Virus record (IMG/VR): IMGVR_UViG_2711768066_000009
Location: 1 to 17,462 of that record
Length of the DNA stretch: 17,462 nt
Reading direction: 5' to 3' (one strand)
Source: a virus
Taxonomy: Duplodnaviria > Heunggongvirae > Uroviricota > Caudoviricetes
The notes beneath the pieces were generated by a model. That model ran no database searches. It worked only from the letters and a program-made list of their open reading frames with translations, and had not been told where the DNA came from. This document shows positions 1 through 17,462 of this stretch, piece after piece. The position numbers and the translations under genes were made by a program. Each line of letters opens with the position of its first letter. Within the stretch, counting starts at the first letter, position 1.

Positions 1-573
1 ATGTTTTGCGAAGAAAAAGTAGCTCAAATGGCTGCATACCTACTTCTTAAGCGAGGTGGGCGCATGGCATATCTGAAATTGATGAAGTTGCTCTATCTGT
101 CTAACCGCCAGTCGATTTTGAAGCATGGCAGGATGATCGGCGAAGATAGCCTTTACTCTATGAAATTTGGACCAGTCATGTCGAATACGCTGAACTTGAT
201 TCGCGGTAAGGCTGAAGGCATTGGTGACTACTGGTACAACTTGATAGAGACGAACGGGCATAATGTATCGTTGCGTTCAGATCCGAGGGAAATGGATGCA
301 GACGAGGTCTTTGATGAATTGAGTCGTGCAGATATCCGGATTTTAGATGAAATCTATTCTCGGTATGGGCATATGAACCGATTTGATCTCGCAAATATGA
401 CGCATTTAGAAAGCGTTTGTCCAGAGTGGCACGATCCTGGCAATTCTCGTAAGCCTATAGACCTGAAAGAAATGCTGATCAGTGAGGGTAAAAGCGAGGA
501 TGAGGCTAATCGCATAATTGGCAAAATGGAAGAATCTCAGAAACTTAAGGAATTTTCTTTGCAATTATCATGA
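1..573 (+). CDS. DUF4065/Panacea-like domain protein (putative antitoxin-type component); may begin at or just before window edge
   Basis: 190-aa ORF starting at window position 1. Motif KLMKLLYLS...GRMIGEDSLYSMKFGPVMSNTL fits my memory of the DUF4065 (Panacea/SocA-like) signature (KLxKLLY ... GPV). Overlaps next ORF by 4 bp (ATGA). Family call is from memory, not a search. Confidence 0.55.
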   Translation: MFCEEKVAQMAAYLLLKRGGRMAYLKLMKLLYLSNRQSILKHGRMIGEDSLYSMKFGPVMSNTLNLIRGKAEGIGDYWYNLIETNGHNVSLRSDPREMDADEVFDELSRADIRILDEIYSRYGHMNRFDLANMTHLESVCPEWHDPGNSRKPIDLKEMLISEGKSEDEANRIIGKMEESQKLKEFSLQLS

Positions 574-989
574 CGGATTATCAGCCATACAGGAAAGGAA
601 CTGTGCTTGCCCCAACTGGGCCATGCAATCATCTTCATGTGATTTGTAATGATCCTGTTTATTACCCCGTTAACGATTGTTATTGTGTTTTAGTTGTTAA
701 TATTTCTAGTATCAAGGATGGTGTCCCCCACGATCCGTCTTGCGTCTTGAATTCTGGTGATCATCGCTTTATCAAGCATCCAAGTTATGTTGTTTACGCT
801 GAAGCTATAATTTGGCGAGTGGATAACATGGTTAGAAAGCAGCGATCGGGTGAGATTTCTGTTCATGATGATATGCCAGAAGCTACATTCAATAGAATTC
901 TGGACGGTTTTGATATCTCTGATGAAGTTACGCCAAAGAACCTTAAATTTAAAAATAAATATTGCGTATCATCTATTGATGATGAGTAA
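570..989 (+). CDS. hypothetical protein, candidate toxin/effector partner of upstream Panacea-like gene
   Basis: 139-aa ORF, ATGA overlap with upstream gene (translational coupling). Visibly more AT-rich than the phage backbone. No family recognised with confidence; faint resemblance to small beta-barrel toxins (MazF/PemK-like) is speculative. Confidence 0.5.
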   Translation: MTDYQPYRKGTVLAPTGPCNHLHVICNDPVYYPVNDCYCVLVVNISSIKDGVPHDPSCVLNSGDHRFIKHPSYVVYAEAIIWRVDNMVRKQRSGEISVHDDMPEATFNRILDGFDISDEVTPKNLKFKNKYCVSSIDDE

Positions 990-1028
990 ACAACAGGAAT
1001 TGTTTCGGTATAACTTCAGGAGTTTTCT

Positions 1029-1202
1029 ATGGAAGATCAAAAAGCAACCAAGCCACAGGTTAAGTTCGACACAATGAAAGCATTCGCAGGTATGGGTGCT
1101 GCTGTTGAAGTTCTGATGAAGGCTGCTCCTAATGCGTTCACTCACGCTACTGTCTCTGGTAAAGAGCAGCAGGGTAAGCTTCGTCGTCGCAAAGCAGCAT
1201 GA
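1029..1202 (+). CDS. small hypothetical protein (57 aa), basic C-terminus
   Basis: Hand-translated ORF below the 60-aa track cutoff: MEDQKATKPQVKFDTMKAFAGMGAAVEVLMKAAPNAFTHATVSGKEQQGKLRRRKAA. AGGAG 6 nt upstream of ATG; followed directly by an intrinsic terminator. Confidence 0.4.
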   Translation: MEDQKATKPQVKFDTMKAFAGMGAAVEVLMKAAPNAFTHATVSGKEQQGKLRRRKAA

Positions 1203-1218
1203 TCATAGCTGGTGCTTT

Positions 1219-1250
1219 TTGAAAACCCGCCTTTAGGCGGGTTTTTTATT
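1219..1250. terminator. bidirectional rho-independent terminator between convergent transcription units
   Basis: AAAACCCGCC-TTTA-GGCGGGTTTT perfect 10-bp stem, flanked by A-run upstream and T-run downstream; sits between the stop of the 57-aa ORF (+) and the stop of the minus-strand gene at 1250. Confidence 0.75.
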
Positions 1251-1531
1251 TAGTGATGTTCTTTGCCCTTCTGTTTGCTTGTTCTGACCTGTTCCCACTC
1301 GATACGTCCTTCTTCTCGTCTTTTGTCTATGTATTCCGCAAGATCCTGAATATTGATGCAACGTTTTGCTTTTTGTGATGTGCCGATGCGATATGTTGGA
1401 ACGGGCAACTTACAAGCGTTTGCTTTTGCTTCTGCCGTGGCTGGACTCATGCCAAAGTACTTTTGGCTAACTGCTGAGAGTTCAATGTTAGGGGTATTGA
1501 ATTCAGCCATCAGTAAAAACAAGGTGTTCAT
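1250..1531 (-). CDS. PrtN/excisionase-like DNA-binding protein (AlpA/Xis-fold family)
   Basis: Minus-strand ORF; start chosen at the internal ATG preceded by GGAG (MNTLFLLMAEFNTPNIELS...). N-terminus resembles PrtN-type pyocin activator / excisionase-like proteins as I remember them. Confidence 0.6.
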   Translation of the reverse strand: MNTLFLLMAEFNTPNIELSAVSQKYFGMSPATAEAKANACKLPVPTYRIGTSQKAKRCINIQDLAEYIDKRREEGRIEWEQVRTSKQKGKEHH

Positions 1532-1567
1532 AATTTTCTCCATCAAAACCGGCTGCACCCGGGAAAA

Positions 1568-2143
1568 TCATAATTCTGTGCTGGTGGCAGGAATTAATTT
1601 CTGCCAGATAGCGGAAACATATTTTGCCTGATGACGGGCATCAGCCAGGGCGTTGTGCCGTTCGCCATCGAAAGGCATGTCCATTTTGGGGTCGAATCCG
1701 ATGGAACGCCCAAGCGTAACGATCGTGCGTACATCGTGGTCATTCCAGTATGCCCACGGGCAGATTTGTCCTGCTCGCTCATAAGCTCCACGTAAAATTA
1801 CGTTGTCGAAGGTGGCTCCGTTACCCCAGACTTTTAAATATTTCGTATTGTCTGCGTGCCGGTTAATGAAATGATTTAGTTCTGAGAGAGCATCGCTGAT
1901 CGACAAAGTATCATCAATACAGATTGCAGCTCGTGCTTCAGGGCTTTGTTTCAACCACCACAGGATGGTATCGCCGTCAGGTGTAGCTCCTTGCCCCATA
2001 GCACTTTCCAGGCTAACAACCGTATAGAATTCTTGTCCGATGTCTCCGGTTTCTGGAGTGAAGAACACCGCGCCAATGGAAACGATCGGTGCATCCTTAT
2101 TTTTCCCCATCGTCTCAAGGTCGATCATTAAGTTGTTCATCAC
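1568..2143 (-). CDS. DEDDh-type 3'-5' exonuclease (DnaQ-like)
   Basis: 191-aa ORF with exonuclease motifs in order: Exo I IDLETMG (D-x-E), Exo II WGNGATFD, Exo III HNALADARH (H-x4-D). Confidence 0.75.
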   Translation of the reverse strand: MMNNLMIDLETMGKNKDAPIVSIGAVFFTPETGDIGQEFYTVVSLESAMGQGATPDGDTILWWLKQSPEARAAICIDDTLSISDALSELNHFINRHADNTKYLKVWGNGATFDNVILRGAYERAGQICPWAYWNDHDVRTIVTLGRSIGFDPKMDMPFDGERHNALADARHQAKYVSAIWQKLIPATSTEL

Positions 2144-2949
2144 TTCACCTCTTGTGATGGTTTTGCTGCAAAATACTCGATACCTTTATCCCAGATAGAT
2201 TTTATGGTCGACCACGTGACTGGCACTTTAATTTCAATACGTCCGCTCCCGTCACAGGTATCGCAATCATCATCGCCAAAGCATTCCAGGCAGCTTATAA
2301 ACGTAGTTTCTGAAAATTCACCGGATAGCGCCCCCTTAGCGCCGTTCTCGGCTGTTAGTCTCTTCGGCACCATAACCCAACCATCCGGAGTTACCGGAGA
2401 GTTGCCAGACAGTGCGTTCTGCAATCGTTCCAGCTTAACGTATTCCTGAACCCTGTTTCCGTCGCACGCCTGAAGCCATTGCACAGCCTTTTGCGCATCA
2501 GTGTGAAAGGCACAAGTGCGACCGTCATCAAATTGCATTTCGTAGAGGTCAGCAACCTGTTTAAACTGCGTTTGTGGCAACTTGTAAGCCTGGCTTGCAG
2601 GTACGGCACCATAGAGCATGGCAGCGCGGCAGGCGTTCCAGCCTTCATCAAAACCGACTATGCCATTATTTAAAGACGGACGAGCATCTGGCACCACCGG
2701 CACTGGCTTGGCTATATATAGCGGCTGAACATACCAGCCCTTTGATAACCAACTGTCAGCAATGTTTTTACTCCTGGTTATTGCCGGAATACCTAAGCCA
2801 TTGTCTGAATGCAGCCATGCCACCGGATCCTCTTCCAGCGATGCCAGAGCAATTTCATAAGCACGGCGCTCAACATTGTCTCGCACGTCCATGCTGCTGA
2901 TTCGTTCTTTGATTTCTTTAATCAGTTCTTTATCGGTAAATGTGGTCAT
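2140..2949 (-). CDS. hypothetical phage early protein (Cys-rich segment CLECFGDDDCDTCDGSG)
   Basis: 269-aa ORF, start/stop overlaps with neighbours indicate operon membership; no confident family assignment. Confidence 0.6.
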   Translation of the reverse strand: MTTFTDKELIKEIKERISSMDVRDNVERRAYEIALASLEEDPVAWLHSDNGLGIPAITRSKNIADSWLSKGWYVQPLYIAKPVPVVPDARPSLNNGIVGFDEGWNACRAAMLYGAVPASQAYKLPQTQFKQVADLYEMQFDDGRTCAFHTDAQKAVQWLQACDGNRVQEYVKLERLQNALSGNSPVTPDGWVMVPKRLTAENGAKGALSGEFSETTFISCLECFGDDDCDTCDGSGRIEIKVPVTWSTIKSIWDKGIEYFAAKPSQEVK

Positions 2950-3311
2950 TATGCTCCAGCCTCCAGTGCTTTTGGCATTACTGCCCAGTGAGTGATGTTG
3001 ACGTTTTCAAGGTCCCCGACCTGAAATGTCCACTGCCATTCTCCGGTTTCTTTTTGCCCCCATGTATACCAGAGAGAACGCCAGCCAATCAGCCAGCCTT
3101 CTCCATTAGCATCAAATAACAGAACACTTTCATTCGCTGGCGGCAGTTCAGCTGACACTGGTATTACTTTGTTTTCCAGTGCTGCACATTTAGCTTCAAG
3201 CGCATCAAATTTACGCACCAGGTATTCAGCATCCGTTTCATTCACTTTCAGATCTCGCGGTACACATTTCCCGCGAAGAAATCCTTCCATTTCGAAAACA
3301 TTCATGCGCAT
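2949..3311 (-). CDS. DUF551-like phage protein (YfdS-like)
   Basis: 120-aa ORF; Trp-rich C-terminal region (GWLIGWRSLWYTWGQKETGEWQW) typical of DUF551-type prophage proteins; overlaps flanking genes. Confidence 0.55.
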   Translation of the reverse strand: MRMNVFEMEGFLRGKCVPRDLKVNETDAEYLVRKFDALEAKCAALENKVIPVSAELPPANESVLLFDANGEGWLIGWRSLWYTWGQKETGEWQWTFQVGDLENVNITHWAVMPKALEAGA

Positions 3312-3838
3312 TTGCGTAACTCCGATAATTCGTTAAAGCGTTCCATAAACATCCCGTAGGCATAGCCTGGAGCCAGTGGAATCACGTTGAACATCTCTGT
3401 TGCCGGGATACCTTCCAGTACAGGCCAGAAAGAGCCATCATCAAGCCCGAGATCGCGGCGTTCGGTTGCCAGCATGATGAGATCGGCATATTTCACGGGC
3501 GTACTCATAACCGGTGGTAACCCGTATTTCTCACGGATTACGGCGTCTATTTTTTCTTCCATCCGTTTATAGTCAGGAAGAAGGCGTTTCAGTGGTGCGG
3601 GAATGTCCTGGCAATACGCTTCTGTTGCATCATGCATTAACGCTTCAAAAGCAAATTCCTGCGGCACCAGCTGGCTGCAAAGAACCGCATGTTGGGCGAC
3701 GCTGTAGAAGTGCGAAAGATGACCGGCAAAGCGACAGATATTTGAAAGGGAAACCGCGATATCGTTAATATCGATGTCGTCTTTATTTATCCTGTCATAA
3801 TAAAAATGCTTCCCGGAAAAAGTTTTAATAAATGACAT
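3302..3838 (-). CDS. yfdR: HD-domain phosphohydrolase (YfdR-like 5'-deoxynucleotidase family)
   Basis: Start set at internal ATG (MSFIKTFSGKHFYY...) preceded by GGAGAACAA. HD motif present (EALMHDATEAY). Resembles E. coli K-12 CPS-53 YfdR as I recall it. Confidence 0.65.
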   Translation of the reverse strand: MSFIKTFSGKHFYYDRINKDDIDINDIAVSLSNICRFAGHLSHFYSVAQHAVLCSQLVPQEFAFEALMHDATEAYCQDIPAPLKRLLPDYKRMEEKIDAVIREKYGLPPVMSTPVKYADLIMLATERRDLGLDDGSFWPVLEGIPATEMFNVIPLAPGYAYGMFMERFNELSELRKCA

Positions 3839-3931
3839 TTTGTTCTCCACGTATATGCGCTGCACTGCGCTGAATTCTGCTAAAAAGAATCCCTCACCAT
3901 CCGGTGATTATTGAGTTAATTACGTTTCCAT

Positions 3932-3953
3932 AAATGCCCCCGCAGGGGCATTT
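3932..3953. promoter_or_regulatory. perfect palindrome/hairpin AAATGCCCC-CGCA-GGGGCATTT in intergenic region
   Basis: 9-bp perfect inverted repeat with 4-nt loop between the DUF2303 gene stop and the HD-gene start; no adjoining U-run, so not a classical intrinsic terminator. Confidence 0.4.
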
Positions 3954-3965
3954 GCAGTAATGAAA

Positions 3966-4790
3966 TCAGGCGGTGAAAGTACCAATAAAGGTTTCTACTT
4001 TGCTGTCTTTGAATTTCTCAACAAGCAGATCACGAAATTCGTTAGCCATTTCTTCCTGCACCGCTTCCAGCTGAATAATGCGCAGAACCAGTACAGGACG
4101 ATCGCCAGTGATAATGCTGAGGCGTAATTTAAACGGACGTTCTTTCAGACCTTCAAACGGAACGCATTTAAATTCAAATGCCACTGGCATAATGTCTTTG
4201 GTCTTCGCTTCGACAGACTCCATCAGGGAGCGTTTGCCGCTGAAGTCATTGTCTTCAAAATCAGCGGTCTGGTTCGCTTCAATTGTGATTTTACGGATCG
4301 CCGCAGCCGCTTTGGTTGCCTGAATGGCGTCACCATTAGCATCAAAGCCCACAAGGTAGTCGGCCCAGTCTTCAATCCATTCTGCCAGTGACTTCTGGGA
4401 GTTACGCTCGCCATTAACAGACAACAGAGCAGAGAACGGTGCTGTCTTTTTCAGTTTGAGAGTGGCGGTGTTATCTGCGTGACCTGGTTCATCAATAGTA
4501 CCCAGGTTAAGCACACTGACGGCTCGCATATTATCGGCATCGATAAAGCAGCGGGTGCCTTCATCTGCAAGATCTTTAGAATAACGGGTAAAGTCATCGA
4601 TGCTGGCAGTGGAAAGTGAACCACGGAAACGGAAACGATTTAAATTAAATTTTTCCAGATCACGAATGCGGAAATTCTCAGGCAATGCCACAGCATCGGC
4701 ACCAATCTTACTGATAATTTCATTAACACCCTGAGCAGAAATAAGGGCATGGATTTGATTAATTGCGGTTGCGTCTAAGTACTGAGACAT
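3966..4790 (-). CDS. yfdQ: DUF2303-family prophage protein (YfdQ-like)
   Basis: 274-aa ORF, GAGGA RBS 6 nt upstream of ATG. Length and sequence resemble K-12 CPS-53 YfdQ as I recall; function unknown. Confidence 0.6.
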
Positions 4791-4855
4791 AATAAGTCCT
4801 CACTATATTAAGATATTCAGTGATGAGATAAATAATCAGTTAATTAAGAACGATA

Positions 4856-5218
4856 TTAATGACCTGCTGCGCGGAGTTTTCCGTCAGGTTCACCGGCAAG
4901 AGTCAGTAATTGTCCCTGGTCTTCCTGCAGAATAGTCAGGCGACCACCGCGATTGACATACATCGGCGTTTCGGTGGTGTCTTCTTCGGAAATTTTCCCG
5001 CGGTTAGTCGGGCGAACATATGAGAGTTTGTGTTTGATTTTCACACGGTTCTCATCAAATGGTTCGATTTCCAGGTTGAGTGAGACCTTCCCTTTGGTTT
5101 TCGTGTTCATCACACCGGAAGCGACTTCACTGAGAACTGCGCCGATTTTGGTTTCAAATACGCCGCCGTCCAGCTCCCCGATAAATGCCTGCACATCAGT
5201 ACTGCGTTCGCTAGCCAT
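4856..5218 (-). CDS. hypothetical phage early protein (YfdP-like), first gene of leftward early operon
   Basis: ORF track extends to 5449, but the internal ATG at 5218 (MASERSTDVQAFIG...) has a strong GAGGAG RBS and gives 120 aa; the upstream extension overlaps a structured terminator region. Confidence 0.55.
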   Translation of the reverse strand: MASERSTDVQAFIGELDGGVFETKIGAVLSEVASGVMNTKTKGKVSLNLEIEPFDENRVKIKHKLSYVRPTNRGKISEEDTTETPMYVNRGGRLTILQEDQGQLLTLAGEPDGKLRAAGH

Positions 5219-5352
5219 TTTGCTGCTCCTCATCATATCGACCCTGCAAGGTCGGTTAGTTTCTCCACAAAACAGAGAAGAACACCTGCGGTGGCAGCCG
5301 CCCGGATGGATTGGGTTATGAGCCCGTCGTCCGGTGATGCTCTTCTCTGTTT

Positions 5353-5401
5353 TGTAAAAAGAGCGGTACCAGCCGGAAGCAAGTGTACAAACTGGTACCG
5401 C
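5353..5401 (-). terminator. candidate intrinsic terminator in the leftward leader (tL-like)
   Basis: On the minus strand: 10-bp GC-rich stem (CGGTACCAG... / ...CTGGTACCGC, plus coords 5363-5372 and 5392-5401), 19-nt loop, then CTCTTTTTAC U-run. Confidence 0.45.
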
Positions 5402-5811
5402 CAAAGCAGTGGCTGTTGTGGTGGGGTTGTCACTCAGGCGTATGGTCAACCTGACAATCCGGTGTCCTCAACGGGGAAAGAGTAACCCCGCCATACTTAC
5501 CGCCGCGCCATTTCGCGGATTACCACAACGCTGAGAGCACTTAGCCAGTTACGGCACCACACTTTGTCGCTGCTCCATAAATGCCCTCATCGTTGCACCC
5601 TGGTCTATTCCCAGGCGTCAAACCGAATCGCCACGCTGGTTAGGCGTCTTATCAGCATCCTCATTGACTTGCACATTCCGGCTACCTGGTTTGTTTGCCC
5701 GAGCAAGGAGTGGATTGTCCCCTTTAACGTCCCCAGACCGCTAACGACGCATGTGCCATACGCCGTGTTACAAGCAAATTTTGTTTAATCTTCCTGTGGC
5801 ATGTTTCTTTT

Positions 5812-5845
5812 AGATACATTATGTATCTTAAGGGTACATTGTCAA
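5812..5845 (-). promoter_or_regulatory. PL-like leftward promoter with overlapping palindromic operator
   Basis: Minus strand reads TTGACA (-35, plus 5840-5845), 16-nt spacer, CATAAT (-10, plus 5818-5823). Perfect 17-bp palindrome AGATACATTATGTATCT (5812-5828) overlaps the -10 and start site. Confidence 0.5.
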
Positions 5846-5849
5846 GTAT

Positions 5850-5872
5850 AAAAAAACCTGCCGAAGCAGGTT
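5850..5872 (-). terminator. intrinsic terminator downstream of the repressor gene
   Basis: Minus strand: GCAGGTT... stem (7 bp, AACCTGC/GCAGGTT, 4-nt loop) followed by a run of 7 U (plus-strand A-run 5850-5856); lies between cI stop (5884) and the PL -35. Confidence 0.6.
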
Positions 5873-5883
5873 ATAAATATTGA

Positions 5884-6558
5884 TTAGGCCTTTATTTTGT
5901 ATCTTCTTGGTTTTCCTGAGAAAATTACTGTACCAATTATAGAGCAATTACCGTTAATCTTAATGTAAGGCTCAGGCCAGTTTGGGTTTAATGCTTTGAG
6001 ATAACGCTGTGTTCCATCTTCTATCAATCGCTTGAAGGTGGTTTCGCCTGTATCGTGCATCAATGCAATAACGTCGTCACCGTGGCAGGCAGGGACTTCG
6101 GGATCAACAAAAATCATGTCTCCCGGGCGATACTCATCAATCATTGAATCACCAATCACCCGCAAGATATAAGTCATTTCGCCACAGGGTACAGGGCAGG
6201 GATAAGTTTCTGCTGTGCTCAAATCAACCTCAGAATAGCCAACTTCTTTCCATGCTCCGGCCTGTACCCATGATATGACAGGGACTAACGTTATTTGTTT
6301 GTTAGTGATTGAAACATCAGGTTTTTTTGTGATGTTCGTGGTCTGGTGTTCTTGATCAAGCCATCCGACAGGCAGGTCGAAACATTTTTCGATGTGCCGT
6401 GCCATGCTGTCACCGATATTTTTAGTAGCACCATCTCCCATAAACCTGCTGGTCTGGGTTGGCTCGCGATCAATCATGGTGGCAAAGGAAGAATTCCCGC
6501 CAACACCATCTCTCAGTTTTCTGGCGTTAGACCGCCGGATGTCATGGACTGTTTTCAT
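5884..6558 (-). CDS. cI: CI-like prophage repressor (N-terminal HTH, C-terminal S24 LexA-like peptidase domain)
   Basis: 224-aa ORF; C-terminal region (VIGDSMIDEYRPGDMIFVD...) matches the S24 autocleavage domain pattern (Ser in GDSM). Position divergent from cro; weak or absent SD, consistent with a leaderless transcript. Confidence 0.85.
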   Translation of the reverse strand: MKTVHDIRRSNARKLRDGVGGNSSFATMIDREPTQTSRFMGDGATKNIGDSMARHIEKCFDLPVGWLDQEHQTTNITKKPDVSITNKQITLVPVISWVQAGAWKEVGYSEVDLSTAETYPCPVPCGEMTYILRVIGDSMIDEYRPGDMIFVDPEVPACHGDDVIALMHDTGETTFKRLIEDGTQRYLKALNPNWPEPYIKINGNCSIIGTVIFSGKPRRYKIKA

Positions 6559-6648
6559 AAAGAAATTAAAACCTTTGTACCGATAAGGTACAAGTATCTT
6601 GAAGGTTCATATTAATCATGTAATATGTATATCGGAGGTACATATTGT
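6559..6648. promoter_or_regulatory. immunity-region divergent promoters and operators (OR/PR/PRM-like)
   Basis: 19-bp palindrome TTGTACC-GATAA-GGTACAA (6575-6593). Rightward promoter candidate TTGAAG (6599-6604), 16 nt, TAATAT (6621-6626). Imperfect second site GGTACATATTGTATG (6636-6650). Leftward -10 candidate TTTAAT directly upstream of the cI ATG. Confidence 0.55.
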
Positions 6649-6849
6649 ATGAAAGCGTATTGGGACTCTTTAACCAAAGAACAGCAGGGCGAGTTGGCCG
6701 GAAAAGTTGGCTCAACACCAGGCTACTTACGGCTGGTTTTCAATGGTTATAAAAAAGCCAGTTTTGTGCTGGCTAAAAAACTTGAGCAATGCACGTCAGG
6801 TGCAATTACGAAATCTGACTTAAGACCGGATATCTATCCGAAAGATTAA
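6649..6849 (+). CDS. cro: Cro-like HTH regulator (YdaS-like)
   Basis: Start at ATG 6649 with GGAGG upstream (MKAYWDSLTKEQ...); small HTH protein; C-terminal ITKSDLRPDIYP resembles YdaS/Cro-family proteins; divergent from cI. Confidence 0.7.
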   Translation: MKAYWDSLTKEQQGELAGKVGSTPGYLRLVFNGYKKASFVLAKKLEQCTSGAITKSDLRPDIYPKD

Positions 6850-6880
6850 CAGAACACCTTCAATTTTTAACCACAGAACG

Positions 6881-7444
6881 ATGAGGCGAACCGTGGGTAA
6901 GCATCACTGGAAAGTAGAAAAACAGCCTGAGTGGTACGTGAAAGCTGTCAGAAAAACTATCGCGGCGTTGCCGGGGGGTTACGCTGAAGCTGCTGAGTGG
7001 CTGGATGTAACAGAGAACGCTTTATTCAACCGCCTTCGTGCAGATGGCGATCAGATTTTCCCGCTGGGATGGGCAATGATTTTACAGCGCGCGGCTGGCA
7101 CTCACTACATTGCGGATGCTGTCGCACAGTCTGCTGGTGGGGTGTTTGTATCGCTTCCTGAAATTGAGGAAGTAGAGAACGCCGATATAAACCAGCGCCT
7201 GCTGGAAGTCATCGAACAGATCGGGAGTTACTCAAAGCAGATTCGTTCGGCAATCGAAGATGGGGTAGTGGAGCCACACGAGCAGACAGCAATTAATGAT
7301 GAGTTGTATCTGTCAATTTCGAAGCTCCAGGAGCATGCAGCACTGGTCTACAAAATCTTTTGCGCTCCAGAAAAGAGTGACGCCCGCGAGTGTGCAGCTC
7401 CGGGCGTCGTGGCGTTTTGTGTCTGTGGAGAAACTAACGCATGA
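6881..7444 (+). CDS. CII-like/YdaT-family regulatory protein
   Basis: 187-aa ORF immediately after cro in the rightward operon; start may instead be the in-frame GTG at 6893 (GAGG upstream). Family call is from position and general resemblance only. Confidence 0.5.
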   Translation: MRRTVGKHHWKVEKQPEWYVKAVRKTIAALPGGYAEAAEWLDVTENALFNRLRADGDQIFPLGWAMILQRAAGTHYIADAVAQSAGGVFVSLPEIEEVENADINQRLLEVIEQIGSYSKQIRSAIEDGVVEPHEQTAINDELYLSISKLQEHAALVYKIFCAPEKSDARECAAPGVVAFCVCGETNA

Positions 7445-8277
7445 ACAGTTTAACGGCAAATAACCGTTTGTCGCAACAGCTGGTGGTCAGTGTCGCTGAA
7501 CACCTGTTGTTACGGCATGAATGCAGATTACCAAATCACCTGGCTGTAAGTAACCACAGAGAACTTTACCTGACTGTGGGGGGCGAGTTGTGCAGGAACT
7601 TAACCGCTGGTTTCGTGACGGAAGAGGACTTTATGTTCATGTTATTCGTTGGGAGCCAGAAACACAGCGCGTTATCTATCTTCGCAAAGACTACCCGCAT
7701 GAGTGCTTTAGTCCTTTGTGGAAATTCAGGCGTGATTTTGTTGAGTGTGAAGGACCACCAGCACATTGATTCTGCCATTCCGGGACGTTACACTGTTCAG
7801 GCACCTTATAAAGCGGGTGTCGGGATTGGCGTCCTGGAATTCAATATAGAGCATAACCGCGCTCATGCGGTTTTTTCGTATCATGAGCATTGCTACGTCC
7901 AAATTATGGTGGGGCGTGCAGGGGCATCGCAAGATGCGCCGGGTTCTATGTTGACCGGTTACGCCAACCCTGTACGTCTCACCACCTCTGTGATTGGCGT
8001 CCCATGTGGTGAGTTCTTTGAATTCAACATAGGGGCTGTCACCATGACTACTCTCCCAACCCTCGCTCGTCTGAATGATGAAGACTTACATAAACTCAGT
8101 TATGTAACAACTGCACTACGTGCTCTGCGCAAGGTAACTCTTTCGGATCCGCAGGCGCATCAGGTTCTGGTAGAAACACTTCTTAACTTGCAGGCTGAAC
8201 GTATTCGTTTGGCGGATAAGGCTAATTTTCATATTCACCGTCTCCTGAATATCAGCGGAGGGCATCGTCATGCTTAA
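7441..8277 (+). CDS. hypothetical protein (278 aa), unknown function
   Basis: Sole long ORF in this interval; ATGA overlap with the upstream gene, and its stop overlaps the ATG of the next ORF; no recognisable motifs. Confidence 0.6.
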   Translation: MNSLTANNRLSQQLVVSVAEHLLLRHECRLPNHLAVSNHRELYLTVGGELCRNLTAGFVTEEDFMFMLFVGSQKHSALSIFAKTTRMSALVLCGNSGVILLSVKDHQHIDSAIPGRYTVQAPYKAGVGIGVLEFNIEHNRAHAVFSYHEHCYVQIMVGRAGASQDAPGSMLTGYANPVRLTTSVIGVPCGEFFEFNIGAVTMTTLPTLARLNDEDLHKLSYVTTALRALRKVTLSDPQAHQVLVETLLNLQAERIRLADKANFHIHRLLNISGGHRHA

Positions 8278-8506
8278 TCCGTTGATCCTCAATATTTGCC
8301 GTTTGCTTCAGCGTAAAAAAACATCAATTCCTACAGTTGGGCAGTGGTACACCACGCCTGCAGGGCATGTTCTACGTGTTAGCCTGGTTGACCGTGAATG
8401 TCAGAAGGTGATTTGTGAACCGCTGGGCCGTAATTACCGCGTCAGTATGCCGCTTATAACCTTTCGCTCCGGAAAAAACATGAAGCATCTCGGAGGTGCA
8501 GCATGA
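8270..8506 (+). CDS. hypothetical small protein (78 aa)
   Basis: ORF overlapping both neighbours (coupled translation); no family recognised. Confidence 0.45.
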   Translation: MLNPLILNICRLLQRKKTSIPTVGQWYTTPAGHVLRVSLVDRECQKVICEPLGRNYRVSMPLITFRSGKNMKHLGGAA

Positions 8507-9321
8507 GTATGGAGCTAATGGTTAAAGCGATGAAAATTCGAGTGGGAAATCCATTGCGAAAACTGGTTCTGATTAAGCTGGCTGATAATGCCAGCGATCA
8601 GGGTGAGTGCTGGCCCAGCTACCAGCATATTGCTGACCAGTGCGAGATTAGCAAACGTTCTGTGATGAATCATATTGCGGCCCTTTGTGAGTCCGGGCTG
8701 GTAAAAAAAGTCACCCGGAAAGGTGAAAAAGGTAACTCAAGTAATATCTATCTCCTTCATCTGGATGGTGCAGGAGATTCACTAGGGGGTAGTGCAAATA
8801 ATTCACTATCTGGTGCAGCAAATTCACCAGGTAGTGCAGGAGTTGCACCAGGGGGTAGTGCAGGAGATTCACCCAGAACCAGTCACTCTTTTGAACCAGT
8901 CAAAGAACCAGTCAATGAACCAATAGCTGTTGGTGCATCTGCTGATGAGTCTGTGCGAGTTCGTTCAAACCGACCGGAATACTCTCCGGAGTTTGAGCAG
9001 GCATGGCTGGCATATCCCAAACGTGCTGGTGGCAATTCAAAATCTGCAGCCTTCAAAGCCTGGAAAGCCCGTTTGAATGAGGGGGTAAACCCCGAAACCA
9101 TGCTGGAAGGTGTGAAACGCTACGCGGGCTGGGTATCTGCGATGGGTAACAGCGGCACACAATTTGTGAAACAGGCTGTCACGTTCTTTGGTCCGGATCG
9201 TCATTTCGAAGAATCCTGGGAAGTTCCTGCGGTATCTGCAGCTAGACGTGAGGACCCGTACTTCAAAGCCAGTTACGACAACGTGGACTACAGCCAGATC
9301 CCGGCAGGATTCAGGGGGTGA
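8503..9321 (+). CDS. phage replication initiation/replisome-organiser protein (N-terminal HTH, conserved phage C-terminal domain)
   Basis: N-terminal HTH typical of phage replication proteins (LVLIKLADNASDQGECWPSYQHIADQCEISKRSVMNHIAAL). C-terminal motif EFEQAWLAYPKRAGG...KAWKA resembles the conserved phage replication C-terminal domain. Central low-complexity Gly/Ser/Ala linker coincides with DNA iterons. Confidence 0.65.
   Translation: MSMELMVKAMKIRVGNPLRKLVLIKLADNASDQGECWPSYQHIADQCEISKRSVMNHIAALCESGLVKKVTRKGEKGNSSNIYLLHLDGAGDSLGGSANNSLSGAANSPGSAGVAPGGSAGDSPRTSHSFEPVKEPVNEPIAVGASADESVRVRSNRPEYSPEFEQAWLAYPKRAGGNSKSAAFKAWKARLNEGVNPETMLEGVKRYAGWVSAMGNSGTQFVKQAVTFFGPDRHFEESWEVPAVSAARREDPYFKASYDNVDYSQIPAGFRG
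8767..8923. repeat. iteron-like direct repeats inside the replication gene (candidate origin)
   Basis: GTGCA-containing units recur at about 21-25 bp spacing (cores near 8768, 8792, 8813, 8834, 8859), including near-identical GGTAGTGCAGGAG(A)TT copies; followed by GAACCAGTCAA twice (8893-8903, 8905-8915). Confidence 0.45.
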
Positions 9322-9415
9322 TCATGAGTCTGTTAAATGACGTTCAGAAATTCATTGAAGCCCATCCGGGCTGTACTTCCGGAGACATTGCGGATGCTTT
9401 TTACGTGGGGGCTTA

Positions 9416-10069
9416 ATGAGTAATAAATATTGCCAGGCGCTGGTAGAACTGCGGAACAAACCAGCCCATGAACTGAAGGAAGTGGGCGATCAGTGGCGCA
9501 CGCCGGACAACATTTTCTGGGGAATTAACACTCTGTTTGGCCCGTTTGTTCTGGATCTGTTTACTGACGGTGATAACGCCAAATGTGCCGCGTATTACAC
9601 GGCGGAAGATAACGCGCTGGCGCATGACTGGTCAGAACGTCTTGCGGAGCTTAAAGGTGCTGCCTTTGGTAATCCCCCATACAGCCGCGCCAGTCAGCAT
9701 GAGGGGCAATACATCACCGGCATGCGTTACATCATGAAACATGCCAGTGCCATGCGTGATAAGGGCGGGCGCTATGTTTTCCTGATCAAAGCTGCCACCA
9801 GCGAAGTGTGGTGGCCGGAAGATGCGGACCATATTGCTTTTATTCGCGGGCGTATTGGTTTTGAACTGCCTGCCTGGTTTATCCCGAAGGATGAGAAGCA
9901 GGTGCCGACAGGCGCTTTCTTCGCTGGTGCTATTGCTGTTTTCGACAAGACCTGGAAGGGACCGGCAATCAGCTACATCGGGCGCGATGAACTTGAGGCA
10001 TGTGGTGAGGCCTTTCTGGCGCAGGTTCGCCAGCAGGCAGAAAAACTGGTCAGGGAGATGGCGGCATGA
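9416..10069 (+). CDS. phage Dam-like DNA N6-adenine methyltransferase
   Basis: 217-aa ORF with NPPY catalytic motif (FGNPPYSRA); size and layout typical of phage Dam-family methyltransferases; ATGA-coupled to downstream gene. Confidence 0.8.
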   Translation: MSNKYCQALVELRNKPAHELKEVGDQWRTPDNIFWGINTLFGPFVLDLFTDGDNAKCAAYYTAEDNALAHDWSERLAELKGAAFGNPPYSRASQHEGQYITGMRYIMKHASAMRDKGGRYVFLIKAATSEVWWPEDADHIAFIRGRIGFELPAWFIPKDEKQVPTGAFFAGAIAVFDKTWKGPAISYIGRDELEACGEAFLAQVRQQAEKLVREMAA

Positions 10070-10392
10070 CGACGTTAACTCAATGCCAGCAGCAGGTGCT
10101 GGATATGCTGATTTCTTACCAGAAAGAACGTGGCTTCCCGCCAACCAATCAGGAGGTGGCAACCATGCTGGGATACCGTTCGGTGAATGCAGCGGTGGAG
10201 CATCTTCGCGCACTGGAGAAAAAAGGCGTCATCACGATAAAGCGTGGCGTGGCCCGGGGGATAACGCTTCATACCGCGATGAAGGACGACGACAGCGAGG
10301 CGGTCGGGATTATCCGCTCACTGCTTGCCGGTGAGGAAAACGCCAGGCTGCGTGCAGCCCACTGGTTACATGAGAGGGGCCTGAAAGTATGA
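10066..10392 (+). CDS. LexA DNA-binding-domain-like protein lacking the S24 peptidase domain
   Basis: 108 aa; residues 1-70 align convincingly with the E. coli LexA N-terminal winged-helix domain (QQQVLDMLISYQKERGFPPTNQEVATMLGYRSVNAAVEHLRALEKKGVI vs LexA [50 protein letters not shown]); no cleavage/peptidase region. Confidence 0.75.
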   Translation: MTTLTQCQQQVLDMLISYQKERGFPPTNQEVATMLGYRSVNAAVEHLRALEKKGVITIKRGVARGITLHTAMKDDDSEAVGIIRSLLAGEENARLRAAHWLHERGLKV

Positions 10393-10778
10393 AGCTGATC
10401 CTGCCTTTTCCGCCCAGCGTGAACACGTACTGGCGACACCCCAACAAAGGGGCGTTTGCTGGTAAGAGCCTGATAAGCGCGGCGGGGCGAAAATTCCAGA
10501 GCGCGGCGTGCGCTGCAATAGTTGAGCAGTTACGTCGTCTGCCGAAACCAACGTCGGCACCTGCTTCAGTGGAGATCGTGTTGTTTCCTCCGGATAACCG
10601 GATCCGCGATCTGGACAACTATAACAAGGCGCTGTTTGATGCCCTGACCCACGCGGGTGTGTGGGAAGACGACAGCCAGGTGAAAAGAATGCTGGTGGAG
10701 TGGGGACCGGTTATCCCGGAAGGGAAGGTCGAGATCACTATCAGTAAGTACGAGAAAACGGCGGGTGCAGCCGCCTGA
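10389..10778 (+). CDS. rusA: RusA-family Holliday junction resolvase
   Basis: 129 aa; N-terminal LPFPPSVNTYWRH and central DLDNYNKALFDALT match RusA catalytic-core motifs. Confidence 0.85.
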   Translation: MKLILPFPPSVNTYWRHPNKGAFAGKSLISAAGRKFQSAACAAIVEQLRRLPKPTSAPASVEIVLFPPDNRIRDLDNYNKALFDALTHAGVWEDDSQVKRMLVEWGPVIPEGKVEITISKYEKTAGAAA

Positions 10779-10797
10779 TTAAGAGGAGAAACGAAGT

Positions 10798-11607
10798 ATG
10801 AATAATCTGATGGTCATTGATGGTATTGAAGTTCGTCGTGATGCTTATGGTCGTTACAGCCTGAACGATCTGCATCGCGCAGCAGTAGCATCTGGTGCAA
10901 ATGCCAGAACCAAGGAGCCAGGAAAGTTTATTTCCAGCCAACAAACTGTTGAGCTTGTTCATGAATTGACCAACACCCAGAATTTGGGTGTTGACCCGGT
11001 GAGTGTGATACATGGGGGAAATGAACGGGGATCGTATGTCTGCAAGGAACTGGTGTATGCCTATGCAATGTGGATCAGCCCGTCATTCCATCTGAAGGTG
11101 ATCCGTACTTTCGATATGGTAACCAGCGCACCGGAAAAATTATCCGGACAGGCTGCTGACAAGATGCAGGCTGGCGTGATCCTGCTGGACTTTATGCGCC
11201 GGGAGTTAAACCTGTCTAACTCTTCAGTGCTTGGTGCCTGTCAGAAACTCCAGGAGGCTGTTGGCTTACCGAATCTGGCACCGCGCTATGCCATTGATGC
11301 TCCTGCTGATGCACACGATGGCTCAAGTCGCCCGACACTGTCACTGAGCGCACTGCTGAAACAGTATGGTATACGCCTGACGGCTAATCAGGCATATCAC
11401 CAGATGGTGAAACTGGGGATCGTCGAGCAGCGCGAACGATACAGCCGTACCGCGATTAACAACATCAAAAAATTCTGGTCGCTGACAGCGAAAGGTTGCA
11501 TGTTCGGCAAGAACATCACCAGTCCCGCAAATCCGCGCGAGACGCAGCCGCATTTCTTCGAATCCCGATTCCCTGAGCTGTTAAAGCTGCTCGATACCGT
11601 TCATTGA
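10798..11607 (+). CDS. KilA-N domain protein (antirepressor-like)
   Basis: 269 aa with strong RBS AAGAGGAG; N-terminal region (IDGIEVRRDAYGRYSLNDLHRAA...) characteristic of the KilA-N DNA-binding domain. Confidence 0.7.
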   Translation: MNNLMVIDGIEVRRDAYGRYSLNDLHRAAVASGANARTKEPGKFISSQQTVELVHELTNTQNLGVDPVSVIHGGNERGSYVCKELVYAYAMWISPSFHLKVIRTFDMVTSAPEKLSGQAADKMQAGVILLDFMRRELNLSNSSVLGACQKLQEAVGLPNLAPRYAIDAPADAHDGSSRPTLSLSALLKQYGIRLTANQAYHQMVKLGIVEQRERYSRTAINNIKKFWSLTAKGCMFGKNITSPANPRETQPHFFESRFPELLKLLDTVH

Positions 11608-11608
11608 G

Positions 11609-12604
11609 GTGACCGTGAGAGCACTACTGACCCCTGAAATTGCCCCGCGTATGGGGATCGTATTGTTCAGGCCAGGTTCAGAGCTGATGCCCCTGTTTAT
11701 GCAGGGGCGTGTCCTGCTGGAGCCTGAGCCGGAGCGTTATTCATCTTTCGCCAGTGGTGCCGTTCCGGCGGCATCACAACCGCTGGCGGATGATCCTGCC
11801 GTTCGGGCCGTGTTCCGCAATGAGGCAGTGATCCGTCGTGCTGGTGGCGTGGAATGTCTTGAAAGCTGGTTACTTCGTGAAAAAGGCTGCCAGTGGCCTC
11901 ATTCCGACTGGCACAGCGAGAACATGACCACAATGCGACACGCTCCGGGTGCAATCCGTCTGTGCTGGCACTGCGATAACCAGCTGCGCGATCAGTTCAC
12001 GGAACGGCTGGAATCAATGGCAACGGATAACTGTGCCCGCTGGGTGTTGTCTGTTGTGCGTCGGGATCTCGGTTTTGATGACAGTCACGTTGTGACAATG
12101 CCGGAACTGTGCTGGTGGCTGATTCGTAATGATCTGGCGGATGCCTTACCGGAAAGTGCAGCCCGTAAGGCACTGAGATTACCGAAGCCTGTTGTGCCGT
12201 CTGTTACCCGGGAAAGTGACCTTGTGCCTTCGGTTCCTGCCACCAGCATCATTCAGGATAAGGCGAAAAAGGTGCTGGCGCTGAAAGTGGATCCGGAGTC
12301 GCCGGAGTCTTTTATGTTACGCCCAAAACGTCGCCGCTGGGTTAATGAAAAGTACACGCGCTGGGTTAAGACACAGCCGTGTGCATGTTGTGGAAAGCCC
12401 GCTGATGATCCCCACCACCTGATAGGTCACGGTCAGGGTGGAATGGGAACAAAAGCGCATGACCTTTTTGTGTTGCCTTTGTGCAGAAAGCATCACGACG
12501 AGCTGCATGCGGATACCGTGGCATTTGAAGAGAAGTATGGCTCCCAGCTGGAGCTGATATTTCGTTTTATCGATCGTGCGCTGGCAATTGGCGTGCTGGC
12601 CTGA
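11609..12604 (+). CDS. DUF968-family protein with Cys/His-rich C-terminal putative His-Me finger nuclease motif
   Basis: 331 aa (GTG start); C-terminal CACCGKPADDPHHLIGHGQGG...CRKHHDELH typical of DUF968 proteins in lambdoid NinR-type regions. Confidence 0.7.
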   Translation: MTVRALLTPEIAPRMGIVLFRPGSELMPLFMQGRVLLEPEPERYSSFASGAVPAASQPLADDPAVRAVFRNEAVIRRAGGVECLESWLLREKGCQWPHSDWHSENMTTMRHAPGAIRLCWHCDNQLRDQFTERLESMATDNCARWVLSVVRRDLGFDDSHVVTMPELCWWLIRNDLADALPESAARKALRLPKPVVPSVTRESDLVPSVPATSIIQDKAKKVLALKVDPESPESFMLRPKRRRWVNEKYTRWVKTQPCACCGKPADDPHHLIGHGQGGMGTKAHDLFVLPLCRKHHDELHADTVAFEEKYGSQLELIFRFIDRALAIGVLA

Positions 12605-12621
12605 TTTTGTGGAGAAAGTTG

Positions 12622-12993
12622 ATGCGTGATATTCAAATGGTTCTTGAACGTTGGGGGGCATGGGTGGCAAATAATCACGAGGATGTGGAATGGTCATCTG
12701 TTGCTGCAGGTTTTAAGGGATTAATTCCTTCGAAAGTAAAATCCCGCCCGCAATGTAGCGATGACGATGGCCTGATCATTAGCTCTGCGATGACAGTTCT
12801 TAAGAAAAAGGAACCGTATCAATACGAATTACTGGAAATGTATTATGTGTATGGGGTTACATTACGGGCGTTGGGGGTAAAACTGGGGATATCACTTAAT
12901 CAGGTTGTTATCAGACTGCAGAAAGCTGAAGGGTTTATTGACGGTTGTCTGGCAATGTTGGGGGTATCTTTAGAAATTGATTGTTACATATAG
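12622..12993 (+). CDS. Q: Q-like late-gene antiterminator
   Basis: Start at ATG 12622 (GGAG upstream; MRDIQMVLERWGAWVANNHEDV...); resembles phage-21/82-type Q (QuuD-like) proteins as I recall; positioned just before the late region. Confidence 0.75.
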   Translation: MRDIQMVLERWGAWVANNHEDVEWSSVAAGFKGLIPSKVKSRPQCSDDDGLIISSAMTVLKKKEPYQYELLEMYYVYGVTLRALGVKLGISLNQVVIRLQKAEGFIDGCLAMLGVSLEIDCYI

Positions 12994-13030
12994 TAATAAA
13001 TTCAATCAAAGTAAATAATCATATTTTATT

Positions 13031-13067
13031 ATAACCTCCTGATGATACCTGTTCATCGGGAGGTTAT
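13031..13067 (+). promoter_or_regulatory. 15-bp stem-loop sequestering the ribosome-binding site of the downstream moron gene
   Basis: ATAACCTCCTGATGA (13031-13045) pairs with TCATCGGGAGGTTAT (13053-13067), one G-U pair, 7-nt loop; the 3' arm contains GGGAGG and ends 1 nt before the ATG at 13069. Confidence 0.5.
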
Positions 13068-13068
13068 T

Positions 13069-13686
13069 ATGGATAAAAATGTAGAGCATGTATTAGTTGA
13101 TGCAATTGAAAATAAGCAATCTTTAACAGTCGTTTACTTAGGAGGGAGCCAGCCCGGAACATTAAGGAATATTTCTCCGATTAGTATAAATGGGGATAAA
13201 TTGCGGGCAAGATGCCATAGTTCTGGAGCAGTAAAGGTTTTCAATCTTGGGAAAATACAGTTACCCAGTGACTCCTGCGCGGTATCTATGCACTATGGAG
13301 ATTTAGAAGTTAAAGCTTATGAGACGATGCAGAGCGTAAATGACAACTTTCATGCCCTTTATCCTGAAGGACGATGGGGTGTTGATTTTAATGAGCATCG
13401 CTTTGCTTTATTTGATTTTTTTAAAAACGGGAAACGAAAAAAAACGGCATTTATGGCAATTGAGTTCAGGGAAAGAGATGAAGAGAAAATAATAACAGGT
13501 GTAACAATTGATATTGGTATATCTGGAACAGTGATTTCTGAGAAGTCCCGAATCCCAAAAAGACGACCATGGGTAGTGGTTGGTCCCGAACACGGAGAAT
13601 ACAGTACTTATTCAACTTTGGACAAGGCTGCTACAGCGTTTTTTGAGAGGCTTTCGTTGATAGCATCCGGCCTGGAAGATAATTGA
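13069..13686 (+). CDS. hypothetical moron protein (205 aa), possible N-terminal WYL-like beta-barrel; function unknown
   Basis: Start at ATG 13069 behind GGGAGG; strongly AT-rich coding sequence unlike the flanking phage backbone; N-terminal segment SLTVVYLGGSQPGTLRNISPISINGDKLRARCHSSGAVKVFNLGKIQ loosely resembles a WYL-type domain (low confidence). Confidence 0.55.
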   Translation: MDKNVEHVLVDAIENKQSLTVVYLGGSQPGTLRNISPISINGDKLRARCHSSGAVKVFNLGKIQLPSDSCAVSMHYGDLEVKAYETMQSVNDNFHALYPEGRWGVDFNEHRFALFDFFKNGKRKKTAFMAIEFRERDEEKIITGVTIDIGISGTVISEKSRIPKRRPWVVVGPEHGEYSTYSTLDKAATAFFERLSLIASGLEDN

Positions 13687-13816
13687 TTTTATGTTTGGTA
13701 TTCAGAGTTCGCCGTGCTTAAGAAAGTCAAGATTCTAAAAATACTGAATGAGCTACTTGTGTTATAACAAAAATGCTATTAGTGTGTTAAGAGTGGTTAC
13801 TTCGCCACACAACTTA

Positions 13817-13842
13817 AACCCGCCACTGAGCGGGTTTTTTGT
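13817..13842 (+). terminator. rho-independent terminator downstream of the moron
   Basis: AACCCGC-CACTGA-GCGGGTT stem followed by TTTTTT. Confidence 0.7.
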
Positions 13843-13938
13843 ACCTGTAAACTTGGTGCAGTACAGTAAACACGCTGGTGGTCGTGAATACTGACTTTTT
13901 ATCTTGCTGGCTTTTTAGACAAGAGTTATTGGTATGTC

Positions 13939-14166
13939 ATGTTAACAAGAAGGGAAAAAGACATGCTAAAACAGCAAGATATGACAGAAACCGCCGCCGC
14001 AGTCCTTCATTTCTTACCTGCTGACAAGTGGGTAACGCCACGCATGATGACGAGAACTACCGGAGTAAGCGAAGCCCAGTGCCAGTTAATACTGACTCAG
14101 TTAGTTCTGGCGGGTCTGGCGAAGGATAACGGCGGGTACGGGAATAAATTCAGACGCTGCCAGTAA
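13939..14166 (+). CDS. small hypothetical protein, possible winged-HTH
   Basis: 75-aa ORF; segment VTPRMMTRTTGVSEAQCQLILTQLVLAGLA looks HTH-like; start uncertain (in-frame ATGs at 13939 and downstream). Confidence 0.4.
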   Translation: MLTRREKDMLKQQDMTETAAAVLHFLPADKWVTPRMMTRTTGVSEAQCQLILTQLVLAGLAKDNGGYGNKFRRCQ

Positions 14167-14316
14167 TGGCGGTTTCCTGCTGTGAAAATGGGCGGCTGGT
14201 GGGTGTTGGTAGCACCTGCCAGCCATTCGCTCATGCTTACTGGTCACAAGCGAACCACGGCCCACTGCTTTAGCGCAAAAGCAGAGTGAGCCTACCAGAG
14301 TTACGCTTACTGATCC

Positions 14317-15369
14317 ATGAAAAATACTGTAAAAATAAACAGTGTTGATTTAATCAACGCTGATTGCCTGCATTTTATTCAGTCCCTGCCTGATAACTCC
14401 ATTGATCTGATTGTTACCGATCCGCCGTACTTCAAAGTGAAGCCCAACGGCTGGGACAATCAGTGGAAAGGGGACGAAGATTACCTGAAGTGGCTGGACC
14501 ACTGTCTGGCCCAGTTCTGGCGGGTACTGAAACCAGCCGGAAGCCTTTACCTGTTCTGTGGGCATCGCCTGGCATCTGATATTGAGATCATGATGCGTGA
14601 ACGTTTCAACGTGCTTAACCATATCATCTGGGCGAAGCCGTCCGGACGTTGGAATGGGTGTAATAAAGAAAGTCTGCGTGCATATTTTCCTGCCACAGAG
14701 CGCGTTCTGTTTGCTGAACATTACCAGGGGCCATATCGCGGCAAAAGTGACGGCTATGCGGCAAAAGAAAGGGAACTCAAACAGCACATAATGGCACCGC
14801 TGATATCGTATTTCAGGGATGCTCGTGCCGAACTGGGTATAACGGCAAAACAAATTGCCGAAGCCACAGGTAAGAAAAATATGGTTTCCCACTGGTTTGG
14901 TGCCAGTCAGTGGCAGTTGCCGAATGAGGCTGACTATCGGAAGTTACAGGCACTGTTTTCCCGTATAGCGGCAGAGAAGTTTCAGGAACAACAACTGGAA
15001 CAACCACACCACCAGCTGGTGGCATCTTATGATTCACTGAATCGTAAATATTCTGAATTGCTGGATGAGTTTAAATCTCTCCGGCGCTATTTCTCCGTAT
15101 CAGTCTCCGTGCCTTATACCGATGTCTGGATGCATAAACCCGTTCAGTTCTACCCGGGGAAACATCCGTGTGAGAAACCGGCGGATATGCTCAGGCAAAT
15201 AATCAATGCCAGTAGTCGACCAGGTGATCTGGTTGCTGATTTTTTTATGGGATCCGGTTCCACAATAAAAGCAGCAATGGCGCTGGGGCGTCGGGCCTTA
15301 GGTGTTGAGCTTGAGTCAGAGCGGTTTAATCAGACAGTGAAAGAGATAAACGAGCTGGTGGGGAAATAA
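14317..15369 (+). CDS. DNA methyltransferase, beta-class amino-MTase (N6-adenine or N4-cytosine)
   Basis: 350 aa; DPPY motif near the N-terminus (LIVTDPPYF) and AdoMet-binding motif near the C-terminus ([13 protein letters not shown]); this motif order is typical of beta-class MTases. No adjacent restriction endonuclease gene. Confidence 0.8.
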
Positions 15370-15436
15370 TCTGGTGGCCACGTCAGGTGGCCTTTTTATT
15401 TCCATTACACAGCACCCGCATCTGCGAGGTGGGGTT

Positions 15437-15652
15437 ATGAAATCCATGGATAAGTTAACAACGGGTGTCGCCTATGGCACCTCAGCAGGTAGTGCCGGTT
15501 ACTGGTTTTTACAGCTGCTCGATAAAGTCACGCCCTCACAGTGGGCAGCAATAGGTGTGCTGGGTAGCCTGGTATTTGGCCTGCTGACGTACCTGACAAA
15601 CCTTTATTTCAAGATTAAAGAAGATAAGCGCAAGGCTGCGAGAGGTGAATAA
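15437..15652 (+). CDS. S: class II holin (phage 21 S21-type pinholin) with dual-start motif
   Basis: MKSMDKL... gives two in-frame starts (ATG 15437 and ATG 15446), as for S21 antiholin/holin; the remainder closely matches S21 as I remember it. Confidence 0.85.
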
Positions 15653-16149
15653 TGCCTCCATCATTACGAAAAGCAGTTGCTGCTGCTATTGGTGGCGGAG
15701 CAATTGCTATAGCATCAGTGTTAATCACTGGCCCAAGTGGTGACGATGGCCTGGAAGGTGTCAGCTACATACCATACAAAGATATCGTTGGCGTATGGAC
15801 TGTATGTCACGGACACACCGGAAAAGACATCATGCTCGGTAAAACGTATACCGAAGCAGAATGCAAAGCCCTCCTGAATAAAGACCTTGCCACGGTTGCC
15901 AGACAAATTAACCCGTACATCAAAGTCGATATACCGGAAACAACGCGCGGCGCTCTTTACTCGTTCGTCTACAACGTGGGTGCTGGCAATTTCAGAACAT
16001 CGACGCTTCTTCGCAAAATAAACCAGGGCGATATCAAAGGCGCATGTGACCAGCTACGTCGCTGGATATACGCTGGCGGTAAGCAATGGAAAGGCCTGAT
16101 GACTCGTCGTGAGATTGAGCGTGAAGTCTGTTTGTGGGGGCAACAATGA
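15652..16149 (+). CDS. R: SAR endolysin (phage 21 R21-type lysozyme)
   Basis: 165 aa; N-terminal Gly/Ala-rich signal-anchor-release segment ([20 protein letters not shown]) followed by a lysozyme domain; overlaps holin stop and Rz start. Confidence 0.9.
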
Positions 16150-16613
16150 GCAGAGTAACCGCGATTATCTCCGCTCTGGTTATCTGCATCATCGTCTGCC
16201 TGTCGTGGGCGGTCAATCATTACCGTGATAACGCCATCGCCTACAAAGAACAGCGAGATAAAAAAGTCAGTGAGCTGAAGCAGGCGACCGCCACCATTAC
16301 TGACATGCAGCAGCGCCAGCGTTCTGCTGATGCACTCGATGCTAAATACACGAAGGAGTTAGCTGATGCGAAAGCTGAAAATGATGCTCTTCGGCGCAAG
16401 CTTGATAATGGTGGGCGGGTGTTCGTCAAAGGAAAATGCCCTGTGCCATCCTCAGCCGAAACCTCCAGCGCCTCCGGCATGGGCAATGATGCCACCGTCG
16501 AACTCTCTCCAGTTGCTGGACGAAACGTTCTCGGTATCCGGGACGGAATTATCCGCGACCAAACAGCACTGAGAACGCTTCAGGAATACATCAGGACGCA
16601 ATGCCTTCGATGA
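16146..16613 (+). CDS. Rz: Rz i-spanin
   Basis: Start at ATG 16146 (ATGA overlap with endolysin); N-terminal TM segment plus coiled-coil-like region; closely resembles lambda Rz. Confidence 0.85.
16366..16572 (+). CDS. Rz1: Rz1 o-spanin lipoprotein, embedded in Rz in the +1 frame
   Basis: Lipobox LIMVGGC followed by Pro-rich segment [11 protein letters not shown]; entirely within Rz, as in lambda. Confidence 0.8.
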
Positions 16614-16753
16614 TAGCGATAATTTTACTCATCATCCTTCACATCTGGCTCTGTAGACAGGATGGTGATCACTTCTGGAGTGAATCCAGATTAAACATCT
16701 CATTGCTGATGCTTGATATTGAGCATCTTGCGCGCGGTAAGGGGCTGCGTTGA
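16610..16753 (+). CDS. possible small membrane protein (47 aa)
   Basis: Hand-translated: [47 protein letters not shown]; ATG overlaps the Rz stop (ATGA); hydrophobic N-terminus; below ORF-track cutoff. Confidence 0.3.
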
Positions 16754-16787
16754 GATAAGAGCCAGTCATTACAAATACCAGGATTTA

Positions 16788-16847
16788 GCCTCGCATTCGC
16801 GGGGCTTTTTATTGCCATTACAAAAGCCACTCCCTACAGAGTGGCTT
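16788..16847 (+). terminator. tandem intrinsic terminator candidates after the lysis cassette
   Basis: GCCTCGC-ATTC-GCGGGGC followed by TTTTTATT (16788-16813); second hairpin GCCACTC-CCTACAG-GAGTGGC followed by TTTGATAAT (16826-16850). Confidence 0.55.
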
Positions 16848-17149
16848 TGATAATGGCTTATACCCTACACGGGATAGCTTAACTGATATCCCTTTTAACG
16901 GATAAAGGTATTCAAGCCTGACACATCATGCGCTGTATCGTCGCCGTATTCCCGTATTAACAGAGACCGTAGCCCGACGGGGAACTCCTTCTGCGCGAGT
17001 GTGCGGGAATAATCAAAAACGATGCACACCGGGTTTTTACCGCGTTTATGGTGCGCGGTTTTGTCCCTCATAGTCGCCCGTCCGGTGCGATGGTGGAAGA
17101 AGCCGGATATTAATGCAAGTGATAATTATTCTCATCTTTGCGGGTCCTT

Positions 17150-17357
17150 TCCGGCGATCCGGCCTGTTACGGGGCGGCGACCTCGCGGGTTTTCGCTATT
17201 TATGACAATTTTCCGGTTTAAGGCGTTTCCGTTCTTCTTCGCCGTAACCTAATGTTTTTATTTAAAACACCCCCTGAAAAGAAAGGAAACGACAGGTGCT
17301 GAAAACGGGCTTTTTGGCCTCTGTCGTTTCCTTTCTCTGTTTTTGTCCGTGGAATGA
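17150..17357. other. lambda-like cos region (cosQ/cosN/cosB); cosN cohesive-end sequence GGGCGGCGACCT at 17182-17193
   Basis: GTTACG-GGGCGGCGACCT-CGCGGGTTTTCGCTATTTATGA... matches my recollection of the lambda genome ends nearly base for base, with small indels before nu1. Confidence 0.75.
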
Positions 17358-17360
17358 ACA

Positions 17361-17462
17361 ATGGAAGTCAACAAAAAGCAGCTGGCTGACATTTTCGGTG
17401 CGAGTATCCGTACCATTCAGAACTGGCAGGAACAGGGAATGCCCGTTCTGCGAGGCGGTGGC
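17361..17462 (+). CDS. nu1: terminase small subunit Nu1 (N-terminal 34 codons; continues past window end)
   Basis: Translates to MEVNKKQLADIFGASIRTIQNWQEQGMPVLRGGG, matching the lambda Nu1 N-terminus as I recall it. Confidence 0.85.
   Translation, partial: MEVNKKQLADIFGASIRTIQNWQEQGMPVLRGGG

What the first reader, a model, noticed from the sequence alone, without database searches (positions are those of the whole stretch)
1..989. Panacea(DUF4065)-like gene translationally coupled to an unrecognised 139-aa protein: candidate toxin-antitoxin or abortive-infection pair
Two plus-strand ORFs overlap by ATGA and sit at the distal end of the leftward early operon, in opposite orientation to it and separated from it by a bidirectional terminator. 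That is typical of an independently expressed accessory cargo module. The first ORF carries a KLxKLLY...GPV signature that I associate with the Panacea/DUF4065 antitoxin domain, which is known to pair with many unrelated toxin domains. The second ORF is more AT-rich than the backbone and I cannot place it in any family, so it may be an undescribed toxin or effector. The window may truncate the module on the left.
Basis: partly seen in the sequence, partly recalled or inferred. Interest (0 to 1): 0.7.

Follow-up and report, generated by a model that had tools for sequence, protein, structure and literature searches.

The report
Prophage PanA–PanT toxin–antitoxin pair
The two overlapping genes are a toxin-antitoxin pair of an already described type: a Panacea-domain antitoxin with a MazF-shaped toxin, carried as optional cargo at the end of an E. 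coli prophage, so it is a real but fairly ordinary find.

Summary
ORF1 (1-573) and ORF2 (570-989) overlap by ATGA. ORF1 matches Pfam SocA_Panacea (E 2e-19). ORF2 is AT-richer (38.6% GC against 48.6% for the rest of the window).

Its homologues sit directly downstream of PanA in four genomes that Kurata et al. 2022 list under PanT cluster T6, with the same gene offsets. The T6 representative from Pseudomonas moraviensis was shown to be toxic, to inhibit translation, and to be bound and neutralised by its PanA.

The pair is strictly co-conserved in all 24 informative genomic loci. The family is large (2,694 clusters at 50% identity).

The window is a dusA-integrating lambdoid prophage, identical over the 1,300 bases compared to phage SKA5. 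The module fills a variable cargo slot between attP and xis and is present in 205 of 5,426 complete E. coli genomes.

Best reading: a type II PanAT module with a translation-inhibiting toxin. Its role (prophage addiction or anti-phage defence) is untested. It is a new member of a known kind, of low to moderate interest.

The parts
1..573 (+). panA: stand-alone Panacea-domain antitoxin, 190 aa, complete. It has a Panacea core (residues 27-137) and a conserved C-terminal extension ending in a long helix (166-189).
   Evidence: Pfam PF13274 at E 2.2e-19. RefSeq names it 'Panacea domain-containing protein' WP_000458584.1. The AF2 model has pLDDT 94. The N-terminus and C-terminal tail are conserved in 27 homologues.
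570..989 (+). panT: toxin of Kurata cluster T6, 139 aa, with a MazF/Kid/CcdB-like fold. Residue H21 is invariant. D55, C58, H65, S72 and Y76 are conserved in at least 94% of sequences.
570..573 (+). ATGA stop/start overlap. There is no Shine-Dalgarno sequence before ATG570, so translational coupling of panT to panA is inferred.
   Evidence: Read directly from the sequence. Homologous pairs show the same tight junctions of -4, -1 or +1 nt.
1029..1202 (+). ORF3, 57 aa, function unknown, with a good AGGAG Shine-Dalgarno sequence. It is probably co-transcribed with panAT but is not part of the conserved module.
   Evidence: phrog_2741 at E 8e-36. It is present in phage mEp460 behind a different cargo gene. 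It is absent downstream of the pair in the Vibrio, Shewanella, Pantoea, Salinivibrio, Photorhabdus and Pseudomonas loci.
1221..1246 (+). Intrinsic terminator hairpin closing the + strand unit. It lies between the convergent genes ORF3 and the PrtN-like excisionase gene (1250-1531, - strand).
   Evidence: 11-bp stem followed by a T-run. The fold is -19.3 kcal/mol with z -3.4 on the + strand and -18.1 kcal/mol on the - strand, where no free U-tract follows. The neighbouring gene matches PF11112 PyocinActivator at E 2.9e-23.

Best explanation
A type II PanA-PanT toxin-antitoxin module carried as optional cargo by a dusA-integrating lambdoid prophage. panA (1-573) encodes a stand-alone Panacea-domain antitoxin. 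panT (570-989) encodes a toxin of PanT cluster T6, translated by coupling through the ATGA overlap.

PanT has a MazF-like fold. By homology to the validated P. moraviensis member, it most likely arrests growth by blocking protein synthesis, probably as a metal-independent endoribonuclease. PanA neutralises it by forming a direct protein complex, not by protease delivery.

Shown here: the domain identities, the fold, membership of T6, strict co-conservation of the pair, and its cargo position.

Inferred: toxicity of this particular protein, RNA as the target, which residues are catalytic (H21 and H65 with D55 and C58 are the candidates), the role of PanA's C-terminal helix, and the benefit to the prophage.
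For: - Pfam Panacea hit for ORF1.
- A confident ORF2 model whose only structural matches are MazF/Kid/CcdB/ToxN toxins, by two independent methods.
- ORF2 homologues (46-56% identity) lie directly after PanA in Pantoea septica LMG 5345 (offset -4), Yersiniaceae 2016-Iso4 (-1), Salinivibrio socompensis S35 (+1) and Photorhabdus (-1). These are exactly the genomes and offsets listed under T6 in Dataset S1 of PMC8832971.
- Pseudomonas phage Sirocco carries a pair whose PanA starts MIFSEQKVAQ. This is the decapeptide Kurata et al. restored on the P. moraviensis PanA. Its PanT is 48% identical to ORF2.
- The T6 representative is toxic, is rescued by PanA, specifically inhibits 35S-Met incorporation, pulls down PanA, and does not need ClpXP or Lon.
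- A PanA homologue lies immediately upstream in all 24 genome loci with enough upstream DNA, across alpha-, beta- and gammaproteobacteria.
- The pair recurs in unrelated mobile elements.
- Its lower GC, and its replacement by another gene in mEp460, mark it as cargo.
Against: - No experiment exists on this protein. Eight of the 25 PanTs tested by Kurata et al. were not toxic in E. coli.
- The P. moraviensis PanT sequence itself could not be retrieved. The link to the validated toxin therefore rests on the published clustering plus a Pseudomonas phage proxy.
- Sequence methods do not connect ORF2 to MazF. There is no Pfam PemK hit in 90 family members (best E 0.11), no PDB hit with the family profile, and hhalign against a 5-sequence MazF alignment gives probability 0.4%.
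- The family has no conserved Arg or Lys where MazF has its catalytic Arg-Pro, so the chemistry may differ from MazF.
Confidence: 0.78

Rival explanations
1. The module's selected function is anti-phage defence by abortive infection. PanA would sense an infecting phage and release or activate PanT, shutting down translation before the invader completes its cycle. This concerns the biological role and is compatible with the TA mechanism above.
For: - The pair sits in a variable accessory slot at a prophage end, where defence genes are often found.
- It recurs in temperate phages of several genera, including P2-like phages.
- Ernits et al. [quoted passage not shown]
Against: - No hit to any PADLOC model.
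- No paper in the searched library reports defence by a T6-type PanAT.
- No trigger is known, and nothing in the sequence distinguishes defence from addiction.
Confidence: 0.3
2. The module is an addiction or stabilisation cassette for the prophage or its integration module. Cells that lose the element lose labile PanA and are arrested by PanT.
For: - The pair lies next to the dusA-type int/attP cassette in E. coli phage SKA5 and in a Vibrio P2-like prophage. Their integrases are 41% identical.
- In Salinivibrio the pair persists alone beside an intact dus gene with no phage genes called nearby. This is as expected for a module that resists deletion.
- Kurata et al. discuss an addiction role near recombination hotspots.
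Against: PanA instability is not known. Neutralisation by the tested PanAs did not depend on ClpXP or Lon. There are no curing data.
Confidence: 0.3
3. ORF2 is a CcdB-like gyrase poison and not a MazF-like translation inhibitor.
Against: - The validated T6 member inhibits protein synthesis specifically, not thymidine incorporation.
Confidence: 0.04
4. PanA works like Caulobacter SocA (type VI). It would be a proteolytic adaptor that hands the toxin to ClpXP, not an inhibitor by binding.
For: SocA is the founding Panacea protein, and Pfam names the domain after it.
Against: - SocB is in a different toxin cluster, T10.
- PanA neutralisation did not need ClpXP or Lon.
- The T6 pair from P. moraviensis forms a stable complex.
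Confidence: 0.05
5. The pair is an inactive or non-toxic relic in E. coli.
For: Eight of 25 tested PanTs were not toxic in E. coli.
Against: - Both ORFs are intact.
- The 1,300-base module region (bases 1-1300) is 100% identical in many unrelated strains and present in 205 complete genomes.
- All family-conserved residues are present in ORF2.
Confidence: 0.1

Closest known systems
Pseudomonas moraviensis PanA-PanT (PanT cluster T6; WP_083354365.1 / WP_083201923.1; Kurata et al. 2022, PMC8832971)
   Same: - The same two-gene order, antitoxin first, with a 1-4 nt overlap.
- A stand-alone Panacea antitoxin with no extra N-terminal domain and the same N-terminal sequence type.
- A toxin of the same published cluster with a MazF-like fold.
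   Different: - Here the pair is in an E. coli lambdoid prophage, not a Pseudomonas chromosome labelled 'NotPhage'.
- Identity to Pseudomonas-type members is about 48-49% (proxy: phage Sirocco).
- This member is untested.
E. coli MazE-MazF and plasmid R1 Kis-Kid
   Different: - No detectable sequence relationship.
- The antitoxin is a Panacea domain, not an AbrB- or MazE-type DNA-binding protein with a disordered tail.
- The very short loop between strands 1 and 2, together with conserved His, Asp, Cys and His, replaces the MazF Arg/Thr site.
- There are two extra C-terminal helices.
Caulobacter SocA-SocB
   Same: The antitoxin carries the same Panacea domain.
   Different: SocB is an unrelated toxin (cluster T10, targeting the replication clamp). 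SocA acts as a ClpXP adaptor. The T6-type PanA binds its toxin and does not need ClpXP or Lon.
E. coli STEC O31 PanAT (cluster T3)
   Same: It is a PanA-neutralised pair found in E. coli and validated by the same authors.
   Different: Its toxin is a small membrane-disrupting peptide, not a MazF-fold protein.

Membership tests
PanA / Panacea-domain antitoxin (Pfam PF13274) | Match to the SocA_Panacea profile above the gathering score | tested here: met
   70.9 bits against a cut-off of 25.7, E 2.2e-19, covering profile positions 1-109 of 113.
PanA / Panacea-domain antitoxin (Pfam PF13274) | Signature GPV motif, critical for neutralisation according to Kurata et al. | tested here: met
   GPV at residues 57-59. 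G57, P58 and V59 are at least 90% conserved in 36 homologues. The motif's importance is stated.
PanA / Panacea-domain antitoxin (Pfam PF13274) | Encoded within 100 nt of a partner gene in an arrangement conserved across species (the FlaGs criterion) | tested here: met
   A PanA homologue lies immediately upstream of the ORF2 homologue in all 24 informative genome loci and in further loci.
PanA / Panacea-domain antitoxin (Pfam PF13274) | Neutralises the cognate toxin by complex formation | not testable with these tools
   This needs co-expression and a pull-down. It has been shown only for the P. moraviensis T6 pair.
PanT cluster T6 (Kurata et al. 2022) | Sequence similarity to proteins listed in the cluster | tested here: met
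   In four T6-listed genomes the gene after PanA is an ORF2 homologue with the listed offset: Pantoea septica LMG 5345 (-4), 2016-Iso4 (-1), Salinivibrio socompensis S35 (+1, 49% identity) and Photorhabdus (-1, 46% identity).
PanT cluster T6 (Kurata et al. 2022) | Direct similarity to the validated member WP_083201923.1 | not tested
   That sequence could not be fetched with the tools. The proxy is Pseudomonas phage Sirocco, whose PanT is 48% identical and whose PanA starts MIFSEQKVAQ.
PanT cluster T6 (Kurata et al. 2022) | Toxic on expression and inhibits translation | not testable with these tools
   This is an experimental property, shown for P. moraviensis PanT only.
MazF/PemK/Kid endoribonucleases (Pfam PF02452) | Sequence-profile match to PemK_toxin | tested here: not met
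   - No hit for ORF2.
- One of 90 family members matches, at E 0.11.
- The family profile finds no MazF in the PDB.
- hhalign against a verified 5-sequence MazF/Kid/EndoA/ChpBK alignment gives probability 0.4%.
MazF/PemK/Kid endoribonucleases (Pfam PF02452) | MazF/CcdB fold | tested here: met
MazF/PemK/Kid endoribonucleases (Pfam PF02452) | Catalytic Arg at the start of strand 2 and Thr/Ser after strand 3 (E. coli MazF R29 and T52, from established knowledge) | tested here: inconclusive
   No Arg or Lys is conserved anywhere in the family. H21 is invariant near the sequence-equivalent place, and S46/S47 follow the long strand. No residue-level superposition was possible because model coordinates are not exposed.
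Catalogued anti-phage defence systems (PADLOC-DB v2) | Match to any defence-system protein model | tested here: not met
   No family matched ORF1, ORF2 or ORF3 at E up to 1.
SocAB type VI toxin-antitoxin | SocB-type toxin partner and ClpXP-dependent neutralisation | tested here: not met
   The partner is a T6, MazF-fold protein, whereas SocB is in T10. Protease dependence was not testable here, but it was not needed for the tested PanAs.

The most novel reading that the evidence does not exclude
The T6 PanT family, including this E. coli prophage member, may use the MazF/CcdB scaffold with a different active site. The candidate residues are invariant His21 with Asp55, Cys58, His65, Ser72 and Tyr76, and there is no conserved Arg. 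The family would then have a substrate or chemistry unlike classical MazF. PanA, sitting at the att-proximal end of dusA-integrating prophages, would act as a phage-sensing switch, which would make the pair an uncatalogued abortive-infection system.
Probability: 0.15. Interest if true: 0.55.

Novelty: new member of a known kind. Interest (0 to 1): 0.25.

Why it matters
It gives a name and a testable function to a 'hypothetical protein' found in about 4% of complete E. coli genomes and in several temperate phages. It corrects that protein's annotated start codon.

It provides an E. coli-native member of a large PanT family: about 2,700 clusters at 50% identity, no Pfam model, and only one characterised member. 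E. coli genetics and coliphage panels could settle three open points:
- which residues are catalytic;
- what the target is;
- whether Panacea-type modules at prophage ends serve defence or addiction.

It does not open a new category.

Tried and rejected
- **Sequence route from ORF2 to a known family.** All of these failed to reach MazF: Pfam, PHROGs (families of unknown function only), NCBIfam, PADLOC, phmmer and a family profile against PDB sequences, and hhalign against a small MazF alignment. Only the fold comparison did.
- **Weak Pfam ICMT hit.** E 0.05, 18 residues. Rejected as chance.
- **Retrieving the P. moraviensis PanT.** The genome-contig scan used a pattern too strict to reach Pseudomonas. 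Profile searches with PanT and with PanA returned no Pseudomonas entry among the 120 rows listed. The phage collection supplied a Pseudomonas proxy instead.
- **AFDB fold search.** The library was not available.
- **PanA model against the PDB.** No solved Panacea structure was found, only a marginal DarTG chain match.
- **ORF3 as a third module component.** Rejected, because it stays with the phage backbone when the cargo differs and is absent from other PanAT loci.
- **Operators upstream of panA in SKA5.** Only one 9-nt palindrome overlapping a weak promoter-like site was found. No conclusion was drawn.

Full report
**What is in the sequence**

The first kilobase of the window carries two + strand ORFs. 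ORF1 runs from 1 to 573 (190 aa) and ORF2 from 570 to 989 (139 aa). They share the four bases ATGA at 570-573.

A third + strand ORF of 57 aa follows at 1029-1202, behind a good AGGAG ribosome-binding site. Next comes an 11-bp GC-rich hairpin at 1221-1246 with a T-run. After that the genes turn to the minus strand, starting with a PrtN-like excisionase gene at 1250-1531 (PF11112, E 2.9e-23).

The hairpin folds on both strands (-19.3 and -18.1 kcal/mol). On the minus strand its U residues are part of the stem and no free U-tract follows. It is therefore a clear terminator for the + strand unit and only a possible one for the leftward operon.

The GC content is 43.1% for ORF1, 38.6% for ORF2, 48.3% for ORF3 and 48.6% for the rest of the window.

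**Where the window comes from**

Bases 1-1300 are 100% identical to Escherichia phage SKA5 and 99.2% identical to phage Lys8385Vzw. They are found in full in 205 of 5,426 complete E. coli genomes, and a further 360 genomes match only part of the query.

In SKA5 the gene order is integrase, a short dusA 5' fragment (the attP region), ORF1, ORF2, ORF3, excisionase, then the leftward early genes, cI/cro, replication, Q, lysis and terminase.

In a lysogen the pair lies at the very end of the prophage. It sits next to a leftover dusA fragment in the zur-yjbLM-dusA neighbourhood.

Phage mEp460 shares ORF3 and the excisionase gene but has an unrelated 177-aa gene in place of ORF1 and ORF2. The pair therefore occupies a variable cargo slot. 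ORF3 belongs to the phage backbone, not to the pair.

**ORF1**

ORF1 matches Pfam SocA_Panacea (PF13274) at E 2.2e-19, well above the gathering score. It has the GPV motif, and RefSeq already names it 'Panacea domain-containing protein'.

Its N-terminus MFCEEKVAQMAAYLL aligns with the N-termini of 27 homologues. The protein is therefore complete at window base 1, and only its promoter region lies outside the window. In SKA5 the 235 bases upstream contain one weak promoter-like site.

The AlphaFold model is confident (pLDDT 94). It shows the Panacea core followed by a conserved C-terminal extension that ends in a 24-residue helix (166-189). There is no HTH or other N-terminal domain.

**ORF2**

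No Pfam, NCBIfam or PADLOC model matches ORF2. PHROGs places it in a family of unknown function.

It has 62 close homologues in Enterobacterales, Vibrio and Shewanella. Their alignment is conserved from Met1 onwards (M-x-x-Y-x-P-Y-R-K-G-T). ATG570 is therefore the true start, and the PGAP call from GTG603 (128 aa) removes conserved residues.

A profile search of 1.84 billion representative proteins finds 2,694 clusters at E <= 1e-3 and 929 at E <= 1e-10. This is a large family.

Sequence-based links to MazF all fail:
- The family profile finds no MazF in the PDB.
- Only one of 90 family members touches Pfam PemK_toxin, at E 0.11.
- hhalign against a small alignment of MazF, Kid, EndoA, S. aureus MazF and ChpBK gives probability 0.4%. 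I wrote those five sequences from memory and verified them against the PDB.

ORF2 therefore has the MazF fold, but by sequence it is not a member of the PemK/MazF Pfam family.

**Link to published work**

Kurata et al. 2022 (PMC8832971) renamed DUF4065 Panacea and catalogued 88 clusters of partner toxins. Their cluster T6 is annotated as EndoA/PemK/MazF-like by HHpred and has antitoxin-first order.

T6 includes rows for these genomes, with their gene offsets:
- Pantoea septica LMG 5345 (offset -4)
- Yersiniaceae bacterium 2016Iso4 (-1)
- Salinivibrio socompensis S35 (+1)
- Photorhabdus (-1)
- Proteus, Pluralibacter, Methyloprofundus, a Bathymodiolus symbiont, and many alpha- and betaproteobacteria

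In the first four of these genomes I found an ORF2 homologue directly after a PanA gene, with exactly the listed offset. Identities to ORF2 range from 46% to 56%. The taxonomic spread of my genome hits matches that of T6. ORF2 therefore belongs to T6.

The T6 representative, P. moraviensis PanT, was characterised as follows:
- It is toxic in E. coli and is rescued by its PanA.
- It specifically blocks 35S-methionine incorporation.
- It co-purifies with PanA.
- PanA neutralisation did not need ClpXP or Lon.

I could not retrieve that protein's sequence. As a proxy, Pseudomonas phage Sirocco carries a pair whose PanA begins MIFSEQKVAQ, the very decapeptide the authors restored on the P. moraviensis PanA. 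The two Sirocco genes overlap by one base. Its PanT is 48% identical to ORF2, and its PanA is 49% identical to ORF1.

The E. coli rows in the stored part of Dataset S1 belong to clusters T1 and T3, not T6. This E. coli member does not appear to have been listed or tested.

**Is it a module?**

A homologue of ORF1 ends within a few bases of the ORF2 homologue's start in all 24 genome loci that have enough upstream DNA. These loci span Enterobacterales, Methylococcales, Burkholderiales, Sphingomonadales and others.

The same is true in a Vibrio P2-like prophage, a Shewanella integrative island, Photorhabdus and Salinivibrio. The flanking genes differ from case to case, so only the pair is conserved.

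**How it most likely works**

I commit to a type II PanAT module. The steps are as follows:
- PanT translation is coupled to PanA through the ATGA overlap. No Shine-Dalgarno sequence precedes ATG570. This step is inferred.
- PanA binds and inhibits PanT directly. This is shown for a relative.
- Free PanT arrests translation. This is shown for a relative.
- PanT probably acts as a metal-independent endoribonuclease, as inferred from the fold.

The family's conserved polar residues are His21 (100% of 90 sequences), Asp55, Cys58 and His65 (98% each), Ser72 (94%) and Tyr76 (99%). No Arg or Lys is conserved. The catalytic apparatus is therefore not the Arg/Thr pair of E. coli MazF, and the exact chemistry remains open. 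I could not superpose models at residue level because coordinates are not exposed.

PanA's conserved C-terminal helix is a candidate neutralising element, by analogy with the 'linear neutralisation' described by Ernits et al. 2023. This is only a conjecture.

**Biological role**

Two roles are plausible, and they are not mutually exclusive.

The first is addiction or stabilisation of the prophage or its integration cassette. The pair sits beside a dusA-type integrase/attP cassette both in this lambdoid phage and in a Vibrio P2-like prophage, and the two integrases are 41% identical. In Salinivibrio the pair persists alone next to an intact dus-pspG locus.

The second is abortive-infection defence. 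This fits the cargo position and the sensor hypothesis for Panacea. It has no direct support, however: there is no PADLOC hit, and the searched library contains no report of defence by this type.

**Verdict**

The toxin, however, belongs to an already described and partly characterised cluster. This is a new, untested E. coli prophage member of a known kind. Interest is low to moderate.

Its main value is practical. It offers a native E. coli model for a large PanT family that lacks a Pfam model, it corrects a start codon, and it provides a clean test case for the question of defence versus addiction.

Noticed in passing
window 1029-1202 (+): A 57-aa ORF (MEDQKATKPQVKFD...RRRKAA) with a strong Shine-Dalgarno sequence lies between panT and the terminator. 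It matches phrog_2741 over its full length (E 8e-36) but has no Pfam or NCBIfam hit. In phage mEp460 it is kept, at 97% DNA identity, behind a different upstream cargo gene. It is therefore a backbone gene of unknown function, probably co-transcribed with whatever cargo sits upstream.
   Followed up: partly
window 570-605; L001 8603-8989: RefSeq/PGAP annotates ORF2 from GTG603 (128 aa, WP_014640052.1). Homologues conserve the sequence from ATG570 (M-x-x-Y-x-P-Y-R-K-G-T), so the annotated start removes 11 conserved residues and hides the ATGA overlap.
   Followed up: yes
L002 4457-7531; L003/L004 2841-6424; L036 2501-4883: The T6-type PanAT pair sits next to a dusA-type integrase/attP cassette in two different phage types, an E. 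coli lambdoid phage and a Vibrio splendidus P2-like prophage. Their integrases are 41% identical over 356 aa (E 2e-96). In Salinivibrio socompensis S35 the pair stands alone 394 nt upstream of an intact dus gene followed by pspG. This may be a remnant retained after an integrated element decayed.
   Followed up: partly
L039 (Pseudomonas phage Sirocco OR683410.1) 1486-1884: The PanT homologue of this phage (132 aa, 48% identical to ORF2) is not annotated in the record. A 44-aa minus-strand 'hypothetical protein' (1741-1875) is annotated across it instead. The upstream PanA (929-1486) is labelled only 'hypothetical protein'.
   Followed up: partly
window 1-573 (model m5ff98d3efb1d): The confident PanA model has no solved structural relative in the PDB by Foldseek. 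The only match with probability above 0.5 is to chains B and D of the M. tuberculosis DarTG toxin-antitoxin complex 7yk3 (E 0.05, TM 0.41). This may be chance or a distant link between antitoxin domains.
   Followed up: no
L033 (phage mEp460) 2784-3317: The gene occupying the PanAT slot in mEp460 (F853_gp23, 177 aa) has no Pfam hit. As the occupant of the same variable slot, it is a candidate for another accessory or defence function.
   Followed up: partly
L037 1443-2082 (Photorhabdus): In Photorhabdus a PIN-domain toxin gene with a small upstream partner lies a few hundred bases from the PanAT pair, so two toxin-antitoxin-like modules are clustered there.
   Followed up: no

Follow-up and report, generated by a model that had tools for sequence, protein, structure and literature searches.

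p57, a conserved small-protein gene of Enterobacterales prophages, and its separation from a predicted GNAT-fold partner

Background

Is the short reading frame that lies between a PanA-type operon and an excisionase-like gene in this prophage a gene, and if so, what is it doing there? The frame occupies positions 1029-1202 (plus strand) of the window, i.e. the whole 17,462-nt stretch of Caudoviricetes DNA analysed here, and the prophage of the window is integrated in dusA. In a preliminary description the frame was called an unannotated 57-aa ORF. That term is correct for the gene track used at the time but not for the databases: the product is listed in RefSeq as a hypothetical protein (WP_000390072.1), is also annotated in phages mEp460 (mEp460_024), SKA5 and Lys8385Vzw, and matches PHROG 2741 (function unknown) over its full length (E-value: 8.4e-36, 122.8 bits, residues 1-57 on 1-57/57). 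The protein, designated p57 below, is therefore already recorded as the product of a small prophage gene that is conserved but has no assigned function, and the new result is its genomic context. A literature search found no publication or expression data on p57.

Reading frame and translation signals

The p57 ORF starts with an ATG at position 1029, ends with a TGA at 1200-1202 and comprises 57 codons. As previously described, the start codon is preceded by an AGGAG Shine-Dalgarno sequence at canonical spacing (1018-1022, plus strand; 6-nt spacer to the ATG). A GAGG/GGAG motif precedes the start at an equal distance in all 14 of the lineages inspected. The translation initiation region (995-1065) is unstructured, with an MFE of -8.2 kcal/mol and a z-score of +0.87.

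More than 15 enterobacterial lineages have retained the p57 frame, which is the sole frame open across all homologues. Pairwise dN/dS values for these homologues range from 0.07 to 0.31, and variable alignment columns are found 21, 23 and 52 times at codon positions 1, 2 and 3, respectively (58 columns). Lack of frame conservation in related prophages had been named in the preliminary description as the finding that would argue against a gene; the frame was instead found to be conserved, with low dN/dS and third-position variation. Because of this conservation, ORF 1029-1202 can be regarded as a genuine gene for a small basic protein, and it is very probably translated.

The codon choice of the ORF, which had been described as that of a highly expressed gene, gives a CAI of 0.56 (calculated with the w values of Sharp & Li 1987). 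This is the highest value in the window, where the 18 other genes range from 0.17 to 0.44, and it falls within the top 0.3% of 57-codon windows. Judged by codon usage, this value suggests an abundant product.

Distribution of the p57 family

Of 5426 complete E. coli genomes, approximately 1 in 10 (about 561) carry p57. Homologues are found in Salmonella, Enterobacter, Atlantibacter, Pseudescherichia, Franconibacter and Cronobacter, as well as in Hafnia, Photorhabdus, Brenneria, Edwardsiella, Serratia and Plesiomonas. When 1.8 billion representative proteins were searched exhaustively with a profile, only 11 true clusters at 50% identity were recovered, so the family is narrow. Its members are 51-61 aa in length, or 54-63 aa in the recovered clusters once miscalled N- or C-terminal extensions are removed and the spurious repeat protein P0052 is excluded, and the family is restricted to Enterobacterales prophages. 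Pfam contains no match for p57 at E-values up to 1 or for 14 family members at E-values up to 10. No usable match with p57 was obtained from NCBIfam or PADLOC, and neither p57 nor the family profile matches any PDB sequence.

The GNAT-leader-p57 cassette

In relatives of the window, a gene of PHROG 4350 (encoding a protein of approximately 178 aa with a predicted GNAT fold) lies directly upstream of p57. In mEp460, which has the same backbone as the window, a 177-aa gene lies upstream of p57, with a spacer of 196 nt between them. The same order of GNAT gene and p57 is found in all homologue-bearing genera except Cronobacter, with gaps of 93-197 nt. The spacer is referred to here as the leader. 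When the leaders of 14 lineages are aligned, promoter-like boxes (TAGACG-N16-18-TA(G/C)GAT) are common to all of them.

The GNAT gene, leader, p57 and terminator form a mobile two-gene cargo cassette that occupies at least four prophage slots. It is found between att and xis in E. coli, Salmonella and Plesiomonas, between the Q antiterminator region and the lysis genes in Hafnia, Enterobacter, Serratia, Edwardsiella and metagenomic contigs, among the tail genes in Photorhabdus and adjoining cI in Brenneria. The p57 gene is also found between the portal and terminase genes in other phages.

The linkage between the two genes is strict in one direction. All 80 IMG/VR loci with the GNAT gene have an intact p57 185-197 nt downstream, and a GNAT gene without p57 was never seen among the loci examined. 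p57 without the GNAT gene is found in two lineages, namely the window type and Cronobacter, where it stands beside an unrelated 85-aa gene. An imbalance of this kind would be expected from a toxin/antitoxin pair. Such one-sided linkage is not expected for two independent genes, which counts against the two being mere co-cargo, and a functional tie between p57 and its GNAT partner appears somewhat probable. p57 is often the better conserved of the two proteins, with, for example, 86-93% identity where the GNAT proteins share 66-72%. An antitoxin would not usually be the better conserved partner, and the difference hints at a host or nucleic-acid target that is itself conserved.

The GNAT assignment of the partner comes from structure prediction. 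The AlphaFold2 model (pLDDT 87, pTM 0.85) retrieves only GNAT acetyltransferases in Foldseek. The top match is the toxin AtaT (6gtr_A, E-value: 2.4e-6), with TacT3 and KacT among the first 50 matches, and the margin of AtaT over SpeG, Gcn5 and RimI is tiny. In this model the partner has a GNAT fold that sequence profiles fail to detect: Pfam gives no GNAT match, and a search of the PDB with the partner family profile returns only spurious gp41 coiled-coil matches. The partner family has an invariant HPLxGxM in place of the canonical Q/R-x-x-G-x-G/A motif and keeps a tyrosine at the usual ...YY.SFGF position.

Replacement of the GNAT gene in the window

The window contains neither the GNAT gene nor the leader. 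p57 is instead the third of three co-oriented genes. The first cistron (1-573, plus strand) is a PanA-like gene with a Panacea/SocA antitoxin domain (Pfam PF13274, E-value: 2e-19; RefSeq 'Panacea domain-containing protein'). The second (570-989, plus strand) is a 139-aa gene that overlaps PanA by 4 nt and encodes a putative PanT-type toxin (PHROG 19071). A gap of 39 nt separates the 139-aa gene from p57.

Similarity to the GNAT-p57 cassette of mEp460 begins at a recombination junction at 1010-1017 (plus strand), just upstream of the Shine-Dalgarno sequence. Upstream of this junction the window has the 3' end of the 139-aa gene and mEp460 has the 196-nt leader. The 139-aa gene is at least 99% identical in 63 loci, and all 63 carry p57. 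Together with the shared junction, this indicates one recent recombination followed by spread. In this single event the GNAT gene and leader were replaced by the unrelated PanA/139-aa pair. Both arrangements are common in complete E. coli genomes: 205 p57 carriers have the PanT-p57 junction and 358 have GNAT-leader-p57, which accounts for essentially all of the approximately 561 carriers.

With the leader lost, p57 is probably under different expression rules, as the last cistron of the PanA operon. A promoter-like sequence (TTGACC-17-TAAACT) is located approximately 125 nt upstream of the PanA ATG, outside the window (L001 4897-4925). A scan of positions 1-1028 gave no plus-strand sigma-70-like promoter, no promoter-like site was detected between the 139-aa gene and p57, and the sole plus-strand terminator of the PanA/139-aa/p57 unit is located 3' of p57.

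All 40 copies of orphan (i.e. GNAT-less, window-type) p57 in IMG/VR are intact, so the orphan gene is not obviously decaying. Approximately four nonsynonymous (V11L, A20V, R54L and A56V) and four synonymous polymorphisms are found among these copies. Because the replacement was one recent event, however, the intactness of its descendants says little about selection. All five of the clearest disrupted p57 alleles in the protein database (P0029, P0032, P0040, P0042 and P0048; frameshifts and an in-frame deletion) belong to the orphan type, which was recognised by a MEDQ N-terminus or by window-type upstream sequence; the only clearly GNAT-type disrupted allele is P0009. Although these alleles are not a proper count, they suggest that constraint on p57 was relaxed after loss of the GNAT gene.

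Terminator

p57 is followed by an intrinsic terminator hairpin at about 1221-1247, active in principle on both strands, with a 10-bp perfect stem, a TTTA loop, a T-run and a 5' A-run. The stem is formed by AAAACCCGCC (1222-1231) and GGCGGGTTTT (1236-1245), separated by the TTTA loop and followed by further T's. A terminator scan selects this hairpin at 1221-1246, and its folding energy is -23 kcal/mol (z = -3.65). It has the characteristics of a Rho-independent terminator, namely a GC-rich stem, a directly following U-run and conservation with the gene. The perfect 10-bp hairpin was correctly identified in the preliminary description, although it was placed 17 nt after the ORF, whereas the gap from stop codon to stem is 19 nt.

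On the other side of the hairpin is a convergent PrtN-family excisionase-like gene (xis; 1250-1558, minus strand; Pfam PF11112, E-value: 4e-23; PHROG 1300 excisionase, E-value: 8e-40), the stop codon of which is 3 nt from the far side of the hairpin. The A-run on the 5' side should allow the hairpin to act in both directions, and the minus-strand fold has an energy of -18.1 kcal/mol. This fold and the nearby xis stop codon indicate that the terminator serves two convergent genes in the window. Its earlier designation as dedicated to the ORF is therefore accurate in one respect only. An equivalent hairpin, with different stem and loop sequences, follows p57 in all other genomic contexts, and so the terminator does belong to the p57 cassette; in the window it is common to p57 and xis.

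Features of the p57 protein

p57 is a 6.2 kDa protein with a GRAVY score of -0.55 and, in agreement with its initial description as small and basic, a pI of 10.2. The AlphaFold2 model (based on an 18-sequence alignment) shows a single helix at residues 15-32, with the remainder disordered (mean pLDDT 64). p57 is thus predicted to consist of one amphipathic helix flanked by disordered, basic tails. Within this central helix are the charged residues K17, E27 and K31. Conserved motifs in the family are FDT..AF..MGAAV[DE][VLI]L.KAAP, an invariant E.QG[KR], a basic run and a terminal [A/V]-A.

These properties are not those of a type I toxin. This reading was rejected because p57, with its negative GRAVY score, high pI and charged helix, is not a hydrophobic transmembrane peptide; in addition, 205 E. 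coli genomes tolerate p57 behind a different operon and with its leader missing.

The p57 C-terminus (...RRRKAA) may be a signal for turnover. The basic run and terminal [A/V]-A are kept even in members with 36-40% identity, and the terminal [A/V]-A is found throughout the family except in the Cronobacter orphan form, which has lost the basic-AA tail. A terminal Ala-Ala, or a basic run that leads into a small aliphatic end, is the sequence criterion for an ssrA-like or MuA-like ClpX degron, and the p57 C-terminus has this kind of sequence. In ssrA-like degrons of ClpXP, the terminal Ala-Ala is critical and necessary but insufficient (PMC10862746), and RRKAA is more positively charged than the best ClpXP tags in that published screen. 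The MuA degron is RRKKAI (PMC8138137). By analogy with the ssrA Ala-Ala and the MuA degron, the ...RRRKAA tail can be considered a candidate ClpX degron and a lead for further work.

Proposed model and alternative explanations

The explanation favoured here runs from the ancestral cassette to the window. In the ancestral cassette, p57 would be produced in large amounts, given its strong Shine-Dalgarno sequence, high CAI and possibly its own promoter, and would be turned over quickly via the conserved ...RRRKAA tail. Through its amphipathic helix it would attach to the GNAT partner and neutralise it, in the manner of an antitoxin. In the window, p57 would be transcribed by read-through from the PanA promoter and would represent an orphan antitoxin-like remnant, which may be either dispensable or a source of immunity against the GNAT proteins of related phages. 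Taken as a whole, with an orphaned, short-lived and abundant GNAT neutraliser as its mechanism, this explanation is tentative and stands somewhat below an even chance of being correct. What weighs against it includes the lack of an RHH/DUF1778 domain in p57, the reversed order of the two genes and the long gap between them, the frequently higher conservation of p57 and the atypical CoA loop of the GNAT protein. The antitoxin-like neutralisation of the GNAT protein by p57, considered by itself, is a possibility about which we are more doubtful than confident. A broader version would make the cassette an undescribed prophage toxin-antitoxin or abortive-infection defence system, in which p57 turned over by ClpXP holds the GNAT protein in check, expression depends on the cassette's own promoter and leader, and GNAT-less copies act as stand-alone antidotes; this version is speculative and, in our judgement, unlikely.

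The strongest competitor of the neutraliser explanation is that p57 works independently of the GNAT protein, as a small effector or regulator with a conserved host target (a protein, a membrane or a nucleic acid). It would then be fully functional in the window, the GNAT gene being no more than fellow cargo of the same cassette. Several of the features described above would fit such a protein. In many lineages the GNAT protein is less conserved than p57, and conservation extends to the p57 tails that are predicted to be disordered, including the invariant E.QG. In the cassette, p57 has an apparent promoter-like element of its own as well as a terminator, and its very high CAI suggests an abundant product. 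Both arrangements that lack the GNAT gene, the window type (40 of 40 IMG/VR copies) and the Cronobacter form, have also preserved p57 intact behind a good Shine-Dalgarno sequence. An autonomous effector would not, however, account for the absence of any GNAT gene without p57 across many lineages and slots, nor for the concentration of disrupted alleles in the orphan type. The intact orphan copies, for their part, descend from a recent single replacement and are little informative. An autonomous role is thus rather unlikely, but it deserves to be considered alongside the neutraliser explanation. The host-interaction or regulatory role raised in the preliminary description may apply; the strongest association detected for p57 is with the GNAT gene, which the window lacks.

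It is also conceivable that the transcript is as important as the peptide, or more so, either as a dual-function RNA or as a regulatory RNA derived from the 3' UTR with the terminator as its Hfq-binding end. The 3' UTR of p57 (TCATAGCTGGTGCTTTTT; 1203-1220, plus strand) is 18 nt long and, in alignment, nearly invariant among lineages that differ at dS 0.3-0.55. The ancestral leader is strongly structured: three to four hairpins are common to 14 lineages, five base pairs in them show compensatory changes, and the mEp460 leader folds with -46.9 kcal/mol (z = -3.3). The prophage family is already known to carry the RNAs sRNA-17, isrK and C4. An RNA role is nevertheless quite improbable. Purifying selection acts on the amino-acid sequence of p57, as seen in the third-position substitution pattern, and the leader is wholly lost in the window, where the ORF and its Shine-Dalgarno sequence are kept. 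A search of positions 900-1300 against Rfam 15 gave no gathering-level match, with all sub-threshold matches being weak and generically terminator-like, and the leader matched no Rfam family. The ArcA-modulated sRNA-17 of a mEp460-like prophage in E. coli K1 (PMC7719688) was considered separately as a possible p57 locus and rejected, as its primers map to an unrelated part of the window (5363-5392).

The position of p57 in the window raises two further explanations. The first is that p57 is a third, accessory component of a co-transcribed PanA/PanT module, which would be in keeping with its location 39 nt downstream of the 139-aa gene in the same orientation, with the lack of an intervening promoter-like site and with the placement of the unit's only plus-strand terminator after p57. 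Some PanA loci do have accessory third genes (PMC8832971). The module, however, exists without p57: homologues of PanA and the 139-aa gene (70-86% identity) are found in 14 viral loci, all of which lack p57 (12 of the 14 with at least 2 kb of downstream sequence), and in the two of these that were read (L251 and L252) a terminator of their own directly follows the 139-aa gene. The usual neighbour of p57, moreover, is the GNAT gene. This explanation was therefore rejected as very improbable.

The second is that p57 is an accessory factor for excision or integration, a reading prompted by the location of p57 between att and xis in the window, in mEp460, SKA5 and Lys8385Vzw and in Salmonella and Plesiomonas prophages. 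In other phages, however, p57 and the GNAT gene are found between the Q region and the lysis genes, among tail genes or beside cI, and no DNA-binding fold is predicted for p57. Because p57 sits in several other slots, there is no support for reading its function from its position beside att and xis. This argues against the preliminary description, in which the position had been used as a clue, and an excision factor can be set aside with still greater assurance.

Finally, although its short length, lack of a domain match and low-confidence structure model could be those of a chance open frame, ORF 1029-1202 can hardly be one, given the family-wide conservation of its frame, length, start, Shine-Dalgarno sequence and motifs and a dN/dS well below 1.

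Significance and comparison with known systems

The cassette moves among prophage cargo slots that are already known for defence and toxin-antitoxin genes. If p57 does neutralise the GNAT protein, it would represent a non-RHH type of antitoxin for GNAT toxins, and the window would contain a naturally orphaned antidote. Should the neutraliser explanation fail, p57 would remain a clearly delimited candidate for a lysogen protein that is highly expressed and has a target in the host.

p57 in the window can be compared with several known kinds of phage and prophage genes. PanA/PanT modules (Kurata et al. 2022, PMC8832971) are represented directly upstream of p57 by a PanA-domain gene and its 4-nt-overlapping partner. 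p57 is apparently co-transcribed with these genes, yet stands outside the module, which occurs elsewhere without it. In its usual form the cassette resembles prophage 'moron' genes in that it is compact, carries a promoter-like element, a strong Shine-Dalgarno sequence and a terminator of its own, and occupies cargo slots that vary among lambdoid and other temperate phages. Unlike 'moron' genes, p57 in the window has lost the promoter-like element and the leader and probably depends on the neighbouring operon.

Phages also carry antitoxins directed against toxin-based defences, an example being T4 Dmd, which acts against RnlA/LsoA. Like Dmd, p57 is a small phage protein, and where it lacks a GNAT gene, as in the window type and Cronobacter, it could neutralise a toxin encoded elsewhere. 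Dmd has no sequence similarity to p57, and the comparison is purely an analogy.

p57 and its partner can also be compared with the type II systems in which a GNAT toxin is paired with an RHH antitoxin, such as AtaT-AtaR, TacT-TacA and KacT-KacA. The partner of p57 is predicted to have the same GNAT fold, and its structural matches include AtaT, TacT3 and KacT, with non-toxin GNATs scoring almost as well. As in these systems, the small protein is predicted to offer a helix and, by analogy, may be short-lived; the larger gene is never alone whereas the small one can be, and the genes are located on mobile elements. There are also differences. AtaR, TacA and KacA have a ribbon-helix-helix/DUF1778 domain, whereas p57 has neither according to Pfam, PDB profile and AlphaFold2 analyses. 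The known GNAT antitoxin genes are located upstream of the toxin gene and overlap it, whereas p57 is downstream after a gap of 93-197 nt. p57 is often more conserved than its GNAT protein, which is unlike these systems. The partner itself differs from GNAT toxins in having no Pfam acetyltransferase match and a non-canonical CoA-loop motif, and it is absent from the window. The cassette thus resembles GNAT toxin-antitoxin systems in its logic but, on these features, cannot be counted among them. The finding is ordinary in kind; its twist is that the window carries the detached half of a widespread, uncharacterised cassette of a GNAT gene and a small-protein gene.

Conserved leader and 3' UTR of the p57 gene

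The spacer between the gene for the GNAT-fold protein and the gene for p57 (the 57-aa protein of PHROG 2741) is 93-197 nt long and forms a conserved structured leader in the aligned lineages. In phage mEp460 (L002) it lies at positions 3802-4000, and equivalents are found in loci L006-L011, L014, L019, L023, L080 and L094-L106. In the aligned lineages, the leader carries promoter-like boxes of the form TAGACG-N16-18-TA(G/C)GAT. It also has three to four hairpins, an example being TACCAATCG...CGATTGGTA, and five pairs show compensatory changes. The mEp460 leader has a folding energy of -46.9 kcal/mol (z-score: -3.3) and no match in Rfam. The window lacks the GNAT-p57 leader. Downstream of p57, the segment TCATAGCTGGTGCTTTTT (positions 1203-1220, plus strand), which separates the stop codon from the terminator, is near-invariant across lineages even though their synonymous divergence (dS) is 0.3-0.55. 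This conservation suggests that the 3' UTR sequence is under constraint beyond that required for termination.

PanA gene pair and prophage end

Upstream of p57 in the window are the genes encoding PanA, which has a Panacea/SocA domain (E-value: 2e-19), and a 139-aa protein (PHROG 19071). These genes overlap by 4 nt (positions 1-989, plus strand) and constitute a toxin-antitoxin-like pair located at the extreme end of a prophage integrated in dusA. Other viral contigs contain homologous pairs with 70-86% identity; neither of the two window proteins has a match in a PADLOC search. Many IMG/VR viral contigs (L111-L142) start at either window base 1 (the PanA ATG) or base 570. These recurrent starts indicate that the prophage boundary was called automatically in the same way for all of them and is not a biological end. 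The real prophage end, consisting of a dusA 5' fragment and att, is found in L001 (a locus that includes sequence upstream of the window), approximately 250 nt upstream of the window start.

Defence-type cargo island and a probable cargo gene

In the Hafnia loci (L011-L013), a 319-352 aa RelA_SpoT-domain protein is encoded (positions 3050-4110, approximately) immediately upstream of the GNAT-p57 cassette. This protein has a PADLOC match to the candidate defence family PDC-S33 (E-value: 1e-112), which places the Hafnia cassette within a defence-type cargo island between the antiterminator and holin genes. In Enterobacter hormaechei prophages (L023-L026), the cassette slot corresponds roughly to that of a 214-aa ORF in the window (positions 13042-13686, plus strand), between the DUF968 and N6/N4 DNA methylase genes, and so this ORF is probably another cargo gene. 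It has no Pfam match, and its GC content (0.40) and CAI (0.17) are both window minima.

Small RNAs

Published primers for sRNA-17, a 193 nt ArcA-modulated RNA of E. coli K1 RS218 (PMC7719688), match the window exactly at positions 5363-5392 (plus strand). The sRNA (positions 5355-5550, approximately) is thus unrelated to the p57 locus and lies in the early-left region, 3' of yfdP. Adjacent gathering-level Rfam matches to isrK (positions 7801-7877; 60 bits) and C4 antisense RNA (positions 7902-7989; 80 bits), both on the plus strand, fall within ORF 7441-8277, which encodes a protein containing an Ash-family domain.

Follow-up and report, generated by a model that had tools for sequence, protein, structure and literature searches.

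Conserved RNA modules, including a putative variant of the DicF family, form the untranslated leader that follows PL in an N-less lambdoid prophage

The dicBF operon of the Escherichia coli K-12 prophage Qin belongs to a lambdoid element and is an early operon under repressor control. A 190-nt DicF species is reported to have a 5' end made by RNase III, and the 53-nt DicF is attributed to RNase E (doi 10.1101/2023.04.14.536235, citing Faubladier 1990; PMC5069750). Processing by both enzymes, together with Hfq binding, is known for Qin DicF only (doi 10.1101/2023.04.14.536235; PMC5069750). A GGCGG...CCGCC hairpin followed by a U-run serves the operon as an internal terminator before its protein genes (doi 10.1101/2023.04.14.536235; PMC5069750). 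A 2016 study found no DicF matches in phage genome databases (PMC5069750). In the N-less lambdoid phage HK022, noncoding structured RNAs (putL and putR) lie downstream of early promoters. The put RNAs are two-stem antiterminators of ~70 nt whose cis action is directed at the beta' zinc-binding domain of RNA polymerase. Stable RNAs are also found embedded in longer transcripts, as with the species 1 and 2 RNAs of the T4 tRNA region, the RNase III stems of rRNA operons, and the RNase P-processed C4 RNA of P1; such cargo RNAs are cotranscribed with tRNAs, and cleavage of the flanking stems (by RNase III, RNase P, or RNase E) liberates them. Finally, GOLLD and ROOL are structured prophage RNAs of undefined function that often occur beside tRNA genes (PMC12286853).

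The locus described here lies in a 17,462-nt stretch of a viral record (IMG/VR IMGVR_UViG_2711768066_000009), hereafter referred to as the window. On the basis of its gene content, the window is a lambdoid prophage that carries Q and lacks N (Table 1). Its closest records are phages cdtI, Ayreon, 2H10, and mEp460 and a series of Stx2c-converting phages (97 to 99% identity over the region), in none of which is an RNA annotated in the leader region. The initial annotation had proposed a near-consensus leftward promoter that opens onto a structured, ORF-poor leader without an N gene, and each of these elements was borne out. PL matches the consensus at 11 of 12 positions, an operator-like palindrome (AGATACATTATGTATCT) overlaps its -10 element, and transcription is inferred to start at about position 5811. 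The first credible gene start is that of the yfdP-like gene, which is backed by a Shine-Dalgarno (SD) sequence; the untranslated leader therefore runs from 5811 to 5219 on the minus strand, the extent that had been claimed. Minus-strand ORFs in the leader encode just 21 to 66 amino acids (aa) without any Pfam match, and none of them is an N-like arginine-rich frame. Two more in-frame ATG codons (5236 and 5233) were seen 5 to 6 codons upstream of the yfdP-like ATG (5211-5236, minus strand). The alignment of phrog_204 to this gene starts at profile position 17, so some homologues carry annotations with longer N termini.

The whole leader folded more stably than 100 of 100 shuffled sequences (z, -4.0). 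In sensitive blastn searches it broke into blocks, each found separately in other phages (Table 1). Thus, the leader is put together as a mosaic from four conserved RNA modules (i.e., the A core with hairpin H7, module B, a DicF-family hairpin/terminator, and module D); the homology of the blocks, their conserved structure, their modularity, and their positions are directly observed. Our main reading, to which we assign a probability of about 0.75, is that the leader is a noncoding "RNA operon" between PL and the first early-left gene, composed of four separable, horizontally exchanged modules and processed as proposed below.

TABLE 1 Coordinates of the features of the window and of related loci (a)
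Feature	Position	Strand	Description
Early-left genes	4856-5218 (yfdP-like)		yfdP-like (phrog_204), DUF2303/yfdQ-like, HD-domain, DUF551, and Rv2179c-like exoribonuclease genes
Short hairpin	within 5219..5263	-	CGACCUUGCAGGGUCG; followed by SD GAGGAG and ATG 5218
SD	5231-5226	-	GAGGAG; serves ATG 5218-5216 (yfdP-like), first credible gene start
Module D	5264..5358	-	Three-way hairpin, 22-bp closing stem; dG -48.3 kcal/mol, z -7.3 vs shuffles
DicF-family small RNA allele (putative) + intrinsic terminator	5356..5414	-	Scaffold UUUGGCGG...CCGC + U5
Module B	5415..5529	-	~115 nt; 7-bp closing stem GUUGUGG/CCACAAC + three arms
H7	5523..5596	-	Long closing hairpin, CAACGAUGAGGGCA / UGCUCUCAGCGUUG, variable tip
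A core	5597..5766	-	~170 nt; helices H1, H2, H4, H6 + variable hairpins
5' linker	5767..5811	-	45 nt
PL promoter	5845..5818	-	TTGACA-16-CATAAT; 11/12 consensus matches
cI terminator	5872-5855		PL follows directly
LexA-type (S24) repressor gene	5884-6558	-	Immunity region
cro-like gene	6625-6849		Immunity region
CII (CP76) gene	6881-7444		Immunity region; replication genes next
Q antiterminator gene	12607-12993		Lysis genes further on
blastn block	33-289 (leader RNA)		P1, P7, other P1-like phage-plasmids, phiV10/TL-2011b-type podoviruses
blastn block	123-232 (leader RNA)		SPN1S-type phages and mEp390
blastn block	283-405 (leader RNA)		Other lambdoid prophages
blastn block	408-593 (leader RNA)		SfV, SfII, e14, and others
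Self-contained ncRNA island	2383-2910 (O157 typing phage 9, L004)		phiV10-like podovirus

a Positions refer to the window unless stated otherwise. In leader RNA coordinates, position 1 corresponds to window position 5811.

Searches for described RNA families returned little. At the gathering score, Rfam matched the whole window only with isrK and C4 antisense RNA, both outside the leader; at an E-value of ≤10, the leader had no relevant match. ARAGORN reported 0 tRNA/tmRNA genes in the window, and there was no Rfam tRNA match in the leader. No paper with the exact core sequences of the A core, module B, or the new hairpin was found by an exact-sequence search. The two Rfam matches (isrK, 7801-7877, 60 bits; C4, 7902-7989, 80 bits) lie on the plus strand in the early-right operon, both inside an "Ash-family" ORF (7441-8277), and have a likeness to the P1 ImmI or Gifsy IsrK module; isrK adds an intrinsic terminator of its own to the early-right operon of this N-less phage.

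Given that the leader is a structured RNA downstream of PL in a phage without an N gene, it had been suggested to act like the put antiterminator RNAs of HK022. We consider this extremely unlikely. A covariance model trained on 16 put sequences scored its controls at 83.2 bits (HK022 putL) and 81.9 bits (putR) and found nothing in the window at an E-value of ≤10 with the filters off; the put core pattern had 0 matches in the window at ≤3 mismatches. Put-bearing viral loci (32) have two opposed copies separated by approximately 1.25 to 1.9 kb, whereas a partner at PR is impossible here because only 31 nt separate cro (ending at 6849) from cII (starting at 6881). The leader also differs from the put RNAs in being approximately eight times longer, in not being duplicated at PR, and in consisting of modules that occur far from promoters in other phages.

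The strongest likeness to a described system was found in the 3' half of the leader. Window positions 5529 to 5407 aligned with positions 1649251 to 1649373 of K-12 Qin at 89% identity (nhmmer E-value, 3e-34), and the B-like stretch of Qin ends 8 nt before dicF (1649382-1649434). Across 16 sequences, the 29 pairs of module B were 91% paired, with 8 compensatory pairs. Module B and tRNAs have the topology alone in common (i.e., a 7-bp closing stem and three arms). As in the leader, a long hairpin precedes the domain in Qin: a count of 190 nt back from the 3' end of Qin DicF leads (accurate to a few nucleotides) to C^UUCCGGUUGUGG, in the 3' strand of an H7-type long hairpin. The RNase III-made end is thus inside this hairpin, and the 190-nt species would therefore consist of module B plus DicF, with the H7-type hairpin as the RNase III site. 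At the level of sequence, module B plus the DicF-like hairpin of the window is identified as the equivalent of the Qin DicF precursor, and by analogy H7 is predicted to be an RNase III processing site. A regulatory or processed ncRNA had been among the explanations offered by the initial annotation, and it is the one that agrees with these data: the 3' half of the leader is a DicF-type locus, and the "internal terminator" corresponds to the 3' hairpin of a DicF-family small RNA. Unlike the Qin unit, that of the window directly follows PL, has no ydfABC and an A core upstream, and precedes yfdP/yfdQ-like genes rather than dicB. A further conserved block of sequence (TGGTGAATGCGGCTsAGCGCACGCGG) follows a GTTGTGG-type junction in e14 (~2370-2400) and comes just after DicF in Qin.

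The stem of the DicF-like terminator (GGCGGTACCAG/CTGGTACCGCT; 5402-5392 and 5372-5362, minus strand) encloses a 19-nt loop and is followed by a U-run at 5360-5356 (dG, -21.2; z, -3.9 versus shuffles). The terminator-like stem and U-run previously placed at 5353-5401 are thus real, with coordinates that were off by about one base. Among 128 B-containing loci, canonical DicF comes next in approximately 70 and the window type (UUUGGCGGUACCAGUUUGUACACUUGCUUCCGGCUGGUACCGCUCUUUUU) in approximately 22, while the others have P1-type, e14-type, or other loops; counting that of the window, the loop variants number at least 8. A GGCGG...CCGCC base and a U-run are common to all of these hairpin alleles. 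The Rfam DicF model (RF00039), with which Qin DicF scores 76.7 bits, had no match in 5100-5950 at an E-value of ≤10, and it is by its flanking domain and scaffold, not by this model, that the window allele is assigned to DicF. Its loop (UUUGUACACUUGCUUCCGG) is unlike that of Qin DicF, and the 5' single strand is also new. On these sequence features, we regard the window allele as a variant within the DicF family whose targeting region is new, rather than as DicF itself. The seed of DicF is complementary to ftsZ around its translation start. In a crude test of duplex energy with this region (-60 to +40), the window allele reached -32.0, which was equaled by 66% of shuffles, versus -38.5 (10%) for DicF.

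The same stretch contains the heptamer CGCTCTT, which had been described as boxA-like. It is present, but it lies in the 3' arm and U-tail of the terminator, where the sequence varies among alleles (CGCTC, CGCCC, CGACC, and CGTCC), and no boxB comes after it; a chance resemblance is the best reading. Nor does a lambda-type N/nut system otherwise appear, as the first gene after PL is the yfdP-like gene (phrog_204) and not an arginine-rich N gene. It might still be supposed, from the heptamer and from the location of the leader at the position of N, that the region is a decayed N/nut remnant, as had been suggested, or a neutral spacer. We give this next to no probability: the region is 97 to 99% conserved among numerous phages that are intact and form plaques, such as cdtI, Ayreon, and the Stx2c phages, and the heptamer is not conserved. 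Furthermore, three modules (A, B, and D) covary, and compensatory base-pair changes across many unrelated phages are the opposite of decay.

Module D contains the 14-bp inverted repeat noted earlier, which forms the core of its 22-bp stem, although the repeat lies one base to the right of the positions first given (i.e., 5268-5281 against 5341-5354). Conservation of D extends to e14, where "ymfH" is annotated over it, and to SfV, SfII, and ST64B-type phages; a small sample contained four compensatory pairs. By its position, we take it to resemble the RNase III hairpin of the lambda N leader. The K-12 e14 ymfH gene (L127 2363-2674) spans both a DicF-like hairpin and hairpin D. One alternative is that part of the leader encodes a small protein, with the 66-aa ORF at 5233-5433 as the candidate equivalent of ymfH. 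This frame is open through D in four homologues checked, is matched by PHROG family phrog_33599, and lies on the same DNA on which RefSeq places ymfH in e14. The ORF has, however, neither an SD sequence nor a conserved start codon, and it crosses the terminator hairpin. The segment upstream of D is 56 nt in one allele and 55 nt in another, which shifts the frame, and D differs between the window and e14 by 8 nonsynonymous versus 3 to 4 synonymous changes. The opposite strand matches a PHROG family as well (phrog_33599 on 5233-5433, minus strand; phrog_3651 on 5291-5485, plus strand), as would be expected of spurious ORF calls on conserved DNA. A coding role is thus very unlikely, and we read D as RNA rather than coding sequence; e14 ymfH and several PHROG "families" on such DNA are probably not genes.

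The remaining module, the A core, is the most widespread. An A-core 16-mer (GGTAGCCGGAATGTGC) was present in at least 120 viral contigs, and an MAFFT alignment of 39 representatives revealed a conserved core broken up by variable hairpins. RNAalifold gave a poor structure on the raw MAFFT alignment of the A element; compensatory changes were therefore used to define the helices by eye, and pair counts then served to test them. In the alignment of the A core and H7 (A1; 19 sequences), five helices with 36 pairs were 92% paired, and 18 of the 36 pairs had changes on both sides. These values were reached by 0 of 500 shuffles, and controls with slid partners were 29 to 46% paired. A further candidate helix, H5 (GGUG/CACC), was dropped on account of its competition with the well-supported H6. 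The core probably forms a pseudoknot, which is predicted to join the loop GGCAC with AUGUGC. Several A pairs are conserved G-U pairs (e.g., U-G at columns 30/86 in 19 of 19 sequences), so that only the strand transcribed from PL can form the structure. While the helices drift, 19 consecutive bases of the A core (GGUAGCCGGAAUGUGCAAG) are invariant. The 3' strand of H7 ends in the junction motif GUUGUGG. At the other end of the core, the 5' linker closes with ~13 nt (TTTGCTTGTAAC) that are similar to the junction just upstream of the P1 A core (TTTGGTTGTAAC).

The A core was present in 1,830 of 5,426 (34%) complete E. coli genomes, with 551 of the places on plasmids, and it was never annotated. 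Rfam 15 had no match to it over 5597-5766 at an E-value of ≤10, A homologues in 13 other loci were likewise without a family at the gathering score, and keyword literature searches found no description of the element. As far as can be told from Rfam and these literature searches, it is an undescribed and very common phage RNA. A genome-collection scan, which is a weak sample for host range as it used a 15-mer whose matches were mostly due to chance before HMM filtering, left 5 matches, all in Enterobacteriaceae. The invariant segments showed no complementarity above that of shuffled probes to the E. coli 16S, 23S, and 5S rRNAs, RNase P RNA, tmRNA, 6S RNA, or 4.5S RNA. An 8-nt match (GGUGUGAC) to 16S rRNA positions 1405-1412 was within chance, and the A-core segment concerned is not invariant. 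GOLLD and ROOL are comparable to the A core as structured prophage RNAs, but they are much larger (~600 to 800 nt), occur in other bacterial phyla, and form separate Rfam families, none of which matches the window.

The A core is always on the transcribed strand, and at least three unrelated types of temperate phages of enterobacteria (lambdoid, P1, and epsilon15-like) carry it. A same-strand tRNA abuts it in 42 of the 124 loci examined: in most tRNA-adjoining loci, a tRNA-Arg starts 1 to 8 nt past GUUGUGG (58 to 66 nt in two loci), and in the others, a tRNA with a CAU anticodon ends approximately 15 nt before the core. In mEp390, the core is again part of a PL leader. In phiV10/SPN1S-type phages, it is located in an intergenic island on the strand opposite to the structural genes, and the phiV10-like island has the order A core, H7, tRNA-Arg(UCU), and a hairpin (GGCGGTGATGG...CTATCACCGCCCTTTTTACAG) similar to the DicF scaffold. 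A true tRNA thus stands exactly at the place of module B. A TTGACA promoter-like box was seen in this island by eye, and a consensus scan gave no promoter. Depending on the locus, the 3' strand of H7 is directly followed by module B, tRNA-Arg, or other small hairpins. H7 can therefore be compared with the flanking stems of the embedded T4, rRNA-operon, and C4 RNAs, insofar as it precedes either module B or a real tRNA-Arg and would, by analogy, be a site of processing; we know of no sequence relationship between those RNAs and the leader RNAs. In some phages (L100 and L008), the variable insert of H7 holds tRNA-like T-arm sequences (GGTTCGATTCC and GGTTCAATTCC), and H7 may therefore flank tRNA-like cargo. 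Some of the window phage's relatives have hairpins related to the block shared by e14 and Qin (TGAATGCGC...) in place of module B.

P1 combines these modules in another arrangement. Like the leader, its early ban operon, which is C1 controlled and rich in tRNAs, carries them on the transcribed strand. A B-like domain with its own terminator hairpin comes right after Pban (220-327), overlapping an annotated "dicF-like region," and the A core (2514-2686) lies approximately 2.4 kb beyond it, between tRNA-Ile and ban. Unlike in the leader, the order is B and then A (as in six other P1-like contigs), the A core is without H7, and a different hairpin allele follows B.

These locations bear on the possibility that a cis-acting element of a non-put type is formed by the A core, or by the leader in its entirety, and would modify RNA polymerase or block Rho to permit terminator read-through. 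Q is present and N absent in the window, an intrinsic terminator lies downstream of the A core in the leader as well as in the phiV10-like island, and 590 nt of untranslated RNA would otherwise be open to Rho. An RNA-based mechanism has also been the subject of speculation for related N-less lambdoids (PMC12315714). The P1 A core, however, is far downstream of Pban and past the operon's own DicF-like terminator; the core is often right against tRNAs, as a discrete processed unit would be; and the early-right operon has no counterpart despite its isrK terminator. Together with the dissimilarity to put, these observations make a cis-acting role unlikely. Release of the A core as a stable trans-acting RNA from the proposed RNA operon is the most likely.

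A more far-reaching proposal, which we put forward tentatively and at somewhat less than even odds, is that the A core, with its invariant 19-nt stretch, represents an undescribed class of phage RNA that would act in trans on a host process, as a decoy for a protein or RNA or as a ribozyme. On this view, the leader as a whole would be a portable "ncRNA cassette": RNase III hairpins, along with tRNAs or tRNA-shaped modules, would separate RNA cargos that can be exchanged for one another, among them a DicF family whose seed is hypervariable.

For the RNA operon, we propose the following course of events, in which every RNase step is modeled on Qin. Upon loss of the LexA-type repressor, PL would transcribe, in succession, the A core, H7, module B, the DicF-like hairpin, and D. 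Some of this transcription would stop at the DicF-like intrinsic terminator (5356-5360). RNase III may then cut the H7 stem, as in the Qin dicBF operon, to yield an A-core RNA and an RNA of approximately 170 nt consisting of module B and the small RNA, which RNase E would trim to a presumably Hfq-dependent small RNA of approximately 55 to 60 nt. Through its new loop, this RNA would base pair with a set of targets different from that of canonical DicF. Read-through transcripts, with hairpin D at their 5' end, would express the yfdP, yfdQ, and HD-domain genes, and tight folding could shield the 590 untranslated nucleotides from Rho.

The A core is common, backed by covariation, and unannotated, and its presence in model systems (P1, UTI89, and APEC O1) makes direct experiments easy. 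The role of the 190-nt DicF species may go beyond that of a precursor, given that its 5' part is a conserved folded domain that is better conserved than the small RNA after it. The upstream domain of DicF, together with DicF-like hairpins with differing loops, occurs in active phages (cdtI, Ayreon, Stx2c phages, P1, and phiV10-like phages) and is thus not confined to defective prophages. This suggests a family of phage small RNAs in which the scaffold is fixed and the targeting loop is changeable.

Follow-up and report, generated by a model that had tools for sequence, protein, structure and literature searches.

A putative P4/P1-type antisense-RNA immunity cassette inside a long open reading frame upstream of a prophage replication gene

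In an SfV/e14-like lambdoid prophage of Escherichia coli, the region that separates ymfL, a CII-like gene, from the gene for the replication initiator is a mosaic rather than two protein genes. We consider it quite probable that this region carries an antisense-RNA immunity cassette of the P4/P1 type, hidden in a long open reading frame (ORF) and placed upstream of orf77, p78 and the replication gene. The long ORF of 278 codons is a composite: it contains a small gene in another frame, the RNA cassette and a true gene of 77 codons (orf77). The locus adds a member to the known P4/P1/Gifsy-1-type antisense-RNA control systems. Part of the 1066-nt interval is present in 1475 of 5426 complete E. 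coli genomes, and the interval as found in the window (the whole stretch of 17,462 nt analysed here) is 98.9% identical in Stx2c phages.

Results

Layout of the interval

The initial annotation had described the interval as two tightly coupled proteins of 278 and 78 aa. Both ORFs are present, each with an ATG start (Table 1), and their overlaps with the neighbouring genes at start and stop are seen directly in the sequence. ATG 7441 overlaps the ymfL stop codon (ATGA), and the stop codon of the 278-aa ORF (8275–8277) overlaps the start of the 78-aa ORF (8270), p78, which is thereby coupled to orf77 (ATGCTTAA overlap); an ATGA at 8503 joins the p78 stop to the start of the replication gene. The view that the ORFs are integral members of the operon fits this translational coupling and the stop-free long frame. 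As a protein, the 78-aa ORF stood the test as a conserved coding gene without a Pfam match, in line with the earlier statement that no domain is recognizable, whereas the 278-aa ORF comprises more than one gene and does match Pfam Phage_ASH and several PHROG families.

Table 1. Features of the interval between ymfL and the replication gene.
Feature	Position	Strand	Remarks
Composite 278-aa ORF	7441–8277	+	SfV orf37; PGAP ‘ash family protein’; open from ymfL stop to p78 start
ymfM-like 5' segment of the long ORF	7441–7589	+	ATG overlapping ymfL stop
DUF4222 gene, 59 aa	7590–7769	+	GTG start; −1 frame relative to the long ORF
Candidate promoter	7766–7794	+	−35 TTGATT 7766–7771, 17-nt spacer, −10 TACACT 7789–7794; overlaps DUF4222 stop codon
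IsrK / P4 seqA-like leader RNA	7801–7877	+	Sites b1 7826–7832, a1 7841–7849; intrinsic terminator
C4 / P4 CI-type antisense RNA	7902–7989	+	Loop a' 7946–7954; single-stranded b' 7961–7967
Downstream target sites	7994–8035	+	b2 7994–8000; a2 8024–8032, UCAACAUAG
orf77, 77 aa	8044–8277	+	Predicted helical hairpin; first cistron; position of P1 icd / ORF after P4 CI RNA
p78, 78 aa	8270–8506	+	Predicted N-terminal helix and small SH3/Tudor-like beta-barrel
Replication initiator	8503–9321	+	HTH_36/DnaD_N-like N-terminus; DnaD-like loader/primosomal-type C-terminal domain

Purifying selection on the long ORF as a protein is limited to codons 202–278. Over codons 50–185 the dN/dS of the long frame is 0.86–1.46 and codon periodicity is absent, and codons 51–110 overlap a gene that is under selection in another frame. 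The product of this embedded gene matches Pfam PF13973 (DUF4222; E = 9.5e-14, 51.1 bits against a cutoff of 27) and phrog_1343 (E = 1e-36), and PGAP annotates the gene in the identical locus of E. coli PK8241. Its dN/dS is 0.15, compared with 1.34 for the long frame and 1.85 for the third frame; between the window and locus L084 the values are 0.19 for the DUF4222 frame and 1.46 for the long frame. Among 42 genomes, DUF4222 has an ATG start codon with a GGAGG-type Shine-Dalgarno sequence, and in most of them it adjoins a replication gene.

The segment preceding the DUF4222 gene is homologous to the N-terminal half of YmfM-type ORFs from e14. Its dN/dS is about 0.17–0.38 in e14-like loci and 0.70 between the window and L084, which indicates that constraint on the encoded sequence is relaxed in this pair. 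We also considered that a programmed −1 frameshift might fuse the ymfM-like segment with DUF4222. This was rejected, as the heptamer G GGG GGC at 7578–7584 has no conserved counterpart in e14, and in the 42 genomes DUF4222 starts at a codon of its own behind its own Shine-Dalgarno sequence. The embedded gene raises the question of which frame causes the published cell-division block by YmfM (SfiC).

An IsrK leader and a C4 RNA

The RNA cassette spans positions 7766–8035. Its first RNA matches the Rfam isrK family (RF01394) over the full length with 60.1 bits (gathering score 50, E = 6e-11), and the leader hairpins could be folded in four alleles. A terminator scan located an intrinsic terminator inside the long ORF, consisting of a hairpin at 7855–7872 followed by TTTT. 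The second RNA matches the C4 family (RF01695) over model positions 1–87 of 87 with 80.1 bits (gathering score 45, E = 1e-14). Its minimum-free-energy fold is the Rfam consensus structure, with −46 kcal/mol and a z-score of −5.1, and none of 200 shuffled sequences folded as well. The long closing stem, which encloses two hairpins, is paired throughout (100%) and includes four compensatory pairs; hairpin 1 contributes three more. No coding signal was detected over 7780–7995, where dN/dS is 0.86, 0.82 and 0.99 in the three frames and differences are distributed 2736:2591:2590 over the codon positions.

Upstream of the leader lies a candidate promoter which is positionally conserved in six other loci, including P4. 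The hexamers are equally far upstream of isrK in P4, phiP27, Stx2_14040, P88 and a Yersinia phage, and the position in P4 is that of its leader promoter PLE. All 19 alleles have an identical −10 region. A promoter scan with a threshold of 9 consensus matches out of 12 did not call this candidate, which has 8.

Covariation of the pairing sites

Site a2 overlaps the Shine-Dalgarno sequence AGGGG (8031–8035) of ATG 8044. In the window, loop a' of the C4 RNA pairs with a1 (9/9, one G-U) and with a2 (9/9), and b' pairs with both b1 and b2 (7/7 each). These pairings persist across alleles while the sequences change. For a'–a2, 94.7% of positions are paired and both sides have changed in seven of the nine pairs. 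Pairing between leader and C4 is maintained at 98%, with changes on both sides in 11 of 16 pairs (seven of nine for a1–a', four of seven for b1–b'). Over the 19 alleles, double changes occur in 17 pairs, and 92% of cells are paired compared with 35–46% in slid controls; the covariation score was not reached in any of 500 shuffles.

The C4 loop, the leader site and the site at the ribosome-binding site thus covary three ways and define eight specificity classes among the 19 alleles, all on near-identical flanks. Cognate a'/a2 combinations form 7–9 of 9 pairs, most non-cognate ones 2–7. RNA pairing, with its compensatory changes, accounts in full for the conservation of the cassette sequence. 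The eight natural classes constitute a test set for RNA–RNA recognition rules.

Proposed switch

We infer the switch from P1 c4–icd–ant and from its P4 counterpart CI–seqC–kil; by analogy, the transcription start, C4 processing and the termination step would be as follows. In a lysogen, the cassette promoter would produce the leader and, by read-through and processing, the C4 RNA. C4 would pair with b2 and a2 and mask the Shine-Dalgarno sequence of orf77. With orf77 untranslated, the transcript would terminate, leaving p78, the initiator gene and all genes farther downstream silent. The genes orf77 and p78 would be the coupled cargo and the conduit of this switch. C4 might also act in trans on incoming or co-resident elements of the same specificity. 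The switch would come on top of the CI repressor that the lambdoid phage already has.

A function mainly in trans, as defence or heteroimmunity against P4-like satellites or phages of the same specificity, with control of the phage's own replication being secondary, is conceivable but on the unlikely side. The eight classes on near-identical flanks look like diversifying selection on specificity, and P4 immunity uses the same RNA system. IsrK–C4-like systems in lambdoid prophages were noted, and such a role proposed for them, by Barquist et al. (2013; PMC3632133). Against this, the cassette is always found in cis, immediately upstream of cargo and replication genes, and this invariable placement suggests that control in cis matters. 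A role in trans is compatible with the antisense switch and does not exclude it.

Comparison with known systems

The immunity system of the satellite phage P4 runs from the leader promoter PLE through seqA, the CI RNA, seqC and the first translated ORF to the alpha replication operon. It has the same Rfam families in the same order (isrK/seqA followed by C4/CI), with promoter hexamers equally far upstream of the leader and a target site where ribosomes bind ahead of the first ORF, whose product begins MATT.../MTTL.... In P4 as in the window, replication genes follow the cassette, and a Pfam ‘Ash’ ORF covers the RNA gene. Unlike P4, the cassette of the window is situated inside a CI/Cro-controlled rightward operon, and the long frame that spans it is coupled to the gene before it. 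Neither orf77 nor p78, the cargo, is related to the P4 ORF at this position, and control by termination is presumed for the window.

The immI region of P1/P7 (c4, icd, ant1/ant2) shares with the window a C4 RNA with two recognition elements and one target copy on either side, upstream and downstream. The downstream copy is at the ribosome-binding site of a small first cistron (about 75 aa), and translational coupling links this cistron to the gene that follows. Allelic variants of the window locus, as P1, bear an antirepressor-like ORF (Rha) as cargo. The order of the a and b sites in the window is reversed relative to the P1 labels, and stop codons close all three frames across the P1 region while the long frame of the window is open. 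Further, the allele of the window has no antirepressor domain, orf77 is not Icd-like, and p78 and the initiator follow in place of ant. The cargo is an antirepressor in P1 (ant) and Gifsy-1 (anrP) and replication genes in P4; in these terms, the window allele (orf77 without a domain, p78, initiator) is P4-like, and about 20 sister alleles with Rha are P1/Gifsy-like.

In the isrK–orf45–anrP locus of Gifsy-1 in Salmonella, the IsrK leader sRNA with terminator and read-through is followed by a processed C4-like RNA, STnc1160; translation was reported for a short ORF whose start lies within the C4-like region, and IsrK was described as a trans-acting activator (Hershko-Shalev et al., 2016; PMC4825925). 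The window resembles it in having an IsrK leader with terminator, a C4-like RNA downstream and a downstream gene reached by translational coupling. The first AUG of orf45 (+107) corresponds by position to an invariant AUG at 7906 in the window. The short ORF of Gifsy-1 ends before anrP, whereas the frame in the window continues into orf77 (or Rha). The genomic slot also differs: Gifsy-1 has a Q-like gene next to the locus, the window the replication gene.

A comparison without the cassette is provided by ymfL–ymfM–oweE of e14 in E. coli K-12. There ymfL is 88% identical, and its stop codon is again the point where an ORF in the ymfM frame begins. As in the window, a DUF4222 ORF is embedded out of frame and a replication gene comes next. 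The IsrK/C4 cassette, orf77 and p78 are absent from e14, and the cassette is likewise missing from e14-type loci; on comparison of these loci, the cassette is an optional insert. The ymfM frame of e14 ends 10 nt before the start of the replication gene, and the N-terminal half of YmfM is under purifying selection. Stx2_14040, the Eru7 reference phage, has the layout of the window: DUF4222, isrK, C4, cargo, p78 and replication gene.

The long frame is open in all alleles

None of the 19 alleles has a stop codon in the long frame, while the two remaining frames contain 35 and 67. Indels in the long frame are multiples of three throughout. With shuffling restricted to variable columns, the probability of finding no stop is 0.045–0.085 per allele class. 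The frame is stop-free in every allele despite an unconstrained amino acid sequence.

As the frame is open in all alleles, ribosomes probably cross the RNA cassette on some transcripts, which the simple P1/P4 model does not predict. Speculatively, the long frame may be kept open on purpose, as a translated conduit of unconstrained sequence leading across the RNA cassette to orf77; we think this rather doubtful. On transcripts from the early rightward promoter, ribosomes would move on from ymfL by ATGA coupling, traverse the ymfM-like segment, the out-of-frame DUF4222 gene, the promoter, the IsrK terminator, C4 and the target sites, and then enter orf77 in frame. Such translation in cis would unfold both the terminator and C4 and bypass the internal ribosome site masked by C4, so that transcripts of the lytic mode would escape RNA immunity. 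Silencing would then hit only those transcripts that start at the cassette's own promoter or arrive in trans. If this were true, the ‘Ash protein family’ would be a by-product of a translated conduit over an RNA gene.

orf77, p78 and the replication initiator

The two genes downstream of the target sites are under selection as proteins. For orf77, dN/dS is 0.13 and differences by codon position are 335:69:536. AlphaFold predicts two helices with pLDDT above 90 (residues 127–144 and 151–191 of a 192-aa model). There is no Pfam match to orf77, and phrog_4908 and phrog_3960 match C-terminal parts only. In about 20 loci, a Rha-domain ORF (PF09669) replaces orf77 behind the same ribosome-binding site. 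We asked whether orf77 is related to P1 Icd, to the P4 ORF that occupies this position or, as a remnant, to the Rha ORF; similarity was found to none of the three.

The dN/dS of p78 is 0.25, as of a real protein gene, and the structural model predicts a small beta-barrel. In each of three phage lineages compared, p78 lies just ahead of the replication gene. It is possibly related to DUF4222: BLASTP gave E = 0.013 over 45 ungapped residues, hhalign E = 0.054 with a probability of 1%, and the reciprocal cross-matches of PHROG families are weak (E = 0.012 and 0.008). Pfam did not match p78 to DUF4222 at E up to 10, and support for membership in this family is borderline.

The initial annotation had pointed to the apparent lack of an obvious helicase loader or helicase in the replication module and had suggested that the pair might supply this function by a novel fold. 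Its premise holds among the eight proteins scanned, none of which is lambda P, DnaC or DnaB-like. The suggestion itself did not survive. Two-thirds of the 278-aa ORF show no constraint at the protein level and its ‘Ash’ part no fold, and neither orf77 nor p78 matches a loader family in Pfam, NCBIfam or PHROGs. Structure prediction and fold search, as proposed at that time, led for p78 to generic small barrels and to no loader. The Ash/orf77/p78 block is missing in e14-type relatives, which keep ymfL, DUF4222 and the replication gene, and its cargo is replaceable. Also, PHROG families annotated as DnaD-like helicase loader or primosomal protein match the replication protein next to the block over its C-terminal half. 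Iteron-like repeats are found within the initiator gene.

The weaker proposal, in which orf77, p78 or both assist in replication, perhaps as an adaptor recruiting the helicase to the initiator, and are merely regulated by the cassette, is improbable in our view. It would account for the overlap of p78 with the start of the replication gene, for its homologues that immediately precede the replication genes of phiP27 and Stx2_14040, and for the position of the possibly related DUF4222 next to a replication gene in most of the 42 genomes; small Tudor/SH3-like barrels are protein-binding modules, and no P-, DnaC- or DnaB-like gene was seen among the eight scanned proteins. However, e14-type relatives and a Leclercia locus (L090, with an initiator 56% identical to rep272) do without orf77 and p78, the Rha-type ORF takes the place of orf77 in about 20 loci, p78 resembles no loader in sequence or fold, and the initiator has a DnaD-like loader/primosomal-type domain of its own. 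The comparison of this slot in related prophages, which the initial annotation had called for to decide between a replaceable and a conserved pair, gave a graded answer: the block as a whole is optional, and within it orf77 can be exchanged for a Rha-type ORF. An embedded accessory or defence pair, the other suggestion made there, was close to the result in so far as the block is an optional insert; what is inserted is an RNA cassette for immunity or regulation, together with small coupled proteins as its cargo, and not a novel pair of proteins.

The ‘Ash’ domain

Pfam PF10554 (Phage_ASH) matches residues 117–207 of the long ORF with 42.4 bits (cutoff 26, E = 1e-10), and PHROG families annotated as ‘transcriptional regulator’ match it as well. 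This Ash match coincides with isrK and C4 in the window, in P4 and in seven other loci tested; in P4 it corresponds to the old ‘cI AA 1-137’ ORF over the CI RNA. A similarity search with the Ash ORF returned only near-identical proteins, and diversity was supplied by a search of 50% clusters. As a protein domain the stretch fails: in-frame dN/dS is 0.86, like the values out of frame, and differences are spread evenly over the codon positions. AlphaFold, run with an alignment of 76 sequences, gave pLDDT values of 40–50 and no secondary structure. The ‘Ash’ domain appears to be the conceptual translation of IsrK and C4 RNA genes, and this evidence suggests a re-examination of PF10554 as a family built on a translated RNA gene.

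In one paper, Ash is treated as the same protein as epsilon, the antirepressor of P4. An antirepressor function by homology to epsilon was rejected, since P4 epsilon matches PF25738 and not PF10554, and BLASTP against the ORF of the window gave E = 5.3. That the 278-aa ORF is nevertheless a genuine single Ash-family protein, a transcriptional regulator or antirepressor translated from ATG 7441, is very hard to maintain: the Pfam match above the cutoff, the PHROG matches, the full-length annotation in SfV orf37 and many other records, the start codon coupled to ymfL, the frame open in 19 of 19 alleles with indels of multiples of three, and the published equation with epsilon speak for it, but they stand against the assignment of epsilon to another family and of PF10554 to the P4 ORF over the CI RNA, the dN/dS of 0.86–1.46 and missing periodicity over codons 50–185, the absence of predicted structure, a terminator and a candidate promoter within the ORF, its overlap with the selected DUF4222 gene, and RNA pairing as a full explanation of the conservation.

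Where tested, the stretch recorded as ‘ash family protein’, ‘transcriptional regulator’ or ‘antirepressor’ in many E. coli, Shigella and Salmonella entries is probably an RNA immunity switch, and it stands directly upstream of a phage replication gene. The literature on Stx phages considers ‘Rha/Ash’ ORFs as possible proteins of replication or regulation (PMC8951638). An unrecognized RNA layer on the expression of the replication gene could bear on lysogen stability and toxin output in these phages. With the ‘Rha/Ash’ proteins of the Stx phage replication-region types Eru6, Eru7 and Eru9, the ORF of the window can be compared by its score above the PF10554 threshold and by its PGAP name.

The interval and its neighbours

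The window belongs to an SfV/e14-type prophage of E. coli. Both ORFs of the initial annotation and their tight coupling are real, at the coordinates originally assigned, and the overlaps at both ends can be read from the sequence. E. coli PK8241 carries the interval with 100% identity, SfV (orf36-39, of which orf37 bears the GenBank label 'immunity region') with 96%, and a set of Stx2c-converting phages with 98.9%. Of 5426 complete E. coli genomes, 1475 contain at least part of it. The description of the pair as two uncharacterized proteins holds for the 78-aa ORF (p78) and for the final 77 codons of the long ORF (orf77, from ATG 8044), but not for the remainder.

Features of the interval and its surroundings (window positions; a and b site labels are our own, in reversed order with respect to the P1 labels)
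Feature	Position	Strand	Remarks
LexA-like CI repressor (ymfK type)	5884-6558	-	neighbour gene; 224 aa
Cro-like gene (ymfT)			neighbour gene
YmfL, CII-like protein			neighbour gene; PF06892
278-aa ORF (long ORF)	7441..8277	+	ATG 7441 overlaps stop of CII-like gene (ATGA)
DUF4222 gene	7590-7769		59 aa, out of frame with long ORF
Candidate promoter	7766-7794		TTGATT, 17-nt spacer, TACACT; 7 nt upstream of isrK match
IsrK-like leader	7801-7877		two hairpins and intrinsic terminator (7855-7872), then U run
b1	7826-7832		UUGGCGU in leader hairpin loop, complementary to b'
a1	7841-7849		UCAAUAUAG; leader site complementary to a'
C4 antisense RNA	7902-7989
a'	7946-7954		CUAUGUUGA; loop of C4 hairpin 2
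b'	7961-7967		ACGCCAA; single-stranded C4 element
b2	7994-8000		UUGGCGU, complementary to b'
a2	8024-8032		UCAACAUAG; downstream site complementary to a'; overlaps Shine-Dalgarno AGGGG of in-frame ATG 8044
78-aa ORF (p78)	8270..8506	+	start overlapped by stop of 278-aa ORF; own stop overlaps start of replication gene (8503)
Replication initiator			neighbour; N-terminus HTH_36/DnaD_N-like; C-terminal half matches PHROGs annotated as DnaD-like loader or primosomal protein
Dam methylase			neighbour gene
LexA N-terminal-domain protein	10066-10392		neighbour gene; 108 aa
RusA			neighbour gene

RNA genes beneath the 'Ash domain'

The Pfam family Phage_ASH (PF10554) matches residues 117-207 of the 278-aa ORF. 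AlphaFold, run with a 76-sequence alignment, left this part without structure (pLDDT 40-50) and confined a confident helical hairpin to the final ~70 residues. Exactly beneath the Pfam match lie two full-length Rfam matches above the gathering score, isrK (60.1 bits) and C4 antisense RNA (80.1 bits). The same two families were found beneath every further 'Ash' tblastn match tested: phiP27, the P2-like phage P88, a Yersinia phage, Stx2_14040 and three allelic loci. They also match P4 at the seqA/CI RNA region, with C4 beneath an 'Ash' ORF, and PF10554 matches the old P4 ORF 'cI gene product AA 1-137'. An Rfam scan of e14 returned neither family. In one paper Ash and the P4 antirepressor epsilon are treated as the same; P4 epsilon matches another Pfam family, PF25738.

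Polymorphic sites in the Ash stretch are distributed evenly across the three codon positions. For 7780-7995, dN/dS was 0.86, 0.82 and 0.99 in the three frames, and pairwise differences by codon position were 2736:2591:2590. These flat values, together with the covariation described below, indicate that conservation of this stretch is explained by RNA pairing and not by protein coding. Judged from the sequence comparisons, what Pfam matches as Ash consists of two RNA genes.

The C4 fold agrees with the Rfam consensus (-46 kcal/mol, z -5.1). Promoter hexamers occur at equal distance upstream of isrK in P4, at the position of the leader promoter PLE, and in five other loci. The element in the window scores 8/12 and was not called by a consensus scan; it is a candidate promoter on the basis of its conserved position only.

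Covariation and specificity classes

Loci fetched via ymfL yielded 25 distinct sequences of a 281-nt stretch (72-100% identical), of which 19 were aligned. These alleles fall into eight specificity classes, in each of which the leader site, the C4 loop and the site next to the ribosome-binding site have changed jointly; the alleles come from closely related prophages, so independence of the classes is incomplete. Pairing reaches 94.7% in the a'-a2 helix and 97.1% in the a1-a' helix, each with seven of nine pairs altered on both sides. Pairs changed on both sides number three in b'-b2 and four in b1-b', and pairing in the closing stem of C4 is 100%, including four compensatory pairs. Slid controls gave 35-46% pairing, and none of 500 shuffles equalled the observed covariation score. 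Cognate a'/a2 combinations form 7-9 pairs per nine, most non-cognate ones 2-7.

orf77, Rha cargo and p78

Codons 9-77 of orf77 are under purifying selection (dN/dS 0.13; differences by codon position 335:69:536), and orf77 corresponds to the helical hairpin of the AlphaFold model. It matched no Pfam family, and neither P1 Icd nor the P4 ORF at the equivalent position is similar to it. In about 20 sister loci, the same ribosome-binding site and first eight codons lead into a 181-185-aa ORF with a Rha domain (PF09669; PHROG 'anti-repressor'). This arrangement is shared with c4-icd-ant of P1, as annotated, and with isrK-orf45-anrP of Gifsy-1 (PMC4825925).

p78 is a real gene, with dN/dS of 0.25. 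It is conserved in Escherichia, Salmonella, Citrobacter and Enterobacter, is found downstream of either cargo, and has homologues (49-55% identity) directly 5' of the replication gene in phiP27 and Stx2_14040. Its model (pLDDT 80) combines an N-terminal helix with a small SH3/Tudor-like barrel, for which the fold matches were generic only. p78 resembles DUF4222 at a borderline level (BLASTP E 0.013; hhalign E 0.054; reciprocal PHROG cross-hits near E 0.01).

The DUF4222 gene and the ymfM-like 5' segment

On the identical PK8241 sequence, PGAP annotates the 59-aa DUF4222 protein and a 192-aa 'ash family protein' from 7699; the Pfam match to the DUF4222 ORF has an E of 9.5e-14. Across 42 loci of diverse Enterobacterales, the DUF4222 start is nearly always ATG with a GGAGG-type Shine-Dalgarno sequence; the gene lies 170-200 nt 3' of the ymfL homologue and in most of these loci abuts a recognisable replication gene. 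Over the overlap, the DUF4222 frame has a dN/dS of 0.15, against 1.34 for the long-ORF frame and 1.85 for the third; between the window and a Citrobacter locus the ratio was 0.19 in the DUF4222 frame versus 1.46 in the long-ORF frame.

Homology links segment 7441-7589 to the N-terminal half of YmfM-type ORFs. In e14-like loci, purifying selection acts on that half (e.g. dN 0.081, dS 0.481); constraint is relaxed in the window lineage (ratio 0.70). In K-12 e14, the 112-aa cell-division inhibitor gene ymfM (4823-5181 of our e14 locus, homologous to window 7441-7769) likewise holds an out-of-frame DUF4222 homologue of 59 codons (5002-5181), with a TTG start and the Shine-Dalgarno sequence AAGGAGA; in the overlap, purifying selection acts in the DUF4222 frame only. 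The published pBAD-ymfM clone would hold the Shine-Dalgarno sequence, start and 53 of the 59 codons of this ORF, so that SfiC filamentation seems assignable to either product. The portions of the published text that were searched mention no frame-specific control.

An open frame across the cassette

In the 19 alleles the long frame contains no stop, against 35 and 67 in the other two frames, and all indels are multiples of three. When the variable columns alone were shuffled, 4.5-8.5% of trials per class were stop-free, yet all eight classes are open. Similarly, over the DUF4222 gene (window 7590-7745) the +1 (ymfM) frame is stop-free in 22 of 22 diverse Enterobacterales loci, where synonymous DUF4222 reshuffling predicts ~2.2 stops and a stop-free probability of ~0.04 per locus; the +2 frame contains 0-7 stops. 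The end of the ymfM frame in e14-type loci falls ~10 nt short of the replication gene ATG. This arrangement resembles a conduit for translation leading from ymfL into the replication gene. In the independent lineages phiP27 and Stx2_14040, the ORF spanning isrK and C4 begins at, or 3 nt after, the stop of the upstream gene. The P1 region, unlike the long frame of the window, has stops in all three frames.

From these comparisons, selection seems to keep the long frame open and to leave its amino-acid sequence free, which suggests that ribosome transit matters in itself. Speculatively, translation of transcripts from the early rightward promoter may bypass the terminator and the C4 block.

A proposed model for control of the early operon

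The RNA genes with their structures, the allele-specific pairing at the orf77 ribosome-binding site and the overlap chain from orf77 via p78 to the replication gene form the established part of the model. Its further steps draw on work on the P4 kil/eta region and on the P1 annotation. They also draw on the account of P4 immunity in the Gifsy-1 paper (PMC4825925). The cassette promoter would be active in the lysogen, and C4 RNA would be processed out of read-through transcripts and mask the orf77 ribosome site. The untranslated transcript would then terminate, keeping off the replication initiator and downstream early genes. C4 RNA may, in addition, target elements sharing its specificity in trans. 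This kind of locus is already known, IsrK-C4-like loci having been noted in lambdoid Salmonella prophages by Barquist et al. (PMC3632133), with a suggested anti-satellite role.

We found no support for the initial proposal of a helicase loader. The alternative of an embedded accessory pair is right in that the block is an optional insert, since e14-type relatives are without it, but its core is RNA rather than protein.

Related layouts and further observations

In phiP27 (1489-3292 of the locus analysed) and the Stx2a phage Stx2_14040 (Eru7 reference; 1327-3270), an ORF over isrK and C4 is followed by a cargo ORF, a p78 homologue and the replication gene; Stx2_14040 additionally carries DUF4222. 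The replication-region types of Stx phages are defined with the help of 'Rha/Ash' or 'regulatory protein' ORFs (PMC8951638), and given the shared layout these ORFs include an unannotated RNA cassette. In P88 (1513-3237) the isrK-C4 cassette precedes an epsilon-like 'derepression protein' and the replication protein, a P4-like layout within a P2-like phage; a minus-strand hypothetical ORF is annotated over its C4 RNA.

The sole Pfam domain of the CI-like repressor is Peptidase_S24 (residues 93-212), and Pfam gave no HTH match in its N-terminal 90 residues; in this it is like the Stx-phage CI clade termed 'HTH-less' (PMC8951638). The 108-aa protein encoded between dam and rusA in the early operon consists of the LexA DNA-binding domain alone (PF01726, E 3e-19), with no S24 cleavage domain found by Pfam, and could be a non-cleavable LexA mimic.

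In the otherwise identical PK8241 prophage, a PerC-family (yfdN) gene (10878-11372 of that locus) separates the replication gene from dam. The corresponding gap in the window is just ~95 nt (9321-9416), so the two prophages differ downstream of the interval.

Iteron-like direct repeats lie within the replication initiator gene (8768-8916): GTGCAGGAGATTCAC-type units at 8768-8872, spaced ~21-24 nt, and three GAACCAGTCA units at 8876-8916. They are probably the phage origin, with lambda O as the parallel.

Follow-up and report, generated by a model that had tools for sequence, protein, structure and literature searches.

The locus and its initiator

The window, that is the whole stretch of 17,462 bp analysed here, comes from a lambdoid prophage and holds in its middle a replication initiator gene, whose start overlaps the stop of an upstream small ORF (ATGA). 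That small ORF (8270-8506) was considered as a conserved partner of the initiator and ruled out, as it is not conserved in the family. Downstream of the initiator lie a short ORF, a Dam methylase, a LexA-like gene, RusA and KilA-N. The window carries no helicase or loader gene and no P-type loader directly follows the initiator; among the relatives, Phage_lambda_P is present in some, such as Klebsiella phage ST13-OXA48phi12.5 and Aggregatibacter phage S1249. Searches for other signals returned no match to the DnaA box TTWTNCACA in the window, no IHF consensus near the repeats described below and no sigma-70-like promoter in 8200-9500.

The encoded protein combines an N-terminal HTH_36 winged helix, a disordered linker and a helical C-terminal domain (Table 1). 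In a Pfam scan, HTH_36 (PF13730) matched residues 17-67 (E=1.8e-11, 44.1 bits for a cut-off of 25), DnaD_N (PF21984) reached 24.3 bits, under its 27-bit cut-off, and neither RepA_N (PF06970) nor, at E up to 0.01, Phage_rep_O (PF04492) matched. PF13730 is likewise precomputed on every close homologue, and PHROG 270, 'replication initiation protein', matches the initiator with E=1e-88. The gene is 98-99% identical to annotated replication protein genes of SfV, mEp460, cdtI and Ayreon, and equally close (98-99%) to its Stx2c phage counterpart, which is unannotated there or otherwise named.

The AlphaFold2 model gives the N-terminal domain an H-H-H-H-strand-strand topology, for which Foldseek found generic winged-helix matches only, including DnaD-N, RepA_N and Orc1/Cdc6 (E of at least 0.013; 0.03-0.08 for 4pql, 4pt7 and 2v79). 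The linker peptide, residues 89-141 (GAGDSLGGSANNSLSGAANSPGSAGVAPGGSAGDSPRTSHSFEPVKEPVNEP), is predicted to be disordered, with a pLDDT of about 30, in line with the linker that the earlier note had read from the DNA. The C-terminal domain, which we propose to be a host-replisome recruitment module, has no match in Pfam or NCBIfam, and no relative of solved structure was found by sequence for the whole initiator or for the C-domain profile.

This type of initiator is widespread. Full-length copies are present in about 900 of the 5,426 complete E. coli genomes and in the cultured phages SfV, cdtI, mEp460, ST64B and Ayreon; Shiga-toxin phages assigned to replication type 'Eru6' (PMC8951638) have the initiator as well. 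Prophages of Pseudomonas, Aeromonas, Shewanella and Vibrio, among others, carry relatives. A scan of viral contigs with a single initiator protein retrieved near-identical copies only. Of the plasmid records listed with the gene, most are phage-sized (about 25-54 kb) and the others larger or chromosome-sized, with no small plasmid among them; NZ_CP148393.1, the single one examined in full, is a complete phage genome. In a complete circular phage record of 44.6 kb, the initiator gene is the sole replication-type gene.

Table 1. Features of the initiator gene and of its embedded repeats (positions in the window)
Feature	Position	Strand	Sequence or remark
Replication initiator gene	8503..9321	+	272 aa; from ORF list and translation
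N-terminal winged-helix DNA-binding domain, coding region	8503..8766	+	aa 1-88; AlphaFold2 pLDDT 80-92
Recognition helix	around aa 50-58, within N-terminal domain		SKRSVMNHI; helix residues co-vary with repeat class
Least stable, AT-richer stretch of the gene	8720..8767 (given also to 8769)		GC about 0.35; borders the array on its upstream side
Iteron 1	8768..8782		GTGCAggagaTTCAC
Iteron 2	8792..8806		GTGCAaataaTTCAC
Iteron 3	8813..8827		GTGCAgcaaaTTCAC
Iteron 4	8834..8848		GTGCAggagtTGCAC; perfect dyad
Iteron 5	8858..8872		GTGCAggagaTTCAC
Family-wide conserved element	8873..8925		CCAGAACCAGTCACTCTTTTGAACCAGTCAAAGAACCAGTCAATGAACC; A+C-rich top strand; GC 0.42
Helical C-terminal domain, coding region	8962..9252	+	aa about 154-250

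An array of palindromic repeats in the linker-coding region

Within the coding sequence of the initiator, five repeats occupy codons 89-124 of 272 (8768-8872). Each is a 15-bp imperfect palindrome, GTGCA-N5-T(T/G)CAC (TKCAC), and successive units start 24, 21, 21 and 24 bp apart. Exact matches to this unit number five, all within 105 bp, with none elsewhere in the 17,462 bp on either strand; an estimated 0.07 or so would be expected by chance. The array is also the sole tandem array of about 20-bp period in the 44.6-kb phage record. The earlier note had located at least five degenerate repeats here, roughly two helical turns apart and inside the initiator gene, all of which holds. The core GTGCAGGAG that it gave for them is found in three of the five units only, the true core being the 15-bp palindrome. 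The GAACCAGTCA copies that it described as tandem do follow the repeats in three exact copies (8876, 8893 and 8905), of which the last two alone are in tandem, with a 12-bp period. The repeats and these copies together encode the linker peptide.

The same arrangement recurs across the family, as sampled in gammaproteobacterial loci that were found through the N-terminal domain and are phylogenetically related. In 92 loci, patterns of the GTGCA-N5-TKCAC type occur 302 times in 26.7 kb of linker windows against none in 273 kb of flanks. Units of the broader type GTGnn-N5-nnCAC number three to seven per locus in 76 of 93 loci, the rest having arrays of different dyads, or decayed or truncated copies. 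Dyad arrays sit at the same position of the gene in phages and prophages of Enterobacterales, Pseudomonas, Aeromonas, Shewanella, Vibrio, Marinomonas, Xenorhabdus and Pasteurellaceae; they are missing only where the copy is decayed or truncated, which is the case for a few. The earlier note had asked whether the repeats might be absent or non-conserved in homologous replication genes; the arrays proved to be kept in place across the homologues.

Family-wide, 244 of 262 intervals measure 21-24 bp, with 22 and 23 bp common. The units lie in two reading frames in 50 of 75 non-identical loci and occur in both orientations, for instance GTGCAggagaTTCAC and GTGAAtctccTGCAC in one array; Vibrio phage 236O40-1 has a reversed unit that codes for other residues. 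The arms of the repeats are conserved and the N5 spacer is nearly free. On these comparisons, it is as DNA and not as peptide that the repeats are conserved. Among near-identical E. coli alleles, the protein ranges from 242 to 302 residues, and one to nine units are readable in the aligned linker peptides.

The repeats further follow the protein expected to read them. Seven named repeat classes partition by the motif of the recognition helix, although the counts behind this covariation are not independent events, because the loci were found through the N-terminal domain and hence are related. Helices with [KR]RS[VA][MIV] go with GTGMA/TKCAC, those with ..MR. with GTGAY/RTCAC, those with K[SA][AST][VA][RK] with TGCCR/TRGCA, and RSTVRK and RSTVKS with GTAGGCC and GGGCA/TGCCC, respectively. 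A natural recombinant, P0064, joins a Min27-type N-domain and Min27-type repeats to the C-domain of the window.

A conserved element behind the array

The segment directly after the last iteron is strongly constrained as well. At each of the 12 codons that follow the last unit, the preferred codon accounts for 94-100% of cases, whereas for conserved residues in the N-terminal domain the mean is 49%. Single codons are fixed for R (AGA, 64/64), for S (AGT, 63/63, and TCT, 59/59) and for P (CCC, 59/59). Since codon choice is fixed here, the part with the GAACCAGTCA copies is to be regarded as a DNA-level element common to the whole family; the synonymous sites of the adjacent N-domain, unlike those of the element, are randomised. 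In most loci, AACCAGT stands at +19 and +36, and often at +48, from the last iteron, and AACCAGTCA occurs 136 times in the linker windows against four times in the 273 kb of flanks. The first GAACCAGTCA copy of the window is read in a different frame from the next, as AGA ACC AGT CA (RTSH) versus GAA CCA GTC A (EPV). The element is present regardless of iteron class and helicase partner, and, as a single strand, it shows less structure than shuffled sequences do (z=+1.87).

As to base composition, the earlier note had seen no obvious AT-rich unwinding element after the repeats. This is correct for the window alone, where the GC content of 0.42 compares with 0.22 in the lambda tract and 30-mers of the element are only among the 17-22% least stable, but it needs qualifying: the GAACCAGTCA region is itself strongly constrained, and in high-GC relatives it forms an AT-rich island (GC 0.44 versus 0.62 downstream). 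On the upstream side of the array, nearest-neighbour stability places the 30-mers of the adjoining stretch within the least stable 4-6% of the window, and family-wide GC between -40 and -10 relative to the first unit is 0.37-0.39. This upstream stretch is a possible alternative melting zone.

A probable replication origin within its own initiator gene

Taken together, the comparison of homologous loci shows DNA-level selection on the repeats and the flanking element, and covariation of the repeats with the DNA-binding domain. It also supports the likely origin that the earlier note had placed in the initiator gene: 8768-8925 is very probably the replication origin of this lambdoid prophage, situated in the central, linker-coding part of the gene for its initiator. 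Within it, the repeats are almost certainly the binding sites of the initiator, a reading that again draws on sequence comparison.

We infer a scheme that covers initiator binding, DNA wrapping, the site of melting and the partner in the host. Each 15-bp iteron would be the site for a dimer of the N-terminal winged-helix domain. As the sites are about two helical turns apart (21-24 bp), the bound dimers would line up along roughly the same face of the helix and could form a nucleoprotein complex with wrapped DNA, comparable to the lambda O-some. The adjoining element, 50 bp with three GAACCAGTCA copies, would then serve for duplex opening and for entry of the replicative helicase, and we propose 8873-8925 as this unwinding and helicase-entry zone. 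It would be the equivalent of the AT-rich region of lambda or of the 13-mers in the unwinding elements of plasmids and oriC, and we take it as the counterpart of the former, though it is only mildly AT-rich. Since a helicase or loader gene is absent, the C-terminal domain presumably recruits the host DnaB (with DnaC). Transcription from the early rightward promoter would pass through the origin, as in lambda.

Going further, the element (roughly 40 bp, consensus CCCAGAACCAGTCACTCTTTTGAACCAGTCAATGAACC) might be a sequence-specific and portable melting or loading pad, common to thousands of gammaproteobacterial phage origins whatever their iteron specificity or helicase system, be it host DnaB/DnaC, a lambda-P-type loader, a phage DnaB-type helicase or a Toprim protein. 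We advance this idea tentatively and lean somewhat against it. If true, the element would be read, possibly as single-stranded DNA, either by a surface that is conserved in the winged-helix initiator or by a host factor that is universal, and recognition of the sequence, instead of AT-richness, would program duplex opening.

Other explanations

The repeats could be genuine initiator-binding sites that serve control (autoregulation, titration, handcuffing or a transcription roadblock), with replication starting elsewhere in the phage. Plasmid iterons also act in copy control and incompatibility, the number of units is highly variable among alleles (1-9) and the window has no strongly AT-rich tract next to the array, all of which would suit such a role. 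Plasmid incompatibility groups are treated in PMC5703833. Against a purely regulatory role, there is no other iteron-like array in the window or in a complete genome (44.6 kb) of this phage type, the array always stands at a fixed distance (+19) from a second constrained element, as expected of an origin core, and the same layout is a proven origin in lambda and pSK41 (PMC7466680, PMC5703833). We therefore consider a purely regulatory array unlikely. The least credible of the explanations, and one already contradicted, would have the repeats as a mere low-complexity Gly/Ser/Ala linker that varies by replication slippage, its DNA being without function. Predicted disorder of the linker, copy numbers that differ between alleles and a codon identity that could reflect recent duplication are compatible with slippage. 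It does not account for one class of 15-mers that is found in two frames and both orientations and encodes unrelated peptides, for conserved arms around variable spacers, for a count of 302 in linkers versus zero in 273 kb of flanks, in hosts that range from below 0.45 to above 0.55 in the C-terminal GC of the initiator gene, or for the covariation of repeat class with the recognition helix.

Two further explanations concern mainly the conserved element. The nucleotide conservation, especially that of the 40-nt GAACCAGTCA element, could act in the mRNA, as a pause, frameshift, RNase site or small-RNA target that sets the amount or form of the initiator. Codons fixed over 12 positions are expected of an RNA element as much as of a DNA element, and the stretch CTC TTT TGA contains a TGA in the +1 frame; yet a slippery heptamer of the classical kind is absent, and nowhere in the element is conservation weaker than at the TTT codon. 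No known RNA family and no stable RNA fold was found there with Rfam and with folding against shuffled controls, the element RNA folding worse than the shuffled sequences (z=+1.87). Moreover, one 9-mer is read in three frames across the family (RTSH, EPV, NQS), which better fits a repeated DNA site, and a role in the mRNA appears highly improbable. Slightly less probable again is that the 40-bp element is kept mainly as a recombination junction at which the N-domain and iterons are swapped against C-terminal and helicase modules. The element does lie exactly at the boundary between the N-terminal module, which is shared, and the C-terminal or partner modules, of which there are at least four kinds, and the P0064 recombinant appears to have its junction there. 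Recombination alone, however, does not hold synonymous sites at 94-100% across Pseudomonas, Vibrio and enterobacterial phages while the adjoining codons are randomised; this constraint therefore points to purifying selection on the sequence, and the internal two- to three-fold repeat at fixed spacing from the last iteron suggests a binding or melting site. Junction and initiation roles of the element are not exclusive.

Significance

An origin embedded in the initiator gene is expected biology, the lambda O / pSK41 RepA type of origin being already known. The origin of the present, widespread initiator family does not seem to have been described: the searchable literature holds no prior description of it and no report of binding, origin mapping or plasmid tests for these initiators, and for Stx phages of non-lambdoid replication it gives the genes and no origin. 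The analysis provides a concrete origin map, with an iteron code, its pairing with the recognition helix and a conserved core element. Replicon specificity and incompatibility thereby become simply predictable from sequence. The locus also offers a clear case from nature in which a coding region is overprinted, in several frames, with DNA-binding sites, and how an origin opens without a strongly AT-rich tract becomes a testable question.

Comparison with known origins

The earlier note had likened the locus to the lambda origin in gene O, and the parallel in layout is exact, with dyad iterons in mid-gene followed by a flanking element. In lambda, four dyad iterons spaced by 20, 24 and 23 bp occupy codons 117-145 of 299, and a special flanking element comes next (PMC7466680). 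Both origins lie in the segment that links the N-terminal DNA-binding and the C-terminal parts of the initiator, and both belong to the early rightward operon after cII. Lambda and its Stx variants also share with the window four to six direct repeats with an internal dyad, spaced by 20-24 bp and not always by a multiple of three, a unit number that varies among relatives (four in lambda, six in Stx phages) and a distinct flanking element on the promoter-distal side. The components nevertheless differ. Lambda O is a Phage_rep_O protein (PF04492) and the present initiator an HTH_36 protein (PF13730); the lambda iteron is an 18-bp TCCCTC-N6-GAGGGA instead of the 15-bp GTGCA-N5-TKCAC; its flank is a 40-bp tract of GC 0.22 instead of a fixed-sequence element of GC 0.42; and lambda has a P-type loader gene, absent from this window.

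RepA_N plasmids of the pSK41 type offer a second parallel. Their origin is again central in the rep gene (PMC5703833, PMC7145576), with four Rep boxes in pSK41, where the encoded linker is dispensable (PMC5703833); the linker here is predicted to be disordered and is found with one to nine units in nature. An N-terminal winged helix is associated with semi-palindromic repeats in both systems, its binding being predicted in ours (PMC5703833, PMC7145576), and the C-terminal domain is exchangeable and host- or partner-specific. In the pPR9 hybrid, the RepA_N domain and origin have been replaced by a phage-like PF13730 N-domain, the family of the present initiator, and the plasmid still replicates (PMC5703833). 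In contrast, RepA_N replicons are plasmids of Gram-positive hosts, PF06970 is unmatched here with a fold likeness that is generic for winged helices only, and a counterpart of the GAACCAGTCA element is not described for them.

The Gram-negative plasmids RK2, pPS10, F and R6K bring the element itself into focus. According to two sources (PMC4081077, PMC10602881), their iterons are bound by a winged-helix initiator and adjoin repeated 10-13-mers where the duplex opens, and these initiators can bind one strand of the opening region in a sequence-specific manner. By analogy, the three GAACCAGTCA copies would act as such 13-mers. Those origins are intergenic, AT-rich and usually equipped with DnaA boxes, whereas the putative origin described here is entirely coding and mildly AT-rich and has no DnaA box.

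A probable iteron array within the initiator gene

The repeats that the earlier note had seen in the initiator gene, and had proposed as a replication origin, are real and lie where it placed them. Five units, spaced by 24, 21, 21 and 24 bp, share a 15-bp imperfect palindrome, GTGCA-N5-T(T/G)CAC, whose exact matches number five in the array and none elsewhere in the 17.4 kb (chance estimate ~0.07). The core suggested at the time, GTGCAGGAG, occurs in three of the five units and gives way to this dyad as the common core. Three exact copies of GAACCAGTCA follow the array, where tandem GAACCAGTCAA copies had been claimed; the first is out of frame with the other two (RTSH versus EPV), and only the last two are in tandem. 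The repeats do fall within a coding linker (aa 89-141), which AlphaFold2 predicts to be disordered (pLDDT ~30). On one side of it is an N-terminal winged helix predicted with confidence (aa 1-88, pLDDT 80-92), on the other a C-terminal domain made of helices. On the minus strand just upstream of the array, within the N-domain coding region, a terminator-like hairpin precedes a T-run (TCACCTTTCCGGGTGA CTTTTTTTAC); chance alone would give one such site in this stretch.

Features of the window (nucleotide positions)
Feature	Position	Strand
cI-type repressor	5884-6558	minus
cro-like gene	6625-6849	
cII-like gene	6881-7444	
Ash-family ORF	7441-8277	
isrK match	7801-7877	plus
C4 antisense RNA match	7902-7989	plus
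Small ORF	8270-8506	
Replication initiator, 272 aa	8503-9321	
Terminator-like hairpin	8711-8726	minus
Least stable DNA of the gene	8720-8769	
Iterons	8768-8872 (starts 8768, 8792, 8813, 8834, 8858)	
Conserved element	8873-8925	
GAACCAGTCA copies	8876, 8893, 8905	
C-terminal domain of initiator	8962-9252	
Interval between initiator and Dam genes	9325-9414	

Genomic setting

By its ORF list and domain and family matches, the window corresponds to a lambdoid prophage's early region, with genes for a Dam methylase, a LexA-like protein, RusA and a KilA-N protein following the initiator in that order, and no helicase, primase or loader gene in the window. At 98-99% identity, the initiator gene matches genes annotated as replication proteins in SfV, mEp460, cdtI and Ayreon, all cultured phages, as well as the corresponding gene of Stx2c and Stx2a phages, among them Stx2a_WGPS2, the reference for replication type 'Eru6' (PMC8951638). 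Among complete E. coli genomes, 897 out of 5,426 have it at full length.

Several PLSDB 'plasmids' bearing the initiator are phage-sized records of ~38-54 kb. The only one examined in full, NZ_CP148393.1 (L175), is a complete lambdoid phage genome in circular assembly, with integrase, capsid and tail genes, probably a prophage that was excised or induced and not a plasmid. Between the initiator and Dam genes, only a 29-codon ORF (MSLLNDVQKFIEAHPGCTSGDIADAFYVGA) is read where related prophages have yfdN, a PerC-family gene of full length (164 aa), so that the yfdN-like gene is truncated or absent in this phage. Rfam matches at gathering level to the isrK Hfq-binding sRNA (60 bits) and to C4 antisense RNA (80 bits) both fall inside the mechanically listed 278-aa Ash-family ORF. 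This region resembles a P1/P7-type c4/antirepressor or Gifsy-type isrK immunity cassette between the cII-like and replication genes; if the cassette is real, part of the long ORF call may be spurious. For the same phage type, the 'ash family protein' in RefSeq is shorter.

Conservation and constraint at the DNA level

Conservation of the repeats was checked in 13 phage homologues (30-99% identity) and 80 prophage loci, one genome per species, from Pseudomonas, Aeromonas, Shewanella, Xenorhabdus, Marinomonas, Aliivibrio, Enterobacterales, Pasteurellaceae and Cardiobacteriaceae. Apart from a few decayed or truncated copies, almost all of these 93 loci carry 3-8 dyad units, with a period of 21-24 bp, directly after the N-terminal domain. 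Units of the GTGnn-N5-nnCAC type occur in 76 loci; the intact others use TGCCA-N5-TGGCA, GGGCA-N5-TGCCC, TAGCA-N5-TGGCA or units built on GTAGGCC. Linker windows totalling 26.7 kb contain 302 occurrences of the iteron pattern, versus 0 in 273 kb of flanking DNA.

Sequence comparison shows that the constraint acts on DNA and not on the peptide: spacing, frame, orientation, arm conservation and pairing with the recognition helix all point that way. Spacings of 22 and 23 bp are no rarer than those of 21 and 24, and the units occupy two reading frames in 50 of 75 non-identical loci. Both orientations are seen, even inside a single array, and in Vibrio phage 236O40-1 the units are the reverse complement of the window's, hence encoding different residues. 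These frame and orientation data contradict the reading of the repeats as a mere peptide linker or slippage product. The N5 spacer varies almost freely between conserved arms, and repeat class tracks, and in these alignments covaries with, the recognition-helix sequence (aa 50-58).

Natural variants fit iterons as well. P0064, an initiator from an E. coli metagenome contig (aligned to 8503-9318), is a natural recombinant joining an N-domain and a GGGCA/TGCCC-type linker, both of the Min27 type, to a C-terminal half of the window's type; the protein alignment puts the changeover at or near the conserved RTxHSFEPVKEP element. Near-identical E. coli alleles (P0001-P0042) range from 242 to 302 aa, and the aligned linker peptides explain this range: the alleles have between 1 and 9 iteron-encoded units, each of 7-8 residues, and unequal numbers of EPVK repeats, EPVK being the translation of GAACCAGTCAAA. 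Phage cdtI reached eight units via a 66-bp duplication. Allele P0039, from which the conserved element is entirely missing, may represent a dead origin.

A conserved element after the last iteron

The tandem GAACCAGTCAA region proved to be the most constrained piece. In the N-terminal domain, the most used codon at conserved residues averages only 49% (range 21-77%, 45 columns), so synonymous sites there are randomised, whereas the 12 codons past the last iteron (CCC AGA ACC AGT CAC TCT TTT GAA CCA GTC AAT GAA) have top codons at 94-100%, including Arg=AGA in 64/64, Ser=AGT in 63/63 and Ser=TCT in 59/59. In most loci AACCAGT lies at +19 and +36, often also +48, counted from where the last iteron begins. 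The element's 9-mer stands in the third reading frame in phage mEp013 and occurs 136 times in linker windows versus 4 in flanks. The GC content averages 0.41 over loci, and in high-GC hosts the element forms an island of 0.44 versus 0.62 downstream. It contains no promoter-like site, DnaA box or IHF consensus.

The element is found regardless of iteron class and of the phage's helicase solution: an IstB/DnaC-like ATPase with a DnaB-like protein (Aeromonas phage AsXd-1), lambda-P-type loaders (Klebsiella phage ST13-OXA48phi12.5, Aggregatibacter phage S1249), a DnaB-type helicase (Pectobacterium phage ZF40), a Toprim protein (Min27), or no helicase partner gene (the window).

A role of this element in mRNA lacks support, as it matches no Rfam family and, as a single strand, forms less structure than shuffled controls do (z=+1.87). 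The reading as a recombination junction between modules agrees with the recombinant P0064, but taken alone it leaves the fixed synonymous sites unexplained. That the sites serve control alone, by titration or handcuffing, is less likely, since the array is rigidly coupled to the element and no other origin-like array exists: a complete circular 44.6-kb genome of the same phage type holds neither a second replication-type gene nor a second array of ~20-bp period.

A portable C-terminal domain

The C-terminal domain is a portable module. Among 4,518 cluster representatives its position is always C-terminal, behind at least four kinds of origin-binding domain (HTH_36, DUF1376, the lambda-type Phage_rep_O and others). 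The domain (aa 154-250), with the motif FExAW.YPKR.GGN.K..A.KAW.AR...GV.RYA...GT..VKQA.TFFGP..HF...W, has no sequence match in Pfam, NCBIfam or PDB, and its fold only weakly resembles the DnaD C-domain and G39P. It is a putative, uncharacterised and widespread replisome-recruitment module.

Proposed mechanism and comparison with known origins

We propose that dimers of the N-terminal winged helix would bind the iterons, which lie about two turns apart and in phase and may thus support a wrapped complex. The conserved element would be the common core for duplex opening and helicase entry, and the C-terminal domain would recruit host DnaB(-DnaC). As a caveat to this melting site, the least stable DNA of the gene in the window is upstream of the array, and the duplex may open on that side.

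The principle is classical, and specialists would expect an origin at such a site. For the HTH_36-type family, no description of the origin (iteron code, helix pairing, shared 40-bp element) was found in the openly readable literature. Of all its features, only the conserved, non-AT-rich element could prove more than the known principle.

The iteron and core reading rests on the layout shared with known origins. In lambda, four 18-bp dyads spaced by 20, 24 and 23 bp fill codons 117-145 of gene O and precede a special flanking tract (PMC7466680), the same layout as the array and element described here. It is likewise matched by pSK41, whose four Rep boxes sit in the middle of rep, where they code for a dispensable linker, and a phage-like N-domain of PF13730, the Pfam family of the window's initiator, together with its own origin segment sustains the hybrid plasmid pPR9 (PMC5703833).

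Follow-up and report, generated by a model that had tools for sequence, protein, structure and literature searches.

LexA dimerises through its C-terminal domain, and the fragment that autocleavage leaves in the host, LexA(1-84), is a weakly binding monomer that ClpXP degrades by way of its new C-terminus. Phages also encode LexA homologues that are short from the outset. The sole characterised one, and the nearest studied analogue of the protein described here, is gp6 from GIL01, a tectivirus of Bacillus thuringiensis. This truncated homologue, 44% identical to the B. thuringiensis LexA, binds the site GaCACAnnTGTGaC over the -35 of the late promoter P3 and activates P3, and Lys38, located in its recognition helix, is essential (PMC6182141).

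Here we analyse a LexA-like gene found in a stretch of viral DNA of 17,462 nt (the window, in what follows), which corresponds to the early and lysis region of a lambdoid prophage of the SfIV/SfV/CPS-53 type. The gene has already been annotated in many genomes and is very common among E. coli prophages, those of Shiga-toxin phages included.

A LexA-type winged helix without the autocleavage domain

The LexA-like gene occupies positions 10066-10392 of the + strand (stop codon included), begins with ATG, ends with TGA and encodes a 12-kDa product of 108 aa, which cannot extend further, since 10066 is the first start codon past the preceding in-frame stop. Profile searches and the predicted structure show this product to consist of a complete LexA-type winged helix-turn-helix (residues 1-65, positions 10066-10260, + strand) with a recognition helix of the gamma type, and to be devoid of the S24 cleavage and dimerisation domain. 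In Pfam, residues 1-65 match the LexA_DNA_bind profile (PF01726) over its entire length (profile positions 1-65 of 65, E 2.9e-19, 69 bits for a cut-off of 23.7 bits), and the same search returns no match to Peptidase_S24 (PF00717) in the 108 residues. The alignment with E. coli LexA in BLASTP comprises residues 1-90, 39 of them identical (43%, E 1e-21), while the NCBIfam lexA equivalog TIGR00498 is matched only at model positions 1-91 of 203, with 70.6 bits, below its curated cut-off of 110.95 bits.

An AlphaFold2 (AF2) model, built from a family alignment of 17 sequences (mean pLDDT 84), has as its top Foldseek matches the LexA-DNA complexes 3jso and 3jsp (rmsd 1.0-1.1 Å over 67-69 residues, about 50-51% identity). 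Its winged domain is made up of three helices (residues 6-22, 28-35 and 40-52), the last of which, SVNAAVEHLRAL, is the recognition helix, and of two wing strands (56-58 and 66-68). The family profile compared with the PDB likewise aligns to LexA residues 1-74. The peptidase and dimerisation domain, with Ser119 and Lys156, is absent from the chain, which stops at residue 108, and the next ORF encodes RusA, not a peptidase domain (Pfam). Compared with a canonical LexA, the protein has the winged helix and lacks the S24 domain, the cleavage site and a whole-protein score in the range of the equivalog.

These results agree with the sequence-only reading, which had placed at this position a LexA DNA-binding domain encoded by the phage and devoid of an autocleavage domain: its coordinates, length, domain content and missing domain were all confirmed by the ORF, Pfam, BLASTP and AF2/Foldseek. 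Its proposal of a non-cleavable protein holds as well, because the autocleavage domain is absent and RecA* cannot inactivate the protein via self-cleavage. Judging from these similarities, it is close to certain that the LexA-like protein binds DNA and is not cleavable, and its descent from the LexA winged helix of a gammaproteobacterial host is the best explanation for its sequence.

Genomic context and timing of expression

Among the leftward genes of the window are those for a DUF2303 protein, an exonuclease and a PrtN-like product. The series that runs rightward comprises CI, a repressor that bears an S24 domain of its own (5884-6558, - strand; Pfam), a Cro-like protein, CII, an Ash-family protein, a replication protein, the Dam methyltransferase (9416-10069, + strand; PF05869, E 9.7e-46), the LexA-like protein, RusA (10389-10778, + strand; PF05866), a KilA-N protein, a DUF968 protein and the antiterminator Q (12607-12993), after which come an N6_N4 methylase, a holin, a lysozyme and Rz. 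The prophage setting assumed beforehand is therefore borne out as a lambdoid region by CI with its S24 domain, CII, the replication protein, Dam, RusA, Q and the lysozyme.

The LexA-like gene is tightly packed between its neighbours. Its start overlaps the TGA stop of dam in an ATGA (10066-10069, + strand), its own TGA stop overlaps the ATG of rusA in another (10389-10392, + strand), and translational coupling can therefore be inferred among the three genes. In addition, a Shine-Dalgarno-like GGGAG (10053-10057, + strand) can be read 8 nt 5' of the ATG, within the 3' end of dam, and no promoter-like site appears directly 5' of the LexA-like gene. By its gene order, the run dam - lexA-like - rusA - kilA-N - DUF968 - Q is an early-right (nin-like) operon, and the LexA-like protein would most simply be a delayed-early product of this rightward operon. 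It is probably made after induction, because its gene belongs to the early-right operon, is coupled to dam and rusA and has no promoter-like site of its own. For the same reasons, and since CI carries its own S24 domain, the suggestion that the phage would use this protein to tune its own induction is unlikely.

DNA-contact residues and the specificity of the recognition helix

The specific contacts of the LexA operator are those at positions 14-18, of which position 15 is read by Asn41, and its CAG hardly ever varies (PMC5999292). The base-contact residues listed in PMC3091678 are Ser39, Asn41, Ala42, Glu44 and Glu45, the role of Glu44 resting on this secondary citation. Alignment with LexA, which the sequence-only reading had put forward as a way to confirm the contact residues, does so for four of these five (Ser39, Asn41, Ala42 and Glu45) and fails for Glu44, which is Val in the LexA-like protein. 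His46, Lys53 and the wing residues Arg64 and Gly65 are also kept. In an alignment of the short family together with LexA, no change is seen at Ser39, Lys53, Arg64, Gly65 or Ile66, and hardly any at Asn41, Thr27, His46 and Gly61. The helix SVNAAVEHLRAL is identical to the recognition helix of E. coli LexA at 9 of 12 positions and does not vary across 80 E. coli-type loci.

Position 44 deserves separate consideration: it is occupied by A, V, F, T, Y or L in the short family and never by Glu, whereas true LexA proteins have E-[E/D] at positions 44-45. Furthermore, several lineages of the short family have A, S, L, T or G in place of Glu45 (SPNAAVAHVKSL, SPNAVALHLRAL, SPNAAASHLKAL and SVNTIAGHLRAL), and the changes at helix positions 42-45 are lineage-specific (e.g., NTIAGHL, NAVALHL and NAAVAHV). 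Since Glu44 is never kept and Glu45 has been lost in several lineages, the specificity may have drifted, as happened in GIL01 gp6 (PMC6182141), and the pattern at these two residues looks more like drifting specificity than like the constraint that an invariant host SOS box would impose.

SOS boxes as potential targets

A scan of the window for CTGT-N8-ACAG, also proposed by the sequence-only reading, recovered two perfect matches where 0.22 were expected (two are reached in 5 of 200 shuffles), but both lie within ORFs and the better of them exists also in phages devoid of the gene. The match at 7544-7559, in the Ash-family ORF, is a poor box. The other is part of a candidate SOS-box-like site, TACTGTAAAAATAAACAGTG (14325-14344, + strand), which agrees with the consensus at 16 of 20 positions and extends over codons 3-9 of the N6_N4 methylase gene. 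Eeyore has this box as well, and so does phiP27, though with one change in the core; neither phage shows a LexA-like gene in the regions fetched. The site at 14325-14344 may, in consequence, be regarded as a possible target only, with no specific link to the LexA-like gene.

The related IMG/VR loci, which belong to four lineages (window-like, P0126-like, P0130-like and P0137-like), provide a broader view. Near-consensus SOS boxes are numerous in those carrying the LexA-like gene, and when the spacing in CTGT-Nx-ACAG was varied from x = 2 to x = 14 in related phage loci, enrichment was found at x = 8 only, so that canonical SOS boxes exist as potential targets and an alternative operator spacing was discarded. 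SfIV and 13 other loci have an SOS box between rusA and the KilA-N gene, a gap that measures only 20 nt in the window. In the P0137-like lineage, boxes are located 5' of a DinI-family gene (PF06183, E 1.2e-23), a recA homologue and a UmuD'-like ORF, and these dinI-like, recA and UmuD'-like genes adjoin the LexA-like gene on its upstream side.

Do the boxes accompany the LexA-like gene? As a control, 80 DUF968-centred prophage loci, each from a different Enterobacterales species, were compared, 23 of which contain the gene and 57 of which do not. Where the gene is present, 8 of 23 loci contain strong SOS boxes (0.22 per 10 kb), as against 30 of 57 (0.38 per 10 kb) where it is absent; that is, the boxes are not enriched alongside the gene in this set, and they are consequently a property of the prophage region rather than of the LexA-like gene. 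The idea of SOS boxes as co-evolving targets was abandoned on account of this lack of enrichment and of the presence of the methylase-gene box in phages without the gene. The boxes of related loci are available as targets and are neutral with respect to an SOS-repressor mechanism. Regarding other operators, the only palindromes detected in the intergenic DNA of the window are the CI operators (of the TTGTACC..GGTACAA type) and terminator stems.

On the whole, no mechanism seems more likely than the occupancy of SOS boxes, a preference that we hold tentatively. Next to it ranks a diverged regulator similar to gp6, which is somewhat less likely and still a serious possibility. According to it, the protein would be a phage-specific transcription factor in which the LexA scaffold has been re-targeted to a non-SOS operator, and, as a repressor or an activator, it would control a phage promoter or a few host promoters in the context of delayed-early regulation or host takeover. 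A precedent exists in gp6, a truncated LexA homologue with its own site that activates a late promoter (PMC6182141); in the phage analysed here, however, Q already serves the late genes, and tectivirus gp6 is not matched by the LexA-like protein in tblastn (E <= 1e-3). The systematic loss of Glu44 and the lineage-specific changes at positions 42-45 would be natural in a re-targeted helix, yet four of the five LexA contact residues listed above are kept and the helix is invariant in 80 loci. Finally, gene and SOS boxes are not associated in the control set, as this alternative would have it, but neither the intergenic DNA of the window nor the other CTGT-Nx-ACAG spacings revealed a conserved non-SOS palindrome that could take their place.

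Distribution, annotation and synteny

Of 5426 complete E. coli genomes, 2233 (41%) contain DNA of the LexA-like gene with an identity of at least 95%, in up to four copies per genome. Among phages, it was detected in 50 records by megablast and in 63 by tblastn (50,697 phage records searched, E <= 1e-3), all 63 matches corresponding to Enterobacterales phages or unclassified ones. Members of the family are present in SfV (orf42), SfII, SfIV (gp43), cdtI, mEp460, mEp390 (whose homologue has 45% identity) and the Stx2a, Stx2c and Stx2k converting phages. The exact protein appears in 449 contigs at NCBI under the name “LexA family transcriptional regulator”, and other database names of the family are “LexA repressor” and, in some records, “SOS-response repressor and protease LexA” or “RecA-mediated autopeptidases”. 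These names are based on homology, and the labels “protease” and “autopeptidases” are wrong as regards the protease. No functional study of this enterobacterial LexA-like family was found in full-text searches of the literature, and the paper on the SfIV genome makes no mention of LexA.

The order LexA-like, rusA, (kilA-N), DUF968, Q recurs in 205 IMG/VR loci of the four lineages, and the location of the gene upstream of rusA, DUF968 and Q is maintained in the 23 species-level genome loci that carry it. In three of them rusA lies immediately 3' of the LexA-like gene in 79/80, 10/11 and 78/80 loci, and in all four DUF968 is located within 6 kb of it (70/80, 9/11, 76/80 and 33/34 loci). Of the 80 DUF968-centred loci of the control, 23 possess the LexA-like gene, which can therefore be classed as accessory within an otherwise standard nin-like region.

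Such tight synteny, with rusA overlapping the gene and DUF968 nearby in most loci, could be taken to mean that the protein is a DNA-binding accessory of the RusA/DUF968 (HNH-like) recombination module, e.g., for targeting or marking DNA, with no role in transcription. We consider this improbable, since LexA-like, rusA, DUF968 and Q constitute the ordinary gene order of the nin-like region and DUF968 does without the LexA-like gene in 57 of 80 species-level loci. In one natural protein (P0159), a LexA DNA-binding domain is fused to the C-terminal domain of DUF968; met only once, in a prophage that is decaying and whose recA is split, this fusion is probably a deletion artefact and was given no weight as a Rosetta-stone link. 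Moreover, we know of no role of LexA-type winged helix-turn-helix domains outside transcription.

The native short form and its C-terminal helical tail

Beyond the winged helix, the protein is not simply a remnant. The PHROG_362 profile (“transcriptional repressor”, 106 positions) matches residues 1-108 along its full length (profile positions 1-106 of 106, E 1.4e-59), and relatives of 104-135 aa, retrieved with HMMER in an exhaustive search among 1.84 billion representatives, align from end to end at 40-50% identity, tail included. By these alignments the LexA-like protein is a native short form and not a truncated lexA fragment. The idea that a small ORF 5' of the gene in the P0137-like lineage is what remains of a LexA C-terminal domain was also considered and found no support (BLASTP E 0.014, no Pfam match).

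The tail is predicted to form a helical hairpin (residues 72-103, positions 10279-10374, + strand), delineated in the AF2 model and the family alignment. Its helices span residues 72-88 and 93-103 of the model, the block-mean pLDDT being about 88-91 for residues 81-100, after a linker of low confidence at 71-75. The amphipathic pattern IRxLLxxxxxAxxRAxxWLxxxG is kept in relatives with 40-50% identity, and A97 and L101 are invariant in the family alignments. The tail is family-specific, since the alignment of the family profile with LexA chains of known structure breaks off at about residue 74-77 and leaves the tail unaligned. The weaker Foldseek matches of the model are winged-helix regulators with extra helices (BlaI-like Rv1846c, MepR and other MarR-type proteins, and MntR/DtxR), several of which dimerise via those additional helices. 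By analogy with them, we infer that the hairpin may act as a dimerisation module in place of the LexA C-terminal domain.

Any action on host LexA itself, be it through dominant-negative heterodimers or through cleavage of the protein in trans, as substrate or decoy, at LAGE (residues 87-90), is highly improbable, for in spite of BLASTP and TIGR00498 alignments that reach residue 90-91 and set L-A-G-E opposite the A-A-G-E of LexA (Ala84-Gly85), the A-G is not conserved in relatives with 40-50% identity (VERE, LTRK, LSGG, IDDQ, LACS, MADT and VAEL), the profile homology to LexA stops at about residue 74-77, the LAGE region is helical in the model and not the strand-loop of the LexA cleavage-site region, and the protein lacks the C-terminal domain through which LexA dimerises. 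A relic cleavage site at LAGE, or cleavage in trans, was discarded by the first three of these observations, and the heterodimers with LexA suggested by the sequence-only reading become unlikely with the missing dimerisation domain and the tail, non-homologous to LexA.

A proposed RecA-insensitive repressor of SOS boxes

The reading that we tentatively favour is that of a small, RecA-insensitive DNA-binding regulator, dimeric through its tail, which represses SOS boxes or close variants of them. In this scenario, the LexA-like protein would be produced as a delayed-early product upon induction or infection and would dimerise by means of the helical hairpin. The dimer would then bind palindromic operators composed of CTGT-like half-sites (i.e., SOS boxes or close variants) in the phage, in the host or in both, and the promoters thus occupied would be repressed in a way that RecA* could not relieve. 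As a result, the repression of genes with SOS boxes would be re-imposed, or maintained, while host LexA is being destroyed. On its own, the N-terminal fragment of LexA retains operator binding and, if stable or abundant, is capable of repression.

A bolder version of SOS-box repression, which we consider less likely than not, would make the protein a RecA-proof off-switch for the SOS response, deployed early in the lytic development of lambdoid phages, the Stx2 phages included, with the tail-mediated dimer re-occupying SOS boxes of both host and phage once LexA has been destroyed. If this were true, SOS functions harmful to the phage, such as colicin and lysis genes or SOS toxins, would be silenced, and the LexA-controlled antirepressors of rival prophages would also be shut down. 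The ruvAB genes would be repressed, with the phage RusA as a substitute, and mutagenesis, and possibly Stx output, would be altered in about 40% of E. coli strains.

Even the binding of SOS boxes alone, if it truly takes place, would mean that, while the phage develops, a very common prophage gene makes some of the SOS regulon independent of RecA, which would have a bearing on the competition between prophages, the release of colicins and toxins, stress-induced mutagenesis and the biology of Shiga-toxin phages. If, on the contrary, the operator has diverged, the protein would be the second independent case, after GIL01 gp6, of a LexA head used as a private regulator of a phage.

Comparison with known systems

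With the N-terminal domain of E. coli LexA (1lea, 3jso and 3jsp), the LexA-like protein shares the winged-helix fold and the full PF01726 match. Unlike E. coli LexA, it has neither the cleavage-site hinge nor the S24 catalytic and dimerisation domain; it carries Val instead of Glu44, Val instead of Pro40 and Asn instead of Arg28, and it adds its own C-terminal tail of two helices. The genes also differ in their surroundings, that of LexA being an autoregulated SOS gene and that of the LexA-like protein forming part of a phage early operon. The comparison with the autocleavage fragment LexA(1-84) is perhaps more instructive, because in both cases a LexA DNA-binding domain is detached from the C-terminal domain and is RecA*-proof, whereas only the LexA-like protein possesses a conserved structured tail, which might provide it with dimerisation and stability.

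The closest known relatives are the other members of PHROG_362, the family to which the LexA-like protein belongs. Those from SfV, SfII, SfIV, cdtI, mEp460 and the Stx2a, Stx2c and Stx2k phages have 95-99% identity to it in DNA and protein, and their genes are likewise situated between dam (or a PerC-like gene) and rusA.

As for GIL01 gp6, it too consists essentially of a LexA DNA-binding domain, is encoded by an early gene of a phage and lacks the autocleavage domain, and in both systems the short protein coexists with host LexA control of phage genes. Unlike the LexA-like protein with its hairpin tail, gp6 ends past the wing in the homology model of the original paper (PMC6182141). It binds a palindrome different from that of LexA and activates a late promoter, whereas the phage of the LexA-like gene has Q for its late genes. 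No Bacillus phage or tectivirus was matched by the LexA-like protein in the tblastn search of 50,697 phage records (E <= 1e-3), and gp6 comes from a Gram-positive LexA, in a lineage independent from that of the LexA-like protein. The latter is, in sum, an enterobacterial example, with a helical tail, of the phage-encoded truncated LexA homologues, a kind of protein that was already known.

SOS boxes in the window and in related prophages

A strong SOS box, TACTGTATTTATGAACAGTG, lies in the stretch of about 150 bp that separates rusA from the gene with the KilA-N domain in SfIV (L001, 9765), L011 (6765) and 12 other window-like loci, and its presence there suggests that in these phages the KilA-N (antirepressor-like) gene would be under LexA control. 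The corresponding spacer of the window has only 20 nt and carries no SOS box.

The window holds a near-consensus SOS box, TACTGTAAAAATAAACAGTG, at 14325-14344, inside an N6_N4 DNA methylase gene located between Q and the lysis genes, in which it spans codons 3-9 (read as N-T-V-K-I-N-S). The box is kept, slightly altered, in Eeyore, phiP27 and Stx2a_WGPS2 as well as in numerous species-level prophages, and it may be either a real site for host LexA within the late transcript or a by-product of the coding sequence. Another box, TACTGTTTTTACATACAGTA (17-18/20), falls within the coding region of one allele of the cI repressor gene, in L011 (1546-1565) and in about 24 window-like loci; there it encodes N-T-V-x-x-N-S, resembling the peptide read from the methylase gene.

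Other features of the window

The palindromes on either side of cI in the window (5801-5839 and 6575-6593), of the type TTGTACC-N5-GGTACAA and AGATACAT-T-ATGTATCT, are unrelated to SOS boxes and probably represent the operators of CI, OR and OL. At the prophage end, the window edge cuts into an antitoxin-like ORF (1-573) with a SocA/Panacea domain. A second ORF (570-989), encoding 139 aa and with no Pfam match, overlaps it; the two may form a toxin-antitoxin or defence pair.

Genomic neighbourhood, architectures and naming of the LexA-like gene

In some relatives, an SOS island lies directly upstream of the LexA-like gene (L192, 3600-6330; L198, 4830-6330; L200, 4530-6400). In this island, consensus SOS boxes precede a UmuD'-like ORF marked by GFPSPAxDY..., a full-length homologue of recA, a gene of the DinI family and a conserved ORF of 79-101 aa (PHROG_1813).

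The LexA DNA-binding domain also occurs in other architectures. In a single natural fusion (protein P0159; prophage locus L290, 5001-5723, adjoining Q), it is joined to a C-terminal HNH-like DUF968 domain, probably as the product of a deletion, given that the prophage has a split recA. In the representative-sequence search, proteins of 140-350 aa (e.g., P0132, P0133, P0147, P0148 and P0154) matched the domain in two stretches. Judging from these matches, they may consist of LexA heads duplicated in tandem, an arrangement that would provide another route to a dimer-like binder devoid of the S24 domain.

The phage records KF030445.1, LR595868.1, LR595862.1 and AB285204.1 name the LexA-like gene "SOS-response repressor and protease LexA" or "RecA-mediated autopeptidases"; both labels are incorrect, since the protein has no peptidase domain.

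Follow-up and report, generated by a model that had tools for sequence, protein, structure and literature searches.

A stand-alone WYL-domain protein encoded between Q and the late promoter of a lambdoid Escherichia coli prophage, behind a hairpin that pairs its Shine-Dalgarno sequence

What does a small gene do that lies between the antiterminator gene Q and the late promoter of a lambdoid prophage, and how could it be expressed at this place? The gene analysed here, referred to as the WYL gene, is found in an E. coli prophage of the phage-21/DLP12 type, where it separates Q from the late promoter cassette (pR'-qut-tR'). The window, which is the whole stretch of DNA that was analysed, comprises 17,462 nucleotides of this prophage (Table 1). 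The 205-aa ORF is a real gene: the dN/dS ratio between it and a 72%-identical allele is 0.23, and its product belongs to a family of stand-alone proteins that forms 954 clusters at 50% identity. The start codon of the 205-aa ORF is the one used by RefSeq and the homologues. A second in-frame ATG at 13042 is located inside a hairpin and is not preceded by a Shine-Dalgarno (SD) sequence.

The preliminary description noted that the gene is far more AT-rich than its surroundings, and AT-rich it is. The GC content of the ORF is 0.396 (GC3 0.320), that of the whole window is 0.48, and that of the leader (12994-13068) is 0.27. Because the GC content of Q is low as well (0.424), the AT-rich segment already begins within Q. 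The 3' half of Q and the WYL gene together belong to one variable AT-rich segment, and recombination breakpoints are found inside Q at about 12668 and 12780. Closely related prophages do not contain the WYL gene but carry different cargo at the same place. This other cargo is encoded on the opposite strand, whereas the WYL gene follows Q in sense orientation.

Table 1. Features of the region from Q to the late terminator (window positions)
Feature	Position	Strand	Remarks
Q antiterminator gene (PF06530, Q21-like)	12622..12993	+	Pfam E 5e-48; PDB Q21 6P18/6JNX E 2.6e-10; RefSeq start mapped from locus L001
AT-rich leader, Q stop codon to hairpin	12994..13030	+	GC about 0.27; + strand without a convincing sigma-70 promoter
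RNA hairpin	13031..13067	+	5' arm 13031-13045 (ATAACCTCCTGATGA); loop 13046-13052; 3' arm 13053-13067 (TCATCGGGAGGTTAT)
Shine-Dalgarno GGGAGG	13058..13063	+	5 nt before the ATG; all paired; unpaired probability <= 0.002
205-aa ORF plus stop, ATG at 13069	13069..13686	+	RefSeq WP_000360285.1, 'hypothetical protein' or, in newer annotation, 'WYL domain-containing protein'; phrog_8498 E 3e-126
N-terminal helix and WYL (Sm-like) beta-barrel, residues 1-66	13069..13266	+	Y23, G26, G30, R33, A47, K56 invariant in 62 family members
Linker, residues 67-84, variable, low-confidence	13267..13320	+	pLDDT <50 for residues 69-81; dN/dS 1.25
C-terminal alpha-beta5-alpha domain (predicted), residues 85-205, no assignable family	13321..13683	+	Conserved W103, K119-N120-G121, R166-P167-W168, A187, F191; variable insert at about residues 134-167
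3' spacer	13687..13756	+	Terminator-like structure absent; fold z -0.14
pR'-like late promoter	13757..13785	+	-35 TTGTGT 13757-13762, 17-nt spacer, -10 TAGTGT 13780-13785; position homologous to phi24B 'pR; putative late promoter'
Conserved initial transcribed region	13786..13815	+	Counterpart of phi24B 'qUT' at about 13799-13806
Intrinsic terminator, tR'-type	13816..13840	+	AAACCCGC / CACTGA / GCGGGTTT + T-run; -13.8 kcal/mol, z -3.4

The late cassette was identified through the annotation of phage phi24B and through homology to H-19B. The region 13757-13840 is homologous to the annotated pR'-qut-terminator cassette of phi24B and is also present in H-19B, and positions 13785-13845 are 80-82% identical to the late promoter/qut/terminator block of phi24B. 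The pR'-like promoter is located outside the cargo gene and co-varies with the C-terminal type of Q in eight loci, and GTTAAGAGTGGTTACTTCGCCACACA in the initial transcribed region is invariant across six prophages with differing cargo. The DNA-binding half of Q and its cognate promoter region recombine as one unit, with the WYL cargo in between. The terminator that had been assigned to the gene itself is present, 130 nt past the stop codon. However, it belongs to the conserved tR' late cassette: it is common to 379 phage records and annotated as terminator in phi24B, and the conserved block is also found in phages that do not contain the WYL gene. In the allele-2 loci the tR' stem has an altered sequence with preserved pairing. 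Because the terminator is the conserved late tR', the WYL gene is located upstream of pR' and thus outside the Stx cargo slot, into which the preliminary description had placed it. In prophages carrying both features or the same block, stx is found far downstream of the late cassette. In the O113:H21 allele-2 prophage both are encoded: the WYL gene precedes the cassette, and stx2 comes after it, beyond a methylase gene and tRNAs.

The same terminator bears on the question whether the gene is a moron, as had been proposed. It shares with morons in the strict sense that it is an accessory gene missing in close relatives, that its base composition deviates, and that the slot holds other cargo in related prophages. 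In contrast to a strict moron it is co-inherited with Q, its terminator is that of the late cassette, and an own promoter was not detected. A consensus scan for + strand promoters between Q and the ATG found none, although such a scan cannot exclude a weak one, and inspection by hand upstream of the ORF revealed only weak -10-like AT-rich hexamers and no -35. With no promoter of its own and a borrowed terminator, the gene does not fall under the definition of a moron as a unit of promoter and terminator. A horizontal acquisition had been concluded from the base composition; a recent one is doubtful. In E. coli the gene is present in 74 of 5426 complete genomes in the form of two alleles, always directly after one type of Q, and between the alleles the dS values of Q and the WYL gene are alike (0.80 and 0.81). 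The equal dS argues for a long joint history of the two genes.

The suggestion of a WYL-like N-terminus has been strengthened by the comparison of profiles. The N-terminus is, by its sequence, a WYL domain, as is indicated by Pfam, PADLOC, and PDB-profile matches alike. Residues 1-66 comprise a helix followed by a predicted Sm-like five-stranded beta-barrel, which is the WYL architecture. The match of the 205-aa protein to PF13280 covers profile positions 5-66 of 70 and, at 16.5 bits (E 0.0085), is below the gathering cut-off of 21.8. PF13280 is matched independently by 30 of the 62 family members at E <= 0.05 (best 1.2e-5), one of which reaches 22.4 bits. In the alignment to DriD (YEGGSTPGRTRE vs YLGGSQPGTLRN) Y23, S27, and R33 are placed on Y168, S172, and R178, residues that contact ssDNA phosphates and whose mutation abolishes binding (PMC9186387). 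Y23, R33, and K56 are invariant in the family and S27 is conserved in 92% of the members. DriD R176 is not kept (T31 in the 205-aa protein), and we infer, although not from the alignment, that K56 is equivalent to DriD K202/R204. The eponymous W-Y-L tripeptide is missing, as strand 3 reads K-L-R-A-R-C with the family consensus V-R-A-R-C. CapW and BrxR likewise deviate from W-Y-L and have RWHVR instead (PMC11662680), and the tripeptide is therefore not essential. The sole conserved cysteine, C49, is also part of the WYL barrel. The domain thus retains the residues for holding backbone phosphates by which DriD and CapW hold ssDNA. Besides ssDNA, RNA or c-di-GMP are alternative ligands of WYL domains.

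For the rest of the protein no family could be assigned, as had been stated before. The search of the viral structure library (BFVD) with the C-terminal domain gave nothing at E <= 0.001, and none of DriD, CapW, BrxR, and PafBC was recovered in the searches with this domain. When the entire 205-aa protein was searched, there was no match in NCBIfam, PADLOC returned generic WYL models and no system model beyond those, and the PHROGs matches were to families of unknown function. Conserved D, E, H, or S residues are absent from the C-terminal domain of the 62-member family, which is why the domain is probably non-enzymatic. K, N, R, and W make up its conserved polar residues, and the domain has a conserved basic/aromatic patch (K119-N-G, R166-P-W168). 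Thus described, it seems to be a new module that is apparently non-catalytic. By inspection, the 205-aa protein has neither a signal peptide nor a membrane segment. A virulence factor, as had also been considered, was rejected for this reason and because there is no supporting context. The product is best read as a small cytoplasmic, non-enzymatic protein.

The genomic contexts of the family were looked at for about 20 of the 954 cluster representatives, and a profile scan of genome contigs with a five-sequence family alignment yielded seven loci. Homologues are often found near integrases, in immunity regions, or in defence islands. In the loci L079 and L080 the homologue directly follows a CI-like repressor; the CI-type HTH repressor of L080 has no recognisable S24 peptidase domain, and the related L079 has the same layout. 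In phage PY3 the homologue is encoded between the int and repressor genes, and in L019 it lies in their vicinity; HTH_3 or LexA-like repressors adjoin it in L019, PY3, and L011. In other loci it follows GmrSD_N plus HEPN (L021) or is found near Abi_C, RloB/AAA_21, and TA genes (L009) or near SIR2_2 (L005). Some homologues are located among housekeeping genes, and a few family members have membrane anchors. An all-against-all comparison of the neighbours in 17 loci revealed no shared neighbour gene or family. No paper naming the accessions of the WYL protein, its PHROG, or the conserved block, or describing a phage HTH-less WYL protein, was found in the literature searched.

The description of a 15-bp stem that buries the GGGAGG motif and stops 1 nt short of the ATG was borne out. 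The stem consists of 15 pairs including one G.U, and only the single base T13068 separates it from the start codon. The hairpin alone has a folding energy of -22.8 kcal/mol. The segment from -50 to +5 has a z-score of -6.2, with an equally good fold in none of 200 shuffles, and a 117-nt segment has one of -4.2. In a 250-nt context the stem pairs have probabilities of 0.90-1.00 and no alternative fold releasing the SD sequence was found. The accessibility of the ribosome-binding site (0.17) is the lowest among the 18 gene starts in the window, the others ranging from 0.21 to 0.52. The hairpin is present in both E. coli alleles despite about 22% nucleotide divergence and is retained in 47 of 48 IMG/VR copies; distant homologues do not have such a hairpin. 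In the five stem haplotypes the changes are one-sided, three of them keeping the pairing (G.U or U-A) and two resulting in a mismatch. Because no double compensatory changes are found among these haplotypes, the evidence from covariation is weak. Rfam gave sub-threshold matches at chance level only. A terminator was rejected as identity of the hairpin, because there is no T-run on either strand.

Taken together, we tentatively favour, at somewhat less than an even chance for the model as a whole, that this conserved accessory gene encodes a non-enzymatic binder of single-stranded nucleic acid that is produced at low level by read-through of the early operon. The 205-aa protein would bind single-stranded nucleic acid, most likely ssDNA, and the C-terminal domain would widen the binding surface or bind a partner protein. 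The protein might thereby modulate ssDNA-dependent events in prophage induction and replication, for instance what becomes of ssDNA intermediates or the alarm signals that reach RecA or the WYL repressors of the host. The WYL gene would be transcribed at the end of the early-right operon via read-through from Q, with the transcripts ending at tR', and the hairpin, by pairing the whole SD sequence, would keep translation low. Having neither HTH nor WCX, the protein cannot act alone as a WYL transcription factor. The parts of the model that have direct support are the gene, the identity of the domain, the conserved ligand-site residues, the position relative to pR' and tR', and the stability and retention of the hairpin. 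However, the homologues in immunity and integration modules of other temperate phages suggest, by analogy, expression in the lysogen rather than in lytic growth, which counts against the model.

The hairpin might mainly have a purpose other than gating translation. It could be an RNase III site, a 3' barrier for the Q mRNA, or a DNA element, and indeed the helix grows to about 22-26 bp if flanking A-U pairs are included, starts 38 nt past the Q stop codon, and overlaps with its 5' arm and loop a minus-strand promoter (TGAACA-16-TATAAT, 10/12 matches). It is hard to reconcile with such purposes that the 3' arm coincides exactly with the SD region up to 1 nt short of the ATG, that the natural variants pair via G.U wobbles, which are workable only in + strand RNA, that a T-run is missing on both strands, and that the minus-strand promoter has decayed in allele 2 (TGAACG...TACTGT). 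We regard these other purposes as distinctly unlikely. A defence or abortive-infection role, which the preliminary description had raised, is possible, although the specific version of a single-gene defence or superinfection exclusion in the lysogen seems unlikely to us. The WYL domain would then sense ssDNA or RNA of the invader, and the C-terminal domain would block stoichiometrically or trigger abortive infection. WYL domains are frequent in defence systems, as reflected in the PADLOC match, and the cargo and defence settings of the homologues (L021, L009, L005, L079/L080, PY3) and the membrane anchors in a few of them would fit. However, the C-terminal domain has no effector-like fold or conserved catalytic residues, PADLOC does not go past the generic WYL models, and part of the homologues sit among housekeeping genes. 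In addition, the E. coli gene follows Q in sense, its SD is occluded, and no promoter was detected for it, while the other cargo of the slot is antisense.

Two further explanations make direct use of the ssDNA site. As a counter-defence decoy, the HTH-less WYL protein would, at induction, soak up the ssDNA that releases CapW and BrxR or activates RecA, so that host defences or the SOS response stay quiet. Such a response to induction exists: induction of a lambda prophage triggers CapW-driven CBASS expression, which reduces the phage yield about 100-fold (PMC11662680). The kept ssDNA-contact residues, the absent DNA-binding output domain, and the position in the lytic early-right operon also speak for a decoy. 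However, a sponge requires abundance and the RBS is strongly occluded, many homologues are found in non-phage or lysogeny-module contexts, and a phage WYL decoy is not described in the literature searched. We consider the decoy improbable. The protein could as well be an ssDNA-activated antirepressor or co-factor in the lysis-lysogeny decision that together with a separately encoded HTH protein constitutes a split WYL regulator. This would be in agreement with the homologue directly downstream of the S24-less CI-type repressor in L080 and likewise in L079, with the repressors adjacent in L019, PY3, and L011, and with the strict tie of the E. coli gene to one type of Q at equal dS. Against this stand the missing conserved neighbour family over the 17 loci and the repressor of the E. 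coli prophage, which is of the S24 LexA-type and encoded about 6.5 kb from the WYL gene, and we consider a co-regulator very unlikely. The chance is similarly small for the broader proposal that the phage HTH-less WYL protein is either an ssDNA-alarm sponge that blinds CapW-, BrxR-, and RecA-linked immunity or an ssDNA-activated antirepressor giving SOS-independent induction.

WYL domains are already known, mainly as the module that senses ssDNA in one-component regulators of the responses to DNA damage and to phages. In the family described here the sensing pocket is kept and every output domain is replaced by a new, apparently non-catalytic module, and the family recurs in immunity/integration regions of temperate phages and in defence islands. 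The role of such an output-less sensor, be it sponge, adaptor, exclusion factor, or induction co-factor, would extend the theme of the ssDNA alarm in phage-host conflict. If the sponge or antirepressor reading were true, it would add a new class of phage counter-signalling, whose target is a nucleic-acid alarm and not a cyclic nucleotide. The lambdoid prophages of the phage-21/DLP12 type offer two separate places for cargo downstream of Q, the first ahead of pR' and the second beyond tR'. Their expression logic is opposite, and in annotation the two should be kept apart.

Compared with known systems, the protein is closest in its N-terminus to the wHTH-WYL-WCX factors DriD, CapW, BrxR, and PafBC, with which it shares phage and defence contexts and whose DriD residues are matched by its Y..GGS.PG..R motif. 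In contrast to these factors it has neither a WCX dimerisation domain nor an N-terminal HTH; its WYL helix already begins at residue 3, and matches to HTH families were not obtained. With both domains absent, there is no DNA-operator output and no role as one-component regulator. Among WYL proteins that are not regulators, the Cas13d accessory protein WYL1 (PDB 6OAW) has an N-terminal RHH and is CRISPR-linked, whereas the 205-aa protein is stand-alone, and in Thermotoga elfii PIF1 the WYL module is fused to a helicase. The 205-aa protein differs from both by its unrelated C-terminal domain and by the absence of a conserved partner gene. Leader hairpins that sequester the SD sequence limit translation initiation in RNA thermometers and in structured phage leaders such as those of lambda cIII and N. 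The hairpin of the E. coli prophage resembles them in that the complete SD is paired within a stem immediately 5' of the start codon; it differs from RNA thermometers by its far higher stability and by the lack of an alternative fold, a ligand, or an Rfam family among the results. The late cassette has its counterparts in H-19B and phi24B, which encode a Q of the same family (PF06530) and a homologous pR'-qut-tR'. In these phages, however, pR' follows immediately on the Q stop codon and the toxins are encoded downstream of tR', whereas in the E. coli prophage Q is parted from pR' by a 0.76-kb segment with the WYL gene.

The window stems from a lambdoid E. coli prophage of the phage-21/DLP12 type, of which it covers the early-right and lysis region. 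Of 5426 complete E. coli genomes, 51 contain its stretch from Q to the methylase, with an identity of at least 99.6% among the 20 records listed. As proposed in the preliminary description, Q is directly followed by an AT-rich ORF of 205 codons (the WYL gene), whose GC content is 0.396 (GC3 0.320) against 0.48 for the whole window. Because the GC content of Q is also low (0.424), the AT-rich tract already starts within Q. Another 22 E. coli genomes have a second version, allele 2, at the same position and behind the same Q type; it shares 72% amino-acid and 78% nucleotide identity with the window's allele 1. Both alleles together occur in 74 of 5426. Between the alleles, dN/dS is 0.23 overall, 0.13 in the WYL domain, 0.23 in the C-terminal domain, and 1.25 in the linker. 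The dS values of the WYL gene (0.81) and Q (0.80) are equal, and the two were therefore inherited jointly. Judged from its sequence, the WYL gene is real and conserved.

Features of the prophage region in window order
Feature	Position	Details
LexA-like S24 repressor	5884-6558	- strand
Replication and nin-type genes		after the repressor
RusA, KilA-N, DUF968		between replication/nin-type genes and Q
Q antiterminator	12622-12993	PF06530; 2.6e-10 to solved Q21 protein
Hairpin arms	13031-13045 and 13053-13067	7-nt loop; 15 pairs, one G.U
Shine-Dalgarno (SD) GGGAGG	13058-13063	entirely within 3' arm; one base between stem and ATG
WYL gene	13069-13686	+ strand; after Q
pR' -35 TTGTGT	13757-13762	mapped from phi24B/H-19B features
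pR' -10 TAGTGT	13780-13785	mapped from phi24B/H-19B features
qut counterpart	about 13799-13806	mapped from phi24B/H-19B features
Terminator tR'	13816-13840	mapped from phi24B/H-19B features
75-aa ORF	13939-14166	after WYL gene
N6/N4 DNA methylase	14317-15369	after 75-aa ORF
P21-type holin, lysozyme, Rz		lysis genes; end of listed order

The 75-aa ORF is the first gene after tR'; it is conserved (phrog_331), has weak winged-HTH/MarR-like matches, and one genome annotation names it a TrmB-family regulator. The 350-residue methylase matches a PADLOC type II MTase model (E 1e-152), and with another adenine methylase at 9416-10069 the prophage therefore carries two orphan methylases. The leftmost genes of the window are an ORF with a SocA/Panacea antitoxin domain (1-573, E 2e-19) and a 139-aa ORF without family (570-989, GC 0.386, GC3 0.314), which share 4 nt; by sequence, the two look like a PanA-type toxin-antitoxin pair.

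The WYL-like N-terminus suggested earlier is substantiated by several comparisons. The window protein matches Pfam WYL below threshold (E 0.0085), the PADLOC WYL models match the N-terminal domain, 30 of 62 family members yield WYL matches when scanned singly, and profiles match the solved WYL domain of DriD, a wHTH-WYL-WCX transcription factor (E 0.003-0.012). In the AlphaFold model (pLDDT 74 overall) residues 1-60 reach 77-88. Aligning YLGGSQPGTLRN of the window protein with YEGGSTPGRTRE of DriD equates Y23, S27, and R33 with Y168, S172, and R178, which in DriD contact ssDNA phosphates and are required for binding (PMC9186387). All 62 members keep Y23, G26, G30, R33, A47, and K56. Since the WYL domain begins at residue 3, it leaves no space for an HTH in front. 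For the C-terminal domain (residues 85-205), a separate model built from 73 sequences (pLDDT 80, pTM 0.71) predicts an alpha-beta5-alpha sandwich that contains a variable insert, and BFVD gave no significant match to it. Its conserved residues are W103, K119-N120-G121, K125, R166-P167-W168, A187, and F191; within this domain the 62-member alignment shows no conserved Asp, Glu, His, or Ser, a pattern that speaks for a binding module and against an enzyme. It is reasonably supported that the WYL protein is a small, non-enzymatic binder of single-stranded nucleic acids, which would use a DriD-like WYL pocket without transcription-factor output.

At E <= 1e-3 an exhaustive profile search retrieved 954 cluster representatives, of which 191 reach E <= 1e-30. 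With few exceptions the retrieved proteins stand alone and have 190-210 residues. Rare extras are membrane anchors at either terminus, a double zinc ribbon, a helix-hairpin-helix, and C-terminal extensions without known type. Such anchors, zinc ribbons, or helix-hairpin-helix domains are fused to the members P0143, P0127, P0144, P0232, P0090, and P0235, and the relative locus L006 encodes a BRCT-like domain in a neighbouring gene (6636-7556); these sequences hint at membrane-tethered and DNA-repair-type variants. The architecture is new within the known WYL superfamily. Our literature search found no paper on the family or on any phage HTH-less WYL protein, and some copies are already named in databases as "WYL domain-containing protein". 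The original observation is confirmed and its interpretation partly supported.

The SD-burying stem of 15 bp, described as ending 1 nt before the ATG, was recovered both in the sequence and by folding. The hairpin alone has -22.8 kcal/mol; the segment from -50 to +5 has a z of -6.2 (as stable in 0 of 200 shuffles) and a 117-nt segment a z of -4.2. In a 250-nt context the pair probability is 0.90-1.00 throughout the stem, the SD has a probability of at most 0.002 of being unpaired, and this ribosome-binding site is the least accessible of the 18 in the window. The hairpin is confined to the E. coli lineage (0 of 7 distant homologues checked) and had no family match in Rfam. Allele 2 keeps it (-16.5 kcal/mol), with three one-sided substitutions that retain pairing and one that gives a mismatch. 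Of 48 IMG/VR copies surveyed, five have the window's hairpin and six are allele 2, while in 33 a C-to-T substitution replaces a G-C pair by G.U (-20.0 kcal/mol) and three have a stem mismatch that weakens the SD as well. Since G.U pairs function only in plus-strand RNA, a role at the RNA level is favoured; the covariation evidence is weak because a double compensatory change is absent among the variants. In one copy, L047 (IMGVR_UViG_2563366940_000006), where the gene starts at 4001, the 5' arm directly before the start is missing; unrelated sequence resembling a putative insertion-sequence end replaces it from the loop outwards, which would amount to a natural hairpin-loss variant. The minus strand of the hairpin region (13028-13055) contains a near-consensus sigma-70 promoter (-35 TGAACA, 16-nt spacer, perfect -10 TATAAT; 10/12 matches), directed leftwards, towards the 3' end of Q and antisense to it; this promoter recalls lambda paQ and is weaker in allele 2 (TGAACG ... 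TACTGT).

A plus-strand sigma-70-like promoter was not found between Q and the ATG, and the 70 nt 3' of the WYL stop codon are unstructured (z -0.14). In the simplest reading, the gene would be transcribed by read-through from the early-right operon in lytic growth, the transcripts would end at tR', and the hairpin would keep translation low. We prefer the version in which the protein would be a low-abundance ssDNA binder or adaptor during induction. A rival explanation is an exclusion or abortive-infection factor expressed in the lysogen; defence-island neighbours are found in L021 (GmrSD_N and HEPN), L009 (Abi_C, RloB/AAA_21, and TA genes), and L005 (SIR2_2). A few homologue loci have plain chromosomal surroundings. 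Integrases or recombinases are at most two genes away in L005, L006, L009, phage PY3, and L019. The protein could also be one half of a split co-regulator with a neighbouring HTH protein: HTH or LexA-like repressors are near the homologue in L011, L019, and PY3, and in two related viral contigs it directly follows the same short upstream ORF (a CI-type HTH in L080). Among about 20 non-E. coli loci compared no conserved neighbour gene was found. Alternatively, it might be an ssDNA-signal decoy against CapW/BrxR-type sensing, in favour of which CapW responds to lambda induction (PMC11662680). Two contigs of Nitrincola sp. A-D6 (L025 and L026) each carry a homologue copy with identical upstream neighbours; both match only over residues 4-142, close to contig ends, and may stem from a mobile element present in repeat copies or from duplication in the assembly.

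Recombination has its breakpoints within Q, at about 12668 or 12780, and shortly upstream of the -10, at about 13768-13785. Comparing window positions 12668-13785 with L002-L004, L012-L014, L016, and L017, the C-terminal DNA-binding half of Q co-varies with the -35/spacer region of pR' (four Q types, four promoter variants, eight loci). Thus, a co-adapted pair encloses the cargo, and any cargo in between is inherited with matched Q and promoter. From the general organisation of Q cassettes (bioRxiv 10.1101/651190) we infer that the promoter-side variable region may contain the Q-binding element. The palindrome TTGTGTTATAACAAAA (13757-13772) overlaps the -35 and is kept in allele-2 loci with the same Q type; it may serve as an operator or bind Q.

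The terminator-like hairpin and T-run attributed to the gene do exist but are not its own. The region 13786-13840 is nearly invariant in the prophages UTI89, EC96, PhiR40_1, Stx2a_1447, and SfIV, which lack the WYL gene, and 379 phage records match a 61-nt query (13785-13845). The homologous stretch of phi24B, directly after Q, carries annotations for a putative late promoter, a qut site, and a rho-independent terminator, and H-19B has the same arrangement. This homology identifies the terminator as tR' and places the WYL gene between Q and pR'. On the minus strand, Rfam yields a match below threshold to the sRNA STnc130 of enterobacteria (13808-13944; 30 bits, where the gathering score is 55; E 0.05; spanning the full model length). 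It overlaps tR' and the sequence beyond, and may reflect a small RNA seen at the equivalent site of Salmonella prophages. The gap between Q and pR' is absent from H-19B and phi24B, whereas in other prophages it is filled by unrelated genes on the opposite strand, unlike the sense-strand WYL gene. Two such loci, L002 (UTI89, about 1885-1965) and L004, have a GGGGAG...CTCCCC hairpin followed by TTTTAT directly after the Q stop, where the window has its SD hairpin; this looks like a terminator for Q and the convergent cargo gene. The supposed Stx cargo slot does not hold: in Stx2a_1447, stx2 comes only after the late cassette, a 65-aa ORF, a methylase, and three tRNAs, and the O113:H21 prophage carries allele 2 of the WYL gene and has its stx2 beyond the cassette, the 65-aa ORF, the methylase, and the three tRNAs.

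Follow-up and report, generated by a model that had tools for sequence, protein, structure and literature searches.

The late cassette of phage 21 comprises the antiterminator Q21, the promoter PR'21, a Q binding element (QBE), a pause element and the terminator tR'21 (PMID 1704887; PMC6606751; bioRxiv 10.1101/651190; record OL657228). The curated record places these elements as follows, in coordinates of locus L129:

2939-2944: -35 hexamer of PR'
2947-2962: QBE
2962-2967: -10 hexamer
2974: transcription start
2975-2981: pause element
2976-3023 (+3 to +50): terminator

With a start at 2974 and a terminator at 2976-3023, the terminated RNA is about 46-50 nt long. The phage 21 QBE consists of two direct TGAGCA repeats (-27 to -12), and PR' is found 6 bp from Q.

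Phage 933W and the prophages Sp5 and Sp15 of E. coli O157 Sakai encode Q proteins of the same family. In Sp5 the Q gene ends 22 nt from the start of transcription at PR', a start that has been mapped by dRNA-seq to 1,266,203 (Sy et al. 2020, PMC7547250), while the 3' end at tR' has been mapped by Term-seq to 1,266,460 (PMC7547250). A first hairpin (+25 to +52) is passed by the polymerase often enough for transcription to reach a second terminator at +258, yielding a 258-nt RNA the 3' part of which becomes StxS (PMC7547250). The PR'-6S-tR' unit of phage lambda is built on similar lines: the promoter is constitutive, its RNA is short and terminated, and read-through to the lysis genes depends on Q. 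Small RNAs have also been described from this region of prophages: AsxR, AgvB, EcOnc03 and EcOnc27 (Tree et al. 2014, PMC4104026) and the Pas sRNAs (bioRxiv 10.64898/2026.05.13.724894) are flanked by an accessory gene and by the conserved small ORF that precedes the lysis genes, and all have intrinsic terminators.

Here we describe an interval (13687-13842) of a 17,462-nt stretch of phage DNA, the whole of which is referred to as the window. The second part of the interval, 13757-13842, is probably a prophage late promoter PR' together with its Q-loading region and first terminator, belonging to the Q21/Q933W family: a standard lambdoid late switch that has been displaced by an inserted gene. 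Support comes from homology to a mapped start, family-wide promoter invariants, the pairing of Q with its operator, conservation of the hairpin, and gene order.

The likeness to phage 21 lies in a Q of the same structural family, a candidate protein-specific element inside the promoter, a terminator hairpin that ends some 46-50 nt after the start, and a 21-type holin and lysozyme downstream. The differences are that the window Q is distant from Q21 (43.5 bits) and without its L3 loop, that the candidate binding element is a near-palindrome at -35 to -20 rather than a pair of direct repeats, that the leader sequence is unrelated, and that PR' is 799 bp, instead of 6 bp, from Q. With 933W, Sp5 and Sp15 the window shares homologous sequence (~81%) from -6 to about +55, taking in the start, the 5' hairpin and the first hairpin-U tract; the operators differ (TTTACGATCGTAAA in Sp5, TGTTATAACA in the window), and a 200-nt segment of the Sp5 transcript has no window counterpart. 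The resemblance to lambda is one of kind: lambda Q is unrelated (PF03589), its QBE and pause element are different, and its terminated RNA measures 194 nt against a predicted length of about 49 nt. The anti-sRNAs of such prophages are encoded downstream of PR' and antisense to it, whereas the window element would be PR' itself.

A displaced arrangement is also found in prophage DLP12 of E. coli K-12, where the order is quuD, nmpC::IS5 and the cassette, 170 nt before essD. DLP12 has a palindrome (TTTACGTACGTAAA), a -10 TATGCT, the same leader and a hairpin followed by U5, again separated from Q by an inserted gene; it differs in operator class, in that the inserted gene is a minus-strand porin, and in that the small ORF and methylase are missing downstream. 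An experimental 3' end for the DLP12 leader was not found in the Term-seq supplement of PMC7815308, and the literature on the essD and quuD promoters was uninformative.

Gene order and the two parts of the interval

The window corresponds to the late-regulatory region of a lambdoid prophage of E. coli and, in the stretches that were compared, shows 98-100% identity to many E. coli chromosomes. On the plus strand a KilA-N gene and a DUF968 gene are followed by Q, a 205-aa gene, the interval, a small ORF, a DNA methyltransferase, holin, lysozyme and Rz, the lysis genes thus being downstream of the predicted PR' and on the same strand. The relevant features are:

12607-12993, plus strand: gene for the Q antiterminator, 128 aa, short form of the Q21/Q933W family (PF06530, 5.2e-48)
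13069-13686, plus strand: inserted gene, 205 aa, phrog_8498 (function unknown); the start is the PGAP start in strain 219
13687-13756, plus strand: non-coding tail (3' UTR) of the inserted gene, specific to its lineage and occurring only with that gene
13757-13842, plus strand: late-control cassette of the kind found in Q21/Q933W-type lambdoid phages, by sequence match
13757-13772, no strand assigned: near-palindrome TTGTGTTATAACAAAA (-35 to -20) with core TGTTATAACA at 13760-13769, candidate Q binding element
13757-13762, plus strand: predicted -35 hexamer TTGTGT, overlapped by the near-palindrome
13780-13785, plus strand: predicted -10 hexamer TAGTGT (-12 to -7), at family-invariant positions
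13792, plus strand: predicted PR' transcription start, A, homologous to position 346 of locus L008, the mapped Sakai Sp5 start
13793-13808, plus strand: conserved initial transcribed region with the predicted 5' hairpin GUGGU-UACUUC-GCCAC (+2 to +17), from its fold; single copy in the window
13798-13803, plus strand: -10-like TACTTC (+7 to +12), candidate sigma-dependent pause element, from its sequence
13816-13842, plus strand: intrinsic terminator, tR'-type, the first after PR'; stem 13816-13823 / 13830-13837, loop CACUGA, T-run 13835-13840
13843-13962, plus strand: conserved late-operon leader, near-invariant in five phages
13963-16613, plus strand: genes that would be under PR'/Q control (small ORF, methyltransferase, terminator 15376-15392, holin, lysozyme, Rz)
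13963-14166, plus strand: small conserved ORF, phrog_331 (ORF list, phrog match)
15374-16613, plus strand: phage 21-type holin (PF04971), lysozyme and Rz (Pfam)
15376-15392, plus strand: terminator, just ahead of the holin gene

The product of the Q gene matches the Q21 structures 6P18 and 6JNX (E = 2.6e-10) and is, by homology, a Q21-family protein. Short Q proteins of this family are without the 18-residue L3 loop of Q21; so too is the HTH region of the window Q, which carries a class-specific recognition helix, SLNQVVIRLQKA.

Because the gene at 13069-13686 is inserted between Q and PR', the cassette lies 799 bp from the Q stop. The inserted gene has a Pfam WYL match below the cut-off (16.5 vs 21.8 bits). 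Its junction with Q is present in exactly 52 of 5426 E. coli genomes; among the matches listed from these 52 genomes the arrangement is at least 98.3% identical, with Q and the lysis cassette intact. The initial annotation had treated this gene as a moron, a placing that does not fit its position between Q and PR', and hence upstream of the predicted late promoter. So placed, the 205-aa gene would be carried on the early/Q transcript, or be expressed from a promoter of its own, and would stand outside the late operon that Q antiterminates; the small ORF and the DNA methylase would be the first that PR' controls.

As the initial annotation had it, the interval is a non-coding stretch that ends in a strong terminator: 13687-13816 (the stop of the upstream gene is at 13686) holds no credible coding sequence, and at 13816-13842 there is a hairpin with an 8-bp stem and U6. 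It is not, on the other hand, the single unit of about 130 nt that had been described, but is made of two parts, 13687-13756 and 13757-13842. A query covering 13600-13960 found at least a partial match in 1463 of 5426 complete E. coli genomes and was covered in full in 52, and 13687-13756 has no similarity to other members of the family upstream of -36. A long 3' UTR, also suggested at the outset, accounts for this first part but not for 13757-13842; the hairpin probably also stops transcripts that arrive from Q and the inserted gene. A tRNA scan found none.

In the phage collection the block found in the largest number of records begins at the terminator (13817). Ayreon, mEp460 and Stx2c phages resemble the window only from the terminator onward, and are near-invariant to about 13960, while PhiR40_1 and cdtI, whose Q is of the window's short type, share sequence from about 13786. 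The leader at 13843-13962 is common to phages with lambda-type and with 21-type Q. Ayreon has a Q of the lambda type (PF03589) and a PR' like that of lambda (TTGCAT, a 17-bp spacer, TAAGAT and an AACGAT pause motif); this is followed by the identical terminator, two small genes, and a second copy of the terminator that heads the block shared with the window. Since the lambda-type PR' of Ayreon is joined to the same terminator, the terminator and downstream leader are, on this comparison, a common module of late operons that is joined to various Q/PR' cassettes, with the recombination joint just upstream of the hairpin.

Predicted promoter, start site and terminator

The segment 13785-13845 is ~81% identical to the sequence that directly follows the Q stop in Sp5, the Stx2a prophage of E. 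coli O157 Sakai. Published Sp5 coordinates were shifted by +142, taken as the difference between the old Sakai gene coordinates and the current record. With this offset the 3' end from Term-seq coincides with the final T of the tR' T-run, and the sole GUAUU of the 258-nt Sp5 transcript has its U at +173, the published RNase E cut (PMC7547250). The mapped Sp5 start is then the bracketed A in TAAG[A]GTGGTTAC. Its equivalent in the window is A13792, which, being aligned with an experimentally determined PR' start, is the predicted start here.

Counted from the Sp5-mapped start, several positions are constant or almost constant in 57 distinct family sequences: T-12 (52 sequences), A-11 (57), T-7 (57), G-6 (56) and the AAG at -3 to -1 (57); the family also has an A5 tract at -23 to -19. 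The window carries every one of these family-invariant promoter positions (T-12, A-11, T-7, G-6, AAG and the A5 tract). The pattern T-12/A-11/T-7 is the signature of a σ70 -10 element and stands at the right distance from the start. The promoter so defined lies inside the interval (13757-13785), with a spacer of 17 bp between -35 and -10. The -10 TAGTGT matches the consensus at just three of six positions, and the two hexamers together at 6 of 12 with respect to the σ70 consensus, and for this reason the promoter scan did not list them. Promoter prediction, which had been put forward as a check, thus failed to report the hexamers; it was homology to the mapped Sp5 start that placed the start, and the family invariants counted from it that placed the -10. 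An extended -10 at 13760-13768 (TGtTATAAC) was considered as a separate promoter and rejected: it occupies the same site as the class-specific palindrome, and the family invariants put the -10 at 13780-13785.

The initial transcribed region is conserved, an invariance that is imposed in part by the search pattern. Within it, the -10-like TACTTC is a candidate for a sigma-dependent pause element, which we find unconvincing: the usual T at the sixth position is wanting, and the family varies at +12 (C or T) and at +10 (T or A), Sp5 having TACATT and some others TACTTT. The leader motif occurs once in the window.

The predicted RNA (13792-13840) is 49 nt long, and in it a C/A-rich linker separates a 5' hairpin (+2 to +17) from the hairpin of the terminator (+25 to +46); folded as a 50-nt RNA (13792-13841) it gives -18.3 kcal/mol (z = -3.9). 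The initial annotation had raised the possibility of a short terminated late-promoter transcript analogous to lambda 6S. In kind this agrees with a Q21-family Q, homology to a mapped start and a terminator; in extent it does not, the predicted transcript being about 49 nt, as in phage 21, and not the ~130 nt of the interval or the 194 nt of 6S RNA.

The terminator reads AAACCCGC-CACUGA-GCGGGUUU followed by UUUG, an 8-bp stem with U6, and occurs once in the window; the identical sequence is annotated as a terminator in phage Ayreon. A general terminator scan did not list 13816-13842, probably because extension of the stem consumes the T-run. A more stringent search, in which a site needed seven or more Watson-Crick pairs, four or more of them G-C, a loop of 3-8 and a following T-run, returned three sites in the window, 13816-13842 among them, compared to 0.035 per dinucleotide-shuffled window. 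Across the family, each of the 56 distinct leader variants carries a G+C-rich hairpin with a U-run, some 25-60 nt past the start; several of these hairpins are built from unrelated stems (CCUCGC/GCGGGG, CCCAC/GUGGG, CCCUGCC/GGCGGGG). In a representative alignment 95.7% of cells are paired and two stem pairs show double changes, the hairpin being kept through compensatory substitutions; none of 500 shuffles attained the observed pairing or covariation score. The homologous hairpin of Sp5 is read through, and the strength of the window terminator is accordingly uncertain.

Pairing of Q and operator across the family

IMG/VR was scanned for AAGAGTGGTTACNTNGCCAC, which returned at least 120 loci; with further loci added, 125 carry the motif. 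A Q21-family gene is found on the same strand no more than 3.1 kb upstream in 106 of the 125 loci listed, and most of the remainder are too short upstream to show Q. Of these 106, 30 have their Q stop 10-45 nt from the start and 76 have it 0.5-3 kb away, so that most of them carry genes inserted between Q and PR'. Directly after Q, cdtI has a bidirectional terminator, and there, as in PhiR40_1, the gap is occupied by genes on the minus strand, so that PR' cannot adjoin Q in these phages.

The palindrome site (-36 to -24) differs by class, being TTTACGATCGTAAA, GCGTACGC, GCGGTCCGC or TGGAATTCCA in other members and TGTTATAACA, within TTGTGTTATAACAAAA, in the window. When the Q proteins were clustered at 80% identity, each of the 10 resulting clusters paired with exactly one operator class. 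The AMI between Q cluster and sequence was 0.88 for -42 to -19, 0.73 for -18 to -1, 0.57 for -120 to -60 and 0.35-0.43 from +22 onward, the downstream modules being shuffled among Q clusters – values to be read in the knowledge that Q and PR' are close and partly co-inherited. By position, association with Q cluster is highest at -36 to -27. The second helix of the Q HTH is likewise class-specific and tracks the operator class even across different Q clusters, and the palindrome class follows the Q allele despite 0.5-3 kb of inserted genes between the two. These associations suggest that the palindrome is a candidate Q binding element.

The operator class of the window is represented by one lineage, whose 12 loci and 52 genomes all share this inserted gene and the 799-bp spacing, and the pairing of Q with operator is for this reason supported at the level of the family and not independently for the window allele. 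In this lineage the palindrome could in principle serve the product of the co-inherited inserted gene instead.

If the predicted elements function as their relatives do, host σ70 RNA polymerase would start constitutively at A13792 and, when Q is absent, as in a lysogen, would make a leader of about 49 nt that is released at the U-tract (13835-13840). During lytic growth, and by analogy with phage 21, Q would bind the near-palindrome in the promoter (13757-13772) and load onto polymerase paused in the conserved initial transcribed region, with TACTTC (+7 to +12) as the candidate site. Q may then block formation of the hairpin, as modelled on phage 21 and lambda (PMC6606751; bioRxiv 10.1101/651190), and the modified polymerase would pass both 13816-13842 and 15376-15392 into the methylase and the holin-lysozyme-Rz genes.

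A broader proposal is offered tentatively, at somewhat less than an even chance. It holds that short QuuD/Q933W-like Q proteins, lacking the L3 loop, recognise a near-palindrome that overlaps the -35, unlike Q21, which recognises direct repeats between -35 and -10; that there are five or more specificity classes, with TGTTATAACA and helix SLNQVVIRLQKA of the window making up an uncharacterised one; and that the gap between Q and PR' is a major site of accessory-gene insertion (the 76 of 106 listed loci). If this is true, genes in the gap, such as the 205-aa gene of the window and nmpC of DLP12, would escape Q control and have a timing unlike that of late-operon morons. The window offers an uncharacterised Q/operator pair usable for swaps of Q specificity. 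The leader motif AAGAGTGGTTAC.T.GCCAC followed by a hairpin is a simple marker for late promoters of Q21/Q933W-type prophages in E. coli, including DLP12 of K-12 and the Stx phages. Beyond allele, gene placement and marker, the locus would appear to be an ordinary lambdoid late switch.

Other readings of the interval

The cassette might alternatively be an inactive relic of PR', the interval as a whole serving only as 3' UTR and terminator of the Q/inserted-gene transcript, with the late start elsewhere or the prophage defective. Hexamers that match the consensus at half their positions and escape the promoter scan are consistent with such a relic; so is the fact that upstream of -6 the likeness to the family is architectural rather than one of sequence identity, as are the single configuration of the window class and a hairpin well sited to stop transcription of the inserted gene. 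Against a relic, all family-invariant promoter positions are intact, the 52-genome arrangement is near-identical with Q and the lysis cassette undamaged, and the same displaced layout is seen, in other classes, among the 76 listed loci. Nor does the window offer a substitute, the motif being unique within it. A PR' directly after Q (12994-13068) was considered and rejected, given that the relatives have no common sequence there and the family motif is absent; what the segment does hold is a 15-bp hairpin that covers the next gene's ribosome-binding site. We therefore regard a relic as unlikely, and a working PR' as the better account of the cassette.

A second possibility, compatible with the PR' reading, is that the ~49-nt terminated leader is itself a trans-acting Hfq-binding RNA comparable to StxS or to AgvB/AsxR. 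AgvB sponges GcvB through a CACAACA motif. The leader comprises a C/A-rich linker predicted to be single-stranded, CACACAACUUAAA, and a terminator hairpin with U6; as precedents, StxS stems from the homologous promoter (PMC7547250), and convergent sRNAs map to this region of prophages (PMC4104026). Against this, the 3' segment that characterises StxS, from beyond the RNase E site at +173 to tR', has no counterpart in the window: only Sp5 339-399 finds a match, and 400-603 finds none. The ~42-nt 3' domain of AsxR and AgvB (RF02703, RF02702), GUAUCUCAUGC..UUGCCCGAACCCAYUCGGGC, is absent too, with no BLAST match of more than 9 nt in the window and no Rfam match to E = 10, and BLAST likewise failed to find EcOnc03 in the window. 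Rfam searches, at gathering thresholds over the whole window and at E<=10 over 12500-14500, returned nothing in the interval save a weak match to STnc130. None of the listed EcOnc Hfq peaks falls on the initial 50 nt of the leader's homologues in Sakai. The idea of a GcvB sponge acting through the CACACAAC linker was rejected, since the duplex of linker and GcvB (-12.9 kcal/mol) is matched by 13.6% of shuffles and so reflects base composition. A trans-acting role for the leader is thus quite unlikely, and the independent sRNA that the initial annotation had entertained is not borne out by these searches.

Still less probable is a minus-strand small RNA that starts at about 13890-13945 and ends at the same hairpin, as a convergent partner of the kind found in other prophages. 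The STnc130 match (RF02084) spans 13808-13944, the minus strand of 13805-13950 folds with z = -2.8, the block 13843-13962 is near-invariant, and convergent sRNA pairs are documented in this region of Sakai prophages (PMC4104026). The match nevertheless scores 30.1 bits (E = 0.053 for 2 kb) when the gathering threshold is 55 bits; past the hairpin the minus strand has no more than UUUAAG in the window and in most family variants, whose plus strand has CTTAAACCC ahead of the hairpin; and the promoter scan gave no convincing minus-strand promoter. We consider such an RNA very unlikely.

That the interval encodes a small protein is scarcely credible: the sole ORF of at least 40 aa that overlaps it in the ORF list (48 aa, ATG, 13748-13894) has a 38-aa hypothetical protein at the equivalent site in the automated annotation of PhiR40_1, but it has no Pfam match, runs through the terminator, exchanges its 3' half for different downstream modules in relatives, and loses its frame in close relatives because the length of the T-run varies by single bases among them. 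The T-run differs in length between the window and locus L084, and in cdtI it is one base shorter.

The probable late-promoter cassette in K-12 and the short Q proteins

The probable late-promoter cassette of the window is present in E. coli K-12 too, in DLP12:

L131 (DLP12) 4667-4780, genome about 577,166-577,279: probable late-promoter cassette between nmpC and essD

Its parts are the palindrome TTTACGTACGTAAA, the -10 element TATGCT and a hairpin followed by U5; the start is predicted at 577,229, and quuD, the DLP12 Q gene, is located 2.9 kb upstream of the cassette. Whereas Q21 carries an 18-residue L3 loop that goes into the minor groove of DNA, the short Q proteins of the Q21/Q933W family (those of the window and of loci L003, L004, L018, L035, L061 and L113, among others) are without this loop. 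The recognition-helix classes of the short Q proteins match the classes of operator palindrome.

Terminators in related phages and in the window

Terminators and terminator-like hairpins were found at the following positions:

L001 (phage Ayreon) 2324-2347 and 3001-3024: two copies of the terminator sequence
L002 (Stx2c phage) 3324-3355 and 4001 onward: two copies of the terminator sequence
L008 (Sakai Sp5) 370-396: hairpin with U7, at +25 to +52 of the published 258-nt StxS precursor
Window 15376-15392, plus strand: terminator-like site, GGCCACGTCAGGTGGCC then T5, after the end of the methylase gene and before the holin gene
Window 1222-1248, plus strand: second strict intrinsic terminator, AAAACCCGCCTTTAGGCGGGTTTTTT, from the strict terminator scan

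In both Ayreon and the Stx2c phage a lambda-type PR' is followed by small inserted genes that have one copy of the terminator on either side, and it looks as though these genes were inserted via recombination at the terminator. The hairpin and U7 of Sp5 look like a good terminator; the searched text of the StxS paper (PMC7547250) contains no discussion of this hairpin. Within the window, the stem of the 1222-1248 terminator resembles that of the terminator at 13816-13842. If the PR' hairpin leaks, then the small ORF and the methylase could be expressed in lysogens, and the site at 15376-15392 would be the barrier that shields the lysis genes.

Structured non-coding segments of the window

A hairpin and two Rfam matches lie at these positions:

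13031-13068, plus strand: strong 15-bp hairpin in the gap that separates Q from the gene after it
7801-7877, plus strand: isrK (Rfam, 60.1 bits, above gathering)
7902-7989, plus strand: C4 antisense RNA (Rfam, 80.1 bits, above gathering)

The segment containing the 15-bp hairpin (12994-13085) has a folding energy of -26 kcal/mol (z = -4.7). The GGAGG ribosome-binding site of the next gene (13069-13686) is buried in the hairpin, with the ATG one base beyond its end: the hairpin could terminate transcripts of Q, or could serve in translational control. A promoter scan placed a 10/12 sigma-70 site within it, on the minus strand. The non-coding block at 13843-13962 is nearly invariant across phages with lambda-type and 21-type Q; its Rfam match to STnc130, at 30 bits, is below the threshold of 55, and folding of 13805-13950 gives z = -2.8 for the minus strand. 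Finally, the matches to isrK and C4 antisense RNA are neighbours (7801-7989); in P1/P7 and Gifsy-type phages this pairing is the antirepressor module that is under RNA control.

Follow-up and report, generated by a model that had tools for sequence, protein, structure and literature searches.

The DNA between the late antiterminator gene Q and the lysis genes of this phage appears to be a portable late-operon cassette of lambdoid phages, in which a late, Q-dependent anti-restriction enzyme of the M.EcoGII type is combined with a switch-like RNA leader; we put the probability of this reading at roughly 0.7. The cassette lies in the window, by which we mean the whole stretch of 17,462 nt that was analysed (48% G+C overall), and consists, in order, of a terminator, a small winged-helix ORF, a terminator, a structured RNA leader, an M.EcoGII-family methyltransferase gene and a terminator. 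What is new here is the conserved RNA leader, and the late methyltransferase itself is an already known kind of anti-restriction gene. The cassette and the genes on either side of it are as follows.

12607-12993, plus strand, late antiterminator Q, upstream of the cassette (PF06530 Phage_antitermQ, E 5e-48)
13816-13841, plus strand, intrinsic terminator hairpin (U6 tract) bordering the conserved cassette on its upstream side (-13.8 kcal/mol, z -3.2)
13963-14166, plus strand, small ORF of 67 aa, winged-helix-like, PHROG family 331 (phrog_331, E 1e-25)
14156-14179, plus strand, terminator-like hairpin followed by UUUCCU, with the small-ORF stop codon TAA in its loop (-11.9 kcal/mol)
14180-14316, plus strand, conserved structured RNA leader of the methyltransferase gene, 137 nt (from conservation and covariation)
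14317-15369, plus strand, M.EcoGII-family beta-class N6-adenine DNA (and RNA) methyltransferase of 350 aa (from homology)
15376-15400, plus strand, intrinsic terminator between the methyltransferase and holin genes (terminator scan; -12.2 kcal/mol, U5 tract)
15438-16613, plus strand, lysis cassette of P21-type holin S, lysozyme R and Rz, directly downstream of the methyltransferase gene (PF04971, PF00959, PF03245)

The position of the cassette between Q and the lysis genes, on the same strand, was constant in the inspected loci. The other genes of the window, which include cI-like, cro-like, cII, RusA and KilA-N genes, represent a lambdoid prophage setting, and a tRNA scan of the window returned none. 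The same cassette order was observed in phages Ayreon, SfV, mEp460 and cdtI and in Stx2c phages, as well as in loci of Escherichia, Kosakonia, Salmonella and Klebsiella with differing Q and holin families; the flanking Q genes of the related loci belonged to three different Q families and the holins to several types. A variable insert followed the Q gene in some related loci, and the position of the neighbouring segment at 13042-13686 was taken by other genes in those examined. Blocks of homology to other phages began at window positions 13768-13817, with cross-phage homology starting at the 13816-13841 hairpin or within about 50 nt upstream of it, and at the equivalent site both SfV and Ayreon have an annotated rho-independent terminator.

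M.EcoGII is a textbook case of phage anti-restriction by blanket methylation and a widely used reagent, for example in Fiber-seq-type chromatin footprinting, MadID and RNA methylation tools. It is an E. coli prophage enzyme that methylates adenine in any sequence context (PMC5778455, PMC11551740), with DNA, single-stranded DNA and RNA as substrates, is toxic under constitutive expression and silent in lysogens (PMC5778455, PMC11551740, PMC12707154), and gave no methylation signal in lysogens (PMC5778455). The product of 14317-15369 matched PF01555 N6_N4_Mtase with 145.9 bits (cut-off 26.7, E 2e-42), the match covering 1-220 of the 221 profile positions, and more than 3,000 homologues of it were found. 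It carries TDPPYF at residues 34-39 (motif IV DPPY at 35-38) and FFMGSG at 309-314 (FxGxG at 310-314), and the order of these motifs, which are separated by about 270 residues, is that of the beta class. Each of its two halves could be aligned on its own to beta-class enzymes of solved structure, M.RsrI and M.MboIIA among them; among solved structures searched by sequence there was no member of the M.EcoGII family, only other beta-class enzymes, matched in two pieces.

With M.EcoGII the late enzyme shares 282 of 349 residues (81%) with one gap region, the target-recognition region included, and the true identity may be slightly higher because the M.EcoGII comparison sequence was machine-read from a PDF and carries a few reading errors. 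Over the full length the identity was 89% to Anc291, a reconstructed ancestor that is likewise non-specific (PMC11551740), and 70% to the engineered SUPREM; all three comparison sequences were taken from Table S1/S4 of PMC11551740. The enzyme and M.EcoGII/M.EcoGI of E. coli O104:H4 C227-11 (Murray et al. 2018, PMC5778455) are equal in length within one residue, share the succession of DPPY, a central four-helix target-recognition region containing an HTH, and FxGxG, and come from a lambdoid prophage setting. They differ in that the late enzyme is another allele with about 19% of its residues changed. Like M.EcoGII, the late methyltransferase is predicted to be sequence-non-specific. A preliminary description of this DNA had treated it as an uncharacterised orphan whose target would have to be predicted through REBASE, and this does not fit an enzyme of the characterised M.EcoGII family; as a known kind of anti-restriction gene, its expected specificity is 'any A', not a motif.

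A methyltransferase is also encoded in the early operon.

9416-10069, plus strand, phage Dam-family (N6-adenine) methyltransferase of the early operon (PF05869, TIGR01712)

This gene matched PF05869 with 156 bits (cut-off 28.1, E 1e-45) and TIGR01712 phage_N6A_met with 255.6 bits (cut-off 97), and it is unrelated to the late beta-class enzyme. The preliminary description had reported two unrelated methyltransferases, a Dam-like one early and a beta-class one just upstream of the lysis genes, with no restriction partner, and all of this held: the late gene matched PF01555, the holin, lysozyme and Rz genes begin at 15438, and no restriction enzyme was detected with Pfam, NCBIfam or PADLOC among the ORFs flanking either methyltransferase. 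An adjacent cognate restriction gene, which that description had allowed for outside its reading, was looked for in the flanks and in the related loci, and none adjoined the late methyltransferase in any inspected locus with called genes. The late gene could nevertheless be half of a restriction-modification system with a C-protein controller, or an orphan with a specific target sequence that serves to regulate host or phage epigenetically, as suggested by annotation pipelines that name it 'site-specific DNA-methyltransferase', by a Type II methyltransferase model as the best PADLOC match, and by the small HTH-like ORF upstream. We regard this as highly improbable, given that the flanks are always a Q gene (with the variable insert in some loci) and a lysis cassette with no restriction gene adjoining, that the nearest characterised relatives are non-specific, with M.EcoGII giving no methylation signal in lysogens, and that the small ORF has no Xre/HTH_3 match. 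The anti-restriction role proposed earlier is likely.

The small ORF had been described as a 75-aa HTH-like ORF starting at 13939. The ORF exists and its product looks like a winged helix in the predicted structure, but its real start is ATG 13963, which gives 67 aa, because every homologue begins with MLKQQDMTE. A purine-rich AAGAAGGG is located 8 nt upstream of this ATG, and the 67-aa form is annotated in phages Ayreon and SfV (orf47). Among its 142 homologues, some distant ones are named 'TrmB family transcriptional regulator' by NCBI, and the alignment has an invariant N-terminus, MLKQQDMTET, and an invariant helix, RCQLILTQL, the predicted recognition helix. The protein was compared with winged-helix DNA-binding domains of the MarR/TrmB/IscR-like kind, in which a beta-hairpin wing comes after three helices. 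AlphaFold placed helices at residues 4-17, 26-33 and 37-49 and strands at 52-55 and 62-65 (mean pLDDT 70); the Foldseek matches that could be classified from their entry descriptions were all winged-helix, the best of them weak (E 0.07). No match to the ORF was found among Pfam, NCBIfam and PADLOC profiles, including Xre and HTH_3. The ORF is common but dispensable, and it was missing from roughly 10-15% of the loci that retain the RNA element and the methyltransferase gene.

The C proteins of restriction-modification systems resemble this arrangement in that a small helix-turn-helix-like ORF lies directly upstream of a DNA methyltransferase gene. Here, by contrast, there is no restriction gene and no Xre-type HTH, no C-box-like repeat was found upstream of the small ORF, and the ORF is absent from some cassettes. 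Of the controller element that had been proposed for the small ORF and the intergenic region, the part with real evidence as a regulatory candidate is the conserved RNA leader tied to the methyltransferase gene. The sense of a C protein with its C-box does not apply, as there is no Xre-type HTH, no restriction gene and, in some loci, no small ORF.

The hairpins of the cassette bear on its transcription. The one at 14156-14179 is weak in the window, whereas relatives have a clear intrinsic terminator there: in a Klebsiella locus (L012) it reads GCCCCCA-GUAA-UGGGGGC-UUUUUG, and in a Hafnia locus (L088) a 10-bp stem is followed by U6. A hairpin with a U-rich tail was found directly 5' of the RNA element in all nine inspected viral contigs in which no small ORF was found directly upstream. 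For the third hairpin, 15376-15400, the annotations of SfV and Ayreon give a terminator at the equivalent place. A search for sigma-70-like promoters between 13843 and the small-ORF ATG returned none. Because two terminators precede the methyltransferase gene, we infer that transcripts would reach it only from pR', under Q antitermination, and, from gene order and terminators, that the enzyme would therefore be made late in lytic growth. An enzyme made at this stage would heavily methylate progeny DNA before packaging, and such methylation would protect against many Type I, II and III restriction systems that are blocked by m6A. The place of the gene between Q and the lysis genes, with terminator hairpins on either side, agrees with the published picture of an enzyme that stays silent in lysogens and is produced late for broad anti-restriction. 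Silence in the lysogen and toxicity of the late enzyme, as for M.EcoGII, would be consistent with two upstream terminator hairpins and no detected promoter.

The intergenic region 14167-14316, noted earlier as GC-rich and structured, has 56% G+C against the 48% of the window, and its plus strand folded with a z of -2.8, only 2 of 200 shuffles folding as well; the compensatory changes given below bear out the structure, and the leader within it turned out much more conserved and complex than that earlier wording conveys. The leader at 14180-14316 was 84-87% identical to distant loci across genera, whereas in the same comparisons the third codon positions of the methyltransferase gene were 44-52% identical (saturated) and the small ORF 54-57%. 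The leader is under strong purifying selection. About 60 of 80 species loci, spread across Enterobacterales, had it directly before the methyltransferase ATG, and loci whose protein is 90% identical to M.EcoGII have the same small ORF and the same leader. Among complete E. coli genomes, 1065 of 5426 (about one fifth) carry it, and in the 12 E. coli records listed no annotated feature lay under the match. Diverged copies in Morganellaceae, Hafniaceae and Yersiniaceae keep the pairing by compensatory changes. In Photorhabdus and Xenorhabdus the leader is kept only in shortened form, so that the complete three-way junction cannot be essential.

The intergenic conservation could instead mean that a single cassette has recently spread by horizontal transfer while its RNA is under no selection, as the 99-100% identity of the element in most of the E. 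coli genomes carrying it and the free recombination of lambdoid phages might suggest. This is scarcely credible: it is contradicted both by the contrast between the leader and the saturated third positions or the small ORF and by the diverged copies of the three families, in which the pairing is kept.

The common structure of the leader consists of five helices.

14189-14193 with 14260-14264, plus strand, leader helix P0
14194-14205 with 14213-14224, plus strand, leader helix P1
14226-14235 with 14245-14254, plus strand, leader helix P2
14266-14271 with 14278-14283, plus strand, leader helix P3
14286-14291 with 14305-14310, plus strand, leader helix P4

Over the 33 pairs of the leader, 87-90% of cells were paired, compared with 28-47% in slid controls, and 17-18 pairs were changed on both sides, compared with 3-7; none of 500 shuffles reached these pairing and compensatory counts. 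In one such count, 89.9% of cells were paired (28-43% in slid controls) and 18 of the 33 pairs had compensatory changes (3-6). For P4, 85.8% of cells were paired (34-48% in controls). The loops of P1 (GGUAG) and P4 (CUACC) are a candidate kissing interaction, with 79.5% of cells paired and covariation no better than in shuffles. Many of the G-U pairs in the leader would be A-C mismatches on the opposite strand, which points to an RNA of the plus strand.

We also considered that the intergenic block acts as DNA, either by serving as the operator of a DNA-binding protein (the winged-helix one or another) or by linking mosaic modules for recombination. In favour of this, the predicted recognition helix RCQLILTQL does not vary, and neither might its target; P3 comes close to a palindrome (some loci have GCTTTAGCGCTAAAGC), and a GATC is invariant at -6 to -3 of the methyltransferase start. 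Nevertheless, pairing preserved by compensatory changes in four helices and the tolerance of G-U pairs on the plus strand only are signatures of RNA, the element persists in loci without the small ORF, and a passive linker would not show covariation, all of which makes a function as DNA very unlikely.

Two candidates for a coding function of the leader were rejected: a 34-codon ORF from AUG 14189 is interrupted in relatives, and an upstream ORF that would stop at the UGA 3 nt ahead of the methyltransferase AUG has an in-frame stretch of just 7 codons with no start. No reading frame was open in all 62 sequences, and the variation in the leader had no 3-nt periodicity.

A cis-acting role has to be weighed against the alternative that the leader is itself a stable RNA; it might, for instance, be a small RNA acting in trans, a decoy or sponge, or an element for processing or stability that is cut from the late transcript. 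Lambdoid prophages do encode small RNAs in the Q-to-lysis region (PMC4104026), the unpaired stretches of the leader are very strongly conserved, and one end of such an RNA could be set by the terminator hairpin directly 5' of it. The position of the element is harder to explain on these terms, since its distance to the methyltransferase ATG downstream is constant (an offset of 72-73 nt) in 78 of 78 evaluable viral contigs, where it was never found without the methyltransferase gene, and its conservation continues unbroken into the start codon. Moreover, no terminator was found between the leader and the gene and no conserved promoter before the leader, and a covariance model of the leader gave one match in the window (155 bits, plus strand) and only a single copy per locus. 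We therefore consider a stable RNA unlikely. The prophage anti-sRNAs AsxR and AgvB, which lie between a moron and 'a conserved hypothetical ORF' (Tree et al. 2014), were compared as specific candidates, and their conserved 3' half was not matched anywhere in the window when up to 3 mismatches were allowed.

The reading that we prefer, a leader acting in cis on its own gene, can be made more specific. No AGGAGG-like sequence precedes the methyltransferase AUG, and we propose with moderate confidence that the leader acts as a bistable switch on translation from this AUG, for which there is no Shine-Dalgarno sequence. Two further pairings come from the minimum-energy fold.

14242-14252 with 14304-14315 (-13 to -2 of the AUG), plus strand, alternative helix
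14189-14194 with 14228-14233, plus strand, alt-P0

In fold A, the three-way junction (P0/P1/P2) together with P3 and P4 would leave UGAUCYAUG single-stranded. In fold B, positions -13 to -2 would be taken up by the 3' strand of P2, while the 5' strands of P0 and P2 would pair with each other, and the ribosome landing site would thereby be occluded; the two folds would be mutually exclusive, and the AUG itself is unpaired in both. The single-sequence minimum-energy fold was of the fold-B type (-56.9 kcal/mol, compared with -45.6 for fold A). The alternative helix was 88.7% paired, compared with 20-44% in slid controls, and alt-P0 was 96.2% paired, compared with 30-64% in controls, both percentages being inflated relative to the controls because the helices were read off the window sequence and its minimum-energy fold. 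In the alternative helix, AU to GC changes occurred in 8 sequences and GC to AU changes in 6; its compensatory cells numbered 19, a count that some slid controls equal (17-20); alt-P0 had one-sided changes only. The leader probably controls how much of the toxic methyltransferase is made. The switch might be driven by a small molecule such as SAM or SAH, by a protein (the winged-helix product or the methyltransferase itself) or by the kinetics with which the RNA folds during transcription.

Several known systems offer comparisons. Mom of phage Mu is an acetamido-adenine modification enzyme and Com a zinc-finger RNA-binding protein, and com overlaps mom. In com-mom, a small ORF precedes an mRNA structure that masks the mom start, and control is exerted at several levels (Hattman; Wulczyn and Kahmann). 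M.EcoGII has itself been likened to com-mom (PMC12707154), and the cassette would resemble it in combining a toxic enzyme that modifies DNA promiscuously, stays silent in the lysogen and appears late with a preceding small ORF and a mRNA structure proposed to mask the start. The cassette differs in encoding a methyltransferase rather than an enzyme of acetamido-adenine modification, in having a predicted winged helix in place of the zinc finger of Com, and in lacking the overlap of com with mom. Mu has a single hairpin, whereas the element here has five helices over about 135 nt with a three-way junction; moreover, the small ORF is dispensable in many lineages, and its product is a candidate for binding the RNA.

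Among riboswitches, the SAM-III (SMK) box and the thiM TPP riboswitch, like other bistable mRNA leaders, are similar in being multi-helix junctions in a 5' untranslated region with highly conserved unpaired nucleotides; their mutually exclusive helices, of which one covers the ribosome-binding region, would have a counterpart in the proposed folds A and B. The leader, in contrast, matches no family of Rfam 15, has no Shine-Dalgarno sequence to sequester, and precedes a phage methyltransferase gene in a long late operon, not a metabolic gene. That the leader is a new class of riboswitch-like sensor gating translation of the methyltransferase, through SAM/SAH, m6A feedback or the 67-aa protein acting like Com, is a tentative possibility. 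With m6A feedback, the enzyme would methylate the conserved unpaired adenines of the leader, giving a self-limiting loop through RNA methylation; with a Com-like protein, the 67-aa winged-helix product would bind the leader RNA and open the start site. If the switch is real, the leader would explain how a toxic methyltransferase is dosed, and the best-studied bacterium would gain a further structured RNA with a regulatory role, from which a compact regulatory part or a new ligand-sensing RNA could be derived.

We know of no description of how a phage controls a toxic enzyme of the M.EcoGII type. The published work on M.EcoGII (PMC5778455) does not mention the upstream ORF, the terminators or a conserved leader. 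Full-text literature searches on the leader, on lambdoid late-region methyltransferases and on RNA motifs of N6_N4 methyltransferases returned no description of the leader, and none of the small ORF was found. The folded leader is apparently undescribed. Of the 4227 families of Rfam 15, none matched within 14167-14316 when 12500-15700 was searched at E<=1, and the element alone at E<=10 gave just chance matches on the minus strand, to mir-4428 and Streptomyces-metK. Elsewhere in the region, a sub-threshold STnc130-like Rfam match was observed on the minus strand at 13808-13944.

The interval 14180-14316 (+), between the small ORF (13963-14166, +) and the late methyltransferase gene (14317-15369, +, 350 aa), was found to carry a structured RNA leader. 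This element is widespread and under strong selection, seems not to have been described before and is specific to genes of the M.EcoGII type; the value of the finding lies in it. The late methyltransferase gene itself is ordinary and already explained. Its product matched PF01555 (N6_N4 methyltransferase, E 2e-42) and carries DPPY towards its N-terminal end and FxGxG towards its C-terminal end, the motif order of the beta class, and the early gene at 9416-10069 (+) belongs to the phage Dam family, with PF05869 and TIGR01712 each above threshold. The preliminary description was thus right to propose two unrelated methyltransferases, and its remark that no restriction partner is visible was upheld, since restriction enzyme models matched none of the flanking ORFs.

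The late protein shares 81% identity over 349 residues with M.EcoGII, whose sequence is given in PMC11551740 (Supplementary Table S1); its identity to the reconstructed ancestor Anc291 is 89%, and to SUPREM 70%. M.EcoGII, which is prophage-borne, modifies adenine whatever the surrounding sequence, in RNA as well as in single- and double-stranded DNA; lysogens show no methylation signal from it, and its constitutive expression makes cells sick (PMC5778455); its ancestors are likewise largely non-specific (PMC11551740). Because of this homology and these published properties, the late gene can be assigned by sequence to the characterised M.EcoGII family. Its expected function is blanket m6A methylation for anti-restriction, and the anti-restriction role suggested earlier appears correct as a predicted function, given the identity to a non-specific enzyme. 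More than 3,000 homologues of the late protein were found at E<=1e-10, the best 120 of which were almost entirely named from enterobacterial genomes, and the late module is shared with phages Ayreon, mEp460, cdtI and SfV (orf47/orf48) at 96-99% identity and with Stx2c phages at about 89%.

The window, in which a tRNA scan found no tRNA genes, belongs to a lambdoid prophage and has the following features:
5884-6558, minus strand: S24-type repressor
in the window: cro-like and cII-like genes and a replication gene
in the window: RusA, KilA-N and a DUF968/HNH protein
12607-12993, plus strand: Q antiterminator
13042-13686, plus strand: 214-aa ORF of PHROG 8498, no assigned function, with a weak sub-threshold WYL match
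13816-13841: terminator hairpin
14156-14179: terminator hairpin, weak in the window and strong in relatives
15376-15400: terminator hairpin
downstream of the late methyltransferase region: P21-type holin, lysozyme and Rz

Loci with a diverged small ORF (about 50% identical) were recovered from Escherichia, Kosakonia, Salmonella, Klebsiella and metagenomes. The order in these four genera was Q antiterminator, sometimes a variable insert, small ORF, spacer, methyltransferase and lysis genes, and the short metagenome contigs cover just the small ORF, spacer and methyltransferase. The spacer of the diverged loci measures 149-150 nt and the methyltransferase 347-353 aa, while the Q proteins fall into three different Pfam families and the holins are of several types. 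A consensus search of the stretch from the first terminator to the small ORF gave no promoter. In lambda, the genes that lie between Q and S are read from pR' by a Q-modified, terminator-resistant polymerase; by analogy, transcription from pR' under Q would be the sole route to the methyltransferase gene, which would be consistent with the silence of M.EcoGII reported in lysogens.

The GC-rich structured intergenic region pointed out in the preliminary description was borne out, with a modest excess of G+C (56% vs 48%) and better folding than in shuffled sequence. When the spacer was aligned across diverged loci, the leader proved far more conserved than both flanking genes, with these nucleotide identities to the Kosakonia, Salmonella, Klebsiella and one metagenome loci:
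leader core, 14185-14316: 84-87%
small ORF: 54-57%
third codon positions of the methyltransferase gene: 44-52%

A species scan, with one genome per species, yielded 80 loci across Enterobacterales, and the leader lay directly upstream of the methyltransferase ATG in about 60 of them, including loci of Providencia, Morganella, Yersinia, Hafnia, Ewingella, Lonsdalea and Rosenbergiella. A pattern from the leader centre matched more than 120 viral contigs, and the methyltransferase started 72-73 nt downstream of it in all 78 evaluable contigs of the 80 listed. The leader was also present in 1065 of 5426 complete E. coli genomes, where the match overlapped no annotated feature in the 12 records listed, and it also precedes genes 90% identical to M.EcoGII. 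None of the families in Rfam 15 was matched by the leader. A coding leader was rejected: every frame is interrupted in at least one copy, the lengths of the loop indels are not divisible by three, and the variation lacks codon periodicity. In the Trabulsiella locus L026, a second, partial copy of the leader 5' half was observed at 1502-1583, about 800 nt upstream of the full copy (nhmmer, E 3e-8); this partial copy was not among the covariance-model hits at E<=0.01. Photorhabdus and Xenorhabdus (loci L070-L097) have a shortened leader, located about 85-100 nt upstream of locus position 2501, and keep the small ORF (MLKHEDMTT...PRCQLLLTQF...). Still present in this leader are GUGAAAUGG, the P1 hairpin, AUUCGCC and a CAGAG-loop hairpin, and it is without P2, P3 and the P0 partner; it is a natural minimal variant and a possible guide to dissecting the element.

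Five helices were identified by RNAalifold and inspection. P0 (UGGGC/GCCCA) closes a three-way junction whose other two arms are P1, a hairpin of 12 bp, and P2; P3 and P4 come after it. When 35 diverse copies were aligned with plain MAFFT, 87.4% of cells were paired, compared with 31-47% when partners were slid, and 17 pairs showed changes on both sides (4-7 in controls). The covariance-model alignment of 67 sequences gave 89.9% paired cells and 18 pairs changed on both sides, and none of 500 shuffles reached the observed values. P1 is almost completely rewritten yet paired in Lonsdalea, Yersinia, Ewingella and Providencia, P0 has a single change, G to A in Mixta, for which a C to U change compensates, and P4 (GUGAGC/GCUUAC) is 85.8% paired vs 34-48%. 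Since G-U pairs are frequent, the structure is placed on the plus (mRNA) strand. As far as computation can establish it, the leader is a selected RNA structure. Its layout is similar to that of translational riboswitches, and it is a member of no described family.

The minimum-energy fold of the window leader differs from this covariation-supported fold (fold A). In the alternative (fold B), positions -13 to -2 of the AUG (CGCUU-AC-UGAUC) are paired with the P2 3' strand (GGUCA-C-AAGCG), and the P0 5' strand (UGGGCG) pairs with the P2 5' strand (CGCUCA); both helices are mutually exclusive with P0, P2 and P4. The first was 88.7% paired (slid controls, 20-44%), AU having become GC in 8 sequences and GC having become AU in 6, and the second 96.2% (controls, 30-64%), with changes one-sided throughout; these helices were derived from the window sequence itself, and their covariation is not clearly above controls. 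No Shine-Dalgarno sequence precedes the methyltransferase AUG, unlike those of the small ORF and the holin gene. The architecture would fit a translational switch, in which fold A would leave UGAUCYAUGAAAAA free and fold B would bury the ribosome landing site, the AUG itself being unpaired in both. We infer such a two-state switch less firmly than P0-P3, for which the support is stronger. An invariant GATC at 14312-14315, 2-5 nt upstream of the AUG (UGAUCYAUG), occurs in nearly all copies, is part of the proposed alternative helix, and lies in a phage that encodes its own Dam-family enzyme. In Mu mom, Dam sites have a DNA-level role.

The ORFs stand as placed in the preliminary description, except for the start and length of the small ORF, which had been begun at 13939. 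Since MLKQQDMTE opens all 142 homologues, the start is placed at ATG 13963, which gives a protein of 67 aa and matches the annotation in phages Ayreon and SfV. The small ORF belongs to PHROG 331, a family without assigned function. Its AlphaFold model has three helices and a two-strand wing (pLDDT 70), and the Foldseek matches, where classifiable by entry description, were winged-helix domains (IscR, IclR, MarR, Z-alpha), none of them significant. The homologue alignment shows an invariant N-terminus and third helix and a highly variable middle. Two 30-nt islands, 13963-13992 and 14080-14109, which encode the invariant MLKQQDMTET and RCQLILTQL, are 73-97% identical in nucleotides, third codon positions included, and other 30-nt windows of the ORF are 20-50% identical in the same comparisons. 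This synonymous-site conservation suggests an extra constraint on RNA or DNA, or recombination junctions.

The small ORF lies beside the methyltransferase in most loci. Because it was undetected in 8 of 74 viral contigs with enough upstream sequence and is absent from Yersinia, Hafnia, Ewingella, Lonsdalea and Morganella, which keep the full leader, it is an accessory gene and no obligatory partner. Nor is it a restriction-modification C protein; the earlier idea of a controller failed in that sense and nevertheless pointed at a real structured RNA leader specific to M.EcoGII-type genes. The closest functional analogue of the whole arrangement is the com-mom operon of phage Mu, in which a small ORF precedes the gene of a promiscuous DNA-modifying enzyme that is toxic and made late; the product of that ORF opens a hairpin masking the enzyme start site. 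The parts are unrelated in sequence and fold, so the likeness is one of analogy and not of membership. The parallel between Mom and M.EcoGII has been drawn before (PMC12707154).

Comparison of the window with L001 (2347-2923), L003 (2136-3587, -), L005 (2274-3735, -) and L010 (2424-2843) shows that the stretch from Q to the cassette is a 'moron' site with variable insertions. In E. coli relatives it is occupied by two ORFs without known function or by a 483-aa AAA_15/AAA_21 ATPase encoded on the opposite strand, and in Salmonella by a 139-aa ORF; these inserts may be defence genes carried by the prophage. At 13808-13944 (-), Rfam gave a match below threshold to STnc130, a Salmonella sRNA (30 bits vs a gathering score of 55, E 0.08); it is on the strand opposite to that of the late operon and runs towards the 13816-13841 terminator, on which it converges. 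Convergent sRNA pairs have been described at this kind of site (Tree et al. 2014), and a search of the window did not find the AsxR and AgvB sequences of that study. Directly after the early Dam gene, a 108-aa protein (10066-10392, +) consists of a LexA-type DNA-binding domain alone (PF01726, E 3e-19), without the peptidase domain. At the left end, a SocA/Panacea-domain protein (1-573, +; PF13274, E 2e-19) overlaps the ORF after it, which encodes 139 aa and matched no family, and this pair, spanning 1-989, looks like a Panacea-type toxin-antitoxin.
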